A stretch of DNA of 64,000 nucleotides from Methanocaldococcus sp. 16A. Its GTDB lineage: Archaea; AGJL01; Methanococci; Methanococcales; Methanocaldococcaceae. This document shows positions 1-64,000 of the stretch, piece by piece. Under the pieces are notes generated by a model. It ran no database searches. It saw only the letters and a program-made list of their open reading frames with translations, and was not told the origin of the DNA. Both the position numbers and the translations under genes were made by a program. Location: the NCBI GenBank assembly GCA_049860595.1, contig CP187551.1. One strand, written 5' to 3'. The first letter of the stretch is position 1, and every line of letters begins with the position of its first letter.

Positions 1-120
1 TCCATCGCTTCTTACTCTGTAAATAAATTTCTCCATATCCTTTGTTTTCTGCTGAGTCCCAATGTGGATACCTGAAGCTAAGTATGTATCTAATGGCACT
101 AACAATTCTTTCTCACTCAT
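1..120 (-). CDS. rps2: 30S ribosomal protein S2 (uS2), 5' part, truncated by window edge
   Basis: Manual translation from ATG at 120: [40 protein letters not shown], the typical archaeal uS2 N-terminus; AGGTGG RBS upstream. Confidence 0.95.
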
Positions 121-245
121 ATTTTCCACCTTAAAATAGTTGTTGTTTTTTAGAAACTTTCGGGGGTATAAAAATTAGTGGTTGTTTCCCCTAAGAAGAT
201 AGAAAATGTAATAATGATATATAAAGATTTTCCTATTTACCTAAT

Positions 246-830
246 TTATTTACCTCTTCTTCCGTGAGCCCTTATACTTGGTCTAACCTTCTCAGCACCT
301 ATTCCTTTATTTCTTAATCCTCTACCTTTCTTACCAGCTGATGTTAAACCTCTGAATGCCCTTCCTCTGTGTTTTCCTGTGCATAACCAGTTGAGTTGTG
401 GATCTGCTTTAATAGCTGGGTGGTATGGGTCTACCAATATAACCTCATACCACTTGTATTTTCCATCTTCTCCAACCCAGTAACTGTTTAAAACTTCCAT
501 GTTTGGATATTTTCTTGCTGCTCTCTCTTCAGCAATTCTTTGAATTGATTTACCCATTGTTATCTTATTAACCCCTAATGTAGCAGGTTTCTTTGAGTTC
601 TTTGGTCTTGATTTTCTTAAACCTCCTCTTCTAACTCTTACTCTAACAACAATGATTCCTTGTTTTGGTTTGTATCCTAAAGCTCTTGCTCTATCTAATC
701 TTGTTGGTCTTTCAATTCTTACAACAGCCGGTTCTCTTCTCCACTGCTGTAATCTTTCCCATAATAACTGTCTTACATAGCTCTCTTTTGGTCTTTTCCA
801 AGCCTCTCTTATATACTTGTAGATTCCCAT
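246..830 (-). CDS. rpl15e: 50S ribosomal protein L15e
   Basis: [21 protein letters not shown] and [19 protein letters not shown] signatures. Confidence 0.98.
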
Positions 831-844
831 TTTATCCCTCTTTT

Positions 845-876
845 ATGGGTTCAGCATTGCCGCCACATCCCCTCTA
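845..876 (-). promoter_or_regulatory. Putative eL15 ribosomal-protein leader (structured 5' UTR with k-turn-like motif)
   Basis: GC-rich island directly upstream of rpl15e; minus strand reads GGGGATG-TGGCGGCAATGC-TGAACCC, with a GGG/CCC stem flanking GATG...CTGA; a euryarchaeal eL15 leader family is known. Confidence 0.6.
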
Positions 877-1070
877 TAATATTAAAGCTTTAGAGTAAAT
901 AACTATTAACAACTATTATATTAATTTAACGGTTATGTAATGTGAAATCAAAAATAGCTAAAAATAAAAATAAATAATATTGCAAGCTAAAAATTCTGCT
1001 AATCTAAGAGGAAAAGATTTTTATATTATTGTTTAATTATTTTACTACTAACAAATAATTAGCTTAAGAG

Positions 1071-1421
1071 GTGACTGTTATGGAATTACCACCACAAATT
1101 CAAGCTCAATTAATGCAGTTACAACAACTACAGCAACAATTACAAATGATTTTAATGCAAAAGCAAAGTGTTGAAGCTGAATTAAAAGAAAGTAAAAAAG
1201 CTTTAGAAGAATTGGAAAAATCTACAAGTGATGAGGTTTATAAATTAGTTGGGGGATTATTTATTAAAAGAAAAAAAGATGAAGTTAAAAAAGAACTTGA
1301 AGAGAAAGTAGAAACATTAGAGTTGAGAGTAAAAACATTAGAGAAACAAGAGGAGAAATTACAATCAAGATTAAAAGAATTGCAGGAAAAATTACAAAAA
1401 ATGGTGCCTGCAGCACAGTAA
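1071..1421 (+). CDS. pfdB: Prefoldin beta subunit (likely start ATG at 1080)
   Basis: [26 protein letters not shown] hairpin, coiled coils. Confidence 0.95.
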
Positions 1422-1498
1422 ATTAATTTTTTCTTTATTTTCCTTTTTAATTTTATTATTTTTGGATTTTTAAGCTTTAAATTATGATTATTTTTAAT

Positions 1499-1587
1499 AG
1501 GACTTTCGCAGGAATAAATTTTTAAAGGAAAATTGACCAAAGGCATCATATTTTTCCCTTATTAAATATATAAAGTGCGAAAGTCCT
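1499..1587. mobile_element. Short palindromic MITE-like element, family A (MJRE-like)
   Basis: Terminal inverted repeats AGGACTTTCGCA ... TGCGAAAGTCCT; related copies elsewhere in window. Confidence 0.8.
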
Positions 1588-1600
1588 TTTAATTTTATTT

Positions 1601-2602
1601 ATGGTGAGCAAAATGAAGTTATTAGATTATTTAAAAAGAGATGAGATTCTTTTTTTATGCCATCATAATGCAGACCCTGATGCAATAGGCAGCTGTGTAG
1701 CTTTAAAATATTTGGCATCTCAATTAAATCCAAATGGAAAGTTTAGAATTTCAGCAGATTCTGTTAGTAAGATTTCAAGAAATATTCTAAATGAGATAGG
1801 GGAGAATGTTGATATAGAGCTTTATCCTAAATTACCAAAAACAGTATTTATTGTAGATACGGCCTCAATAAATCAATTAAAGGTTAATTTTGATGAGTTA
1901 AAAGAGAGAGAGGTTATTTTAATAGACCACCATAAAAAAACTGATTTGGCTGATATCTGCAAATACTACATAATTAGAGAAGATTATCCATCAACATCTG
2001 AAATTATAGCTGAAATTTTTAAAGAATTAAATATCTTTCCACCAAAAAATATTAGAATTGCCCTATTGTGTGGAATTGTATATGATACAAAGCATTTAAA
2101 GTTAGCCACTCCAAAAACTTTTGAATTGATAAGTTATCTAATAAAAGATATAAGTTTTCAGAAAATTCTCTACCTATTGTCTCAAGAGAGTGATTTTAGT
2201 AAGAGAACAGCCCATTTAAAGGCATGTAGTAGAATGGAAATAAGAGAGTTTGATAAGCTCAAAATAGCTTTATCTCATGTTAGCTCTCATGAAGCTTCTT
2301 GTGCAAAAACTATAGTGAGTATAGGGGCAGATATAGCTTTTGTTGTAGCTGTTAGAAAAAAAGAGAGAGAGATTAGAGTTAGTGCAAGATGTAGAAAACA
2401 TGTTTCTAAATATGTACATTTGGGTAATTTGATGGAAAAGATTGGGAAAGAGTTGGGGGGTAGTGGAGGAGGGCATAGTGAAGCTGGGGGATTAAATGCC
2501 CCTTATGATAATAATAAAAGTAAAGATAAAGTTATAAAAGAGGTTTTAGACCTCTGCTATAAAAGATTTGTAGAAGAGTATAAAAAAGCAAAAAATAAAT
2601 AA
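1601..2602 (+). CDS. DHH family phosphoesterase with DHHA1 domain
   Basis: HHNADPDAIGS, VDT, IDHH and GGGGHSEAGG motifs. Confidence 0.9.
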   Translation: MVSKMKLLDYLKRDEILFLCHHNADPDAIGSCVALKYLASQLNPNGKFRISADSVSKISRNILNEIGENVDIELYPKLPKTVFIVDTASINQLKVNFDELKEREVILIDHHKKTDLADICKYYIIREDYPSTSEIIAEIFKELNIFPPKNIRIALLCGIVYDTKHLKLATPKTFELISYLIKDISFQKILYLLSQESDFSKRTAHLKACSRMEIREFDKLKIALSHVSSHEASCAKTIVSIGADIAFVVAVRKKEREIRVSARCRKHVSKYVHLGNLMEKIGKELGGSGGGHSEAGGLNAPYDNNKSKDKVIKEVLDLCYKRFVEEYKKAKNK

Positions 2603-2603
2603 T

Positions 2604-2948
2604 TTAGAATGTAACAACGTTATCACTTTCTTTAACAAAAGCTATTAAATCATGCATTGTAGCTAATTGAACTCCTTCAATTAAATCTTCTTCTTTTAAA
2701 CCTCTTGCTTTACAACAAGGTCCGCAAACCTTGACTGTAGCTCCAAGTTCAATAGCATTTTTCAACAACTCTAAATAATTAGGCATTTCTGATGGGTTTT
2801 GTTCTTTTTTAGCAACATAAACTCCATTTTCAATCAAGAAGATATTTACTTCAATCCCCTCTAATAGAGCTGTTAATGCAAATCTTAATGCTGAATAAGC
2901 TCTCTCCTTACCATAAGGCGCTTCTGTAATAATTACAGTAAATTTCAT
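2604..2948 (-). CDS. DsrE/DsrF-like sulfur relay family protein
   Basis: APYG.ERAYSALRFA, IFLIENGVY, VCGPCCKARG. Confidence 0.85.
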   Translation of the reverse strand: MKFTVIITEAPYGKERAYSALRFALTALLEGIEVNIFLIENGVYVAKKEQNPSEMPNYLELLKNAIELGATVKVCGPCCKARGLKEEDLIEGVQLATMHDLIAFVKESDNVVTF

Positions 2949-2963
2949 ACTTTCACCAACTAT

Positions 2964-3191
2964 TTATTTTTTAATAACAATTCTAAATCCATTTTCTGTT
3001 TCTTCAGCAGAAACTACTGTATATCCATTATTTTCAGCAAATCTTTTTATATTTTCTAATGCTGGTTTGTAATCCCCAACAACTTCTAACTCTTCTCCTT
3101 CATTTAATTCTTCTAAAGCTTTTTTTGTTTTTAAAACTGGAACTGGGCAGATGTCTCCAGTAACATCAAGTTTTCTCATACCCTTCACCAT
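2964..3191 (-). CDS. TusA/SirA family sulfur carrier protein
   Basis: LDVTGDICPVPVLKTKKAL (CPxP motif), about 70 aa. Confidence 0.9.
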   Translation of the reverse strand: MVKGMRKLDVTGDICPVPVLKTKKALEELNEGEELEVVGDYKPALENIKRFAENNGYTVVSAEETENGFRIVIKK

Positions 3192-3373
3192 GAAATTTTT
3201 AATAAAATTGATATTAATAAATGTATAAAAAATTAATCTAAAAAAATTTTAATTGCTTATTAGGTTATTAGATTTTTTAATACTAAAGTTTGTAATGATA
3301 AATCATGACAATTTTATCTATAAAAATAGTCCAAACTACTCTCTTTTTTTTATGTCTGTAAATTTTCGTTAAT

Positions 3374-3544
3374 TTAAAATAAAATAGGTGCAATTGCAGA
3401 GATTATAATTAATCCAGCTAATACATACCCCATGATTTTTGTAACTTCACTACCAGTATATGACCTTGTCAAATCTTTCTTTATGTTATTTAATTCTTCA
3501 AATTCTTTATCATTCACATGTAAATATTGCATCTTTGCATTCAT
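3374..3544 (-). CDS. Small 56-aa tail-anchored membrane protein (not in ORF track)
   Basis: MNAKMQYLHVNDKEFEELNNIKKDLTRSYTGSEVTKIMGYVLAGLIIISAIAPILF; GAGGTGA RBS just upstream, BRE/TATA at ~3597-3610, C-terminal hydrophobic helix. Confidence 0.7.
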   Translation of the reverse strand: MNAKMQYLHVNDKEFEELNNIKKDLTRSYTGSEVTKIMGYVLAGLIIISAIAPILF

Positions 3545-3719
3545 AATTTCACCTCACGTTACATGTTTTTCTCACTTATATAATTGAAAAAAGTAGTATA
3601 TATCCTTTTTTGCTCATGAACAATCATGACAAATGTTTTTAATGAAAAATAATGACAGATTGTTTTTAATCTATAATGATAAATCATGATAAATTCAATA
3701 ATAAAAAATTAACATTTCA

Positions 3720-4108
3720 TAACATTCTCTTGTTAGTTTTTGGATTATCACGTTAAAAGATTTTATTTTTTAATTTAAAGATTTTTAAATAGTTATTTTT
3801 TTATTTTAAGGATTTTTATGGAATTTCTAAGGGTAGTTTATTTTTAATATTTTATTTATTTGGATATATTAAATTAATTGGATTTTTTTAGAAATTTTGG
3901 ATTATTGTTTTTAGATTTTGATTTCTCCAATAGGTAAGTTAATTTTTTAGTTAAGAAGTTTTATTTTTTCTTTTATTTTCGAGCCGTAAAGTATTTATAT
4001 AAGAAGAGGGTTTATAAACAGACCAAGTAATTGAGGGGTTGTAATATACTACTAATAAAATAAAGACCTAAAAATGCTTAATTTTTGTTAATCTGAAATT
4101 AGTCTCCT
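3720..4108 (+). promoter_or_regulatory. CRISPR leader (AT-rich, non-coding); left boundary approximate
   Basis: ORF-free AT-rich region next to the first repeat; TATA-like TTTATATA at ~3994; the degenerate repeat lies at the opposite end of the array. Confidence 0.7.
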
Positions 4109-7100
4109 ATTAAAATCAGACCGATTCGGTATGGAAACATCATGATATTACTTGAGATAGTTATAGATAGATTAAAATCAGACCGATTCGGTATGGAAAC
4201 GTAATGTTACATCAGAATTTGAAATTAATTAAAATCAGACCGATTCGGTATGGAAACTTGAACGTTAGAGATAGCTGCAGCTATAATGATAATTAAAATC
4301 AGACCGATTCGGTATGGAAACGCTGAAAGTCTTAAAAGAGCTTCTAATTGTCTTGCAGTTATAGATATGATTAAAATCAGACCGATTCGGTATGGAAACG
4401 TTTGGGGAGTTGCAAATGCTGTATTGTATGCTATGCTTTCCATACCGAATCATTAAAATCAGACCGATTCGGTATGGAAACGATTTTAATTCAGACATAA
4501 AATACTATCCGGATTATACTAATTAAAATCAGACCGATTCGGTATGGAAACCTCAAAAACTCATCACTATATTTTTTAATTAAATCTATTAAAATCAGAC
4601 CGATTCGGTATGGAAACTATAAAAGAGTTCTTAAAAGAGCATCCTGACTTAGATTAAAATCAGACCGATTCGGTATGGAAACGACAATCAGATAACATAA
4701 GCTCTTCAAACTATACTAATTAAAATCAGACCGATTCGGTATGGAAACATCCAATCAATATGAATATTGAAGTAGTTAAAAGGTATTAAAATCAGACCGA
4801 TTCGGTATGGAAACCAAATTCTTTAGTTCCTTTTTCAATTGACCATTTTTTCATATTAAAATCAGACCGATTCGGTATGGAAACGGAGCTAAAGTTGCAT
4901 TAGAGGGATAAGTTATGGAATTAAAATCAGACCGATTCGGTATGGAAACTTAGTTATGATTGCTGTAGTGGTTAAATTCAAAAACCATTAAAATCAGACC
5001 GATTCGGTATGGAAACTAAATTAGACTTGGTAGACCTCCAACAATTACCGACGCATTAAAATCAGACCGATTCGGTATGGAAACTTTATCTAAATACTCA
5101 AACGAAGAAATTATGCATTTTCTCATTCATTAAAATCAGACCGATTCGGTATGGAAACTCAACGAGGTCTGGAAGCTCTTTACAGAAGTTTCTATTAAAA
5201 TCAGACCGATTCGGTATGGAAACGGAAGCTCTGGATTTTTATTATCTATAACAAATATGTATATTAAAATCAGACCGATTCGGTATGGAAACTACGCTAA
5301 AGGAAGATTAGATGACTATTCAAGATTTTTATTAAAATCAGACCGATTCGGTATGGAAACTTGATAGAAGAGAAACGTACTATATTGCAGGCTGGAAACT
5401 AATTAAAATCAGACCGATTCGGTATGGAAACGAAGGAAGGTATTTCATTTTTTCCATATTGTTAATTTTAGATTAAAATCAGACCGATTCGGTATGGAAA
5501 CAGAATTTGATAAATTTGGCAGTTCTAATATTGATAATGTATTATTAAAATCAGACCGATTCGGTATGGAAACCTTGCAGTTCATCTAAAATAGCAACAA
5601 TCTCATCTTTATTAAAATCAGACCGATTCGGTATGGAAACACTTACGAGCCAAATTTGATTCTAACGCAACAAATCTATTAAAATCAGACCGATTCGGTA
5701 TGGAAACTCAGGATATCTCTTTTTTGAACATACGCCCATAAATCTACCTTATTAAAATCAGACCGATTCGGTATGGAAACTTTATTACTGCATATATTGG
5801 TATGGTGGTGTTATTTATTAAATTAAAATCAGACCGATTCGGTATGGAAACGAACTTTCATCTTTAGCGTAGATTATAGTTTCTTGCTTTAATTAAAATC
5901 AGACCGATTCGGTATGGAAACTGAAAAAAGCAATATTACTTTTATTTATTTTAGGCATTGTATTAAAATCAGACCGATTCGGTATGGAAACAAGTATATG
6001 TTTAGCAATTTCTTTATCCTTTCCTTTTTCATTAAAATCAGACCGATTCGGTATGGAAACACGATAAACATCACTGGAGAATACCACCACGATATCATTA
6101 AAATCAGACCGATTCGGTATGGAAACAGGATTAAGATAAAATACTTCGATAAGCTCGAAGGAATTAAAATCAGACCGATTCGGTATGGAAACAGCACTCA
6201 TAGCAGAATTGCAGAAGAACATTACAAATTAAAATCAGACCGATTCGGTATGGAAACGGAAATGTTAGGATTGCTATGAATTTTCCAGGAATGAACAATT
6301 AAAATCAGACCGATTCGGTATGGAAACTTGTTAAGAAATTCATGGCAGACGAGAATGAGAAAAGAATTAAAATCAGACCGATTCGGTATGGAAACAGTAA
6401 GGATTCCAGGGCTTGGTTTGGCAAAAAATGATTAAAATCAGACCGATTCGGTATGGAAACATTTTATGGTTATTAGTTTGGATAGTGATTTTAATTATTA
6501 AAATCAGACCGATTCGGTATGGAAACGACAATGTTGTCATTGGCTGGAACTGTAGTTCCTGAATTAAAATCAGACCGATTCGGTATGGAAACGTAAAAAA
6601 CATACTAATGTCAAACATGCAGTTAAAAATTAAAATCAGACCGATTCGGTATGGAAACATAATAGCCGCAGTTGTAATAATAGCAATATGCTTCAATTAA
6701 AATCAGACCGATTCGGTATGGAAACGAATATTCAGTTTCTGAAGTTTATGAAGCTGTCAATAAATTAAAATCAGACCGATTCGGTATGGAAACATGCAAC
6801 CAATGCAACAATTTCAACCTCAACAACAATCACAACAATTAAAATCAGACCGATTCGGTATGGAAACTTGTTAACACCCTCCGACACTAACATAATTGTA
6901 GCTAATCAACCATATTGATTAAAATCAGACCGATTCGGTATGGAAACTGCTTTAGACTAAACCATCTAAGTCCAACTTTAGTTAGAGCATTAAAATCAGA
7001 CCGATTCGGTATGGAAACTCTTCATCTTGCTTAGTCCATTTTTTATATTTTACAATTAAAATCAGACCGATTCGGTATGGAAACCAAATCTTCTTTTAAG

Positions 7101-7363
7101 TGGTTTATTATGTCTTCCTTATTAAAATCAGACCGATTCGGTATGGAAACGGTGTTAATTTTTCTGCTGTCTTTTTAGCAGTCTCTTTTGATTAAAATCA
7201 GACCGATTCGGTATGGAAACGAATTAATAAAGTTGTTGTTTGAAGACAAGTTTAAGATTAAAATCAGACCGATTCGGTATGGAAACTTGTCCCTCATACT
7301 TATTCTATTATCTCCAATACTAATTGTATAAACATTAAAATTAGACTTTTTCGGTAAAAAAAC
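4109..7363 (+). CRISPR. CRISPR array, 30-bp repeat ATTAAAATCAGACCGATTCGGTATGGAAAC; 47 intact + 1 degenerate terminal repeat, 47 spacers (27-52 nt); no cas genes in window
   Basis: Repeats counted by hand from 4109 to 7257; terminal copy ATTAAAATTAGACTTTTTCGGTAAAAAAAC at 7334-7363. Confidence 0.99.
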
Positions 7364-7406
7364 GTAAATTTATTTTTCAAAATATTATAAAAAAATAGAA
7401 TATTTT

Positions 7407-8501
7407 TTAAATTCTTCTATACTTATAAAATATTCTACATGTTCCTTCATCAGAAACCATACAACTACCAATTGGATTTAATGGTGTGCAAACCTTACCA
7501 AACAATGGGCAATCAGTAGGAAGTTTTTCCCCTCTCAAAATTTTATCACATATACAACCCTTAGGAATCTTTTCTTTAATCTCTGGAATATCCTCATGTT
7601 CATAGATGTCAAATTTCTTATATTCTTCTCTCAACCCAAATCCACCATTTTTAATAACTGGAAATCCTCTCCAAGGAATATCTACACTTTCAAAAACTTC
7701 ATTTATTATTTTTTGAGCTAAAACATTTCCTTCAGGTTTAACAGCTCTTATATACTCATTCTCAACCTTTGCCTCTCCATTGATAATTTGTTTTAAAATC
7801 ATAATTATTGCCATTAAAACATCTATTGGCTCAAAGCCAGCAACAACCATTGGGGCGTTGTATTTTTTGCATGGCTCATAGTATGGCTTTAAACCTGTAA
7901 TTGTTGAAACATGTCCTGGGCATATAAAGGCATCTAAATAAACTTCCTCATTTAATAAAAAATCCATAATTGGAGGGGTTTGTCTGTGACAGTTTAAAAT
8001 GAAAAAGTTATCTATATCTTTATTTTTTAAGCTTATTAACTCAGCTCCAGTTGTAGGAGCTGTAGTTTCAAAACCTATTGCTACAAAAACAAACTTCTTA
8101 TCTTTTTCTTTTTTAGCCATTTTTACAGCTTCACTTATACTATAAACAATTCTAACATCACAACCTTCAGATTGCTTCTCCATTAATGATTTTTCACTTC
8201 CCGGCACTCTATACATATCTCCAAGAGTTGTTATAACATATCCATTATCAGCTAAATATATGGCTGTATCTATTTCTTTTTGTGTAGTAACACAAACTGG
8301 ACAGCCTGGACCTGGAACAACGGTTATATTTTTTGGCAATATATCCCTAATTCCATATTTACAAATAGTATGTTCATGACTACCACAAACGTGCATAATC
8401 TTTATGTTATCTATTTTTTCAGAGAGTTTGTTTATCTTCTCTATAGCTTTCTTTATTAAGGTTCTGTCATTTATGTTAATCATCTTATTACCTCTCTTCA
8501 T
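7407..8501 (-). CDS. hypD: Hydrogenase maturation protein HypD
   Basis: MHVCGSHEH, GPGCPVC, GFETTAP, PGHVS, C-terminal CMVS.EG.C. Confidence 0.97.
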   Translation of the reverse strand: MKRGNKMININDRTLIKKAIEKINKLSEKIDNIKIMHVCGSHEHTICKYGIRDILPKNITVVPGPGCPVCVTTQKEIDTAIYLADNGYVITTLGDMYRVPGSEKSLMEKQSEGCDVRIVYSISEAVKMAKKEKDKKFVFVAIGFETTAPTTGAELISLKNKDIDNFFILNCHRQTPPIMDFLLNEEVYLDAFICPGHVSTITGLKPYYEPCKKYNAPMVVAGFEPIDVLMAIIMILKQIINGEAKVENEYIRAVKPEGNVLAQKIINEVFESVDIPWRGFPVIKNGGFGLREEYKKFDIYEHEDIPEIKEKIPKGCICDKILRGEKLPTDCPLFGKVCTPLNPIGSCMVSDEGTCRIFYKYRRI

Positions 8502-9220
8502 TATTCGATTAATTTTTTAATAACTTCTAACATTCCTTCAATTGTATATATTTTTGGAATTAATGGTTTAAAACCAAATTCTTCAATAACTTTGGCTGTT
8601 ATTGGTCCTATGGCAACTATATAATTATCTTTTATAATATTGGCAAATTCATCATCAACATATTTAAAAAAGTTTTTAGCTGTTAATCCACTTGTAAATG
8701 TTAAAATAAATTTTTCATTCTTTATTTCTTCTTTTAATCTTTCAATCTCTTCTTTTAAGTTTTCTGGCTCAACAGATTTATACACAAACAACAAATCAGC
8801 ATTTAAGTTATTTTTTAAAACATCTCTTGTTGATGGAGTTGTAGGGATTAAAAATTTATCATCTTTATTGGAAACTTTTTTTATCTCTTCTAAAAGAGAT
8901 TCTGCAGTGTATTCTTTTGGTATTATATCTGGCTCTCTACCAAAATATTTTTTAAAGGTTTTTGCTGTTTTTTCACCAATAACTGCAATTTTTTTATTTT
9001 TTACCTCTTTCCTTTTATTTTCATCTATTATGTTATATAATCCAATAACACCACTTGGTGAGGTAAATACTAACCAATTATAATTATATAAATCAACATT
9101 TACATCTTTGTTATAAACGAGCTCTAAAGTTGGAAATATTATTGGTTCAAAGCCCTCTTTTTTTAATAGTTCAGCAAATACATCGGCTCTTTCCTTAGGT
9201 CTTGTTATTATAACCTTCAT
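8501..9220 (-). CDS. hemD: Uroporphyrinogen-III synthase
   Basis: VIITRP, VFTSPSGV, AVIGEKTA, FTSG, AIGPITA. Confidence 0.92.
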   Translation of the reverse strand: MKVIITRPKERADVFAELLKKEGFEPIIFPTLELVYNKDVNVDLYNYNWLVFTSPSGVIGLYNIIDENKRKEVKNKKIAVIGEKTAKTFKKYFGREPDIIPKEYTAESLLEEIKKVSNKDDKFLIPTTPSTRDVLKNNLNADLLFVYKSVEPENLKEEIERLKEEIKNEKFILTFTSGLTAKNFFKYVDDEFANIIKDNYIVAIGPITAKVIEEFGFKPLIPKIYTIEGMLEVIKKLIE

Positions 9221-9885
9221 AATATCCCACTGTTTATTAAATTTAAATTTATTCCATTAAATTCTTGATAAACATAAATTTCATTTCCCATGTCAATTAC
9301 CTTACAATCTACTACATCTGTTTTTTGTAATAATTCATTTTTAAGTTTTTCAGTATCAATTTCTCCACTGTTATTTGGTTTTTTAAATATATATACAAGA
9401 TAGGTTTTATTTGAGTTTAAATCATAGTATATGCCCATTAAGTAATCTTTTTTATATATAAAAATGTCTTTATAATTTGATGGGATTGTGTTGATTAAAT
9501 CATTTATCTCAGCTTTGCCTAAATCAGATTCATTTGGATTTTTTATTAAAACCCCATTATAGTACTCAAAATTTCCTATTGGAATGTATTTGATTAAAAA
9601 TCCAAGTGGCACTTTTATTCCAACACTTCCATGATTTCCTATATAAATACCGTTAATAAAAATCAGAGATCCTTTGTATATTTCTGGAATATTTTGGATA
9701 TTGTTGTCTTTAAGTATCATAAGTGTTTTATGGTCTATATAAATAAATTCTTTGAACGGTGAGTTTTCTATAACTTCTTTAACATCTTCTGCTCCTCCTA
9801 TATTTGTATATAAATATAGCCCTAAGATTACAATTGGTAGTATATTTATTATCAAAAATAACACTACCTTTTTCAATATAACCAC
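9217..9885 (-). CDS. Hypothetical membrane-anchored/secreted protein
   Basis: N-terminal hydrophobic helix; overlaps hemD start; no recognised family. Confidence 0.7.
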   Translation of the reverse strand: MVILKKVVLFLIINILPIVILGLYLYTNIGGAEDVKEVIENSPFKEFIYIDHKTLMILKDNNIQNIPEIYKGSLIFINGIYIGNHGSVGIKVPLGFLIKYIPIGNFEYYNGVLIKNPNESDLGKAEINDLINTIPSNYKDIFIYKKDYLMGIYYDLNSNKTYLVYIFKKPNNSGEIDTEKLKNELLQKTDVVDCKVIDMGNEIYVYQEFNGINLNLINSGIL

Positions 9886-9945
9886 CTTTTATTATTATAA
9901 TAAATAAAATATCTTAAAATCAACATTTATGTCTTTGGTGATAGC

Positions 9946-11301
9946 ATGCTTAACTTAGAAAAAATAGAAAAATTGTTAGAAGTTGGAGATTATGCAGATA
10001 TAAGAATAAACTTTGGAGAAAGCAACTCCATAACATTAAAAGATGGTAAAATAGAGGAAATTTCTTCAGGTTTTGGAAATGGTGTAGCGGTTAGAGTCCT
10101 ATACAAAAATGGCTGGGGGTTTGTTACATCAAACATAGTAAATGAAGAGGAGATTGAAAAACTAATAAATAAGGCATATAGGATGGCTAAAATCTCAAAT
10201 GAATATTCAGAAAAAGAGGTTATATTGAAAGATTATAAAGCAATAACTGATAACTATACAATGATTGGAAAAATAAATCCTACTGATGTTGATATTGAAG
10301 AAAAGAAAGAGATTATTATGGATACTTACAAAAATATGATTGATGAAAAGATTAAAAGTATTTCTGTTAGCTATTCTGATGTTTTTAGCAAAAGAATATT
10401 TTTAAACAGCGAGGGTTCAAGAATTGAAGGAAAAATAACAAGATGCATAATGTATATGAACTGTGTTGCTAAAGAAAATGGAAACTTGCAATATGGAGCA
10501 GAGAGAACTGGTGGCTTTGGATTTGAGAAAATAAAAGATAATTATTTAAATTTAGCTTTAGAAGCAAAAAATAGAGCTTTAAGATTGCTGAAAGCAAAAC
10601 CTTGTCCAAAAGGCAAATTTAAAGTGATTTTAGACCCTGAATTAGCAGGAGTGTTTATACATGAAGCTGTTGGACATGCTTCAGAGGCAGATTTGGTTTT
10701 ACAAAATGATAGTGTATTTAAAGATAAATTAGGAGAAAGAGTTGGGAGCGAGTATGTTACAGTTATAGATGACGCTACAGTTAAAGATGCATTCGGCTCT
10801 TACAAATATGATGATGAGGGAGTTGAAGGAAAAAGAACAGTTATCATTGAGAATGGAATTTTAAAAACATATTTACATTCAAGAGAAACCGCTGGAAGAA
10901 TGGATGCTGAGCTAACAGGAAATGGTAGGGCTGAAGGTTTAAACAAACCAATTGTAAGGATGAGCAATACTTTCATAAAACCAGGAGATTGGAGCTTTGA
11001 AGAGCTTTTGGAAGATACAAAAGAGGGAATATTTTTGAAAGGTTCAAGAGGAGGACAGGTTGATACTGGTAAAGGTTTATTCCAATTTAGTGCTGTTGAA
11101 GCTTATTTAATTGAAAATGGGGAGCTAACTCAAGTTTTAAAAGATGCTGGATTAAGTGGTGAGATTTTAGATATATTATTTAAAGTGGATGCTGTTACAA
11201 AGGATTTCGAGCTGAGTGTTGGTTACTGTGGAAAATATGGGCAGAGTGTTCCAGTTGGAGATGGAGGAGGATGTGTTAGGACAATAGCTACTGTTTCCTA
11301 A
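9946..11301 (+). CDS. tldD: TldD/PmbA family metalloprotease
   Basis: HEAVGHASEAD, DDEGV, RMSNT, CGK.GQSVPVGDG. Confidence 0.93.
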   Translation: MLNLEKIEKLLEVGDYADIRINFGESNSITLKDGKIEEISSGFGNGVAVRVLYKNGWGFVTSNIVNEEEIEKLINKAYRMAKISNEYSEKEVILKDYKAITDNYTMIGKINPTDVDIEEKKEIIMDTYKNMIDEKIKSISVSYSDVFSKRIFLNSEGSRIEGKITRCIMYMNCVAKENGNLQYGAERTGGFGFEKIKDNYLNLALEAKNRALRLLKAKPCPKGKFKVILDPELAGVFIHEAVGHASEADLVLQNDSVFKDKLGERVGSEYVTVIDDATVKDAFGSYKYDDEGVEGKRTVIIENGILKTYLHSRETAGRMDAELTGNGRAEGLNKPIVRMSNTFIKPGDWSFEELLEDTKEGIFLKGSRGGQVDTGKGLFQFSAVEAYLIENGELTQVLKDAGLSGEILDILFKVDAVTKDFELSVGYCGKYGQSVPVGDGGGCVRTIATVS

Positions 11302-11502
11302 CCATAGTGGTGGGTGTTTTTCTATTTATCCCTCTAATCATCCATTTATTATTTAAAAAAATTAATTTATACCATTGTTTTAATGGATTAAGTATTTAAA
11401 TTTGTTACTACTATACTTTAAATTTATTAATTTAAATTTATAGATTTTAAGTAAAATAAAAAAATAAAAATTTAGAAATTAAGGGTTATTTATTCGGAGG
11501 AG

Positions 11503-13140
11503 TTAAAATTCATCACCTCCCATGTCTCCGCCTTCTCCGCCTTTCTCGTCTCCTTTAACTTTCTCAGCAGCAATGACATCGTCAATTCTTAAGAGCATGA
11601 CTGATGCTTCTGTAGCAGAGTCAATTGCTTGTGTTTTAACTTTTAATGGTTCAACAACTCCTTTTTCTAACATGTTAACAACTTCTCCTTCGAAGACATC
11701 TAATCCGCAAACTTCTCCTCCTTCTTTCTCGTGAGCAGCTCTTAACTTAACGAGCATGTCAATTGGGTCTAATCCTGAGTTCTCAGCTAATGTTCTTGGA
11801 ATGACTTCTAAAGCATCAGCAAATGCTTTAACTGCTAATTGCTCTCTTCCAGCAACAGTCTCTGCGTATTTTCTTAATCTCTTAGCTAATTCTATTTCAG
11901 TAGCTCCTCCACCAGCAACAATCTTACCTTCTTCTAATGCACACTTAACAACTCCAATTGCATCATCTAAAGCTCTTGCAACTTCTTCAACGACATGCTC
12001 TGTTGAACCTCTTGCTAAGATTGTTACAGCTTTTGGATGCTTGCACTGCTCAACGAATATCATTGCATCTCCAGCAACTTTTCTCTCTTCAACTAATCCA
12101 GCTTCTCCTAAGTCTTCTGGTGTTAAGTCATCAATCTTTGTAACGATTCTTGCTCCTGTTGCTTTAGCTAATTTCTCCATGTCTGATTTCTTAACTCTTC
12201 TTACTGCTAAGATTCCCTTCTTAGCTAAGTAGTGCTGAGCTAAGTCATCAATTCCTTTCTGACAGAAGACAACATTAGCTCCTGTAGCAGCAATCTTCTC
12301 AACCATGTCTTTAATCATTTTCTCTTCTTGCTCAATGAACTCCATTAACTTAGATGGGTCAGTAATTCTTATTTCAGCATCTGTTTCTGTCTCTTTGACT
12401 TCAATTGGGCAGTTTAATAATGCAATCTTAGCGTTTTCAACTTTCTTTGGCATTTGTGGGTTGACTCTCTCTTTGTCAATGACGACTCCTCTTATTAATG
12501 TAGTTTCTTCAATTGGAGCTCCTTCTTTCTTCTCAACTTTAATTAAGTCTTTGTCAACTTTTCCTGTTTCTTCATCAACAACTGCTCTAACAGCTTCAAC
12601 AACAATTTCAGCTAACTGTTCTCTTGCTTTCTCTGCTCCTTTTCCAGTAATTGATGTCATTGCAATTTTCTTTAACATTTCTGTATCATCAGCTTTTATT
12701 TCTTTAGCTATAGCTTTTAATTCTTCAACTGCCTTGTTTCTTGCCATTTCGTATCCATTGATGATGACTGATGGGTGGATGTTTTGGTCTAATAACTCTT
12801 CAGCCTTTCTTAATAACTCTCCAGCAATAACAACTGCTGTTGTTGTACCATCTCCAACTTCTTTCTCTTGTGTTTTAGCAACTTCTATTAACATCTTAGC
12901 AGCTGGGTGCTCAACACTCATTTCTTTTAATATTGTAACTCCATCGTTTGTAACAACAATGTCTCCTAACTCATCAACTAACATTTTGTCCATTCCTTTT
13001 GGACCTAATGTTGTTCTAACTGTCTCAGCGATAATTCTACCTGCTAATATGTTCATTCTTTGAGCGTCTCTCCCGACGTATCTCTTAACATTTTGTGGTA
13101 ATACTACTATTGGGGTTCCTGCCATTGCCATGTGTCTCAC
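11503..13140 (-). CDS. ths: Thermosome (group II chaperonin) subunit
   Basis: [28 protein letters not shown]; strongly biased codon usage. Confidence 0.98.
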
Positions 13141-13264
13141 CTCAGGTTGTTACCTTATTCGGTATATACATGATAATGAAATTCTATATAAATTTTTTGG
13201 TTATGTTCATGATTATGACAAAAACATTAAATCTATATATTTAAAAAATAATAAAAAATAAAAA

Positions 13265-13768
13265 TTAGCATAATTTTTTCAATCTGCCATTATCTAAAAC
13301 AAAGAGTTCAAAACCATACATTTTGGCTTTATTTATAATTTTGCTATCTGCAGATAATAAGCAAAATATTACTTTAACATCTCTATTTGTTGCAATAGGA
13401 TGTTTTTTTATATTATCTATTAAATTTGCTATTTTTCTCATTTTGTTTATTGCTCTTTTTTTATCTGTTTCTATTTCTGCAATTATAACCTCTTTATCAT
13501 TTATAATTACTAAATCTGGTCTAAAACCTAAATTAGAAAGTTTAGTTCCAGAGGATTCTATATATTGATTACCTTTAAATATCTCCAATAATTTCTCCCT
13601 AATATAGCTATGATAGAAACCTTCAGCTCCTACTTTGTCCCCATATATGGCTATTTTTAAATTTTCTATAGCTTTATCTATTGCCTTATTGTTTAATTTT
13701 TCATTTATATCTTCGAGCTCTTTTATTATATTCAATATTCTATTTTTTAATGCTTCATTTCCTTGCAT
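13265..13768 (-). CDS. Putative PD-(D/E)XK-superfamily nuclease overlapping the end of mutS
   Basis: E..YH helix, then FRPDLVII...VIIAEIET (PD...ExE variant); start overlaps mutS stop region by 22 nt. Confidence 0.6.
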   Translation of the reverse strand: MQGNEALKNRILNIIKELEDINEKLNNKAIDKAIENLKIAIYGDKVGAEGFYHSYIREKLLEIFKGNQYIESSGTKLSNLGFRPDLVIINDKEVIIAEIETDKKRAINKMRKIANLIDNIKKHPIATNRDVKVIFCLLSADSKIINKAKMYGFELFVLDNGRLKKLC

Positions 13769-16212
13769 TTTTTCACTATTCTATCTAACTCTATAAGAGC
13801 CTGTATTGGAGTTAAATTATTTGTATCTATATTGGCAATTTCTTTGATTAGGCTATTATCTACCTTAGTATCTAAGGTTTTATATATTTCATAAGCTCTA
13901 TCAACAACTTCTTTAGGTAGAACTAATTCAGCTATCTTTATTCCATAGCTCTCCTTACTAACTCCTCTCCTTATCTTTCTATCAAACTCTAATGTTTCTC
14001 CCTCAATAATTCTAAAGTGGTAATTCTTAACTCCCTCTAATAAGCTCTCAAGCTCTGCTAATTCATGATAATGAGTAGCAAATAATGTCTTAGCTCCTAT
14101 TTTGTGTATATATTCTACAATAGCCCAAGCCAAACTTGTACCATCTCTACTACCTGTACTTTTACCAACTTCATCCAATAGTATTAAGCTCTTACTCGTT
14201 GCATTTCTTAATATTTGTCCTACTTCAGCAATCTCTACCATAAAACTACTATAACCTCTTGTAATATCATCTACAGTTCCAATTCTTGTGAATATCCTAT
14301 CTACAACCCCTATAACTGCATATTTTGCAGGAACAAAACATCCAATTTGTGCCATAATTGTTATTAGTGCTGTCATTCTTAAATATGTAGATTTACCAGC
14401 CATATTTGGACCAGTTATTAATATTATCCTACTATCTCTCGTTAATGTAACATCATTTGGAGTAAATTTAACTGTTAATTCAACGGTAGGATGTCTTCCA
14501 TCCTTTATAATTATATCATATCCATTATTTACTTTTGGTCTTTTGTAATTGTAAAGAACAGAAACTTCTGCAAATGTAGATAATACATCAAGTTCAGCTA
14601 TTTTTAAAGCACAATCTCTTATCTCATCAACTCTCTCAGCTATTTTATTTCTAATATTTATAAAGAGTTCATACTCTAAATTTTTTATCTTTTCTTCACA
14701 TGCTAATATTTTAGTTTCCATTGACTCAAGCTCATCTATAGTATATCTCTCAGAGTTTGCCAAAGTTTGCTTTCTCTTATAATGTTTTGGAACAAACTTA
14801 ATTTTTGATTTTGGCACCTCTATGTAGTATCCCATAACTGAATTATAACTAATCTTTAATTTTTCAATGCCTGTTGCTTTTCTTTCTCTTTCTTCAAGCT
14901 CTTTAATGAATTTCTCATGATTATTTTTAAGTTCTCTTAACTCATCCAATTCAGCTGAAAATCCTTCTTTAATTATCCCTCCATCCTTTATACTTAATGG
15001 AGGGTCTTCCACTATAGCACTATCTATAAGCTCTACAATGTCATTTAATGTTTTTAGTTCTTCAACAATTATATTTAATTTTGTAGAAGTAAAGTTAAAG
15101 TTTTTTATTTCTTCAATAGCTTTTAAAGAATTTTTTAAAGCTATTAAATCCTTTGGTGTGGCTTTTTTATACTCTATTCTACTTACTATTCTCTCAAGGT
15201 CATAAACATCTTTTAAAATCTCTCTAAGATTTTGCCTTAAAAAACTCTTTTCATAGAGTTCTTCAACAGCCTCCAATCTTTTATCTATCTCATCTACATT
15301 TATTAAAGGTCTTTGTAGCCATCTTTTTAATAACCTACTTCCCATTGCAGTCATTGTTTTATCTAAAACTTCAATTAAAGAGCCTCTTCTACTATTATCA
15401 ATTAAGTTTTTAAATATCTCAAGATTTTTCAAAGTAGTGGAGTCTAATATCATATATTCTTTGCTAATATATTTCTGCAATCTAAATTTAAGCTCCTTTA
15501 CCAATAAAGATTCTTTAATGTACTTCAATGCAGCACCACAAGCTATTATAGATTCATTCTCAAGTTCCAAGCTTTTAAGATTTGCAATGCATTCCTCAAG
15601 TAAATTTAAACAGTCCTCTTTTTTGTAATAATCTTCACTTAGAGGATGAACTACAGGAATATGTTTCTTTATTTCTTCCAAATTCTCAAAATCTTTTGGT
15701 AAAATACATTCAACTGGAGTAAATTTTAATATTTCAGCTATAACTTCCTCAAAACTATCTACAGTTGTAGTTAAAAATTCCCCAGTAGATACATCAATTA
15801 ATGCAATCCCAAACTTACAGCCTTTATATATAGAGATGAGATAGTTGTTCTCTTTAGTTAATAGCTCTTCCTCAATTAATGTTCCTGGAGTTATAACTCT
15901 AACAACTTCTCTTTTAACTAAACCCTTAGCTTTTGAAGGGTCCTCAACCTGCTCACATATAGCTACAGTATAACCTCTCTCTATCAACCTCTTTATATAT
16001 GGGAATACTGCATGATGAGGAACACCAGCCATTGGGTGCTTTTTATCCCTTGATGTTAAAACAATACCGAGCTCTTTAGAGGCGATTTTTGCATCTTCAT
16101 CAAAAAGCTCGTAGAAATCTCCAACTCTGAAAAATAGTAATGCATCTTTATATCTCTCCTTAATCCTATAATATTGCCTCATCATTGGAGTTAAGTTGGC
16201 CATAATAATCAC
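13747..16212 (-). CDS. mutS: DNA mismatch repair protein MutS (MutS1 type)
   Basis: TPMMRQY, FFRVGDFYELF (Phe-X-Glu mismatch motif), TGPNMAGKST Walker A, SSFMVE, LLDEVG, FATHYHEL, SYGI, C-terminal LTPIQAL. Confidence 0.96.
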   Translation of the reverse strand: MIIMANLTPMMRQYYRIKERYKDALLFFRVGDFYELFDEDAKIASKELGIVLTSRDKKHPMAGVPHHAVFPYIKRLIERGYTVAICEQVEDPSKAKGLVKREVVRVITPGTLIEEELLTKENNYLISIYKGCKFGIALIDVSTGEFLTTTVDSFEEVIAEILKFTPVECILPKDFENLEEIKKHIPVVHPLSEDYYKKEDCLNLLEECIANLKSLELENESIIACGAALKYIKESLLVKELKFRLQKYISKEYMILDSTTLKNLEIFKNLIDNSRRGSLIEVLDKTMTAMGSRLLKRWLQRPLINVDEIDKRLEAVEELYEKSFLRQNLREILKDVYDLERIVSRIEYKKATPKDLIALKNSLKAIEEIKNFNFTSTKLNIIVEELKTLNDIVELIDSAIVEDPPLSIKDGGIIKEGFSAELDELRELKNNHEKFIKELEERERKATGIEKLKISYNSVMGYYIEVPKSKIKFVPKHYKRKQTLANSERYTIDELESMETKILACEEKIKNLEYELFINIRNKIAERVDEIRDCALKIAELDVLSTFAEVSVLYNYKRPKVNNGYDIIIKDGRHPTVELTVKFTPNDVTLTRDSRIILITGPNMAGKSTYLRMTALITIMAQIGCFVPAKYAVIGVVDRIFTRIGTVDDITRGYSSFMVEIAEVGQILRNATSKSLILLDEVGKSTGSRDGTSLAWAIVEYIHKIGAKTLFATHYHELAELESLLEGVKNYHFRIIEGETLEFDRKIRRGVSKESYGIKIAELVLPKEVVDRAYEIYKTLDTKVDNSLIKEIANIDTNNLTPIQALIELDRIVKKCKEMKH

Positions 16213-16372
16213 TTCTTTAAATTTTTTTAAATTTTATTTAATATTATGTGAAAAATAGAATTATCCATACATTAAAGCCCAAATATTTGCAAATTTTCAA
16301 AATAAAACTAATTAAATCAATTCTTTAATCCATATCGACAAATTAACATATATTAAAAAGGTTTATTTAATA

Positions 16373-16440
16373 TAGGACTTTCGCAGTTTATATATTAGTT
16401 TAGTGTATTTATGATGCATTATGTTTATTCCTTCACGCTA
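16373..16440. mobile_element. MITE-like family A copy, right end degenerate
   Basis: TAGGACTTTCGCAGTTTATATATT ... TTTATTCCT. Confidence 0.65.
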
Positions 16441-16461
16441 TAAAAATTTGATGGGCTGATA

Positions 16462-17706
16462 GTGATGTTCCAAAAACCGAGAGGAACAAGGGATTTTTTA
16501 CCAGAAGAAATGAAAAAAAGGAGATTTATTGAAAATAAGTTGAGAGAAGTTTTTGAGAGATATGGATATAAGGAGATATTAACACCAACCTTTGAAAGTT
16601 TTGAGTTAATTGCTAAAAAAACAGGAGAAGAAATTAGAAAACAACTTTATGTTTTTAAAGATCATGGTGGAAGAGAAATGGCTTTAAGACCTGAAATGAC
16701 GTCTCCAGTTGTAAGATTCTATTTAAATGAATTAAAGAATTTACAGAAACCTTTAAGATTATATTATTTTGCTAATTGCTTTAGATATGAGAGACCTCAA
16801 GCTGGAAGATTTAGAGAGTTTTGGCAGATGGGTTGTGAGTTAATAGGTTGTAAAGAACCGTTAGCAGATGCTGAAGTTTTAAATTTAGCGATGGATGGTT
16901 TAATAAATATTGGTTTAGATTTTGATGTTCATATTGGTCATTTGGGAGTTTTGAAGGGTGTTTTAGAGAAGTTTAATGTTAGTGAGGAAGAAGAGGTTAA
17001 AATAAGAAGGTTGATAGATAAAGAGGATTATGAAAATTTAGAGAAATACTTAACTCAAATCTTAGGGGAAGAAAAGAAGGAGCTAATATTTGATATATTA
17101 AAATTTAAAGGAGGAAAAGAGATTTTAGATGAACTAAAAGAGATATTGAAAGATTTCCCAAAATCTATAGAGGCAATAAATAACTTAGAAGAGATTTTAG
17201 AGTATGTTATTCATGATAGATATACAATAAACCTTGGAATTGCAAGAGGTTTGGATTATTATACAGGAATGGTATTTGAGATATATGGAAAGAAAGGAGC
17301 TAAGCAGATATGTGGTGGAGGGAGATATGACAATTTAATAGAAACATTTGGAGGAGAGCCAACACCAGCAGTTGGTTTTGCCTATGGATTTGATAGAATT
17401 ATGATGAATATTGATGACCTAAATATTGAAGAAGAAAATATTTTAATAATCCCAGTAAAAAAAGATAAGGAATTAATTAAAAAATCTCTAATTATAGCTG
17501 ATAAGTTAAGAAAAGCTGGAAAAATTGTAGAACTTGAAATTATGGGTAGAAAGTTAAGAAAAGCTTTGGATTATGCAAATTCGAGAGGATTTAAGAAAGT
17601 AGTTATTGTCGGAGAGAAAGAGCTTAATGAAAATAAAGTAACTTTAAAGGATATGGTTACAGGAGAGCAGAAATTAATCAACATAGATGAATTAACAAAT
17701 CTCTAA
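16462..17706 (+). CDS. hisS: Histidine--tRNA ligase
   Basis: [43 protein letters not shown]. Confidence 0.98.
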
Positions 17707-17784
17707 GCAGTTTATATATTTAAGGCTTCAAAATTCTGCGAAATCTCTATTCTAATTCTATAATTTTATTCTTAGGAGATATTT

Positions 17785-18651
17785 ATGGTGAAGATAACAA
17801 TTTTATCTCCAGAAGGTAAAAGCTGTAGTGTTTGGAATCTAAAGAGAGAGATTGAGAAATTAGGGGCTAATTGTGAAATATTTTTATTATCACACCCAGA
17901 AACATTAATGAGTTATGATTTTAAATTAGAGACTGATTTAATTCACTCAAGATGTGGAATAGGAGATTATGAAGATAAATTAACTCTCTACTCTTGGCAA
18001 TTCATAAATGCATTGGAAGTTGAGAATTGTAGATTTATAAATCCAATTAAAACACTCTATCTCACATCAGATAAATTTAAATGTATAAAATTACTTGCAA
18101 AAAATAAAATAATAACACCAAAAACAGCATTAATTAGGGATTATGAAGATGCTATAAAATTCATAAAAAAATACAATTTAAAATTTCCAGTAGTTATAAA
18201 AAATTCCTTCTCAAAGTGTGGTTTGAAGGTATTTATGGCAAAAAATTTTGAAGAATTGAAGGAACTTACAAAAAATGCAATATGGGAAGGGAAGATTATT
18301 CAAGAATTTATTGATTTTAAAGAAAATGGCTTATATAAGGATATGAGAATATTAGTTGTTGATGGAGAGGTTGTAGGTGGATATAGGAGAGTCAGTAAAG
18401 ATTTTAGAACAAACCTTTATTTGGGAAATGTCGTTGAAAAATTAAATATAGATGAAGAACTTGAGGAGTTAGCTTTAAAATGTGCTGATTTATCTGAAGC
18501 TGTAATTTTGGGAGTAGATATTCTACCAACAAAAGATAGCTATTATGTTATTGAACTCAACTCCTCCCCGGGAACTAAGGGCTTTAGAGATATAGGAATA
18601 AATGCAGACAAAAAAATAGCAGAAGCTTTAATTAGATATGCAAAATCCTAA
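17785..18651 (+). CDS. cofF: RimK-family ATP-grasp ligase, probably coenzyme gamma-F420-2:alpha-L-glutamate ligase
   Basis: SDKF, IIQEFI, DMRILVVDG, FRTNL, GVDIL, IELNSSPG; position after hisS as recalled for MJ1001. Confidence 0.8.
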   Translation: MVKITILSPEGKSCSVWNLKREIEKLGANCEIFLLSHPETLMSYDFKLETDLIHSRCGIGDYEDKLTLYSWQFINALEVENCRFINPIKTLYLTSDKFKCIKLLAKNKIITPKTALIRDYEDAIKFIKKYNLKFPVVIKNSFSKCGLKVFMAKNFEELKELTKNAIWEGKIIQEFIDFKENGLYKDMRILVVDGEVVGGYRRVSKDFRTNLYLGNVVEKLNIDEELEELALKCADLSEAVILGVDILPTKDSYYVIELNSSPGTKGFRDIGINADKKIAEALIRYAKS

Positions 18652-18719
18652 ATGTCTTCCTTTTGGGAGACATTCAAATTTTCCTTTTTAAAGTTTAGTT
18701 TATTTTGCACAAAACTATA
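18651..18719. mobile_element. Half copy of MITE-like family B element (hairpin + one terminal inverted repeat)
   Basis: AATGTCTTCCTTTTGGGAGACATT hairpin then CAAATTTTCCTTTTTAAAGTTTA...TTTTGCACAAAACTATA; reverse complement matches 37382-37452. Confidence 0.8.
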
Positions 18720-18733
18720 AATTCTCATTTCTA

Positions 18734-19672
18734 ATGGTGGAGTTAATGATAGCAAAGCATATAATAAAGCATGGATTGGAATTAGCTTATGATATTAAGG
18801 CAGATGCATTTATGATTTTTACAGAGACAGGAAAATCTTATGAATTATTAAAATCATTAAAAAAAGATAACAACTCAAAAATCTTGAAGATATTTGATAA
18901 AATGATACATAAAAACTTGAAGATAATTGTTGCCACACCAAATGAGATAACTTATAAAAAAATTACTCATGAAAATGAAGAAAATATCTACCCTGTATTT
19001 ATTAAGCATAGAGAAGATAATAGATGCATGATAATAAGTAGTGGTATTGTTCATGCTCTAAAAAGAAAGATATTAAAAGAAAATCATAGAATTGTTGCAG
19101 TAGTTGGAGAACCAAAAACCCCTGGGAAGTTGGATACAATAATGGTTGTTAATGTAAAAGACTATGTAAAGACCTTAACTTTATATAAGCTCTTTGAAAC
19201 ATTAGATGAAAAACAGAGAAGAACTTTAAAAGAGGTTATAAAATTAGCTATGGAAATTGGGAGAGAGGGAAGAGAAGGAGAATGTGTTGGAACAATATTT
19301 GTTATTGGAGATACACTAAATGTTATGAATATGTCCAAACCTTTAATATTAAATCCATTTGCTGGACACAATGCAAGCATATTTGATAAAAATGTAAAAG
19401 GAACTATAAAGGAGCTATCTTCTATTGATGGAGCATTTATAGTTACTGATGAAGGAAAAGTAGTTTCAGCAGGTAGATTCTTAGAGACAAAAGGAGATGT
19501 TGATATACCAAAAGGTTTAGGAGCGAGGCACATGGCAGCTGCAAGTATAACAAAAAATACAAATGCCATAGCTGTAACTGTTTCACAAAGTGGTGGAGTG
19601 GTTAGGGTATTTAAAGATGGGAAAATAGTGTTTGAAACTGACCCAAGAGCAAATATAATATTCTTTGATTAG
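18734..19672 (+). CDS. dacZ: Diadenylate cyclase, DacZ type (PK_C-like + DisA_N/DAC domain)
   Basis: EGREG..VGTIF, IDGAFIV (DGA), GLGARHMAAASIT, VSQSGG. Confidence 0.88.
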   Translation: MVELMIAKHIIKHGLELAYDIKADAFMIFTETGKSYELLKSLKKDNNSKILKIFDKMIHKNLKIIVATPNEITYKKITHENEENIYPVFIKHREDNRCMIISSGIVHALKRKILKENHRIVAVVGEPKTPGKLDTIMVVNVKDYVKTLTLYKLFETLDEKQRRTLKEVIKLAMEIGREGREGECVGTIFVIGDTLNVMNMSKPLILNPFAGHNASIFDKNVKGTIKELSSIDGAFIVTDEGKVVSAGRFLETKGDVDIPKGLGARHMAAASITKNTNAIAVTVSQSGGVVRVFKDGKIVFETDPRANIIFFD

Positions 19673-19690
19673 ATATGGCTAGGTGATAAA

Positions 19691-20953
19691 TTGACACTGG
19701 TAGAGAAGATATTATCAAAAAAAGTTGGTTATAAGGTCTATGAAGGAGATAGCATAGAGGTTGAGGTAGATTTGGCAATGACGCATGATGGAACTACACC
19801 ATTAGCTTATAAAGCTTTAAAAGAGATGAGCGATAGCGTTTGGAATCCAGATAAAATAGTTGTTGCCTTCGACCACAATGTTCCAGCAAATACAGTTAAA
19901 GCTGCTGAAATGCAAAAATTGGCTTTAGAGTTTGTTAAGAGATTTGGCATAAAAAATTTCCATAAAGGTGGGGAAGGTATTTGCCATCAAATCTTAGCTG
20001 AGAATTATGTTCTTCCTAATATGTTTGTAGCTGGTGGAGACAGCCATACATGCACTCATGGAGCTTTTGGAGCTTTTGCCACTGGCTTTGGGGCTACTGA
20101 TATGGCTTATATTTATGCAACAGGGGAAACATGGATTAAAGTACCAAAAACTATTAGGGTTGATATTGTTGGAAAAAATGAGAATATTTCTGCTAAAGAT
20201 ATTGTTCTGAGAGTTTGTAGGGAGATAGGTAGGAGAGGAGCTACATACATGGCTATTGAATATGGCGGAGAAGTTGTAAAAAATATGGATATGGATGGGA
20301 GATTAACATTATGTAATATGGCAATAGAAATGGGAGGAAAAACAGGAGTTATAGAGGCAGATGAAATAACTTACAACTATTTAAAGAAAGAGAGGAATCT
20401 AAGTGATGAAGAAATTGCAAAATTAAAAAAAGAAAGAATAACAGTAAATAGGGAAGAGGAGAGTTATTATAAAGAAATTGAGATTGACATAACAGATATG
20501 GAAGAGCAAATAGCAGTTCCACACCATCCTGATAATGTAAAGCCAGTTAGTGAAGTTGAAGGAATTGAAATTGATCAAGTTTTTATAGGTAGTTGTACAA
20601 ATGGAAGATTGAGTGATTTAAGGGAAGCAGCTAAATACTTAAAGGGTAGAGAGGTTCATAAAGATGTTAAATTAATTATCATCCCTGCATCAAAAAAGGT
20701 TTTTATGCAAGCGTTAAAAGAGGGGCTTATTGATATATTTGTTAAAGCTGGGGCAATGATTTGCACACCTGGATGCGGCCCATGCTTAGGGGCTCATCAA
20801 GGAGTTTTAGCTGAGGGGGAAGTTTGTTTATCAACAACAAACAGAAACTTTAGAGGAAGAATGGGACATATAAATAGCTATATTTATTTGGCATCACCAA
20901 AAGTTGCTGCAATAAGTGCAATTAAAGGATACATAACTAATAAATTAGATTAA
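19691..20953 (+). CDS. aksD: Homoaconitase large subunit (LeuC/aconitase family)
   Basis: HDGT, DH, GICHQ, GDSHTCT, GSCTNGR, CGPCLG, STTNRNF; paralog assignment from recalled synteny (MJ1003). Confidence 0.85.
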   Translation: MTLVEKILSKKVGYKVYEGDSIEVEVDLAMTHDGTTPLAYKALKEMSDSVWNPDKIVVAFDHNVPANTVKAAEMQKLALEFVKRFGIKNFHKGGEGICHQILAENYVLPNMFVAGGDSHTCTHGAFGAFATGFGATDMAYIYATGETWIKVPKTIRVDIVGKNENISAKDIVLRVCREIGRRGATYMAIEYGGEVVKNMDMDGRLTLCNMAIEMGGKTGVIEADEITYNYLKKERNLSDEEIAKLKKERITVNREEESYYKEIEIDITDMEEQIAVPHHPDNVKPVSEVEGIEIDQVFIGSCTNGRLSDLREAAKYLKGREVHKDVKLIIIPASKKVFMQALKEGLIDIFVKAGAMICTPGCGPCLGAHQGVLAEGEVCLSTTNRNFRGRMGHINSYIYLASPKVAAISAIKGYITNKLD

Positions 20954-21059
20954 AATAAAATAAATTAGATTTTAGTTAAAATCAATTTTAAAAAGATAAA
21001 GATAAAAAGATAAAAAGTTCAAATGCTATAATTATTTTTATAAATTTTTCCGTGATACT

Positions 21060-21704
21060 ATGAAAGTTAGAGACTTGATGGACAAGAATTTTGCTAAAGT
21101 ATATATAGATGAGACTGTTGAAAATGCTATAAACTTATTAAAAAAGAAAAAGAGATTTTCTGCGCCTATAGTTGATAAAGAAGATAAGTTAGTTGGTTGG
21201 ATAACAACCTTGGAGTTGTTAGGGATTTCAGAGAAAGATTTCAAAAAACCAATAACTGAGTTTATGCGTAATAAAGAAGAAGTTATTACTGTTTATGAAG
21301 ATGATGAGGCAAGAGATGTGGTTTTAAAATTCGTTAAATATAAGGTTGTTAGTATTCCAGTTTTAACAAGAGATGGTAGAGTTGTGGGGATGGTTAGAAA
21401 CTGTGATGTTGTTAAAACCTTAGCTAAGTTATATGAAATTCCAGTATATAAGATATTTAAGGAATTACACAATCATATTGGAGATATAAGCTGGGAAGAG
21501 TTGATGGAAGCAGCAGCAGTTGTAACAAAAAGAATGACTGGAGAGGATATAACGCCAAAAGAGTATGAAGAGAGAATTAAAAAAACAACATTTGGAAAGG
21601 CTATATGGGCATGTGGAGGTTTAGAAAAGTTTTTTGTAGGACTTATTGAGATAGGAATGGTTGCATTAGCGAGAAGACTGGCAAAGATAAGGGGGGTTAA
21701 ATGA
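21060..21704 (+). CDS. CBS-pair domain protein with C-terminal helical domain
   Basis: MKVRDLM, APIVD..DKLVGWIT, IPVL..DGRVVGMV. Confidence 0.85.
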   Translation: MKVRDLMDKNFAKVYIDETVENAINLLKKKKRFSAPIVDKEDKLVGWITTLELLGISEKDFKKPITEFMRNKEEVITVYEDDEARDVVLKFVKYKVVSIPVLTRDGRVVGMVRNCDVVKTLAKLYEIPVYKIFKELHNHIGDISWEELMEAAAVVTKRMTGEDITPKEYEERIKKTTFGKAIWACGGLEKFFVGLIEIGMVALARRLAKIRGVK

Positions 21705-22096
21705 GGATAGAGGATGAGATAAAAAATATAGTAGAGAGAAAAGATTATGATTTTTGGGAATTTTTAAAAAAGGCCTATGAGAATAATATAAAATTGGATA
21801 TTGGACATTTCATCCTTTTAAATATTCTTATTGGTGTTAATGATTTATACAAAAAATTAGCAGAAAAGTTTGGAGAGGAAGAGGCGAGAAAAATATTGGA
21901 GAGGAATAAAATATTTGCAAAAAACTCTGATTTTATATCTGGTGAGTTTTTAAAGGATTATATTGATAGAAAAAGTAGAGTGGCAGTTCATAATAGGATA
22001 AAAGATTTAAAAACTATTGGATTTAAAATAGAGAGTAAGTCAGGACCTTTTGGTGGGTATAAAATAGTTGATTATCCAGAATGGTTTAAGAAATAA
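21701..22096 (+). CDS. Putative winged-HTH transcriptional regulator (HTH_11/BirA-like C-terminus)
   Basis: SRVAVHNRIKDLKTIGFKIESKSGPFGGYKI; ORF overlaps the stop of the CBS gene. Confidence 0.7.
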   Translation: MRIEDEIKNIVERKDYDFWEFLKKAYENNIKLDIGHFILLNILIGVNDLYKKLAEKFGEEEARKILERNKIFAKNSDFISGEFLKDYIDRKSRVAVHNRIKDLKTIGFKIESKSGPFGGYKIVDYPEWFKK

Positions 22097-22103
22097 TTAA
22101 TAT

Positions 22104-22175
22104 TAGGACTTTCGCACTTTATATATTCATTAATGAAAAAATGATGGCAAAAAATTTATTCCTGTGAAAGTTCTA
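22104..22175. mobile_element. MITE-like family A copy
   Basis: TAGGACTTTCGCAC ... TTTATTCCTGTGAAAGTTCTA. Confidence 0.8.
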
Positions 22176-22292
22176 TAATAGGTCTTTTTTTATATACAAC
22201 TATAACTACTTAAACAGTAAATATTTTATACTCTAAGCTTTTTCAAAAAAGATTATAATCTTTATTATAAAAAAGTATGTCTGGTGAGTTGA

Positions 22293-24929
22293 ATGGAGAT
22301 GCCAAAGGATTACAATATAGAGATTGAGAAACAGATACAAAAAAAGTGGGAAGAAAGTAAAATTTACAAATTTGATGAAGAGAGCAAAAAACCACCATAT
22401 ATTATTGATACTCCTCCTCCATACCCAACTGGTAGATTACACTTAGGACATGCTTTAAACTGGACTTACATGGATATAATAGCGAGATACAAGAGAATGA
22501 AAGGATTTAATGTTTTATTCCCACAAGGATGGGATTGTCATGGATTGCCAACAGAGGTTAAGGTTGAAGAGATACATGGCATAACAAAGTCAGATGTTGA
22601 TAGACACAAATTTAGAGAGTTATGTATTGAATTAACAAAGGAAAACATTGAAAAAATGAGAAGACAGATAAAATCCTTAGGAATTTCTATTGATTGGGAT
22701 AGAGAATATATAACAATGACTCCTGACTATATTAGAAAGTCTCAAACAGCCTTTGTTAGAATGTATAAAGATGGTTTAATTTATAGAGGTAAGTTCCCAG
22801 TAAATTGGTGTCCAAGATGTCAAACAGCTATTGCGTTTGCTGAAGTTGAATATAAAGAGAGAGAAAGTAAGCTAAACTATATAAAATTCCCTGCTACTGA
22901 TGGAGAAGGGCATTTGTTGATAGCTACAACAAGACCTGAACTTATGGCTGCGTGTGTTGCTATATTAGTTCATCCAGAGGATGAGAGATATAAGCACTTA
23001 ATTGGAAAAGAGTTTATAGTTCCATTATTTGGGCATAAGGTTAAGTTATTAGCTGATGAAGATGTAGAGAAAGAGTTTGGGACTGGAGCGGTTATGGTCT
23101 GTACATTTGGGGATAAGACAGACATTTTGTGGGTAAATAGGCATAAATTAGAGATTAAGAAAGCAATTGATGAGAAAGGAACTCTAACAGAAATTGCTGG
23201 CAAATATAAGGGATTAAAGACAGAGGAAGCAAGGGAGAAGATTATTGAAGATTTAAAGAAAGAAGGTTATTTAGTTAAGCAAGAGCCTATAAAACAGAAT
23301 GTTGGAGTTTGTTGGAGATGTAAAACTCCTATTGAAATTATTGTTACTGAGCAGTGGTTCGTCAATGTAAAAAAACTAATTCCAAAAATTAGAGAAATTG
23401 CTGAAGAGATTAAATGGGTTCCAGAGCACATGAAAATTAGATTGTTAAATTGGATTGAAGACATGGATTGGGATTGGGTTATAAGTAGGCAAAGAATCTT
23501 TGCTACACCAATACCAGTATGGTATTGCAAAAAATGTGGAAATGTAGTAGTTGCTAAAGAAGAGGATTTACCAATAGACCCAACTAAAACAGGTTATGTA
23601 TGTGATAAGTGTGGAAACACTGACTTAATTCCAGAAACTGATGTTTTAGATACATGGATGGACTCATCTATAACTCCGATGGTTATAACTAAGTGGTTAG
23701 ATGATGATAAATTCTTTGAGAAGCATTATCCTGTCCAACTAAGACCACAGGGGCATGATATAATTAGAACTTGGGCTTTCTATACTATAGTTAAGTCAAT
23801 AGCTTTAACTGGCAAAAAACCATGGGATGAGATAGTTATAAACGGAATGGTGTTTGGAGAAGATGGGCATAAGATGAGTAAGAGTAGAGGAAATGTCGTA
23901 GAGCCAGATGAAATTATTGCAAAGTATGGAGCAGATGCTTTAAGATTGTGGGCAAGTAATAGCGTTGTTGGAGATGATGTCCAATTCTTATGGAAAGAGG
24001 TTGATTACGGTTATAGATTCTTAAGGAAGTTTTGGAATGCTTGTAGATTTGCTAAGATGCATATATCTGATGACATAATAGATGAGCTAAAGAAACCTTT
24101 AGATGTAAAGAATCCAATAGATTTATGGATTTTAAGTAAGTTGCAGAAATTAATTGAGAGAGTTGATAGAGATTTAGAGAATTATAGATTCAATACAATA
24201 GTAGAGATTTATAAGTTTGTATGGCATGAGTTCTGTGACAATTACATAGAGATGGTTAAATATAGGTTGTATGGAGATGATGAGGAGGCTAAGAAAGAAG
24301 CAAGATGGACATTGTACTATGCAATAGATAAATTGATAAGGTTGTTAGCTCCATTTGCTCCACACTTCGCTGACTATGTAGCTGATATCTATAAAATAGA
24401 TAACTTGCATTTCTCATTCCCAAAGGTAGATAAGAAATTTATAAATGAAGTGGCAGAGAGATTTGGAGAAATTGCTAAAAATACAGTTATCTCAATTAGA
24501 AGATTCAAATCAAATAAAGGTATGCCTTTAAATGCTCCATTAAAGTATGTTGAGATTTATACAGAGGATGAAGAGGCTTACAATGCATTAATTAAAACAG
24601 CTGAGGACATTAAAGGAACTTTGAAGATTGAAGAATTCAAAATAATTAAAGGAAAACCAGCTTTAGAATCAAAGATAATTGAAGTTATTCCAGACAAATC
24701 AAAGATAGGGCCAGAATTTAAAAAGAATGCAAAATACGTTATGGATTTAATTAAGAATGCTGATGAGGAGACATTAAATAAGATAATTAATGAAGGTTTA
24801 GAAACAGAATATGGAGTTATTAGGAAAGAACATATAAAAGATGTCAAAAGAGCTTTATTCTGTGAAGGAGAAGAAGTAGATTCAGTTGATATTGAAGGAG
24901 TTTTAGCAGTAGCAATAATTAGAAAATAA
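22293..24929 (+). CDS. valS: Valine--tRNA ligase
   Basis: [36 protein letters not shown]. Confidence 0.98.
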
Positions 24930-24960
24930 AAAATAAAATAAATTTTTAACTTTTTTATTT

Positions 24961-25827
24961 TTATTCATCATAAACTTTTATTCCCCATTTTGTTCTAATC
25001 TCTTTAAATCTCTCTTTTAATTTCTTAGTAATTTCTCCAACTTTTTTATCATTTATTATTCTTCCATCAATTTCAAAGACAGGCACAATCTCAGCAGCTG
25101 TTCCTGTGATAAAGAGCTCATCAGCTGTATATAAATCATGTAAAGTTAATGGTTCTTCAACAACTTCAATACCTTCTTCTTTAGCTAATTTTATAACAAC
25201 ATCCCTTGTAATTCCTTTTAATATACTTGCATAGACTGGAGGAGTCTTTAAGATTCCATTTTTAACTACAAATATGTTATCTCCAGTTCCTTCAACAACA
25301 AACCCTTTATCATCCAATAAAAATGCCTCATCAACTCCAGCATAATTAGCTTGAATCTTTGCCAATATACTGTTTAAATAATTTAGAGATTTAACAGCTG
25401 GATTTAAAACATCTACTGGCAATCTTCTAACTGAGACAGTTATGACTCTAATTCCATCTTCTCCTAATAAAGGTGGCATAGGAATAGCTATACAGAAAAT
25501 AGTTGGTTCTTTACACTTTCTTGGGTCTAAACCTAAATCACCAATTCCCCTTGTAACAACTAATCTTATATATGCATCCCTCAAATTATTAACTCTCAAT
25601 GTCTCTAAAACAACATCAATCATCTCTTCTTTTGTTAATGGAATATCTATACAGAGAGATTTTGCTGAATCATACAACCTATCTATATGCTCCTTCAACA
25701 TGAAAACAACGCCATCATAAGCCCTAATTCCTTCAAAAACTCCATCTCCATATAATAAACCATGGTCAAACACAGAAACCTTTGCATCCTTTTCATCAAC
25801 AAATTTTCCGTTTAAGTAGATTTTCAT
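24961..25827 (-). CDS. ilvE: Branched-chain amino acid aminotransferase
   Basis: [38 protein letters not shown]. Confidence 0.97.
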
Positions 25828-25949
25828 AACCTCACCTTTGATAGTAATAATAAAAGGTATAATAAAGATAGAACTATTAGATGTAAAAAATAACTATAAT
25901 ATAAAATTTTTTGTTTTTTTAAAATTAATACTTAAATATTTCAAAAAAG

Positions 25950-26621
25950 TTATTGATTCATTTTTTCTTCTAATTCTTCCTCTTTTATTCTCTCTCCAGT
26001 AATCATATAAACAACTCTATCCCCTATCGAAGCAACTATATTACCACTCCTCTCTAAATATTTCGCTGCAAAGATTATTTCAGTAGCTAATGTTAAATTT
26101 TTTGGGTCTTCTAAAATTTTGCTTATCATACTCCTATATAGTTGCTCATATAAATCATCCAACCTTTTATCCATATCATAAACTTCTCTTGCTAACTTTT
26201 CATCTCTATTTTTAAATGAAATCATTGCATTTCTTAGCATATTAACTAAATAATCTTTCATAACTATTAATAATTCATTTTTCCTCTTCCCCTCCATATT
26301 GGATTTTAGCAATATCTTACATATCTTTGATGCATTATCTCCAACTTTCTCTAACTTTGATGATATTTTGATGGCTGTCATAATCTCTCTTAAATCTCCA
26401 GATACTGGATGATATAAGGCAATAGCTTTAACACACTTATCTTCAATCTCAATTTCCATTAAATCAATATCATTATCTCTTATTCTAACTTGTTTTGCAA
26501 GCTCTCTATCTCCCTCTGTAAATGCTTTTATAGCATTTTCTATTTGCTCAATACACAAATCAGCCATCTTCATTAAATCTTCTTCTATCTCTTTTAATAC
26601 TTCATCAAATTTTTTTACCAT
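25950..26621 (-). CDS. phoU: Phosphate uptake regulator PhoU
   Basis: Two PhoU repeats (LEKVGD, LERSGN); adjacent to pst genes. Confidence 0.93.
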
Positions 26622-26643
26622 AAGTATTCACCAATCAAAAGTT

Positions 26644-27399
26644 TTAACCAAATCTACCACTAATATAGTCATCTGTTTCCTTCTTTTGAGGATTTAAGAA
26701 TATTTGTTCTGTTTCTCCAAACTCAATTAACTTACCCATTAAGAAAAATGCTGTATAATCTGAAACTCTACTAGCTTGTTGCATGTTGTGGGTAACAACA
26801 ACTATTGTGTAATCCTTAGCTAATTCTACCATTAACTCCTCAATCTTTAATGTTGAAATAGGGTCTAAGGCAGATGTTGGCTCATCCATTAAAATTACTT
26901 CTGGCTTCACAGCTATAGTTCTCGCTATACACAACCTCTGCTGCTGCCCTCCAGATAAACTTAAAGCTGATTTATCTAAGTTATCTTTAACTTCATCCCA
27001 AAGAGCTGCTTTTTTTAGAGCCCACTTAACAATCTTATCTAACTCTTTCTTATCTTTAATTCCATGAATTCTTGGGCCATAAGCAACATTGTCATAGATA
27101 CTCATTGGAAATGGGTTTGGTTTTTGGAAAACCATTCCTACTCTCTTCCTTAGTTCAACAACATCAACATCCTTATCATATATGTTTTTTCCATCCAATA
27201 AAACTTCTCCTTCTATTCTAACTCCTTTAATTAAATCATTCATTCTATTTAAGCATCTCAAAAATGTTGATTTTCCACAACCACTCGGACCAATTAAAGC
27301 AGTTATCTTATTCTCATAGATTGGCATATTTATGTTAAATAATGCTTGTTTTTCACCATACCAAAGGTTTAGGTTTTTAGCTTCCATTTTTACTTTCAT
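26644..27399 (-). CDS. pstB: Phosphate ABC transporter ATPase
   Basis: [45 protein letters not shown]. Confidence 0.97.
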
Positions 27400-27429
27400 T
27401 TTATTCCCCCTGACTATATTTTGTAAATT

Positions 27430-28287
27430 TTAGTATTTTATTGTGTATCTCTTTCTTACATAACTTGCAATTCCAAATATAAAGAACATCATAACCACCA
27501 AAATGAAAGCTACTCCATAAGCCATCTGTAATTCTTGTTGGGAAGTGTATTCAGTTGCTAAGATATACAATGTGTAAGGCAAAGCTTCAACTTGGTCAAA
27601 TAAACCTATTGAATACGAAAATGCAGTTGCAGCAGTGAACATAATTGCCGCTGTTTCTTCAGCACTTCTACCAATTCCTAAGATAATTCCAGTTATTATT
27701 TGAGGTAGAGCAGCAGGCAAAACAACATGCCTTATTGTCTGCCACTTTGTAGCTCCTAATGCTAAACTACCCTCTCTTAATCCTGGTGGGATAGATTTTA
27801 ATCCCTCTTCCGTGGTTCTCATTATAATAGGAAGAATCATAAATGATAGAGTTAAACCCCCAACCAATAAGCAAGGGCCGATTTTTGTAGCAATTGCAAT
27901 TGAAAAACCAAACAAACCAAACACTATTGAAGGTAAACCAGCTAAGCAATCTGTTGAAAATCTTATAATTCTTGCGAGTTTGCTGTCTCCAGCATATTCG
28001 TGGAGATAGATAGCCCCCAATATTCCAAACGGTATGGAAAACAAAACTGCCAATGTAACTAAAGCAAATGTCCCCAATATTGCATACCAAATTCCATCAT
28101 AGGCTATCTCTTTACCAATTATAACATTTATAGGATTAGCGTCTCCAAAGAATAATTCAAGATTTATAGCTCCAATTCCTTTTATAAATAAATATCCTAC
28201 CATAATAAACAAAATTGAAATTACTACAAGTCCACAAGCCCTTAATAGAGCAAACGCAATTTTTTCTTCTAACTTAGGATTAATCAT
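27430..28287 (-). CDS. pstA: Phosphate ABC transporter permease
   Basis: LAGLPSIVFGLFG, REGSLALGATKWQTI. Confidence 0.95.
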   Translation of the reverse strand: MINPKLEEKIAFALLRACGLVVISILFIMVGYLFIKGIGAINLELFFGDANPINVIIGKEIAYDGIWYAILGTFALVTLAVLFSIPFGILGAIYLHEYAGDSKLARIIRFSTDCLAGLPSIVFGLFGFSIAIATKIGPCLLVGGLTLSFMILPIIMRTTEEGLKSIPPGLREGSLALGATKWQTIRHVVLPAALPQIITGIILGIGRSAEETAAIMFTAATAFSYSIGLFDQVEALPYTLYILATEYTSQQELQMAYGVAFILVVMMFFIFGIASYVRKRYTIKY

Positions 28288-28300
28288 AAGTTATCCCCAT

Positions 28301-29170
28301 TTATTCCCATTTTATTCTGTATTTTTTCTCTAAGTATTGTGATATGATATTTAATCCAACGACTATTACAAATAGAACAATTCCACAGGCAAACATAGCG
28401 TAGTAGATAGGGCTTCCTACAACAGCTTCTTTTATATGTAAGATAATGTGTGATGTTAGAGGTCTTACAGGGTCGAATATTGATTTTGGAATTAATGGCC
28501 AGTTTCCAGCAACCATTAAAACAGCCATCGTCTCTCCTATAGCCCTACCCATTCCTAAGATAATCCCTGCTAAAATCCCACTTAAAGAACTTGGAATTAT
28601 GACATTCTTTATTGTTTGCCAATGAGTGGCTCCTAAAGCTAAGCTTCCTTCCTTTATACTCTGCGGAACACTTCTTATAGCATCTTCAGAGATTGATGTA
28701 ATTGTTGGAAGAATCATAATTGCTAAGATTATAGATGCTGCAAACCAACTAAATCCTGGATTCACATTAAATGTCTCTCTAATCCAAGGAACTAATAAGA
28801 CCATCCCAATGAAACCATAAACAACTGATGGGATAGCAGTTAATATTTCAATTGCTGGTTTTAAAATATCCCTAACTCTTTCAGGGGCTATTTCAGCTAA
28901 ATATATTGCACATCCAACACCTAATGGAACAGCAAACAATAATGCCAAAATAGTTACGCAAAAACTACCAACAATCATTGGAAATATTCCAAACTCTCCA
29001 GCGTATGGATTCCAATTCATACCAAATACAAAGCTTACAGGGTCTATGTAGTTAAAGACAGGTAATCCATTAGTTAGTAAAAAAATAACAATTCCAAGAA
29101 CTATAAAGCTTGAAAATGCTGCAAATATCTTAATGATATTTTCTATAATTATCTCGCTTACTCTTTTCAT
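28301..29170 (-). CDS. pstC: Phosphate ABC transporter permease
   Basis: IPSVVYGF, GRAIGETMAVLMVAGN. Confidence 0.95.
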   Translation of the reverse strand: MKRVSEIIIENIIKIFAAFSSFIVLGIVIFLLTNGLPVFNYIDPVSFVFGMNWNPYAGEFGIFPMIVGSFCVTILALLFAVPLGVGCAIYLAEIAPERVRDILKPAIEILTAIPSVVYGFIGMVLLVPWIRETFNVNPGFSWFAASIILAIMILPTITSISEDAIRSVPQSIKEGSLALGATHWQTIKNVIIPSSLSGILAGIILGMGRAIGETMAVLMVAGNWPLIPKSIFDPVRPLTSHIILHIKEAVVGSPIYYAMFACGIVLFVIVVGLNIISQYLEKKYRIKWE

Positions 29171-29202
29171 AAACCCACCGTGAGATTAGCTTCAGTTCTT
29201 AG

Positions 29203-29277
29203 TAGGATTTTCGAACTTTATATATTTATTAAGGAAAACATTGAAGCCTTTCAATATTTATACCTGCGAAAGTCATA
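29203..29277. mobile_element. MITE-like family A copy between pstS and pstC
   Basis: TAGGATTTTCGAACTTTATATATT ... ATACCTGCGAAAGTCATA. Confidence 0.75.
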
Positions 29278-29375
29278 TTAATTAAACTAATACTATAAAC
29301 AAATTTATTTAAAATTTATCATTACAATCTCTAAATTATTGATACAATGAAAAATAAAAAAATAAAAGAGTAATG

Positions 29376-30269
29376 TTACTGTCCTAACACTTGCCCCCAG
29401 CTTGTTATCTCTCCAGCAAATATTTTTTTAACTAGTTCTTTGTTTAAGTTGTCTATTGGGTTTGCTGGATTTACAATAATAGCAACTCCATCCATTCCAA
29501 TAACGTGGTCTTCTAAGGTATATCTTTGAAGTTCCTCTGGGGTAGCGTCTCTTGAAGCCATACCTATATCAACCAACCCTTCCCCAACCTGCTTAATTCC
29601 AAACCCTGAGCCTCCACCACTTACAGTTATTTTAACATTTGGATACATTTGCATAAATCTCTTAGCACATTCGGCAGCTATTGGTTCTACAGTAGTTGAA
29701 CCAGAAATTTTGATTTCTCCCTTAAGCCCTTCTTTCTTTTGGTATGGTTGTGGGTTTGGTAATGGGATGTATCCTTCTTTCTTAACAATTTCCTGTCCTT
29801 CTTTACTTTGTATAAATTTTATAAATTCCATAACAAGCTCATATTTGTTAGGGTCTTTTTCTTTTAGCTCTTTATTTATATACATATGAAGTTTTCTTGA
29901 GATTGGGTATTTGCCATTTTTAACATTCTCCTCTGTAGGTTCTATGCCCTCAAATTTAACAGCTTTAACTGAACTATCTAAATAACCAATTGACAAATAA
30001 CCAATTCCATACTTATCTTGAGCAATAGCACTCTTCATTGCTCCATTTGAAGGAACAACAACTGCTTTTTTAGTTATTTCTCCTTTATCTAAAGCTTTTT
30101 CCCAGAAAACTTCTCTTGTTCCACTTTCTGGATCTCTTGTATATACGTTTATAGATGCTTTAGTCCAATCATCAACTGAATTTTCTGAATTACCTCCAAC
30201 ACATCCACTTATACATAGAGCTGGGACAATTAAAAGTATCCCAAATAGTAGAGCTATAAATCTCTTCAC
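29376..30269 (-). CDS. pstS: Phosphate-binding lipoprotein, circularly permuted PBP type (likely GTG start at 30269)
   Basis: Lipobox-like ISGC; RDPESGTRE, AIAQDKYGIGY, SGSTTV, GGGSGFG, DIGMASR. Confidence 0.92.
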   Translation of the reverse strand: MKRFIALLFGILLIVPALCISGCVGGNSENSVDDWTKASINVYTRDPESGTREVFWEKALDKGEITKKAVVVPSNGAMKSAIAQDKYGIGYLSIGYLDSSVKAVKFEGIEPTEENVKNGKYPISRKLHMYINKELKEKDPNKYELVMEFIKFIQSKEGQEIVKKEGYIPLPNPQPYQKKEGLKGEIKISGSTTVEPIAAECAKRFMQMYPNVKITVSGGGSGFGIKQVGEGLVDIGMASRDATPEELQRYTLEDHVIGMDGVAIIVNPANPIDNLNKELVKKIFAGEITSWGQVLGQ

Positions 30270-30466
30270 AACACCACCTTCCAACTTTGTTATCTAAAAC
30301 CTATACATTTGTGGTATATAAAGTTTTTCATTTTGAATTAAAGTTCATATTTTATGAACATTCAATTTTAATAAACATAGAATATATAAATATTTTAATA
30401 AAAATTGGTTTTTAAATTTTTTCTTTAATAAGAAGTTATATATATTAACTCTAACAAAAATATAAA

Positions 30467-31354
30467 TTGTCTAATGGTTGTTTTAAAAGAAAATGGGATA
30501 GCATGGTAATAGGAGTAAATAGTAACACTGAGAAACTCGATACTATAGAACAAATGTATTTCAAAAGAATATTAAGTCATATCAAAAATGTATTAAAAAT
30601 AGATGTTACTCAATATAAAGATAGCTATGTTATGAGAAGGATTAGAGTACGAATGAAAGCCGCTAAATGCAAAACATTCAAAGAGTATTATGAATACTTA
30701 AAAAGCCATAGTGATGAAAATGAAAAATTGGCTGAGACTTTAACAGTTAATGTTACAGAATTTTGGAGAGATATTACTGTATATAATGAAATACAAAAAA
30801 TCATAGATGAGTGGGTAGCTGATAGAAAAATACGAAAGATAAGAATATGGAGTGCGGGATGTTCTTCAGGGGAAGAACCTTACGGTGTAGCAATTATTTT
30901 AAGTGAAGCAATGGAAAAACATAAAAGAAAATTACTAAATGTTTCAATAACTGCTACGGATATTGATAAAGAAGTTCTTGCTAAAGCAAGAAGGGGAGTT
31001 TATCAGGCAAAACAACTAAAAAATTTACCTCCTCAAATTATAGAAAAATATTTTATAAAGCTCAATGATGAGGAATATATGATAAAAAATACAATAAAAA
31101 AATTTGTGAGATTTCAATATCATGACCTTATAAAAGACCCTCCATTAAAAAATATGGACATGATATTATGTAGAAATGTTATTATTTATTTTGATAAAAA
31201 GATTCAGGAGGATATTTTTTTGAAATTTTATGAAGCATTAAATCCGGGAGGATTTTTGATACTTGGAAAAACTGAAATACTTCATGGAGAAGCAAAAAAA
31301 TTATTTAAAACGTATAATGCGAGAGAAAGAATTTACCAAAAACCAATAGAATAA
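30467..31354 (+). CDS. cheR: Chemotaxis protein-glutamate methyltransferase
   Basis: TVNVTEFWRD, IWSAGCSSGEEPY, ATDID, CRNVIIYF. Confidence 0.96.
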   Translation: MSNGCFKRKWDSMVIGVNSNTEKLDTIEQMYFKRILSHIKNVLKIDVTQYKDSYVMRRIRVRMKAAKCKTFKEYYEYLKSHSDENEKLAETLTVNVTEFWRDITVYNEIQKIIDEWVADRKIRKIRIWSAGCSSGEEPYGVAIILSEAMEKHKRKLLNVSITATDIDKEVLAKARRGVYQAKQLKNLPPQIIEKYFIKLNDEEYMIKNTIKKFVRFQYHDLIKDPPLKNMDMILCRNVIIYFDKKIQEDIFLKFYEALNPGGFLILGKTEILHGEAKKLFKTYNARERIYQKPIE

Positions 31355-31370
31355 AAACTATCATGTTTAT

Positions 31371-31988
31371 TTAGATAACACTATCTAATTTTTTAATTGA
31401 ATCAGGGTCAATTACAATTATTAAGTAACATTTTATTGGAAATCTCCCAACTATTTCGACCTTTGTGTCAAATAACATAACCACATCAGTTTTTTCAGCT
31501 ATTTCTGCTATTAATGACTCAACTATTGTAAAACCCATTTCTTTTATGAATGTTGGGGGCGTTATATCAATAACTCCATTAAGTTCATTTGCAAAAACAT
31601 TTAGAAATGAAGATATAACTATATTCCCCACTTCTCCAATTAAAGCTTTTTCCATTTCTTCATAATCTGGAAGGTCTGATTTACTTACCATACTGTCCCA
31701 AAGAATGTCAATAAGCATTAGCTTTTCAAGTTTTACGGAATCTTTTTCTGGTAACAAAATTAACCCATTACCACTAAGAACCCCATTAAAATCAATTCTT
31801 ACAGCTTTATATGGTTCATCTCCGAACTGTTCGGGAACAAACTCCACTAAAGCAAACCTTAAACCTAAAAAATATACTTCTACATTTTCTCCTGTTAATT
31901 CCATAAATGACTTTGCCATATTTTCAGTAGCTTCTTTACCAAGCTCTATTAACTTATTGATGGGTTTTATTAAACTCATAATTATCAC
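31371..31988 (-). CDS. cheC: CheC family protein
   Basis: ALIGEVGNIVISSFLN ... ITPP; located in che cluster. Confidence 0.85.
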   Translation of the reverse strand: MIIMSLIKPINKLIELGKEATENMAKSFMELTGENVEVYFLGLRFALVEFVPEQFGDEPYKAVRIDFNGVLSGNGLILLPEKDSVKLEKLMLIDILWDSMVSKSDLPDYEEMEKALIGEVGNIVISSFLNVFANELNGVIDITPPTFIKEMGFTIVESLIAEIAEKTDVVMLFDTKVEIVGRFPIKCYLIIVIDPDSIKKLDSVI

Positions 31989-32045
31989 ATTATTGAATTG
32001 GTGTAATTGTTAATAAAAAATTAAATATATATATAATAAAATCTA

Positions 32046-32807
32046 TTAGTTTTCATATTTTGCACTTAATTTATCTTTAACATTGCCTTTATTTATGGCA
32101 TTAAATAATATGCTTACAGAGTCGTGTGGTAGCACAATTAATACATCAAAACCAGTACCTACTTCACATATATGCAATGTTGACCTAAAGGCCATAATTA
32201 TGTCATCATCATCAATATTATTCTCATTAAAGATTTTTTCTAATAGTTCTCTTCCAGAACCTACAATAAATGATGGTGGTGACATAGTTAATGCAGTATT
32301 CATAAAGTTTGCAAATGAATCTACATATGCAGATATGAGTATGTTACATATTTCATTAATTGCTGATATTTTCATCTCATCCATTTCGTTAGTATCTGAC
32401 TCCATTCCCATACCTAAAAGCATGGCTTTAGATAAATTTAGTGCAGAATCTTCAGAGAAAATTAATACACCAGTTCCATTAATATCTCCTGTAAAATCAA
32501 TTTTTGTAAATATTTTTTTATCATCTCCATATTCATCTTTTATTTCTTTTGGGGTAATTAATCTAATATTAAATACCTTTAACTCTGCTGAATATCCAGT
32601 CATATCTGAGATAAATTTTGTAGCTTTTTCTGAGGCATATTTCCCCACATCTTCAATTTTACTTAACCCCTCTAAATTAAAATTATTTATAATAGCAGCA
32701 TTAGAAGACATGTCTTTATCCCCCAACGTGGTTTCAATGATAGTTTTCACTATAATTTCCCAGGATTTTGGGGAAATTTCTACATTTCCATATTTCATAT
32801 ATCTCAC
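32046..32807 (-). CDS. cheC: CheC family protein (second paralog)
   Basis: SAINEICNILISAYV ... MSPP. Confidence 0.85.
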   Translation of the reverse strand: MRYMKYGNVEISPKSWEIIVKTIIETTLGDKDMSSNAAIINNFNLEGLSKIEDVGKYASEKATKFISDMTGYSAELKVFNIRLITPKEIKDEYGDDKKIFTKIDFTGDINGTGVLIFSEDSALNLSKAMLLGMGMESDTNEMDEMKISAINEICNILISAYVDSFANFMNTALTMSPPSFIVGSGRELLEKIFNENNIDDDDIIMAFRSTLHICEVGTGFDVLIVLPHDSVSILFNAINKGNVKDKLSAKYEN

Positions 32808-32958
32808 ACGTTACATATATTTTTAAGATTCTTTTGTTCTTTTGTATTATTTCAATATATCTTCATTCTTATATTAGCTTCTTTAAATATATGATATTAT
32901 AATCTTCCTTAAATATATTGAATAAGACTACAGCTTATTGCAAAATATAAAATTAAAA

Positions 32959-33333
32959 TTAACCAGGGAAAAGCTTATTTAATTCTTCAAGAACTTTTTG
33001 AGCTTGGAATGGTTTTACAATGTATCCATCTGCACCAGCTTCAATAGCTTCAATAACTTTCTTTTCCTGGTCTATTGATGTGCACATAACAATTTTTACA
33101 TTTGGTAAAATCTTTTTAATTTCTCTTGTAGCAGTGATTCCGTCCATTTCTGGCATGACTATATCCATAGTTATTAAATCTGGCTGTAATTCTTTAGCTT
33201 TTTCGATTGCTTCTTTCCCATTTGATGCCTCACCTACGACTACAAACTTACCAGTTGGAGTCAATATCTTTTTTAAGATATTCCTCATGAATGCTGAGTC
33301 ATCTACCACTAATGTCTTTACTATAGTTGCCAT
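32959..33333 (-). CDS. cheY: Chemotaxis response regulator
   Basis: VVDDSAFMR, DLITMDIVMPEMDG, YIVKPF. Confidence 0.95.
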   Translation of the reverse strand: MATIVKTLVVDDSAFMRNILKKILTPTGKFVVVGEASNGKEAIEKAKELQPDLITMDIVMPEMDGITATREIKKILPNVKIVMCTSIDQEKKVIEAIEAGADGYIVKPFQAQKVLEELNKLFPG

Positions 33334-33441
33334 TTTATCACCAATTGTTATTTATTTTTGACTTTGTATGTATTATTTGGCGTTTTGAGTATAAATAACC
33401 TTATCCTTATAATCTATACTTTGTTATATTTTTAAATAGTT

Positions 33442-34479
33442 TTAAAAGTTTGTTACAATATAGTTAGTTATTGCTCTACCTTTTTCAGATAACTCAACTT
33501 CTTTTCTAATTCTAACAAGATTTAATAATCCTTTTTCTATTAACTCATCTAATATTCTTTCTACTTCATCAACATCCATATTTAACATGTTTGGTAGTTC
33601 GAGTGGGGAAATTCCAGTATATAATGCCATTAGTATCTCTTGCTCTTCAGGAGTTAATTTTTCAACTTCACTTTTTATTTTTTCTCCGGACCAGCTTTCA
33701 GCCGCAAATTCTGAAGTTAATTCATCTTCTGATTTTGGAAGTAAATCTTTTACAGTGTTTTTATACTTAGTGAGTGTTGCAATATATCTAAGCACAAACA
33801 ACCTTTCTCTTTTTTCAATATATAAATAAGATGTTATACTTTCATTAGCTTTTATTTGTTTTATTTCTAAAACTTCTTCTTCTTTGTCATCTATAAGTTT
33901 AGTTTTTATCCTTATGGATTCAATATTGGTAAATAAGTTATAGACTTTTGGTTTTCCATTTTCTAAAACAGCCACTGCTAATATTTCTCCACTGGATAAT
34001 GCACTTTTTCTTTGAACAAATATTAAATATCCATCTTCCCATTTAACATTTGGGTCAATACTACCTCCTTTTATTGCACCATATTGAATTTTTATTTCCT
34101 TTTTATTTAATAAAACATAAAAGACTTTTCTTAAGAAATTTTCTACAGGTTTTCTTCCATATATTGATGTTTCTGGGGAAAAACCAACCATAATTTTGTC
34201 AGATTCAGGGGGGCGAAAAGTTATGGAGGAATGATAAGTAATATCTTCTAATGCTGATTTCGCCACTTCTATGGCTCTTCTAGGCAACTCTGCCCCAACA
34301 TCTTCAATATATTGAAGTTCTACTTCTATTGTTTTATTTGAAAACTTGAATTCAATTTTGTCTTCATATAATATAATATCAAGTTTTTCCCATTTTAAAA
34401 CAGGGTTTTTTATTGTGTATTGATTTAGTAAAATACCTTTTCCATGAAATTTTGCAATTTCTTTAGATTTTTTTGCCAT
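33442..34479 (-). CDS. cheF: Archaeal chemotaxis-motor adaptor CheF (DUF439)
   Basis: A.KGG.I...VKWE.G motif, EILMALYTGISPLE and C-terminal wHTH-like region; adjacent to cheY. Confidence 0.85.
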   Translation of the reverse strand: MAKKSKEIAKFHGKGILLNQYTIKNPVLKWEKLDIILYEDKIEFKFSNKTIEVELQYIEDVGAELPRRAIEVAKSALEDITYHSSITFRPPESDKIMVGFSPETSIYGRKPVENFLRKVFYVLLNKKEIKIQYGAIKGGSIDPNVKWEDGYLIFVQRKSALSSGEILAVAVLENGKPKVYNLFTNIESIRIKTKLIDDKEEEVLEIKQIKANESITSYLYIEKRERLFVLRYIATLTKYKNTVKDLLPKSEDELTSEFAAESWSGEKIKSEVEKLTPEEQEILMALYTGISPLELPNMLNMDVDEVERILDELIEKGLLNLVRIRKEVELSEKGRAITNYIVTNF

Positions 34480-34549
34480 ACAATCACCTAATTTTAGAGT
34501 ATTATATGGTTTAATAACTATTAATTAATAATAAAAATTTTATGTATGG

Positions 34550-36031
34550 TTAGTTAGACTGAGATTTAGCATCAGATGTCATTGCGGCACATACTTTATC
34601 AACCTTAAACCTTTCAGAAAGCTCTGTAGCTATTTTAGAAGTTTCTTCTAAATCTCTAATTATCTCTCTAAACTCTCCAATTGCTCCATTTAACTCTTCG
34701 GTTGATGCAGTTAATTCTTCAGCGGTAGCAGCGAACTCTTCAGATATTGAAGCGATGTCTTGTAAATGTCTTAGAGCACTTTCCATATTCTCTGATGCCA
34801 TTTTTGCATTTTCTTTAACAGCCTCTATTTTCTCCATTGCATTATCAACGCTTTCTTTAATCTTTAAGAATGCATTATTGACTTCATCTATTGCTACAAC
34901 TCCTTTATCGACTTCATTTTTTCCAGTTAATCCTAAATCAACGGTTTTTTCAATAGCTTCTCTAATTTCTTCAACAGTTCTATTAATATCATCAACAGAT
35001 TTACCAATTTCTTCGGCTAAGCTTTTAATTTCACTTGCTACAACTGCAAAACCTCTTCCAGCTTCTCCAGCCCTTGCTGCTTCTATAGATGCGTTTAATG
35101 CCAATAATCCAGTTTGTTCAGCAATATCTTTAATAAGTGATGTAATTTCATTGATTTTTTGGCTTTTTTTGCCCAATTCTTCTAAAGCTCTTCCTAACTC
35201 ATCAATAACATTTGCAATTCTTTGCATAGTTTCAATTGCATGTTCTACCTTCTCTAAACCTTTCTGTGAGTTCTCTTCTATTTCATTTGCTGCGTTCGAT
35301 GTTTCTATCGCTGCATTATATACATTTTTCGCAATGTTATCAACTTCTTCAACTTCTTGAGTTATATCTTGTAGTTTGTTTGATTGGTCTGTCGCTGCTG
35401 TAGCTACCTGTTGAGCGGCGTCTGCTATTTGGTCAGATGTTTCCTTTAATCTTTCCACTTCTCCTTTAGCTCTTTTAATTTCATCTTCCAATTTAGCAAC
35501 AATATTTATTAACTCACAAATCATCATTGAAAGTTTATCAAGAGCTTTGTTAATCAATTTTTGGATTTTATTTCTTTCTCCACTTTCATCCATTCTTACA
35601 GTTAAGTTTCCGTTTATTATTGCATTCATAACATTTTCAATTTCTTTTAATAACTTTCTTAATGCTTTTCTACTATTTTCTATTTCATCTACTTTACTTT
35701 TAAAGTTTAAATATACTTCTTTTATATTATAGTATATCCTTCCAATTTCATCATTTTTATTGAATTTTATTTTTAAATTCCTTTTTATATCAGTCTTACC
35801 TTCAGCGAATTCTTTTGTAATTCTTTCAAGCTCACTTAATTGGTCTAATACGGTCTTTTTCATTATTATAGCAAAAACCCCTCCCAAAATGAATGCTAAT
35901 ATATTAAATATAATTATCAATTTAAATAAACTGCCGTTTGATGAATATATCATGAAAACTGAGAATAAAAGTATTAAGAGAATATACGTTCCAATTACCA
36001 TAAATATCTTTGTTTTAACATTAATATTCAT
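34550..36031 (-). CDS. Methyl-accepting chemotaxis protein (2 TM, almost no external loop, HAMP domains)
   Basis: [30 protein letters not shown]; NDEIG HAMP motif. Confidence 0.95.
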
Positions 36032-36193
36032 TCATTTCACCTATCCCTACAACCTTATACAACATATTACGGCAAGTTATTTTGTAATAGAATGGACATA
36101 ATGATATAATCTATGTAATAACTATGTGCTTAAGTAATATATATTATTTATTACAAATAATATTTTACAAATAATATTAGATATTGCAATAAT

Positions 36194-36766
36194 TTGAGGT
36201 GTTTATATATGGAAAGTTCTCAAAATATAAATAATAAAAATAATTTAGATATTGCTGTAAAATTAGATGAATCTATTAGATATTTACTAAAAAGTGCTAA
36301 AAATTTTAGAAAAGGAAACGAAGACATGGCTAATTTAATATCTCAGTTGTATTCAGTTTTAGATAATGTTGAAAAAACTATAAACATTGTAGAGGAAAAA
36401 TATTACTCAATGTTGGAGAGATATAAGAATGGAAGAGAAATTAACTATATGATTCTTGAGAAATTTGTGGAGAATTTGGAAAATTTAACACATGTTATTG
36501 ATAATGTTAAAAAAATATCAAAGAATTTAAATACAGAAATTGATAGGCATATAAGTTCTATGTCTAAGTTGAATGATACTATATCCAAGTTAAAAATTGT
36601 CAATACTGAGACATCAAATGAAGTAATATCTGAATTTGAAAAAGTTTTTATTATTATTAAGGATAATAAAGATAGATTGAATGATTTAATTAATAAAAAT
36701 CATGCATTGGAGAGTAGATTGGAAGAGTTATTGTTGGATATTGATAACATGCTAAAAGAAAAATAA
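36194..36766 (+). CDS. Hypothetical coiled-coil protein in che cluster
   Basis: GAGGTG RBS before ATG at ~36209; heptad-rich helical sequence. Confidence 0.7.
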   Translation: MRCLYMESSQNINNKNNLDIAVKLDESIRYLLKSAKNFRKGNEDMANLISQLYSVLDNVEKTINIVEEKYYSMLERYKNGREINYMILEKFVENLENLTHVIDNVKKISKNLNTEIDRHISSMSKLNDTISKLKIVNTETSNEVISEFEKVFIIIKDNKDRLNDLINKNHALESRLEELLLDIDNMLKEK

Positions 36767-36805
36767 ATAAATATTGAAAATATTAAAACTAATTTTTATG
36801 AGTTT

Positions 36806-37360
36806 ATGTGTAGGGGTGGTTGTATGGGAGATAATAAATTGGATGGGGGGAATAAGGTATTATTGAATGATAGTTTGTTAGAGTCAGAAATAATTGTTGA
36901 TGATGTCATAACAAAACTTGATATGCTAATTTCTGAGATTAATAGCTATGTAATAGAGATACAGTATGGTTTGAACATTACAAATGAAAAAATGAATATT
37001 TCGATTGCTGAACTTCAAGAATTAGAGAAAAAATTAAATGACTACCTTTCATATATGGAGCTTATGAGAAAATCCATTAAAGATACAAATAATATTATGT
37101 ATGAGATAAATAACGAAATTTCAAATATAAAAAATTCTTTAGAGGTTTTATCATTTAGAATGAATAATATAAATGATAGAATTGAGAGTAGTATAAAAAA
37201 TAATGGTAAAAAATTGAAAAAGTTATCAGATACTCTAAAGTTAATAAATAAAAATCAAAAAATGTTATTTGAAACTGTAAAATCTACAAGGCTATTAGTA
37301 TATACTGTAGCAATTATAACAATTGTAAATATGTTGGTTAATTTTAATAAGATATTTTAA
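36806..37360 (+). CDS. Hypothetical coiled-coil protein with C-terminal TM anchor
   Basis: GGGGTGG RBS; long heptad repeats; C-terminal LLVYTVAIITIVNMLV. Confidence 0.7.
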   Translation: MCRGGCMGDNKLDGGNKVLLNDSLLESEIIVDDVITKLDMLISEINSYVIEIQYGLNITNEKMNISIAELQELEKKLNDYLSYMELMRKSIKDTNNIMYEINNEISNIKNSLEVLSFRMNNINDRIESSIKNNGKKLKKLSDTLKLINKNQKMLFETVKSTRLLVYTVAIITIVNMLVNFNKIF

Positions 37361-37562
37361 TAGGACTTTCGCAGGAATAACTATAGTTGTGTGCAAAATA
37401 AAATAAACTTTAAAAAGGAAAATTTGAATGCCTTCCTTTTGGAAGGCATTCATTAGTACCTTATTCACTATAAACACTTTTGCACACAACTATAATAATA
37501 ATGAACTTTGATGCTTTTAGCATAATAAATACCTTAAATGAAATATAAATTGTGAAAGTTCC
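37361..37562. mobile_element. MITE-like family A copy interrupted by a family B element
   Basis: TAGGACTTTCGCAGGAATAA ... TATAAATTGTGAAAGTTCC. Confidence 0.7.
37382..37494. mobile_element. MITE-like family B element, 113 bp
   Basis: Perfect 17-bp TIRs TATAGTTGTGTGCAAAA / TTTTGCACACAACTATA; central hairpin TGAATGCCTTCC-TTTT-GGAAGGCATTCA. Confidence 0.85.
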
Positions 37563-37857
37563 AATATATTCCATAAAAAACATTATTCCTGAATTCAGAC
37601 CGTTAAAGATGGCCAAAAGTCATCTATATAGCATTAATTATATTTTATTTATGCGAAAGTATTATTTTTAATTCTATTTTTTTATTTGTTTCATTGTAGG
37701 ATATCTAATTGGAATCTACATAAAAATAAACACAAAAACATTATCAATATGTAATATTATAACATTGTTTTAATTACTGGTTAGAAAGTCTATTTAAAGA
37801 AAGTTAGATAATTATTTTGAAATTCTTATTATAAATACAGCTAATTTATTTTGTTTT

Positions 37858-38616
37858 TTGGTGATTTTTATGGAATTTGATGAGAAATTAAAGGAAATCA
37901 CTAAAAAAGCAAAAAATAAAGAAGAAAAGGATAATTTAATTGATAGAATTAAAAATTTAGAAAAAATGGCTACTGAGCTTTATAATAAACTAAAATCTGA
38001 AAAATCGGAATCTGATGAAAAACCCAGTAAGGAAGAGAATAATACTGAAATACTTCAATATCAAAATAATAATCAATATACAAATCAATATTCTGAAGAA
38101 ATAAAAGAAATTAATAATAAACTTGATAAAATTATTAATATTCTTAACAGCAACAATTATGAAAAAATTGAAAAAATGTTAGGAGAAGTATTAGATAAAT
38201 TAGAGAACAAAAAATATGTTAATCTCTCAGAAGAATCTATAAATCAACTTTCAAACAAAATAAAACAAATCTATGATTCTTCAAAGAATGAATTATTTGA
38301 AAAATTAGATGTAATAATAGACCACATAAATAAATATTCAGAAAAATTGGATGTGCTATCTAATGGGATTGATAATATAACTGAAAAAATTGATAAAATG
38401 TCAGAGAAAATTTCAGATTTGCTCGATAGTGGAGGAGTTAAAGTAATTGATATCATAAAACTAATAAAAGAGATTTATAAAGGAATTAACGAAATAAAAG
38501 AGATTTTAAATAACCGTGAAAAAGAAAATATGGACAGAGCTATTGAAATTATAGATGATTTAAATACTAAAATAGATAGTTATCTTGTAGAAATTGAAGA
38601 AGGAATAAAAGCATAA
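37858..38616 (+). CDS. Hypothetical coiled-coil protein in che cluster
   Basis: GGTGA RBS; repetitive heptads (KLD..I, EKIDKMSEKISD). Confidence 0.7.
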   Translation: MVIFMEFDEKLKEITKKAKNKEEKDNLIDRIKNLEKMATELYNKLKSEKSESDEKPSKEENNTEILQYQNNNQYTNQYSEEIKEINNKLDKIINILNSNNYEKIEKMLGEVLDKLENKKYVNLSEESINQLSNKIKQIYDSSKNELFEKLDVIIDHINKYSEKLDVLSNGIDNITEKIDKMSEKISDLLDSGGVKVIDIIKLIKEIYKGINEIKEILNNREKENMDRAIEIIDDLNTKIDSYLVEIEEGIKA

Positions 38617-38623
38617 AGGTTTA

Positions 38624-40459
38624 TTAGACCTTAAACCTACTTGCAGATTCTGCAAGTTCATTTGAAATTTCAGTTACTTTTTCTGTAGCTTTACTTATCT
38701 CATCTATTACTCCATTTAACTCTTCAGTTGATGCAGTTAATTCTTCAGCGGTAGCAGCAAATTCCTCTGATATTGAAGCTACATCTTGAACTTCTCTTAA
38801 AGCATTTTGTGTGCTATCAGCTGCTTTTTGAGCATCTTCTTTTATCTTTTCTATTTTTTCCATTGCTTTATCTACGGCCTCTTTAATTTTTAAGAATGCA
38901 CTATTAACTTCGTCTATTGCTATAACTCCTTTATCTACTTCATCCTTTCCAGTTAATCCTAAGTCAATAGTTTTGTTTATTTTATCCTGAATTTCAGTTA
39001 TTGTTTTGTTAATGTCATCGACAGATTTACCAATTTCTTCAGCTAAGCTTTTGATTTCACTTGCTACAACTGCAAAACCTCTTCCTGCTTCTCCAGCCCT
39101 TGCTGCTTCTATAGATGCGTTTAATGCCAATAATCCAGTTTGTTCAGCAATATCTTTAATAAGTGATGTAATTTCATTGATTTTTTTACTTTCATCACCA
39201 AGTTCTTGGATTGCCTTACCCAACTCATCTATAACATTAGTTATTCGTTGCATGGTTTCAATTGCATGTTCTACTTTCTCTAAACCTACTTGTGAACTTT
39301 CTTCAACGTTATTTATTGCTTCAACTCCTTCAATTGCAGATTCATAAACGCCACTTGCAATATGAGACACTTCCTCAAGCTCTTGAGTTATATCTTGAAG
39401 TTTAGTTGATTGGTCTGTTGCTGCAGTAGCTACTTGATTAGATGCATCCGCTACTTGGTCAGATATCTCTCTTGCTCTATCTATTTCTTCTTTAATAGTA
39501 TTTACTTCATTAGTTATACTAATAACTTTTTCTTTTAGTTCTTTTATAATGTTTGATAAATTGTCTAATGCACTATTAATTACTTTATAAATTTCTAATT
39601 CTTCACCATTTTCTACTTTTAACCTTATAGATAAGTCCCCATTTGCGATTTTAGCCATAGCTTCTGTAATTTTTTTGAAGATTTCTTCAATTTTTTCTTT
39701 ATCCTTTTTTTGTTTTTCCATATCTTCTTTTAGGTTATTAATAACTTTTTGAATGTTTTCAAATACTTTTCCAATTTCATCATTACTGAATTTTATATTT
39801 GGCTTTATATCATATTCTTTATTAGCCAATCTTGCTGAAATTTTTTCAAGTTCTTTAAGTGGGGCTAATATGGTTCTATTTACAATAACTATTGATATAA
39901 CTCCTATCAATAATCCCAATACTGTTGAGGCAATTGCCATATTATTTGAAAATTCAATTTTTTTGTCATATAGTTCTTGATATAACATTACTGCTTTATT
40001 CATTTCAGATAATAATTCCATGTTATGTTTTTCTAAGTAATCTAAAGCTTCTTTAAATTCAGGATCATCAGGATTTTTTGTGTATATTATTTTTATTTTC
40101 TCGTAGAATGGTTCCCACATCTTTTTTACTTTAAGTAGTTGGGATTTAACTACATCAGGAGCTGGAGGAAGTCCCAATTCTTCATTACCGGATATTAAAC
40201 CATTTAAGGTTTTATCGAATAATTCTGCAGTTTCTTTTAATGTTTTTCTATATTCATCATGTCCTGTTGCTACCATGAAAGATTCTTTTGTCATTTTTTG
40301 TATTAACATTCTCTGTTTTCCTGCAATATTGATTACCTTCCCATCATCTTTCATAGTGTTATGTACTAAGATAACAGTAAATGATAATCCAGCAATTATA
40401 ATTATTAAAATTGCTAAAATTGCTAAAAGCTTGGTCTTTACAGAGATATTTTTAAGCAC
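38624..40459 (-). CDS. Methyl-accepting chemotaxis protein with PilJ/NarX-like extracellular sensor
   Basis: TM1, [16 protein letters not shown]2, HAMP (NDEIG), MCP signalling tip. Confidence 0.93.
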
Positions 40460-40670
40460 TTTCCCACCCCAATATTATATCTAATAACGTAATAACATCA
40501 CTTAATAACATTCCTGTTCAATATTTTATACTAACAATTTTATTAATTCCAATATTCTGTATTTAGTCTTTCTTATGTATATTTTTTTAGTGTAGATACT
40601 TATGTAGATAAAGATAACTACCAAAAAATTTTTAATTTTAAATTATATATTTTTATTTTGAGGTGAAATA

Positions 40671-41120
40671 ATGGCGGAATCCGAGACTATGAAAATTGTT
40701 GTATTTAGATTAGGTAGTAATGAATATGGGTTAAAAGTTGATGAAGTTAGAGAAGTTTTGAAATTACATAAATCTGACATAACCCCTCTTCCAAATGCTC
40801 CAGGTTATGTGGTTGGAGTTACAAATATTAGGGGGGAAATTACTCCAATTATTGATTTAAAAGGAAAATTGGGAGTATATGAAAATGTTGAAGATGAAAA
40901 AGATGAGAAACTTGTTATGGTTATTGAAATCAACCAACAAACTTTTGGAATCTTAGTTGATGGTGTTAATGATGTTATGCAAATATCTTCAGACCAAATT
41001 ACTCCAGTATCAACTATAAAAAAAGCAGCAAGTGGTGACTATATTGATGGTATTATAAAAATAGACAATAGATTGATAATTTTATTAAATATTTCAAATT
41101 TGTTAGATTTGGAGATGTAA
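40671..41120 (+). CDS. cheW: Chemotaxis coupling protein
   Basis: VVFRLG.NEYG, PNAPGYVVGVTNIRGEITPIIDL, GILVDGV. Confidence 0.96.
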   Translation: MAESETMKIVVFRLGSNEYGLKVDEVREVLKLHKSDITPLPNAPGYVVGVTNIRGEITPIIDLKGKLGVYENVEDEKDEKLVMVIEINQQTFGILVDGVNDVMQISSDQITPVSTIKKAASGDYIDGIIKIDNRLIILLNISNLLDLEM

Positions 41121-41149
41121 CATTTAGATTATAAAGTAGTGGTGGAATA

Positions 41150-42268
41150 ATGACACTACAAAAAAAAATTAGAGTACTTGTTGTTGATGATTCTGCATTT
41201 ATGAGAAAGGTTATATCAGATATTCTGAATTCAGACCCAGAAATAGAAGTAATTGCCACAGCAAAAGATGGAGTTGAAGCTGTTGAGCTCGTCCAGAAAT
41301 TACAACCAGATGTAGTTACAATGGATGTTGAAATGCCGAGAATGAATGGTTTAGATGCTGTTAGAAGAATAATGGAAATAAGACCTACACCAATTGTAAT
41401 GCTTTCTGCGTTAACAAAGGAAGGTTCTAAGATTACATTTGAAGCATTAGAAGCAGGAGCGGTTGATTTCATTTCAAAACCTTCAGGAAGTATTTCATTA
41501 GATATTAGAAAAATTGGAGAAGATATAATTAAAAAAGTTAAACAAGCTGCAAAAGCTAAGGTAGTTAAGAAGATCAGAATAACTACTACATCAAAACCCA
41601 CTACTGAAAGCGTTAAAGAAGAAACAACTGTTTCACAAATGTCTTCTGTTACAGGAGAATTAATGGTTCCTGACAGTAAATTAAAAGAAATGTGTGTAAT
41701 AATTGGTTCATCAACTGGTGGGCCACCAGTAGTTACAGAAATTATTTCAAAATTACCAAAAAAAATGCCTCCAATATTTGTTGTTCAGCATATGCCACCA
41801 GGATTTACTAAATTATTTGCAGATAGGATAAATCAAGTTTCAAAACTTAATGTTAAAGAGGCAGAACATGGAGAAAGAGTTATGCCAGGTTATGTTTATA
41901 TAGCTCCTGGAGATTACCACATGCTTTTGGTCAAAAGGGGAGATAATGTTTATATCTCTTTAGATAACAAAATGCCAAAAGTTAATGGAACAAGACCTGC
42001 AGTAGATATCACAGCTGAGTCAGTAGCTAACATATATGGAGGAAAATCTGTGGGGGTTATATTAACAGGTATTGGTAAGGATGGAGCTTATGGATTTAAA
42101 AAAATAAAAGAAAAAGGGGGAAAAATAATAGCCCAGGATGGAAAAACTTGTGTGGTATTTGGTATGCCAAAAGCAGTAATAGAGTTGGGAATAGCGGATT
42201 TAGTTCTCCCCCCTTCAGAAATACCAAGAGCAATTGTAAAGTTCTGTAAAGAGATATTAGGGGGATAA
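41150..42268 (+). CDS. cheB: Chemotaxis methylesterase
   Basis: N-terminal receiver domain; GSSTGGP, VQHMP, RPAVD, LTGIGKDGA. Confidence 0.96.
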   Translation: MTLQKKIRVLVVDDSAFMRKVISDILNSDPEIEVIATAKDGVEAVELVQKLQPDVVTMDVEMPRMNGLDAVRRIMEIRPTPIVMLSALTKEGSKITFEALEAGAVDFISKPSGSISLDIRKIGEDIIKKVKQAAKAKVVKKIRITTTSKPTTESVKEETTVSQMSSVTGELMVPDSKLKEMCVIIGSSTGGPPVVTEIISKLPKKMPPIFVVQHMPPGFTKLFADRINQVSKLNVKEAEHGERVMPGYVYIAPGDYHMLLVKRGDNVYISLDNKMPKVNGTRPAVDITAESVANIYGGKSVGVILTGIGKDGAYGFKKIKEKGGKIIAQDGKTCVVFGMPKAVIELGIADLVLPPSEIPRAIVKFCKEILGG

Positions 42269-42271
42269 TAT

Positions 42272-45205
42272 ATGACAGATATAATGGAAGAATATTTAGA
42301 GATATTTGCTGAAGAAGCAGAAGAACATATACAAACTATCAATGAATGCCTTTTAGAACTTGAAAAAGATCCTTCAAATTTAGACCTGATAAATCAAATT
42401 TTTAGGTCGGCTCATACTATAAAAGGGGGGGCGAGAACAGTTGGTTTATCTCATATTTCAGATTTAACTCACCACATGGAGGATATTTTGGATTACATTA
42501 GAAATGGACAGATTCCTGTAACATCTGAGATTATTGATTTATTGTTTAAATGTTTAGATGCATTAGAAACAATGCTTGAAGAAGTTAAGGCTGGAGAAAC
42601 AGAGACATCTGTTGATGTAAATTCAATTATTGAGGAGATTAAACATCTTAAAGATAAGTATCTTGGTGGAGGTGTTGCAGAATCTAAGCCATCTCAGCCA
42701 TCTGAATCAAAACCTAAGGAAGAAACTACAGAAGTACATAAAGAAGAGACATCTGAAACTGAAAAAAAGAAAACAGAAAAAGAAAAAAAAGAAATAAGAA
42801 AAATAAAATTAAAATATAAAACACCAAAAACTACAGTTAAAGTTAAAAAAGTTATTAAAGAAAAAATTGAGGTAATGCCAGAAGAACCTGAAGAAGAATT
42901 TGAAGTTCCTGAAGACCTCGATGAAATAATCAATGGCATAAATAAATCAGTAGATATTTTCTGCACTTTGGTAGAAGTTGTTGATGACCCAGACCTTAGA
43001 CCATTGATGGAAAAAATTAAGGAATTTGTAAAACAAATATCAGACAAAGATATAAAAGTAAGTATAAAGATTTTTGAGACACTAAAATACATTACAAAAA
43101 TTCTTGAGGATATTGCATCTGGATTAGAACAGGGCAAAAAAGTTAAAGAAATAGGAATTGATATTGATGATGTGATTAATAAAATTGAAGATGCATTAAA
43201 ACCTGAATCTCCAAAAGAACCTGAAATAAAAGAAATTGAAAAAGAAATTGAAATAGAAGTTGAATTAGACCATGAAAAATTTGACCTTAGTGAATTTGTC
43301 AATATCATTAAAGAAAAAGTAGATGGTGGTTATAAGCTATATCACTTAAAAGCCAAAGTTGATGACGAATGTCTTTTAAAATCTGCAAGATTGTCTATGA
43401 TATTGACAAGGATAAAGAATATTGGAGAAATCCTGCTTTCAACACCTACTGAAGGGGAACTAAAAGAACAATCATTTGAAGAATTGGAAGTAATGTTCTT
43501 ATCTGATAAAAGTATTGAAGAAATACAAAAAGAATTAGAAACAGTTCCTGAAATAGATTATATTGCGATATCTCCAGTAGATATTGAATTTGAAGAAGAA
43601 GTAGTTGAAATAGAGGAACCTCAAGAAGAAGGGACTGAAGAAGATATTCCAAACGCATATAAAGTTGTAGTTACACTTGATGATGAATGTCTTTTAAGAG
43701 CGGTAAGAGCTTATATGGTTATTAAAGAACTGCAAAATATTGGTGAGATAGTAAAAACAAATCCTCCAATTGAAACAATACAAGATGGAGAATTTAATGG
43801 AACAAAATTTACAGTTTATATGAAACTAAAAGAAGGTTATGAAACTGATGATATAAAAGATTGTGTGATGAAAGTTCCTGAAATAAAAGATGTCCAAATA
43901 ATTGCTCCTGGAGAAAAAACTTCTAAATCTGAAGAAGAACAAAAATCTGAACAAAAAGAAGAAGTTAAAGCTCAGTTACAGCAACAACAGCAACAAAAAT
44001 CAGAAGAAAAGAAACCAGAACTAAAAAAACCAACAACACATGCCAAAAAAGAAGAGAAAAAATCAACACAAACTATAAGGATAAATATTGAAAAATTAGA
44101 TAAATTAATGAATCTCGTTGGGGAATTGGTAATTACAAGAGCAAATTTCTCACAAATTGCAAATAAGTATCAATTAAAAGAATTAAATAATGCCATTAAT
44201 AGATTGAGTATGTTAATTAATGAGTTGCAGGAAGAAGTAATGGCTATGAGGATGATTCCAGTAGCTTATGTATTTAATAGATTTCCAAGAATGGTTAGGG
44301 ACCTTGCTAAGGCATTAGGTAAAGAAGTAGAGTTTATAATGGAAGGAACTGATATTGAGCTTGATAGAACAGTGTTAGATGAATTAGCTGAACCACTAGT
44401 TCACCTTATTAGAAATGCTCTTGATCATGGTATTGAACCTCCAGAAGAAAGGGAAAAAGTAGGAAAACCACGAAAAGGAGTTTTAAAATTAATAGCCGAA
44501 AGAGAAAGAGACCATGTAAATATCATTGTTGAGGATGATGGTAAAGGTATTGACCCAGAGATAATTAAGAAAAAGGCTATTGAAAGAGGTATTATATCTG
44601 AAGAAGAGGCGAAAAAATTATCAGACCATGAAATTATCAATTTAATATTTATGCCAGGATTTAGTACCGCAGATAAAGTTTCAGATGTTTCTGGTAGAGG
44701 AGTAGGGATGGATGTTGTCAAAACAAAAATTGAATCACTTGGAGGAACTGTTGTTGTATATTCTGAAAAAGGAAAAGGTACAAGGGTTGTTCTTAAACTA
44801 CCACTAACAATGGCAATTATTACAGCCTTGTTAATGAAATTGGCTGACCAAGTATATGCAATACCTATCACAAGTGTTTTAGATGTTACAATGATTAATA
44901 AGGAAGATATTAAAAACATTGAAGGTACAAATGCTATTATATATAGAGATGAGATTATACCTGTAATTTGGCTTAAGGATTTCTTAGGTATGTCGTATTT
45001 AAAAGAAAGTAGCGATGAGCTTACTATAGTAGTTATTGAGAGAAGTGGAGGGAAATTGGGTGTAGTTGTAGATGAAGTTATAGGTAGAGAAGATATAGTA
45101 GTTAAGTCACTTACTGGGATATTGAAAAATATACCTGGTCTTGCAGGAGCAACAATTCTTGGAGACGGTAGAGTAGCGTTGATATTGGATTTAAGTAGTG
45201 CTTAA
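42272..45205 (+). CDS. cheA: Chemotaxis histidine kinase, 977 aa
   Basis: FRSAHTIKG (P1), two P2-like repeats, HLIRNALDHG, DDGKG, SGRGVGMDVVK, C-terminal CheW-like domain. Confidence 0.97.
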   Translation: MTDIMEEYLEIFAEEAEEHIQTINECLLELEKDPSNLDLINQIFRSAHTIKGGARTVGLSHISDLTHHMEDILDYIRNGQIPVTSEIIDLLFKCLDALETMLEEVKAGETETSVDVNSIIEEIKHLKDKYLGGGVAESKPSQPSESKPKEETTEVHKEETSETEKKKTEKEKKEIRKIKLKYKTPKTTVKVKKVIKEKIEVMPEEPEEEFEVPEDLDEIINGINKSVDIFCTLVEVVDDPDLRPLMEKIKEFVKQISDKDIKVSIKIFETLKYITKILEDIASGLEQGKKVKEIGIDIDDVINKIEDALKPESPKEPEIKEIEKEIEIEVELDHEKFDLSEFVNIIKEKVDGGYKLYHLKAKVDDECLLKSARLSMILTRIKNIGEILLSTPTEGELKEQSFEELEVMFLSDKSIEEIQKELETVPEIDYIAISPVDIEFEEEVVEIEEPQEEGTEEDIPNAYKVVVTLDDECLLRAVRAYMVIKELQNIGEIVKTNPPIETIQDGEFNGTKFTVYMKLKEGYETDDIKDCVMKVPEIKDVQIIAPGEKTSKSEEEQKSEQKEEVKAQLQQQQQQKSEEKKPELKKPTTHAKKEEKKSTQTIRINIEKLDKLMNLVGELVITRANFSQIANKYQLKELNNAINRLSMLINELQEEVMAMRMIPVAYVFNRFPRMVRDLAKALGKEVEFIMEGTDIELDRTVLDELAEPLVHLIRNALDHGIEPPEEREKVGKPRKGVLKLIAERERDHVNIIVEDDGKGIDPEIIKKKAIERGIISEEEAKKLSDHEIINLIFMPGFSTADKVSDVSGRGVGMDVVKTKIESLGGTVVVYSEKGKGTRVVLKLPLTMAIITALLMKLADQVYAIPITSVLDVTMINKEDIKNIEGTNAIIYRDEIIPVIWLKDFLGMSYLKESSDELTIVVIERSGGKLGVVVDEVIGREDIVVKSLTGILKNIPGLAGATILGDGRVALILDLSSA

Positions 45206-45282
45206 TCTATTTTTGTTAATTTAATTTATTGTATTTTCAGGTTAGCATATTTATATTTATAAATATATTAGGATTCTATTAA

Positions 45283-45762
45283 ATGTGTAGGGTTGTTAAT
45301 ATGGTAATTAAAGTTAGGATAGGGGGTTTGGAAGTGGCGAGAAGTCCTGAGGTGTTAGAGACATTACTGGGCTCTTGTGTAGCCATTATGTTATATGATA
45401 CTGGTAAGAGGATTGGAGGTATGGCTCACTCAGTACTTCCTGAAACCCGTGATGAAAATGTTAGAGACCCTGGAAAGTATGTAAATACTGCAATACCTGC
45501 ATTGATAACAAAAATGGCTATAGCAGGAGCGAGGACTAACAAGTTAGTTGCTAAACTTGCTGGTGGAGCTGCAATGTTTAAAACAGATAATTCTTTAAAT
45601 GTTGGAGCTAAAAATGTAGAAATGGCAAAAAAATTATTAAAACAATATGGAATTCCATTAAAAGGTGAGGATACGGGAGGAAATAGAAGTAGAGTTGTAA
45701 AGTTTTATTTGAGAGATGGTAAAGTAGAGGTTAGAAAAGGTGGAAAAATAATAACTATTTAA
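45283..45762 (+). CDS. cheD: Chemoreceptor glutamine deamidase
   Basis: TLLGSCVAI, GGMAHSVLP, AKLAGGAAMF, EDTGG..SR. Confidence 0.95.
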   Translation: MCRVVNMVIKVRIGGLEVARSPEVLETLLGSCVAIMLYDTGKRIGGMAHSVLPETRDENVRDPGKYVNTAIPALITKMAIAGARTNKLVAKLAGGAAMFKTDNSLNVGAKNVEMAKKLLKQYGIPLKGEDTGGNRSRVVKFYLRDGKVEVRKGGKIITI

Positions 45763-45764
45763 GA

Positions 45765-47471
45765 TTATGGCTCTACAGGATATCCTTTTTCCCTCCAAGC
45801 CTGTAATCCACCTTCCATATTATAAACTTCATAACCATGTTCTTTTAATATCATGTATCCTCTTGGACTTGTGAATCCTAATTTACAATATACAATAATC
45901 TTTTTGTCTTTGGGAATTTCATTTAATCTACTTTTAAGTTCATCTATTGGAATATGGATTGAATTTGGTATTTTTCCATCGTATTTATCTTTTGGGACTA
46001 CATTAACAAAGAACCATTCATCATTATTTAATAATTTTACTGCTTCATCTACAGTAATATTTTTAGTTGTTTTAATTTTCATAATATTATCTTTAACTGA
46101 CTTTGAGACCTTTTCTAAGTTTATGATAACCTCTTCAATTTCTTCAATAGCTTTTCTTTCTTCTTCAGCATTTGCTGAGAGTTCTTCAGCAGTAGCTGTA
46201 AATTCCTCAGATATTGAAGCAATATCTTGAACATCTTTCAAAGCTTTTTCCATATTCTCAATTGTAACCTTGGCAGATTTTCTTATATCCTTTATTTTAT
46301 CAGTAGTGTTGTCAATACTTTCTTTTATTTGTAGAAATACTGCATTAACTTCATCAACTGCAACAACACCTTTATCTACTTCATTTCTACCAACCATTCC
46401 AAGATTAACAGTTTTTTCGATTTGATTATATATTTCTTCGACAGTTTTATTAATATCATCGACAGATTTACCAATTTCTTCAGCTAAGCTTTTGATTTCA
46501 CTTGCTACAACTGCAAAACCTCTTCCTGCTTCTCCAGCCCTTGCTGCTTCTATAGATGCGTTTAATGCCAATAACCCAGTTTGTTCAGCGATATCTTTAA
46601 TAAGAGAGGTAATCTCATTGATTTTTTTAGATTTGTCCCCAAGTTCTTGTATTGCTTTACTTAAATCTTCAATAACATTTGATATTTTTTGCATAGCTTC
46701 AACTGCATTTTCAATCTTTTTTATACCTTCATCAGCTTTTTTACTGGCTTCTATTGATACTTTTTCACCTTCCTCAGACAACTGTTCGGTTCTTTTTGCA
46801 AGTTCGTCTGTTTTTTCAACTTCTTGGGTAACATCTTGTAGTTTGGATGATTGGTCTGATGCAGCCATTGCTACTTGTTGTGCAGCATCAGTCATTTGTT
46901 CTATGGCTTCATGGGCTTTTTTTGTTTCTTTTCTTAGTACTTCAATCTGCACATTTAGATATAAAACCTCTTTTCTTATATTTTCAATAATTGTAGATAT
47001 ATTGTCTATTGCTTTATTAAACATTTTTTGAAATCTATTTCTTTTTCTATTTTCATTTAATCTTATTGAAAAATCTCCTTTAGCTAAATGCTCTAATGCT
47101 TCTAAAGCTTCTCTAAAAGTCTGTGAAAGCTCTATTTCTGTCTGTTTTAATTTTTCTTCTTTTTCTTTTAGAGATTTTATAAGGTGAATAATTTTCTCGT
47201 ACAGTAATTTAAATTCATGGTTTTTTATTTTAGTGTCTAATTCAAATCCTTCAATAGAATTCTCTCTTTCAAATTTTTCAATTAACTTTATAATTTCTTC
47301 AATAGGACATAAAATTAATTTTTTTACTGATAGTGTAATAATTATGGAAAATATTATCCCAAGCAATGTCAAAATATATATATTTCCAAAAAGGTTTGAG
47401 ATAATAACAATACATAAATATAAAACTACTGAAATCAAAAATACTTTATAATCTAATTTCAGACCACCCAT
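45765..47471 (-). CDS. Methyl-accepting chemotaxis protein fused to a C-terminal rhodanese domain
   Basis: 2 adjacent TM helices, MCP signalling domain, then IPNSIHIP...[11 protein letters not shown]...[18 protein letters not shown]. Confidence 0.92.
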
Positions 47472-47579
47472 AAAACCCCACCAATTAGTTTCATTTATAA
47501 TAGTCTATTGTATGTTACTTCTATTTATTTATAGTTATTATAGATATCATTAATATTAATAGGTTAAATATTTTAGTTA

Positions 47580-48476
47580 ATGTGTGAAATCATGGAATTT
47601 TCAGAATGGACAAAAAATAAAAGAAAATTAAACAGCTTAGAAGAATTAAAAAGAGACATTATAGAGCAATTTAAAGAAAAAGATGTTTTAAATGAAGGAA
47701 TTGTAGTTATGGCGAGTGGTGGAAAAGATAGCTCAACAGCTATAGCCTTGGCTAAGGATTTGGGATTAAATATAAAGTATCTAATACATTTCTACCACAG
47801 ATGGAGTTGGGATATTTCAAAAAAAATGGTTGAAAAGCTCTCTGAGAAATTTGATATCCCAGTAATATTTTATGATATTACTCCAGAATTGTTAAAAAGA
47901 ACTAAAGGAGCTAAAGGAAGCAGTATATGCAGAATATGTAAAAATATCATGAAAGATAAGGCTGTTGATATAGCTAAAGAAAAAGGAATTAGAATAATTA
48001 TGACTGGCGATTCAGCTCTCGAGAAAATTTCAGGAGCTGTTATGAATTATTTGAGAGATGTTTATGGAGAAGTAATTTATAACAAAATGGAACTAACTCC
48101 TGTGCCTCAAAAATATAGCAAGGGGAAAGATAAAGAAATCTTATTTTTTAGACCATTGATAAGGTTGGCTTTTGAAGATGTTTTAAATTTAATGAATTAT
48201 TATAACTTAAAAATAGAGAGAGCTCATGAAGTTGGGGACAAGATAGGATTTTGGAGGGAGGGATGTTGTTTGCAATATGCTGATGAAAATGCCCAATTAA
48301 ATGAGAAACTCTTTAATGAACTCTATAGATATAACAAAATAGCCACTGAAATAGCAAGAAAATATGGATTTAGGGCTTCTATAAAACTGCCCTCTAAAAA
48401 GATTTTAACTGTGCCTAAAAAAGAAGAATATATAAGATTAATAAAAAACTCTTTGAGGGATGTAGATGAAAGTTAA
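47580..48476 (+). CDS. PP-loop (adenine nucleotide alpha hydrolase) family protein, TtcA/TtuA-like
   Basis: [21 protein letters not shown]. Confidence 0.75.
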
Positions 48477-49062
48477 AATTTATAGAGTTAGCGGGATTAC
48501 TGGAATTTTTTTAATATTTTTAATTTTATTGCTATTGGTAATCTTGGCATTAGTTGCTTTGCCAGTATTTTTAATTCTAATGGCAATATTTGGAGGATAT
48601 ATTCTATTAAAATATAAAGTAAAATCACTCTTCAAAAAAATTTGGTATAAACTTAGGAGGAAAAAGATAAAAATTGAGGATGCCTCAACAAATGGTGAGG
48701 TAAAGATAAATTTTGCTAAGAGAATAGAGATAGAAGATAGTAAAATAGAGACAAATAACATAAACACTTTATTAGATTATTTGGATGAAAATACAAAAAC
48801 ATTTGCCTATTATTTAAAAAATATTGGGGCAGAGTTTAGAGATGATGGAATATACTTTAAAGGATTCAAAATATATCCAATATTTAAAAAGTCCTATCCA
48901 ATAAATGAAATTATAAAACTAAATTATCCAAAAAACATTGATGCAGTTGTTTTAGGATTAAAAGGAGAACCTTATGAGCCAAAATTTTTATATTTAATTC
49001 CAAAAGAGTTTTTAAAAGAAAGAATGAGTCTGTCAGAATTAAAAAACTTTGAAATTAAATAA
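48466..49062 (+). CDS. Hypothetical membrane protein
   Basis: Long N-terminal hydrophobic segment; overlaps upstream gene. Confidence 0.7.
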
Positions 49063-49083
49063 ATAAAATAATTATCAATCTCA

Positions 49084-50658
49084 TTATAAATTAACAACTG
49101 CAATATCTTTAATATTTGGAATTTCTTTTATTTTTTCAACGACTTCATCAGGAACTGTGTGGTCTAAGTTTAAGAGCATAACACTCTCTCCTCCAGGCTC
49201 TTTTCTACCAACTTGCATGCCAGCAATGTTTATTCCATAATCTCCCAAAGTTATGCAAACTCTACCAATTGTGCCAGGTCTGTCAATATGTTTAACAATT
49301 GCTAAAACTCCTTCAGGGATGAAATTAACTTCATATCCATCAACTTCTAAGATAACTGGTTTGTTATTTATAATAGCTCCAACTATTGAGAATTTCTTCT
49401 TATCACTTTCAGCAGTAATTTTTATGGCATTTCCATATTTTTCTTCTGATGTTGTACTTTCAACCACATTTATATTTCTATTTTTGGCTATAACAGGGGC
49501 ATTGACTAAATTAATTCCAGCTAATAGTATTGGTGATAAAAGCCCTTTTAAGAAAGCTCTTTTTATTAAATCAGTTTTTTCTTTAGCAAGTTCTCCTGAG
49601 TATATAAGCTCTACTCTACCAACAGAGCCATCTAATACTTGCATGACAATGTTTCCAAGGACTTCTGCCAATAACATATATGGCTTTAACTTTCCTAACT
49701 TTTCTTGAGGAATGTTTGGCATATTTACAACATTTTCAGCTAATTCTCCTTTCAAAACTTTCTTTATTTGCTCAGCTACAATAGTTCCAGCAGCTTTTTG
49801 AGCCTCTTCAGTTGAAGCTCCCTGATGAGGAGTTCCTATAACATTATCTAATGTCAATAATGGGTTGTCTTTTGGTGGTTCTTCTTCAAAAACATCCAGA
49901 GCAGCAGCTCTAATTTTTTTATCTTTTAGAGCTTCATATAATGCTTTTTCATCAATAAGCCCTCCTCTTGCACAATTAACAATTATAGCATTCTTTTTCA
50001 TTAAAGCTATTTGCTCTTTTCCAATAATATGTCTTGTTTTTGGTGTTAATGGAACGTGTAAGGTTATGAAATCAGCCCTCTTACATAACTCGTTTATGTC
50101 ATCAACCAATTCAACGCCCAAACTTTCAGCAACTTCCTTTGGGATGTATGGATCGTAGCCTATAATATTCATTCCAAATGCCTTAGCTCTCTTAACGACT
50201 TGTTGCCCTATTCTTCCTAAACCAATAACTCCAAGTGTTTTTCCATACAATTCAATACCTTTAAATCTCTTTCTATCCCATTCTCCTCTTTTTAATGATG
50301 CTGTTGCTTGAGGTATGTTTCTCGCTGCAGCAAGCATTAATCCCATTGTTAATTCTGCAACTGAAATTGATGAAGCGTCAGGGGCATTAACTACTATAAT
50401 CCCTTTTTCTGTTGCTGCTTCAACATCTATGTTATCTACTCCAACCCCTGCTCTACCAATAACCTTTAATTTTTCAGCTTTCTCAATAACATCTCTTGTA
50501 ACTTTTGTCCCACTTCTAACAACCAAAACTTCTGCATCTTTAATTTTCTCTAATAATTCTTCTTTACTTAAATTAGTTGCTACCTCAACCTCTCCAACTT
50601 CTTCCAATATCTTTATAGCATCTTCATGTAGAGGGTCTGTAACCAATATCTTAACCAT
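49084..50658 (-). CDS. serA: D-3-phosphoglycerate dehydrogenase
   Basis: [29 protein letters not shown]-terminal ACT domain (DRPG). Confidence 0.97.
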
Positions 50659-50777
50659 GCCTATTCACCATTTCATCATTATTAACAACCATAAATTATA
50701 AAATGGATAATATCTTCTTAAAGCAGTAGATAGATGATTATCCCAATCATATATATATGTGATAGTTTATAGGTATT

Positions 50778-51854
50778 TTGGTGAAATATATGGAGGCAGT
50801 GTTAGTTTTAGAAGATGGGACAATTTTAAAAGGAAAAGGTTTTGGAGCAGAAAAAGAAGTTTTTGGAGAGTTAGTTTTTACAACAGTTATGACAGGTTAT
50901 GTTGAAGTTTTAACAGACCCTTCATATAAAGGACAAATAGTCATGATGACGTATCCATTGGAAGGGAATTATGGAGTTAAAAAGGATTGGTTTGAGTCAG
51001 ATGGAATAAAGGCAGAGGGTTTTGTTGTTAGAGAAGTTACAAGTAAAGCTTTAGATGACTTTTTAAAGGAATATGATATCCCTGGGATTCAAGATATTGA
51101 TACAAGATTCTTAACAAGAAAGATTAGAGATAAAGGGGTTGTTAAGAGCTGTTTAAAGGTTGCTGAAGAAATAAGTGATGATGAAATATCTGAGTTATTA
51201 GAGAAAGTGAGAAAATATAATGATATATCAGATATTGACTTAGTTCCTTTAGTTTCAACAAAAGAACCAAAAATTCATAAGGTAGAGAACCCAAAAGCAA
51301 GATGTGTTCTAATTGATTGTGGAGTTAAATTAAATATAATAAGAAGCTTAGTTAAAAGAAACTGTGAAGTTATTCAAGTCCCATACAACACAAAATATGA
51401 TGAAATCTTAGAATATAATCCAGATTTTGTTTTAATCTCTAACGGTCCAGGAGACCCTGCAAGGTTAAAAGAAGTTATTGATAATATTAAAAACTTAATT
51501 GGAATTGTTCCAATAACAGGAATTTGTTTAGGTAACCAGCTTTTAGCCTTAGCATTTGGTGGAGAAACATACAAGATGAAGTTTGGACATAGAGGAGGAA
51601 ACCAGCCAGTTAAAAACTTAGAGACAGAAAAAGTTTATATAACCTCCCAAAACCATGGATTTGCTGTTAAGGAAGAGAGCTTGCCAGATGATGTTGAAGT
51701 GTGCTTTATAAATCTAAACGATATGACTGTTGAAGGTATTAGACATAAAGATTTGCCTATCTTTTCAGTCCAATTCCACCCAGAAGCAAGACCAGGACCT
51801 CATGACACAATGTTTTTGTTTGATGAAATGATAAAACTAAAGGATAGAAAGTAA
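50778..51854 (+). CDS. carA: Carbamoyl-phosphate synthase small subunit
   Basis: [34 protein letters not shown]. Confidence 0.97.
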
Positions 51855-51882
51855 ATAAATTTTTTAATAAATTTTTTGTCCA

Positions 51883-52662
51883 ATGGGGAGAATTATGGAT
51901 TATGAGGAGTTAAGATTATTGGAGGGAATTCCAAAAATGATTTATGATGAATTAACTAAAAATAAAAAGGTCAATACTTTTTTAAAAATGTCAAATATAA
52001 TGGCTGTTGGTAGATTAGGCTATAACGACCACGGAAAAACTCATGCTAAAATAGTGGCAAACAATGCAATAAAGATGCTAAAAATTTTACATAAAAAAGG
52101 AATAGAACCAAGTTTTGTAAAAGACTGCAAAGGAACGTTTGAAGATTCTTTAGTTATAACTCTTTTGGGAGCTTATCTCCACGATATTGGAAATGCAGTG
52201 CATAGGGATATACACCATTTACATTCAGCATACTTAGCTTTAGATATTGTTGAAAATATATTAAAAAAGTATTATAAAGAAGAGAAAGCTTATCAAATGA
52301 CTACTGAAGTTTTACATGCTATTTATTCTCATAGTGAGGGAATTATGGGCTTAACTATTGAGGCAGGTGTTATAGCTGTTGCAGATGGAACAGATATGAC
52401 AAAAGGAAGGTCAAGAGTCCCAATATGTAAAAAATGCTATGATATACATTCAGTTTCAGCGGCATCCATTGAAAAGGTTAAAATAAAAGAAGGAGCTGAG
52501 AAGCCAATACAAATAGAGATAATATTATCAAATGAAGCAGGAATATTCCAAATTCAGGAAGTTTTGGGAGAGAAAATAAAATGGAGTGGAATAAAAGATT
52601 ACATTTCAGTATATGCAAGAGTAGAGAAAGAAAAACCAGTATTTAAAGAGATTAATCTTTAA
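51883..52662 (+). CDS. HD-domain metal-dependent phosphohydrolase
   Basis: DHGKTH, YLHDIGN, HH, AIYSH, VADGTD. Confidence 0.88.
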   Translation: MGRIMDYEELRLLEGIPKMIYDELTKNKKVNTFLKMSNIMAVGRLGYNDHGKTHAKIVANNAIKMLKILHKKGIEPSFVKDCKGTFEDSLVITLLGAYLHDIGNAVHRDIHHLHSAYLALDIVENILKKYYKEEKAYQMTTEVLHAIYSHSEGIMGLTIEAGVIAVADGTDMTKGRSRVPICKKCYDIHSVSAASIEKVKIKEGAEKPIQIEIILSNEAGIFQIQEVLGEKIKWSGIKDYISVYARVEKEKPVFKEINL

Positions 52663-52678
52663 TAGAAAAAAGTCCTAT

Positions 52679-53170
52679 TTAGTTGCAAACGTCTTCTTTT
52701 TGCTCTTTATCTTCGCATTTCAAATTTTCTAAGTATTTTGAAAACTCTTCTAAATCTGAGGAGCCTATTTTTGATATTGATTCATTTATTATTATAGCTC
52801 TTAACTCATTCTCAACTGTTTTAAGTTTATCATTTAGCTCTTCTATTTCTTTATTTATATTCCATCTCACAGCTTCAAGCTCTTTTGTATCAATTTTATC
52901 AATAATATCTAACATTTCAACAATTTTCAAAAAAACAGGAATATTAGTATATTTACTTAACCTTGGTAATATTGATTTTATAATATCCGCATCCCTTTTA
53001 AGATGCTTTAGATTTACATCTAAGTTTTCAAAATCTTCAAGGATATTTTCTAAATAACTAATTTCATCTTTTGTTTTTATATAGTCCTTTAATAAATCCC
53101 TCAATTTTTCTTTTTCTTCAAAGTTTTTATCTTTTAATAATAGTAGCTCAGCTACTCTCTCAATTCCCAT
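52679..53170 (-). CDS. Hypothetical coiled-coil protein
   Basis: Clean ORF 7 nt downstream of arcS on same strand; helical composition. Confidence 0.7.
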   Translation of the reverse strand: MGIERVAELLLLKDKNFEEKEKLRDLLKDYIKTKDEISYLENILEDFENLDVNLKHLKRDADIIKSILPRLSKYTNIPVFLKIVEMLDIIDKIDTKELEAVRWNINKEIEELNDKLKTVENELRAIIINESISKIGSSDLEEFSKYLENLKCEDKEQKEDVCN

Positions 53171-53177
53171 TAACTAT

Positions 53178-54791
53178 TCACCTTTTAACGTTTCTTATAT
53201 TTACTAAAGCTCCATGCTTAGCTTTTTTCATTTCAAATCCGCTCATTAAAGCCCTCCCAATACCTAAGAATGTATCATCTTTAATTAAGACAATTTCATC
53301 GTTATAAGAGATATTTTCGTTACAATCAACAAATCCTGGAGGGAAAAGTGAACCTTTTTTAATTTCATAATTTACCTCAACATAATTAATATCCCTCCCC
53401 CCAATATTCCATAATAATTCTCCCCCACTTAAAGTTAATATAAGCAAACCATTTTTTGGATTAATTGAGGCTATTTGTTGATTTTTACCATTAACTTTTG
53501 TAAATATCTGTCCTCTATGATTTATAAATATTTCGTTAGGGATGAAATTTATCCTAAACTGAAACTTTGATAGCTGTTGAATGTTATGGATTTTTTGCCC
53601 TTTTTTATTTATATTTTTATTTTTTGTTAGTTCTTTGTAATTTTTTAGAGTATTTGTTAAATTTTTTAAAGCTTCATCAGATGTAGGATTTTCTTTTGAT
53701 GTTATAACAACATTATCCAAATCCAAAATCTCAAGATAATGCTCTGGTAAATGGGCTATAACAACATAATCATCAAATTTTTCCTCAACTTTCTTCAAAA
53801 AGTTTTTTAAACAGTTATTTATCAGCTTTATTTCCTCAAAACTCCATTCTCCAGTTACTGGGATGTCATAATTAACCAATCTTTCCAAAGCCCTTGGTAC
53901 TAAACCATAAGGTGATGTTAATATAACTTCCTCAACAACTACTTTTGAGGCATTTATTGCCTTTATAAACTTTTGATGTGATTGAGAGGTTGAATATGGC
54001 TTTTTTGATGAGCATGGCAATAAAACTATAACATTTGAATATGGCTCATATCTATCTAATCTCTCTAAGTATTTTTTAACCTCTGGAATGTTGATATTTG
54101 TGGTTACAATAATTTTATTCTCTTTTGATAATGGGATGTTTCTTAAATCTGGTATATACCTTCTATAATTTGCCCATAAATATGGATGAGATATGGAAGT
54201 TTCTTCAACAACATTTCTTAAAAATCCATTTTTTATAGATATTTTGACTTCTTCTAAGATTTCCACATAAACTTTCTTGTTAAGATTGTAGAGTTCTTCA
54301 AAGTTGTAATTATCAACCTTTATAACTCTATTTTTTGTAAATTTGTAACCCATTGCCGCATATAACTTAGCTAAAGAATCATCAAAGTAATCAATACCCA
54401 TATAAACCAATAGTGGTATTTCCCAAGGAAATGTTGCAGGGAAATAAATTGCTGAGTTTGGAGATATTTTCTCTCTAATTTTTGGGATTATTTGTAACTC
54501 TTTCCTTTCTATTAACCTTCTACCATCTGCAATAACATATAAATCAGCATCATCTAAGTTAATTAAATCAACATGCTTACCAAAGTTTAGTATTTGGTAT
54601 TTAATTTCGTTACCTTTATATTCGGTAGTTCCAATAAATGATTTTTTAAATATTGGTGTTAGTTCTCTATAAGTATCATAAGGCATCTTTATGCCATCAG
54701 CTTTAACATCAATGTCAATTAGCTTTGGAGTTAGCTCTTTATCCTTCTCTTTGCATAATCTTCCAATATCATAGGCTATTGGTTCAAGCAT
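53178..54791 (-). CDS. arcS: Archaeosine synthase (DUF5591 + PUA domains)
   Basis: LLPCSSKKPYS.SQSH, TSPYGLVPR, YDIPVTGEW, C-terminal PUA domain. Confidence 0.88.
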   Translation of the reverse strand: MLEPIAYDIGRLCKEKDKELTPKLIDIDVKADGIKMPYDTYRELTPIFKKSFIGTTEYKGNEIKYQILNFGKHVDLINLDDADLYVIADGRRLIERKELQIIPKIREKISPNSAIYFPATFPWEIPLLVYMGIDYFDDSLAKLYAAMGYKFTKNRVIKVDNYNFEELYNLNKKVYVEILEEVKISIKNGFLRNVVEETSISHPYLWANYRRYIPDLRNIPLSKENKIIVTTNINIPEVKKYLERLDRYEPYSNVIVLLPCSSKKPYSTSQSHQKFIKAINASKVVVEEVILTSPYGLVPRALERLVNYDIPVTGEWSFEEIKLINNCLKNFLKKVEEKFDDYVVIAHLPEHYLEILDLDNVVITSKENPTSDEALKNLTNTLKNYKELTKNKNINKKGQKIHNIQQLSKFQFRINFIPNEIFINHRGQIFTKVNGKNQQIASINPKNGLLILTLSGGELLWNIGGRDINYVEVNYEIKKGSLFPPGFVDCNENISYNDEIVLIKDDTFLGIGRALMSGFEMKKAKHGALVNIRNVKR

Positions 54792-54977
54792 TTTATCACA
54801 TCTATGAATGGTTATTTAATATTTTAATTATCGTTGTAATATAGAACTTTTGTAGTTTATATAAAATAAGGTTACTTTGACACTTTTAGGAGTTTATATT
54901 TAATATTTTTATTACAAAATTTATAAAAAAACAAATAATATTATTAAAAAGCTCAAAAAACTCATTAATGTGAAAAA

Positions 54978-55784
54978 ATGGAGCCAAAAATTGTTGTGAA
55001 GGATTTAACAAAATACTTTGGGGATAAAAAGGTCTTAGATAAGATTTCTTTTGAGGTTTATGAGGGGGAGATTTTTGGATTATTGGGACATAATGGGGCT
55101 GGAAAAACTACTACTTTAAGGATATTAGCTGGAATTATTGGGGAATATGCTGGTTATGTAGAGATTAATGGAAAGATTGGCTATTTGCCAGAAGAGAGGG
55201 GACTTTATAGAGATGAAAAAGTTGTAGATGTATTAAAATTTTTTGGTGAATTGGCAGGGATGGAAAGAGGAGAGATTGCCAAAAGTATTGATTACTGGTT
55301 AAATAAATTAAACATTTCTCATTATAAAAACTCAAAAATTAAAGAGCTATCTAAAGGAAATCAGCAAAAGGTCCAATTTATTGTTTCAGTTATTCATAAT
55401 CCAGATATTGTTATTTTGGATGAGCCGTTTTCTGGATTAGATGTTGTTAATGTTAAGCTATTGAGGAATATAATATTTGAATTAAAAAATGAAGGAAAGG
55501 CAATTGTATTATCAACTCATCAATTGGAAAAGATAGAGAGGCTGTGTGATAGAGTTTTAATTTTAAAGAAAGGGAAAGCTATACATTATGGAAAGATTGA
55601 AAATATCTGCAGAAAAATGGCATATATTGAGTATTTAGAAAATGGAAAGTTAATAAAGAAAGAAATTCCTTATAATGAGGGAATTTTAATTTTAAAAGAA
55701 AAGGCAGAAGATGTTGTTAAATTTGAAGTTAGATATTCATTGGAAGAGCTATTTTTGGATTTAGGTGGTAATAATGAAACTTGA
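54978..55784 (+). CDS. ABC transporter ATP-binding protein (NatA-like)
   Basis: GHNGAGKTT, GYLPEERGLY, LSKGNQQK, DEPFSGLD. Confidence 0.93.
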   Translation: MEPKIVVKDLTKYFGDKKVLDKISFEVYEGEIFGLLGHNGAGKTTTLRILAGIIGEYAGYVEINGKIGYLPEERGLYRDEKVVDVLKFFGELAGMERGEIAKSIDYWLNKLNISHYKNSKIKELSKGNQQKVQFIVSVIHNPDIVILDEPFSGLDVVNVKLLRNIIFELKNEGKAIVLSTHQLEKIERLCDRVLILKKGKAIHYGKIENICRKMAYIEYLENGKLIKKEIPYNEGILILKEKAEDVVKFEVRYSLEELFLDLGGNNET

Positions 55785-56967
55785 TACTAAAAAAATTTTA
55801 ACTATTGGGAAGAGAGAAATTCTCAGCAATATAAAAAGAAAACAGTTTTTAATAGCCACTGTTATAGGACCTTTAATTATAATTGCCTTAGCGATAATTG
55901 GAAGTTTTATGATGTTTGATATAAAAGAAATAAAAGTTGGATATGTTGATGAATTCGGCTTAGAGATTCCAAATAAAGTTATAGAAAATAATTTTGGAAA
56001 AAATACAACTATATATTTCATAAAATATGAGAATTTTGAAAAAGGTAAAGAGGATGTTTTAAATAAAAGCATAGATGCTTTAATATTTATACCAAATGAT
56101 TACTTAGAGACAGGAAAAATAACTATTTATTCCACAACAAAGTCTCCAAATCCTATAATTACAGATACACTAAATAAATTTTTACTAAAAAAGCTTTTAA
56201 AAGATAAGGTTGATAATAAAACATATAATAGAGTTGTAAATCCAATGAATCTTGAGATTTATTCAGTATCTGAGAAAGAATTTGAAAAAGAAACACTTTT
56301 ATCCCAATTGTTGCCTATTGGATTTGTATTTTTGCTTTATATGGCTATCTCTTCCTTATCAGGGATTATTGTCTCATCAATTATTGAAGAGAAGCAAAAT
56401 AGAATTATGGAGCTTTTATTATGTTATGCATCACCTGAAAATGTAATGTTTGGTAAAATATTGGGGATTTCAGTAGTTGGTTTAGTGCAAATAAGTATTT
56501 GGCTATTATTCGCTTTACCTGTAATAGTAATCTTTGCTGTTAAAGTTTCTCCATTTTTAGCAATCTTAGCCTTACTTTATTTTATATTGGGATATTTATT
56601 TTATTCCTCTTTGTTATGTGGAATCTCTTCCTTGTTTTCTCATCCAAAAGATGCCTCTCAACTAATGTCTCCAATAATAATCATCCAAATTATTCCAATA
56701 ATGTTTATGAACACGATAATGGTTAATCCAAATCATTACATGGCTAAAATCCTCTCATATATTCCATTTACTGCCCCATATACAGTAGTTTTAAGGGAAA
56801 GTGTAACTCAACTACCTTTAACAGAAATTGCATTATCAACAACTATTATGATTGTTAGTATAGCTGTATCATTTATCTTATCAATAAAGCTGTTTAAAAT
56901 TGGTGTTTTGTTGTATGAGGAGAATTTAACATTAAAAAGAGTAATAAAAATTATCTTTAAAAAATAG
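55765..56967 (+). CDS. ABC-2 type permease (NatB-like)
   Basis: EEKQNRIMELLL, GKILG; multiple TM segments. Confidence 0.9.
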   Translation: MVIMKLDTKKILTIGKREILSNIKRKQFLIATVIGPLIIIALAIIGSFMMFDIKEIKVGYVDEFGLEIPNKVIENNFGKNTTIYFIKYENFEKGKEDVLNKSIDALIFIPNDYLETGKITIYSTTKSPNPIITDTLNKFLLKKLLKDKVDNKTYNRVVNPMNLEIYSVSEKEFEKETLLSQLLPIGFVFLLYMAISSLSGIIVSSIIEEKQNRIMELLLCYASPENVMFGKILGISVVGLVQISIWLLFALPVIVIFAVKVSPFLAILALLYFILGYLFYSSLLCGISSLFSHPKDASQLMSPIIIIQIIPIMFMNTIMVNPNHYMAKILSYIPFTAPYTVVLRESVTQLPLTEIALSTTIMIVSIAVSFILSIKLFKIGVLLYEENLTLKRVIKIIFKK

Positions 56968-58131
56968 TTATTTTTTGTTTTTCAATATCTCTATTATCAC
57001 ATCATCAACAGGTTCCATTGCCTTACCAATTTTTCCAATATTCTCTATGCATTCCTTAAAGTCCTTTCCAACAATTCCATTAGTGTAAGGTACTTTAGAG
57101 AATAAAGACAAATATATTGCAAATATACCTGAAGCAATTTTTAGAGCACATCCAATTTTTCCTCCATCACAAATAATACCTGGAAGATTAGCTGTAAAGC
57201 TCTTAATGCTTTCTTCAATTTTATCTGCCCCAAAAATATAATATGATAGACCAGAAACAGCTCCAATCCCTCCTCTATTTACACATCCACACATTGCTGA
57301 GATGTAGGATGAATAGTAAGCTGAATATATTGTGGTTAAAGCAGATAATGTGATAGATTTTATTAATTTCTCTTCATCATTTCCTTTTATCTCATCATAA
57401 GCAATTATTGGTAAAGTAGCTGTTAATCCCATATTTCCGCTACCTGCAATAGCCATAGCTGGTTTATTAATGCCAATCATTCTATTATAAACTGCTGAGA
57501 TAGTTTTTTTAAGCATATAATTTAGTGTTTCATCATCTAAACTTAGATTGATAAAATCTTCTGGAACTTCTGGTGTTGATAAGTTTTTGTTTGTTTCTAT
57601 TGTTTCTTTTATAATATTAACAATATCTTCTGGAATATCTTCAATATAATCAATGAAATCTTTGAGAGTTAAATTTTTGTAAGCATTTTTTAAGTCATCA
57701 GATAGAGATTTTCCAGAATGGCTACCTTTAGTTTCAGCTTCGTAAGTCTTATCTGCTTCTATAATTACCTTACAATATACATCTGAGTCAATAACTTCTA
57801 TCTTTAGCTTATTTTCTATAAATTTCTCCAATTTCTCATCATATTTTATATCTTTAAATACTTCCAATTTATTTTCTTTATTTCCTAACAAACCTCCAAC
57901 AACTGCTGGCAATATACCAAATTTGTTAGTGTTTGGGACTCCAACTGAATAGGCGTTTTTAAATGTTCCTTTATCTAAAATTAGTTTAATCTCTTTTATT
58001 GAATACAAATCTTCTGGTTTTGCCTTAGCAACAGTATAGCCTATTAATCCAACTTCTGTGCATCCTAATGCCTTAACAACTTCATTTTTTAAAATCTCAG
58101 TTATTAACTCATTTTTATCCATAATAAACAC
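56968..58131 (-). CDS. L-cysteine desulfidase family protein (serine dehydratase alpha-like)
   Basis: ALGCTE, GSGNMG, SAMCGC, GIICDGGK.GCALK. Confidence 0.85.
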   Translation of the reverse strand: MFIMDKNELITEILKNEVVKALGCTEVGLIGYTVAKAKPEDLYSIKEIKLILDKGTFKNAYSVGVPNTNKFGILPAVVGGLLGNKENKLEVFKDIKYDEKLEKFIENKLKIEVIDSDVYCKVIIEADKTYEAETKGSHSGKSLSDDLKNAYKNLTLKDFIDYIEDIPEDIVNIIKETIETNKNLSTPEVPEDFINLSLDDETLNYMLKKTISAVYNRMIGINKPAMAIAGSGNMGLTATLPIIAYDEIKGNDEEKLIKSITLSALTTIYSAYYSSYISAMCGCVNRGGIGAVSGLSYYIFGADKIEESIKSFTANLPGIICDGGKIGCALKIASGIFAIYLSLFSKVPYTNGIVGKDFKECIENIGKIGKAMEPVDDVIIEILKNKK

Positions 58132-58146
58132 CTAAAATATTCTAAA

Positions 58147-58238
58147 TGGGACTTTCACAGATTATATATTAAATTTGGAATTTTAACACCTTTAGGAGTC
58201 TATATTCATAAAATAGATTTATTCCTGCGAAAGTCCTA
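58147..58238. mobile_element. MITE-like family A copy
   Basis: TGGGACTTTCACAGATTATATATT ... TTTATTCCTGCGAAAGTCCTA. Confidence 0.8.
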
Positions 58239-58328
58239 TTAAATTAAAATAAATATCAAATTTTAAAGATTTTAAAGAATTTATTAAAATAATTTTGGAT
58301 AATATAAAATTTTTATTTTTTCTTTAAT

Positions 58329-59618
58329 TTACCTTTTTCCCAACTCCTCAACCATCAACAAAGCACAGTAATCTCCACAAATTGAACAAGCTCTTTCGTC
58401 CTTTGAAGGAATTTCTTCTCTCATATTTCTTGCTTTCTCTTTATCTATTGCTAATTCAAACTGCTTTTCCCAATCATGATTTTTCCTTGCATGAGCCATC
58501 TTTATCTCTTTCTCCCATGCTAACTTATTGCCTTTAGCAACATCAGCAGCTTGAGCGGCTATTTTAGTGGCTATAACTCCTTCTTTAACATCTTCTATTG
58601 TGGGCAATCTTAAATGTTCACTTGGAGTTACATAGCAGAGGAAATCAGCTCCATAGTAACCAGCTAAAGCTCCACCAATTGCGGATGTTATGTGGTCATA
58701 ACCAGGTGCTATATCTGTAACTATTGGCCCTAAAACGTAGAATGGTGCATTTTTACACAAACTTTTCTGCAATCTAATGTTTGTTTCTATGTAGTTTATA
58801 GGAACATGTCCAGGCCCTTCTACCATACATTGAACTCCTTTTTCTCTACATCTATCAACTAACTCTCCTAAAATAATTAGTTCTTCAATTTGAGCTCTGT
58901 CTGTGTTATCTGCTAAGCAACCAGGTCTCATTCCATCTCCTAAGCTTATGGTTACATCATATTCTTTAAGAATATCTAATAAATAATCAAAGTTTTTGTA
59001 TAATGGATTTTCTTCATTGTGATATAATATATAAGCTGTTAAAAAAGCCCCTCCTCTACTAACAACACCCATTATTCTTTTGCTATTTTTTAACCTTTCA
59101 ACTGACTGCTTAGTTATACCACAATGCAATGTCATAAAATCTACGCCTTCCTTTGCCTGTTTTTCAATTATATTGAACATTAAATCTTCATCCATATCAA
59201 TAACTCTTCCATATTTCTCTCTCGCTAATTTTCCTACTTCGTAAATTGGAACTGTTCCAATAGGAATTTTAACTGCCTTCATTATAGCTTTTCTTATCTC
59301 ATCCAAATTACCTCCAGTACTTAAATCCATAACTGCATCTGCTCCATACTTTTCAGCAATTTTTGCCTTTTTTATCTCTAAGTCAATATCAACACAATCT
59401 GGAGAAGTTCCAATGTTTGCATTTACTTTAGTTCTTAAATACTGCCCAATACCTATGGGTTCAGTATCCCTATTAACATTTTTTGGAATAACAACATAAC
59501 CTTTTGCTATAAGCTTTCTAAGTTTTTCAGCGTCAATTTTTTCTTTTTCAGCAACAATTTTCATTTCTTCTGTAATAATTCCATTTTTTGCATCGTCCAT
59601 TTGAGTCATAACAATCAC
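58329..59618 (-). CDS. thiC: Phosphomethylpyrimidine synthase
   Basis: KVNANIGTS, MDLSTGG, GTVPIY, VSRGG, EGPGH, GYDHI, CSICGDYC. Confidence 0.97.
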   Translation of the reverse strand: MIVMTQMDDAKNGIITEEMKIVAEKEKIDAEKLRKLIAKGYVVIPKNVNRDTEPIGIGQYLRTKVNANIGTSPDCVDIDLEIKKAKIAEKYGADAVMDLSTGGNLDEIRKAIMKAVKIPIGTVPIYEVGKLAREKYGRVIDMDEDLMFNIIEKQAKEGVDFMTLHCGITKQSVERLKNSKRIMGVVSRGGAFLTAYILYHNEENPLYKNFDYLLDILKEYDVTISLGDGMRPGCLADNTDRAQIEELIILGELVDRCREKGVQCMVEGPGHVPINYIETNIRLQKSLCKNAPFYVLGPIVTDIAPGYDHITSAIGGALAGYYGADFLCYVTPSEHLRLPTIEDVKEGVIATKIAAQAADVAKGNKLAWEKEIKMAHARKNHDWEKQFELAIDKEKARNMREEIPSKDERACSICGDYCALLMVEELGKR

Positions 59619-59777
59619 CAGATTTTTAATAATTTTATAAAAATAAAATCTAATAAGTTTATTAAAACAAAAGTATATAAAAGGTTAGGTAAATTATCAT
59701 TATTAATTATGATAAATTATTCTACTCATTGTTGGTAGGTCATATAATTATGTCTAATCAATGTTTATAATTATTAG

Positions 59778-60920
59778 GTGTTGTTCATGAAGTATGAGGG
59801 AGAAATAGCTATAGGTCCAGTTCATCCAACAATGCTTGAACCTCACAGATTAAGATTATTTATTGAAGATGAGATTATAAAAGAAGCTGAATTAGTAATT
59901 GGTGTTAATTATAGGGGGATAGAACTTATTATGGAAGGATTACCTCCAGAGAAGGTTAGTATATTATCAGAAAAGATTTGTGGAATCTGCTCTCACATTC
60001 ATGTATGGTGTAATGTAATGGTTACTGAAAGAGGATGTGATATAGAAGTTCCAGAGAGGGCTGAGTATATAAGGGCTATAGTTGAAGAATTGGAGAGATT
60101 ACATTCTCATACGCTATTATTTGGACATGCATTTGAAGTTTTAGGTTTTGAGACTATGGCTTTTAGAGCATTTATGATTAGAGAGCCGATAATGCAAATT
60201 TTAGGAGAGATTACAGGAGGAAGAGCTCAATACTCTTGTCCAATAATAGGGGGAATTAGACCGAGATGTAATATAAATGAGAGTAAAATCCCTGCATTAT
60301 TAGAGAAATTAGAAAAGTTTGAAGAAAACTTAAAAAAATTGTTAGATAGGACAATAAATGACCCAATGATTATGGCGAGAATTAAAGATGTTGGAGTTTT
60401 AGATAAAAAAACTGCTAAAAAATTACATGCTTTAGGACCTACTGCAAGAGGTAGTGGAATATCTTGTGATATGAGAAAAAAGGGGCAGGTTCCAGTTTAT
60501 GATAACTTTGAGTTTGAAGAAGTTTTATTTGATGATGGAGATGTTTTTAGTAGATTGGCTGTGAGATTTTATGAGTGTTTTGAAAGTATTAAAATAATTA
60601 GACAGGGTTTAAAAGACTTGCCAAACTTAGATAAGAGAATATATAATCCAAACTATGAATTAAAAGAATTCAAACCAATAGATGTTTATAATGAAGCTCA
60701 AAGAGGGCAGGTTTATTATTCCTATGGTTTAGATGAAAATGGAAGAGTTAGGCAGGCAAAAGTTAGAACACCAACAGCAACTAACTTAGCTTGTATGGAA
60801 GCTATCTTACCAGGACATCATGTTTCAGATGCTGAATTGATTATTGCAAGCTGTGACCCATGCTTTACATGTACAGATAGGATGATTGTTGTTAAAGAAA
60901 ATAAAGAAAAGAAATTTTAG
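59778..60920 (+). CDS. ehbN: Group 4 [NiFe] energy-converting hydrogenase large subunit (probably Ehb)
   Basis: [19 protein letters not shown] (L1), DPCFTCTDR (L2); stand-alone position fits the dispersed methanococcal ehb genes. Confidence 0.75.
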
Positions 60921-61019
60921 CTATTTTTATTTTTTCACAAATTTTTGGTTTAATATATAAACATGTATGATTTTAAATTTTATATATTTCCATTAACATA
61001 TAAGAATTGAGTTTCAAAA

Positions 61020-61102
61020 TAGGACTTTCCAAGAATAAATTTATTGTATGAATTAAATTCCAAATGTTATATAATGATAAATCTATAAATGCGAAAATCC
61101 TA
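61020..61102. mobile_element. MITE-like family A copy
   Basis: TAGGACTTTCCAAGAATAAAT ... TATAAATGCGAAAATCCTA. Confidence 0.75.
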
Positions 61103-61119
61103 TTTGAAAATTAACTTTA

Positions 61120-63105
61120 GTGGTGGGATATATGAGTGAAACTTTATTTAAAGAATTTAAAGAACATTCAGTAGCTGAATTTTTTAGAAAAAATAAACAT
61201 ATGCTTGGATACAGTGGAAAGATTAAGAGTTTAACAACTATAATTCATGAATTGGTTACAAACAGCTTAGATGCTTGTGAAGAAGCTGGTATTTTACCAG
61301 ATATAAAAGTTGAGATTGAGAAGTTGGGAGCAGACCACTATAAAGTGGCGGTTGAAGATAACGGTCCAGGAATTCCTTTAGAATTTATTCCAAAGGTATT
61401 TGGAAAGATGTTAGCAGGTTCTAAGATGCATAGGTTTATTCAATCAAGAGGACAACAGGGAATTGGAGCTGCAGGAGTTTTGTTATTCTCTCAAATAACA
61501 ACAGGAAAGCCATTAAAGATTATAACTTCTACTGGAGATGGCAATATTTATGAAGTTGAAGTAAAGATGAATGTAGAGAAAAATGAAGGAGAAATTGTTT
61601 CAAAAAAAGTTAGAAAAGGAAAGTGGAGAGGAACAAGAGTAGAGGGTGAGTTTAAAGAAGTTAGCTACAATAGAGGAGAGTCTGGACCTTTTGAATATTT
61701 GAGGAGAATAAGTTTAGCTACACCACACGCAAAAATTATATTAAAAGACCCTTATGGAGAGGTTGTATTTGATAGGGTTGTTAATGAATTACCAAAAAAA
61801 CCAGAGGAAATGAAACCCCATCCTTATGGTTTAACTACTGATGAACTTTTATACATTGCAAGAAAGACAAAATCAAAGAAAGTTTCTTCAATGCTTGTCT
61901 CTGAGCTTTCAAGAGTTACAACAAAAAGAATTAAGGAGCTTTCTACTTATATACTTAGAGATTTGATATTAAAGAAATTTAAAGACAGTATATTTTGGAG
62001 CATGGTTGTTTCCTGTTATTTAGATATTGATATTGAGGGCTATTTAAGTAGATTTAAAGATTATATTAGTAATGATGAGATAGATACAGTTAAAATGTTA
62101 ATTAAAAACCTTCCAGAGAGCTTAGATGAGTTAAAGAGATACGCTTTAAAATATGTAACAATGGAATATTTATTTAATAAGCTAAGTGAAGAAGAAATTA
62201 ACAAAATAAAGAATCACTTTAAAAAAATCCCAGAAAACTTTATGGAATGGGCTGAAAAGAACTATTTATCAGCTACAGTTGTTGATGAATTAAACAAAAA
62301 AGTTAAAAACATTGTAAAACCGCCAGAAAACTTTATTGCTGAAATAAAAAATAAAGGGTTAATATCAGATGAAGAACTAAGAAAATTTGAAGAAGAGGTT
62401 AAAAAAATCTTAAATAAAAATCCTAAGGAATTGACTTGGGATGAGGCGGAGATGATTGTTAATTGCCTACAGAGTATGGAATTCATGGCTCCACCAACAT
62501 CTGGCTTAAGACCAATAGGAGCAGAGAATATAGAAAAATCATTAAAAGAACTTTTACAGCCAGATTTTGTTAAGGCAATTACAAGAAATCCAAAAACTTA
62601 TAAAGGAGGAATACCATTTGCTGTTGAAGTAGCAATAGCTTATGGTGGCAATGCAGGAAGGCAGAGTGATGAAGGAAGAAGAATGGAGATTATGAGATTT
62701 GCCAACCATGTCCCTTTGCTATATGATGCCTCTGCTTGTGGTTTAACTAAAGCTGTGAAAAGCATAAACTGGAAGAGGTATGGGTTGAGAGGAGAAGAAG
62801 CTCCAATAACAGTGTTTGTTAATTTAATATCCACCTTTATACCTTACACTTCTGCAGGAAAGCAGGCAGTTGCTTGCAGTGAAAATGAAAATGAAGAGAT
62901 TTATAATGAAATTAGACATGCATTGATGATTTGTGGTAGAGAATTAGAGAAATATTTATCAAGAATTAGAAGAGAGGCTGAAGAAGAGAAAAAGAGAAAG
63001 TATGTTATGAAGTATGCAAAAATATTTGCTGAGGCATTGGCTAATATACTAAATAAACCAGTTGATGAGATTGAGGAAAAAGTTGTTAAGTTGTTAGAAT
63101 CATAA
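61120..63105 (+). CDS. top6B: DNA topoisomerase VI subunit B
   Basis: [42 protein letters not shown]. Confidence 0.97.
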
Positions 63106-63191
63106 AAATAATCATAAAATCTAATTATAAGCCTTTAATATTTTCAATAATTTTTTTATTTGTTTTAAGGAGTATTTAAAGAGTGAAAACA

Positions 63192-64000
63192 ATGTTTAAA
63201 CCTAAAAAAAGATTGGGGCAATGTTTTTTAATAGATAAAAATTATGTGAATAAAGCAGTTAAAGCGGCAAATTTAACAAAGGATGATATAGTTTTAGAGA
63301 TTGGATTAGGAAAAGGTATTTTAACAGAAGAGTTATCTAAAAATGCTAAAAAAGTCTATGTTATTGAGATTGATAAAAATTTGGAGCCTTATGCTAATAA
63401 ATTAAAAGAAAATTATGATAATATTGAAATTATATGGGCAGATGCAGTAAAAGTTGATTTAAACAATTTAGATTTCAATAAGGTTGTTGCAAATCTTCCA
63501 TATCAGATTTCATCACCAATAACATTTAAATTATTAAAAAGAGGTTTTGATTTAGCTGTTTTGATGTATCAGTATGAATTTGCCAAAAGGATGATAGCAA
63601 AGGAAGGTACAAAAGATTATGGAAGGTTGAGTGTAGCAGTTCAAGCAAGAGCAGATGTTGAGATAATAGCTAAAATTCCTCCAAATGCCTTTTATCCAAA
63701 ACCAAAGGTTTATTCAGCAATAGTTAAAATAAAACCTAATAAAAATAAATATTATATAGAGAATGAGGATTTCTTTGATAATTTTTTGAGGGCTATATTT
63801 CAACACAGAAATAAATCTGTTAGGAAAGCTTTAATTGATTCATCTAAGGAATTAAACTTTCCAAAGGAAGAGATGAGAGAGTTATTAAATGAATTTGTTA
63901 ATAAAAATAATGATAAAATAAAATTAATTAATGAAAAAGTCTTTAAAATTTCAGTTGAAGATATTCTAAAGTTATCTAATGAGTTATATAAATTTTTAAA
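63192..64000 (+). CDS. ksgA: 16S rRNA dimethyladenosine transferase, truncated by window edge
   Basis: Manual translation [13 protein letters not shown]..., [31 protein letters not shown]. Confidence 0.95.

Follow-up and report, generated by a model that had tools for sequence, protein, structure and literature searches.

The hyperthermophilic archaeon Methanocaldococcus sp. 16A carries a two-gene cassette that pairs a true MutS1 with a small nuclease of the PD-(D/E)XK type, an arrangement from which we infer, with rather better than even confidence, a MutS-guided and MutL-independent incision of DNA at mismatches, together with the binding and the cleavage that this would entail. Our confidence is about evenly balanced in the wider proposal, namely that a MutS1 directly drives its own NucS-shaped nuclease, coupled or fused to it, as a third route into mismatch repair alongside MutS-MutL and NucS; that it does so without MutL or a clamp-binding motif; that the module has spread by transfer among hydrothermal-vent archaea; and that in Methanocaldococcus it substitutes for NucS. 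The vent archaea named for this spread are the Archaeoglobi, Methanocaldococcus and the class holding a Methanophagales MAG. The coordinates in Table 1 are those of the 64,000-nucleotide stretch of the genome that was analysed (the window).

Table 1. Features of the mutS-nuclease cassette and its flanks in the window
Feature	Coordinates	Strand	Remarks
Thermosome gene	11503..13140	-	One cassette flank, outside the system; ORF call, synteny
MutS-coupled small nuclease gene	13265..13768	-	167 aa; directly downstream of mutS, overlapping it
Overlap of mutS 3' end and small-ORF start	13747..13768	-	22 nt; small-ORF ATG at 13768
mutS (MutS1 type)	13747..16212	-	ORF call; 821 aa counted from GTG
hisS	16462..17706	+	Other cassette flank, outside the system; ORF call, synteny

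The larger gene had been read from the DNA letters as an intact MutS1 with a GDFYE mismatch motif and ATPase motifs, and profile searches and alignment bear this out. All five Pfam domains (MutS_I to MutS_V) score above their cut-offs, as do two MutS1 equivalogs, NCBIfam NF003810 (968.8 bits against a cut-off of 480) and TIGR01070 (912.9 bits against 641.7). In an alignment of 44 sequences, comprising 32 members of the cassette clade and 12 other MutS proteins, the catalytic residues are invariant: G31, D32, F33 and E35 of G31-D32-F33-x-E35 (GDFYE), G601-P602-N603 and G606-K607-S608-T609 of the Walker A motif (G601..T609), and D680-E681 of Walker B. Judged by its sequence, the protein thus appears to be a genuine MutS1 that has kept every feature of a mismatch sensor. 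Its true start is likely to be the ATG at 16203, which would give a product of 818 aa, matching an identical database protein (P0007).

The cassette MutS proteins form a single clade in the tree (SH-aLRT 99), with lengths of 806-846 aa and a short C-terminal linker; the nearest outgroup proteins share 45-52% identity with the window's MutS. A QxxLF-type clamp-binding motif at the C-terminus is common, if not universal, in the MutS1 family. Its absence behind a short linker, pointed out in the sequence-only reading for this one protein, turns out to be a property of the clade: Q-x-x-[LMIVT]-F occurs within the last 130 residues of 0/32 clade members compared with 5/12 of the other aligned MutS proteins. 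The small ORFs lack a PIP-like motif in 17/17 cases, and the NucS proteins of relatives terminate in ..LDEWL. With no recognisable motif for binding PCNA or the clamp in either cassette protein, there is no visible route to strand discrimination.

The 167-aa ORF that had been described as overlapping the end of mutS by 22 nt was found just so on reading the sequence (Table 1), and this overlap suggests that the two genes are translationally coupled. A conserved cysteine codon near the MutS C-terminus (KKCKE; the cysteine is present in 28/32 clade proteins) supplies the TG of the small-ORF ATG, and an overlap of 22 or 25 nt recurs in L017, L018, L019, L020, L024, L025, L026 and L027; the basal MutS subclade (P0045, P0047, P0049) is without the cysteine codon. 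Counted over genomes that are partly related and hence not independent samples, homologues of the small ORF are linked to mutS at every testable locus. Of 40 Methanococcales genomes 7 encode the small ORF, and precisely these seven also have MutS domain I; the cassette is present in 7/17 genomes of Methanocaldococcus, and the small ORF is adjacent to or overlaps mutS in all seven carriers. Among the Archaeoglobi 20 of 96 genomes encode the small ORF, with mutS abutting it in 20/20 fetched loci. On metagenome contigs, searched with a profile (A4) built from a five-sequence sub-alignment of the small-ORF alignment A1, mutS lies beside it in 14 of 15 cases, the fifteenth beginning at a contig edge (14/14 testable).

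The strongest form of this linkage is covalent. In two genomes (G044 and G180) of the class holding a Methanophagales MAG the small nuclease is fused to the C-terminus of MutS. The fused ORF of G180, of ~1094 aa, is the only MutS found in that genome, and MutL was not found there. The G044 protein is a 1037-aa MutS with the nuclease domain at residues 843-967 (BLASTP E 6e-11), and its gene co-occurs with a second MutS and MutL; the module is therefore not simply a MutL replacement everywhere. Both fusions came from locus and genome searches, and a word search for fused forms among longer homologous proteins, which is a weak test, returned none. Across 401 sampled Thermoplasmata genomes the A1 profile detected no small homologue and only weak matches (E no better than 5e-6); of those that could be placed, the top four lie in 554-aa frames, one of them read as a 552-aa P-loop ATPase. 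Weak matches in G026 (E 0.003, within a 404-aa frame) and G138 (E 1.6e-4) were treated as unrelated. A search of sequencing runs returned one hydrothermal-vent metagenome run with a small share of the words, and no RNA run.

The small protein consists of an N-terminal two-helix hairpin (residues 2-42) followed by a nuclease domain (residues ~50-167) with the alpha-beta-beta-beta-alpha-beta core fold of the PD-(D/E)XK superfamily. Both the fold and the E..YH...RPD...AEIET core that had been ascribed to the ORF are thus present, the latter as E49..H53, R83-P84-D85 and E98-I-E100, and in shape the domain resembles the catalytic domain of NucS/EndoMS. D85 of the R-P-D motif and E98-x-E100 are invariant and sit on the expected strands 2 and 3. 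The third catalytic position is a glutamate (E100) where lysine is the usual residue, and any activity would consequently depend on a less common active-site layout. E-x-E variants are known in the superfamily, for example in BamHI, and K109, which is invariant and lies on the next helix, may make up for the missing catalytic lysine.

At the level of sequence families the small protein stands apart. It matches no curated Pfam nuclease family above cut-off; its sole Pfam similarity is to AHJR-like (16.4 bits, cut-off 26.1), a family matched by 13 of 17 relatives (best E 5.4e-5), while 5/17 match PDDEXK_10. Neither Pfam NucS_C nor the MutH family gives a match at E up to 1, and an hhalign comparison with six Methanococcales NucS proteins, five of them from this genus, was null (probability 0.17%). 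A sequence-profile search of the PDB yielded nothing significant, and the ESM Atlas gave scores of at most 0.88, to unnamed clusters. Predictions of the MutS-small protein complex, made without control runs, scored 0.39, 0.10 and 0.04, values that speak neither for nor against binding.

The host has none of MutL, MutH and NucS, and the absence of mutL remarked on for the window proved to extend to its whole genome. MutL_C and DNA_mis_repair have no matches in the window or in the whole genome (99.98% complete), where the only match to a MutL TIGRFAM model, topoisomerase VI subunit B, reaches 23.9 bits (cut-off 180); MutL is likewise missing from all 40 Methanococcales genomes and from 95/96 Archaeoglobi. 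The single MutL-bearing archaeoglobal genome (G095) has no small ORF, and in it an 896-aa MutS frame adjoins mutL. PF02976 (MutH) has no match in the genome, with a positive E. coli control, and NucS is absent from it as well. Strong matches to NucS are confined, within the genus, to genomes without the cassette (6 of 10, against 0 of the 7 that have it). This complementarity is not repeated in the Archaeoglobi, where NucS_C is found in 2/20 cassette genomes and 14/76 others.

The suggestion that the pair is an accessory cassette lodged between the thermosome gene and hisS agrees with the MutS tree and with synteny. These two genes are directly adjacent in 8/17 genomes of the genus, which identifies the cassette as an insertion, and the intergenic DNA on the thermosome side aligns with cassette-free relatives. 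Since the genes flanking the pair vary between genomes, mutS and the small ORF move as a unit, and the cassette probably entered Methanocaldococcus by horizontal transfer from Archaeoglobi-like archaea. Of 26 neighbouring genes scanned, 24 either belong to housekeeping functions or lack a Pfam match, and two are transposase fragments. In one locus an AAA_15/AAA_21 ATPase adjoins the cassette.

Taken together, we picture a self-contained two-gene module in which a MutS1 dimer would sense the mismatch through its Phe-x-Glu wedge and use its ABC ATPase, and in which MutS, in place of recruiting MutL, would act directly with the product of the overlapping downstream gene. The N-terminal helical hairpin of the small protein is the likely docking element. 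The nuclease would then incise at or near the mismatch, producing either a nick or, if two copies work together on the MutS dimer, a NucS-like double-strand cut, after which excision or homologous recombination would complete the repair. It is this binding, the cleavage activity, the type of cut and repair as the outcome that we infer. Within Methanocaldococcus the module is located in genomes that have no NucS.

Much the same machinery would be needed if MutS detected mismatches in strand-exchange intermediates and the tethered nuclease destroyed the heteroduplex, thereby limiting homeologous recombination and gene flow. We regard such a role as the main reading as rather unlikely, and it is in any case compatible with repair. 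No clamp-binding motif ties the module to the replication fork, the retention of a canonical MutS and MutL beside the fused gene in G044 suggests a separate job, and passages of a 2021 review report that canonical MutS and NucS both limit homeologous recombination (PMC8228993). Against this, the occurrence of the genus cassette in genomes lacking NucS is what would be expected of a replacement for general mismatch repair, and the sequence has no feature that points specifically to recombination intermediates.

A role in defence or genome conflict, with the MutS-type ATPase sensing foreign or abnormal DNA (for example modified bases or unusual intermediates of viral and plasmid replication) for degradation by the nuclease, would fit the patchy distribution, the probable horizontal transfer to several loci and the ATPase that adjoins the module in one of them. 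Pairs of an ATPase and a nuclease are, moreover, a common defence layout. We nevertheless consider defence improbable: the small ORF matches none of the families of PADLOC-DB 2.0 and MutS does so only at the level of its P-loop (mad8, E 0.0024), the scanned neighbourhoods are mostly housekeeping, plasmid and phage collections contain no homologue of the small ORF, and MutS retains the full set of mismatch-sensor features. Least probable of all is that the small protein is a nuclease of some other pathway, such as a Holliday-junction resolvase-like enzyme, merely co-transcribed with mutS, or that MutS works unaided and can do without the small ORF. Although the one Pfam similarity is to archaeal Holliday-junction-resolvase-like proteins, below cut-off, the linkage is obligate at all testable loci in two archaeal classes, natural fusions exist in two genomes, and the family is tiny, with 10 matches at E <=0.001 among 1.84 billion representatives and none of them away from mutS.

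The proposed incision at mismatches by a MutS-driven nuclease has parallels in several known systems and is identical to none. As in E. coli MutS-MutL-MutH, a MutS1 sensor is linked in the end with a small PD-(D/E)XK endonuclease, but the cassette genome has neither the MutL matchmaker nor a MutH-family match, and no Dam/GATC logic of methyl-directed repair is evident. Unlike MutH, the small nuclease has an additional N-terminal hairpin, its gene overlaps mutS, and in G044 and G180 it forms one chain with MutS. NucS/EndoMS of archaea and Actinobacteria uses an N-terminal domain of its own to sense the mismatch and a C-terminal motif to bind PCNA, whereas the cassette delegates sensing to MutS, its small protein has no PIP-like motif and begins with a helical hairpin of 42 residues, and neither the NucS_C search nor the profile comparison relates the two. 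MutS2, with an Smr domain, and MutS7, with an HNH domain, are MutS paralogues fused to nucleases, and MutS2 has no mismatch-binding domain I. They resemble the module in joining a MutS-family ATPase, covalently or genetically, to its own endonuclease so that MutL is unnecessary; the MutS of the cassette, however, is a true MutS1 that possesses domain I and Phe-x-Glu, and the nuclease is of the PD-(D/E)XK rather than the Smr or HNH type and in most cases a protein of its own, probably coupled to MutS in translation. Finally, canonical MutS-MutL pairs with a MutL endonuclease, represented by G095 and a Woesearchaeota locus (L097), share a homologous MutS1. Canonical MutS proteins measure ~860-900 aa and carry QxxLF in 5/12 cases, with mutL close by in G095 and L097, while in the shorter cassette clade, devoid of the clamp motif, the small nuclease gene takes the place of mutL.

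A literature search covering sources other than subscription journals found no paper on a MutS1 paired with a nuclease of this kind. The proposed mechanism raises the question of how the strand is chosen, or lethal breaks avoided, without a clamp-binding motif. If it is true, the cassette would provide a minimal thermostable system, of two proteins or a single chain, in which to study the step from recognition to incision, possibly also a reagent for mismatch-directed cutting, and it would show that a true MutS1 can be connected directly to a nuclease with no MutL in between. Teaching accounts of mismatch repair usually give MutS-MutL or, where this is absent, NucS/EndoMS. In a 2021 review the two systems are described as essentially mutually exclusive, with a few lineages having neither (PMC8228993). 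The cassette would, if our reading is correct, fill part of this neither-system gap in hyperthermophilic archaea.

Methanocaldococcus sp. 16A has a single MutS-family gene, mutS. Its product contains all five Pfam MutS domains (I to V) and scores 969 and 913 bits against the NCBIfam MutS1 equivalogs, far over their cut-offs. Across 44 aligned MutS proteins the mismatch-binding G-D-F-x-E motif and the ATPase residues of Walker A and Walker B (D-E) never vary. The sequence-only reading had proposed that an intact MutS1 and an overlapping small ORF form an accessory cassette between the thermosome gene and hisS, and both ORFs lie where it placed them. The probable mutS start, an ATG at 16203 three codons after the GTG, has a GTGA-type ribosome-binding sequence ahead of it and yields an 818-aa form, as in databases.

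Features of the mutS–nuclease locus in the window
Feature	Coordinates	Strand	Remark
mutS, 821-aa ORF	13747..16212	-	begins at GTG
small ORF, 167 aa	13265..13768	-	start 22 nt ahead of mutS stop codon
thermosome gene	11503..13140	-	one flank of the pair
hisS	16462..17706	+	other flank of the pair

The absence of mutL noted in the window extends to the whole genome (1.62 Mb, 99.98% complete), in which searches for MutL_C, the MutL DNA_mis_repair domain, MutH and NucS_C gave no match although the expected control genomes were positive; a search of 40 Methanococcales genomes likewise gave no MutL. The MutL TIGRFAM model has one match in the genome, at 23.9 bits against a cut-off of 180, which was rejected as MutL: it is topoisomerase VI subunit B (61120..63105, plus strand), the only sequence the model touches, by way of the common GHKL ATPase fold.

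The small ORF is obligately linked to mutS. Strong matches (E <=2e-41) occur in seven of the 40 Methanococcales genomes (G000, G003, G006, G009, G010, G011 and G014), exactly those in which MutS domain I is found, and the two genes are adjacent in all seven, with an overlap of 22 or 25 nt wherever both ends are readable; a weak match in G026 (E 0.003, within a 404-aa frame) was left out of the count. In the Archaeoglobi class the family profile matches 20 of 96 genomes, and the mutS 3' end adjoins the small ORF in all 20 loci inspected. MutS domain I is present in 23 of these 96 genomes, 19 of which carry the cassette; in the twentieth cassette genome, G042, mutS is interrupted by a contig end. 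Four genomes have domain I and no small ORF: in G063, G089 and G104 a contig end cuts mutS short, and G095 is the only MutL-bearing Archaeoglobi genome, with an 896-aa MutS frame directly beside mutL. A sub-alignment search of metagenomes found mutS directly upstream on 14 of 15 contigs, the remaining one beginning at the contig edge; these contigs are not all independent, since at least one (L158) belongs to a MAG locus already counted. The consistent linkage that the sequence-only reading named as a check is found in each sampling. One Archaeoglobi MAG holds two differing copies of the nuclease gene on two contigs (G040:C15:9139-9621 and G040:C204:77-607), reflecting either two cassettes or a mixed bin. 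In a Methanocaldococcus MAG that is 85% complete (L021, G009:C26; 4404-5075 and 5465-6880, minus strand) the mutS reading frame is broken in two, with 471 aa in the N-terminal ORF, 223 aa in the C-terminal ORF and some 390 nt between them; the nuclease ORF is intact, and the break reflects either a decaying gene or assembly errors.

The pair is mobile, and between thermosome and hisS it is an insertion. Thermosome and hisS are direct neighbours in eight of the 17 genomes of the genus and mutS adjoins hisS in three (G000, G006, G011), the remaining six showing neither arrangement within 1.5 kb. The neighbours of the pair in other genomes are an RNase P subunit gene in G003, eIF-6 and TrkH in G010, thermosome plus two transposase fragments in G014, and the ribosomal-protein S13 operon in Archaeoglobaceae. 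These surroundings are mostly housekeeping genes rather than defence islands, and PADLOC models match neither MutS nor the small protein beyond the P-loop. In G014, the closest relative, the transposase fragments DDE_Tnp_IS240 and DDE_Tnp_1 (L020, G014:C1; 3262-3900, plus strand, and 4585-5211, minus strand) lie just upstream of the cassette, hisS is about 400 kb away and thermosome is still adjacent, which points to rearrangement at the insertion site. In one Archaeoglobaceae MAG (L025) two ORFs, of which one encodes 166 aa without a Pfam match and the other an AAA_15/AAA_21 (OLD/AbiEii-like) ATPase, stand between cassette and S13 operon (6997-7497 and 7501-8493, minus strand); both are absent from the related locus L026.

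The database relatives of the MutS fall into two sets with a sharp step in identity between them: proteins of 806-846 aa, from Methanocaldococcus, Archaeoglobus and Ferroglobus MAGs and from vent metagenomes, share at least 61%, and the others, mostly 860-900 aa long, at most 52%. A quick maximum-likelihood tree built on the first 780 positions groups the 32 short sequences into a single clade (SH-aLRT 99), and the nesting of seven Methanocaldococcus-type proteins deep within Archaeoglobi-type sequences points to a transfer into Methanocaldococcus. As first read from the single sequence, and here across the clade, the linker preceding the last helix is short and there is no QLSLF-type clamp motif: Q-x-x-[LMIVT]-F is found in 0 of the 32 clade members vs 5 of the 12 other aligned sequences, and a motif scan found no PIP-like or QxxLF motif in MutS or the small protein. 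A Cys near the C-terminus is conserved in 28 of the 32, and its codon contains the TG of the small ORF's ATG, so that the overlap itself is conserved. The codon is absent from a basal subclade (P0045, P0047, P0049; 840-845 aa).

The small protein belongs to a sparse family: a search of all 1.84 billion cluster representatives returned only 10 proteins at E <=0.001, eight of them 158-176 aa long and two long ones that look like coiled-coil noise. Seventeen aligned relatives share 24-94% identity with it, and L18, A33, I34, E49, H53, E71, R83, P84, D85, E98, E100 and K109 are invariant. The AlphaFold2 model built from this alignment is confident (pLDDT 88.9) and predicts two long helices at the N-terminus (2-25 and 28-42), followed by a helix, three strands, another long helix and more strands, the layout of a PD-(D/E)XK nuclease; D85 immediately precedes strand 2, and strand 3 ends in E98-x-E100. 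At the level of the predicted fold, the suspected nuclease core is supported. The top Foldseek matches are the nickase N.BspD6I, NucS and Card1, marginal on their own at E 1.5e-3 to 5e-3. No curated family is matched above cut-off (AHJR-like is matched by 13 of 17 members, always under it), NucS_C does not match, and a profile-profile comparison with six Methanococcales NucS, five of them from the genus, was null; the protein is therefore classed by fold, as PD-(D/E)XK with a shape resembling NucS, and is kept out of the NucS family. Glu occupies the third catalytic position, where Lys is usual, making the active site one of a less common type whose activity is not guaranteed.

Two natural fusions join the partners. 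In G044, a Methanophagales MAG, a 1037-aa MutS extends beyond domain V into a small-protein-like region (residues 843-967; BLASTP E 6e-11) that runs from the first helix to past E-x-E and retains E..H, E, R-P-D, E-x-E and K. This fused MutS sits on a long branch near the clade base, its placement unsure. A profile search of 79 genomes of the same class showed that G180 carries another fusion, independent of the first, in an ORF of about 1094 aa; neither a further MutS nor MutL was detected in that genome. On other contigs G044 has a second MutS plus MutL, so the module and canonical repair can occur together. Among 401 sampled Thermoplasmata-class genomes, a profile search found no small homologue; a 552-aa P-loop ATPase (GKTGTGKS) of that class (L173, G574:C6, 1366-3024, minus strand) carries at its C-terminus the E..H / R-R-P-D / E-x-E signature of the MutS-coupled protein (profile E 5e-6), and comparable 554-aa frames occur in G582, G598 and G602; other ATPases may likewise have acquired the nuclease module.

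Within the genus, strong NucS matches (E <=3e-51) occur in six genomes (G002, G005, G007, G012, G013, G016), none with the cassette; four genomes have neither, and two cassette genomes give only weak NucS_C-like matches in other proteins. This pattern, drawn from few, closely related genomes, fits a functional swap of NucS and cassette. In Archaeoglobi the pattern is uninformative, since few genomes have NucS_C whether they carry the cassette (2 of 20) or not (14 of 76). The NucS gene of G002 (G002:C1:435165-435509), a genome without the cassette, contains an in-frame TGA; its open frame measures just 124 aa, and it may be a pseudogene.

The MutS paralogues MutS2 and MutS7 carry Smr and HNH nuclease domains, respectively. 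Full-text literature searches found no description of a MutS1–nuclease pairing of this kind. Passages of a 2021 review describe two systems that largely exclude each other, MutS–MutL and NucS (PMC8228993). The analysis shows that the mismatch sensor is intact and its nuclease-fold partner conserved, with acidic residues that do not vary; that the two genes are obligately linked in an operon, with an overlap that is itself conserved, and are fused in two genomes; that the clamp motif has been lost; and that MutL, MutH and NucS are absent. In the proposed mechanism the N-terminal hairpin would dock the nuclease onto MutS; in the fusions this hairpin occupies the position of the C-terminal helix region of MutS, a hint that this end of MutS may be the contact. 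Mismatch- and ATP-activated MutS would then license cutting, as a nick or a NucS-style double-strand break. The original observation is confirmed and, as far as computation reaches, the putative coupling of MutS to a nuclease in place of MutL is supported; the cassette would represent a previously undescribed variant of MutS-based mismatch processing.
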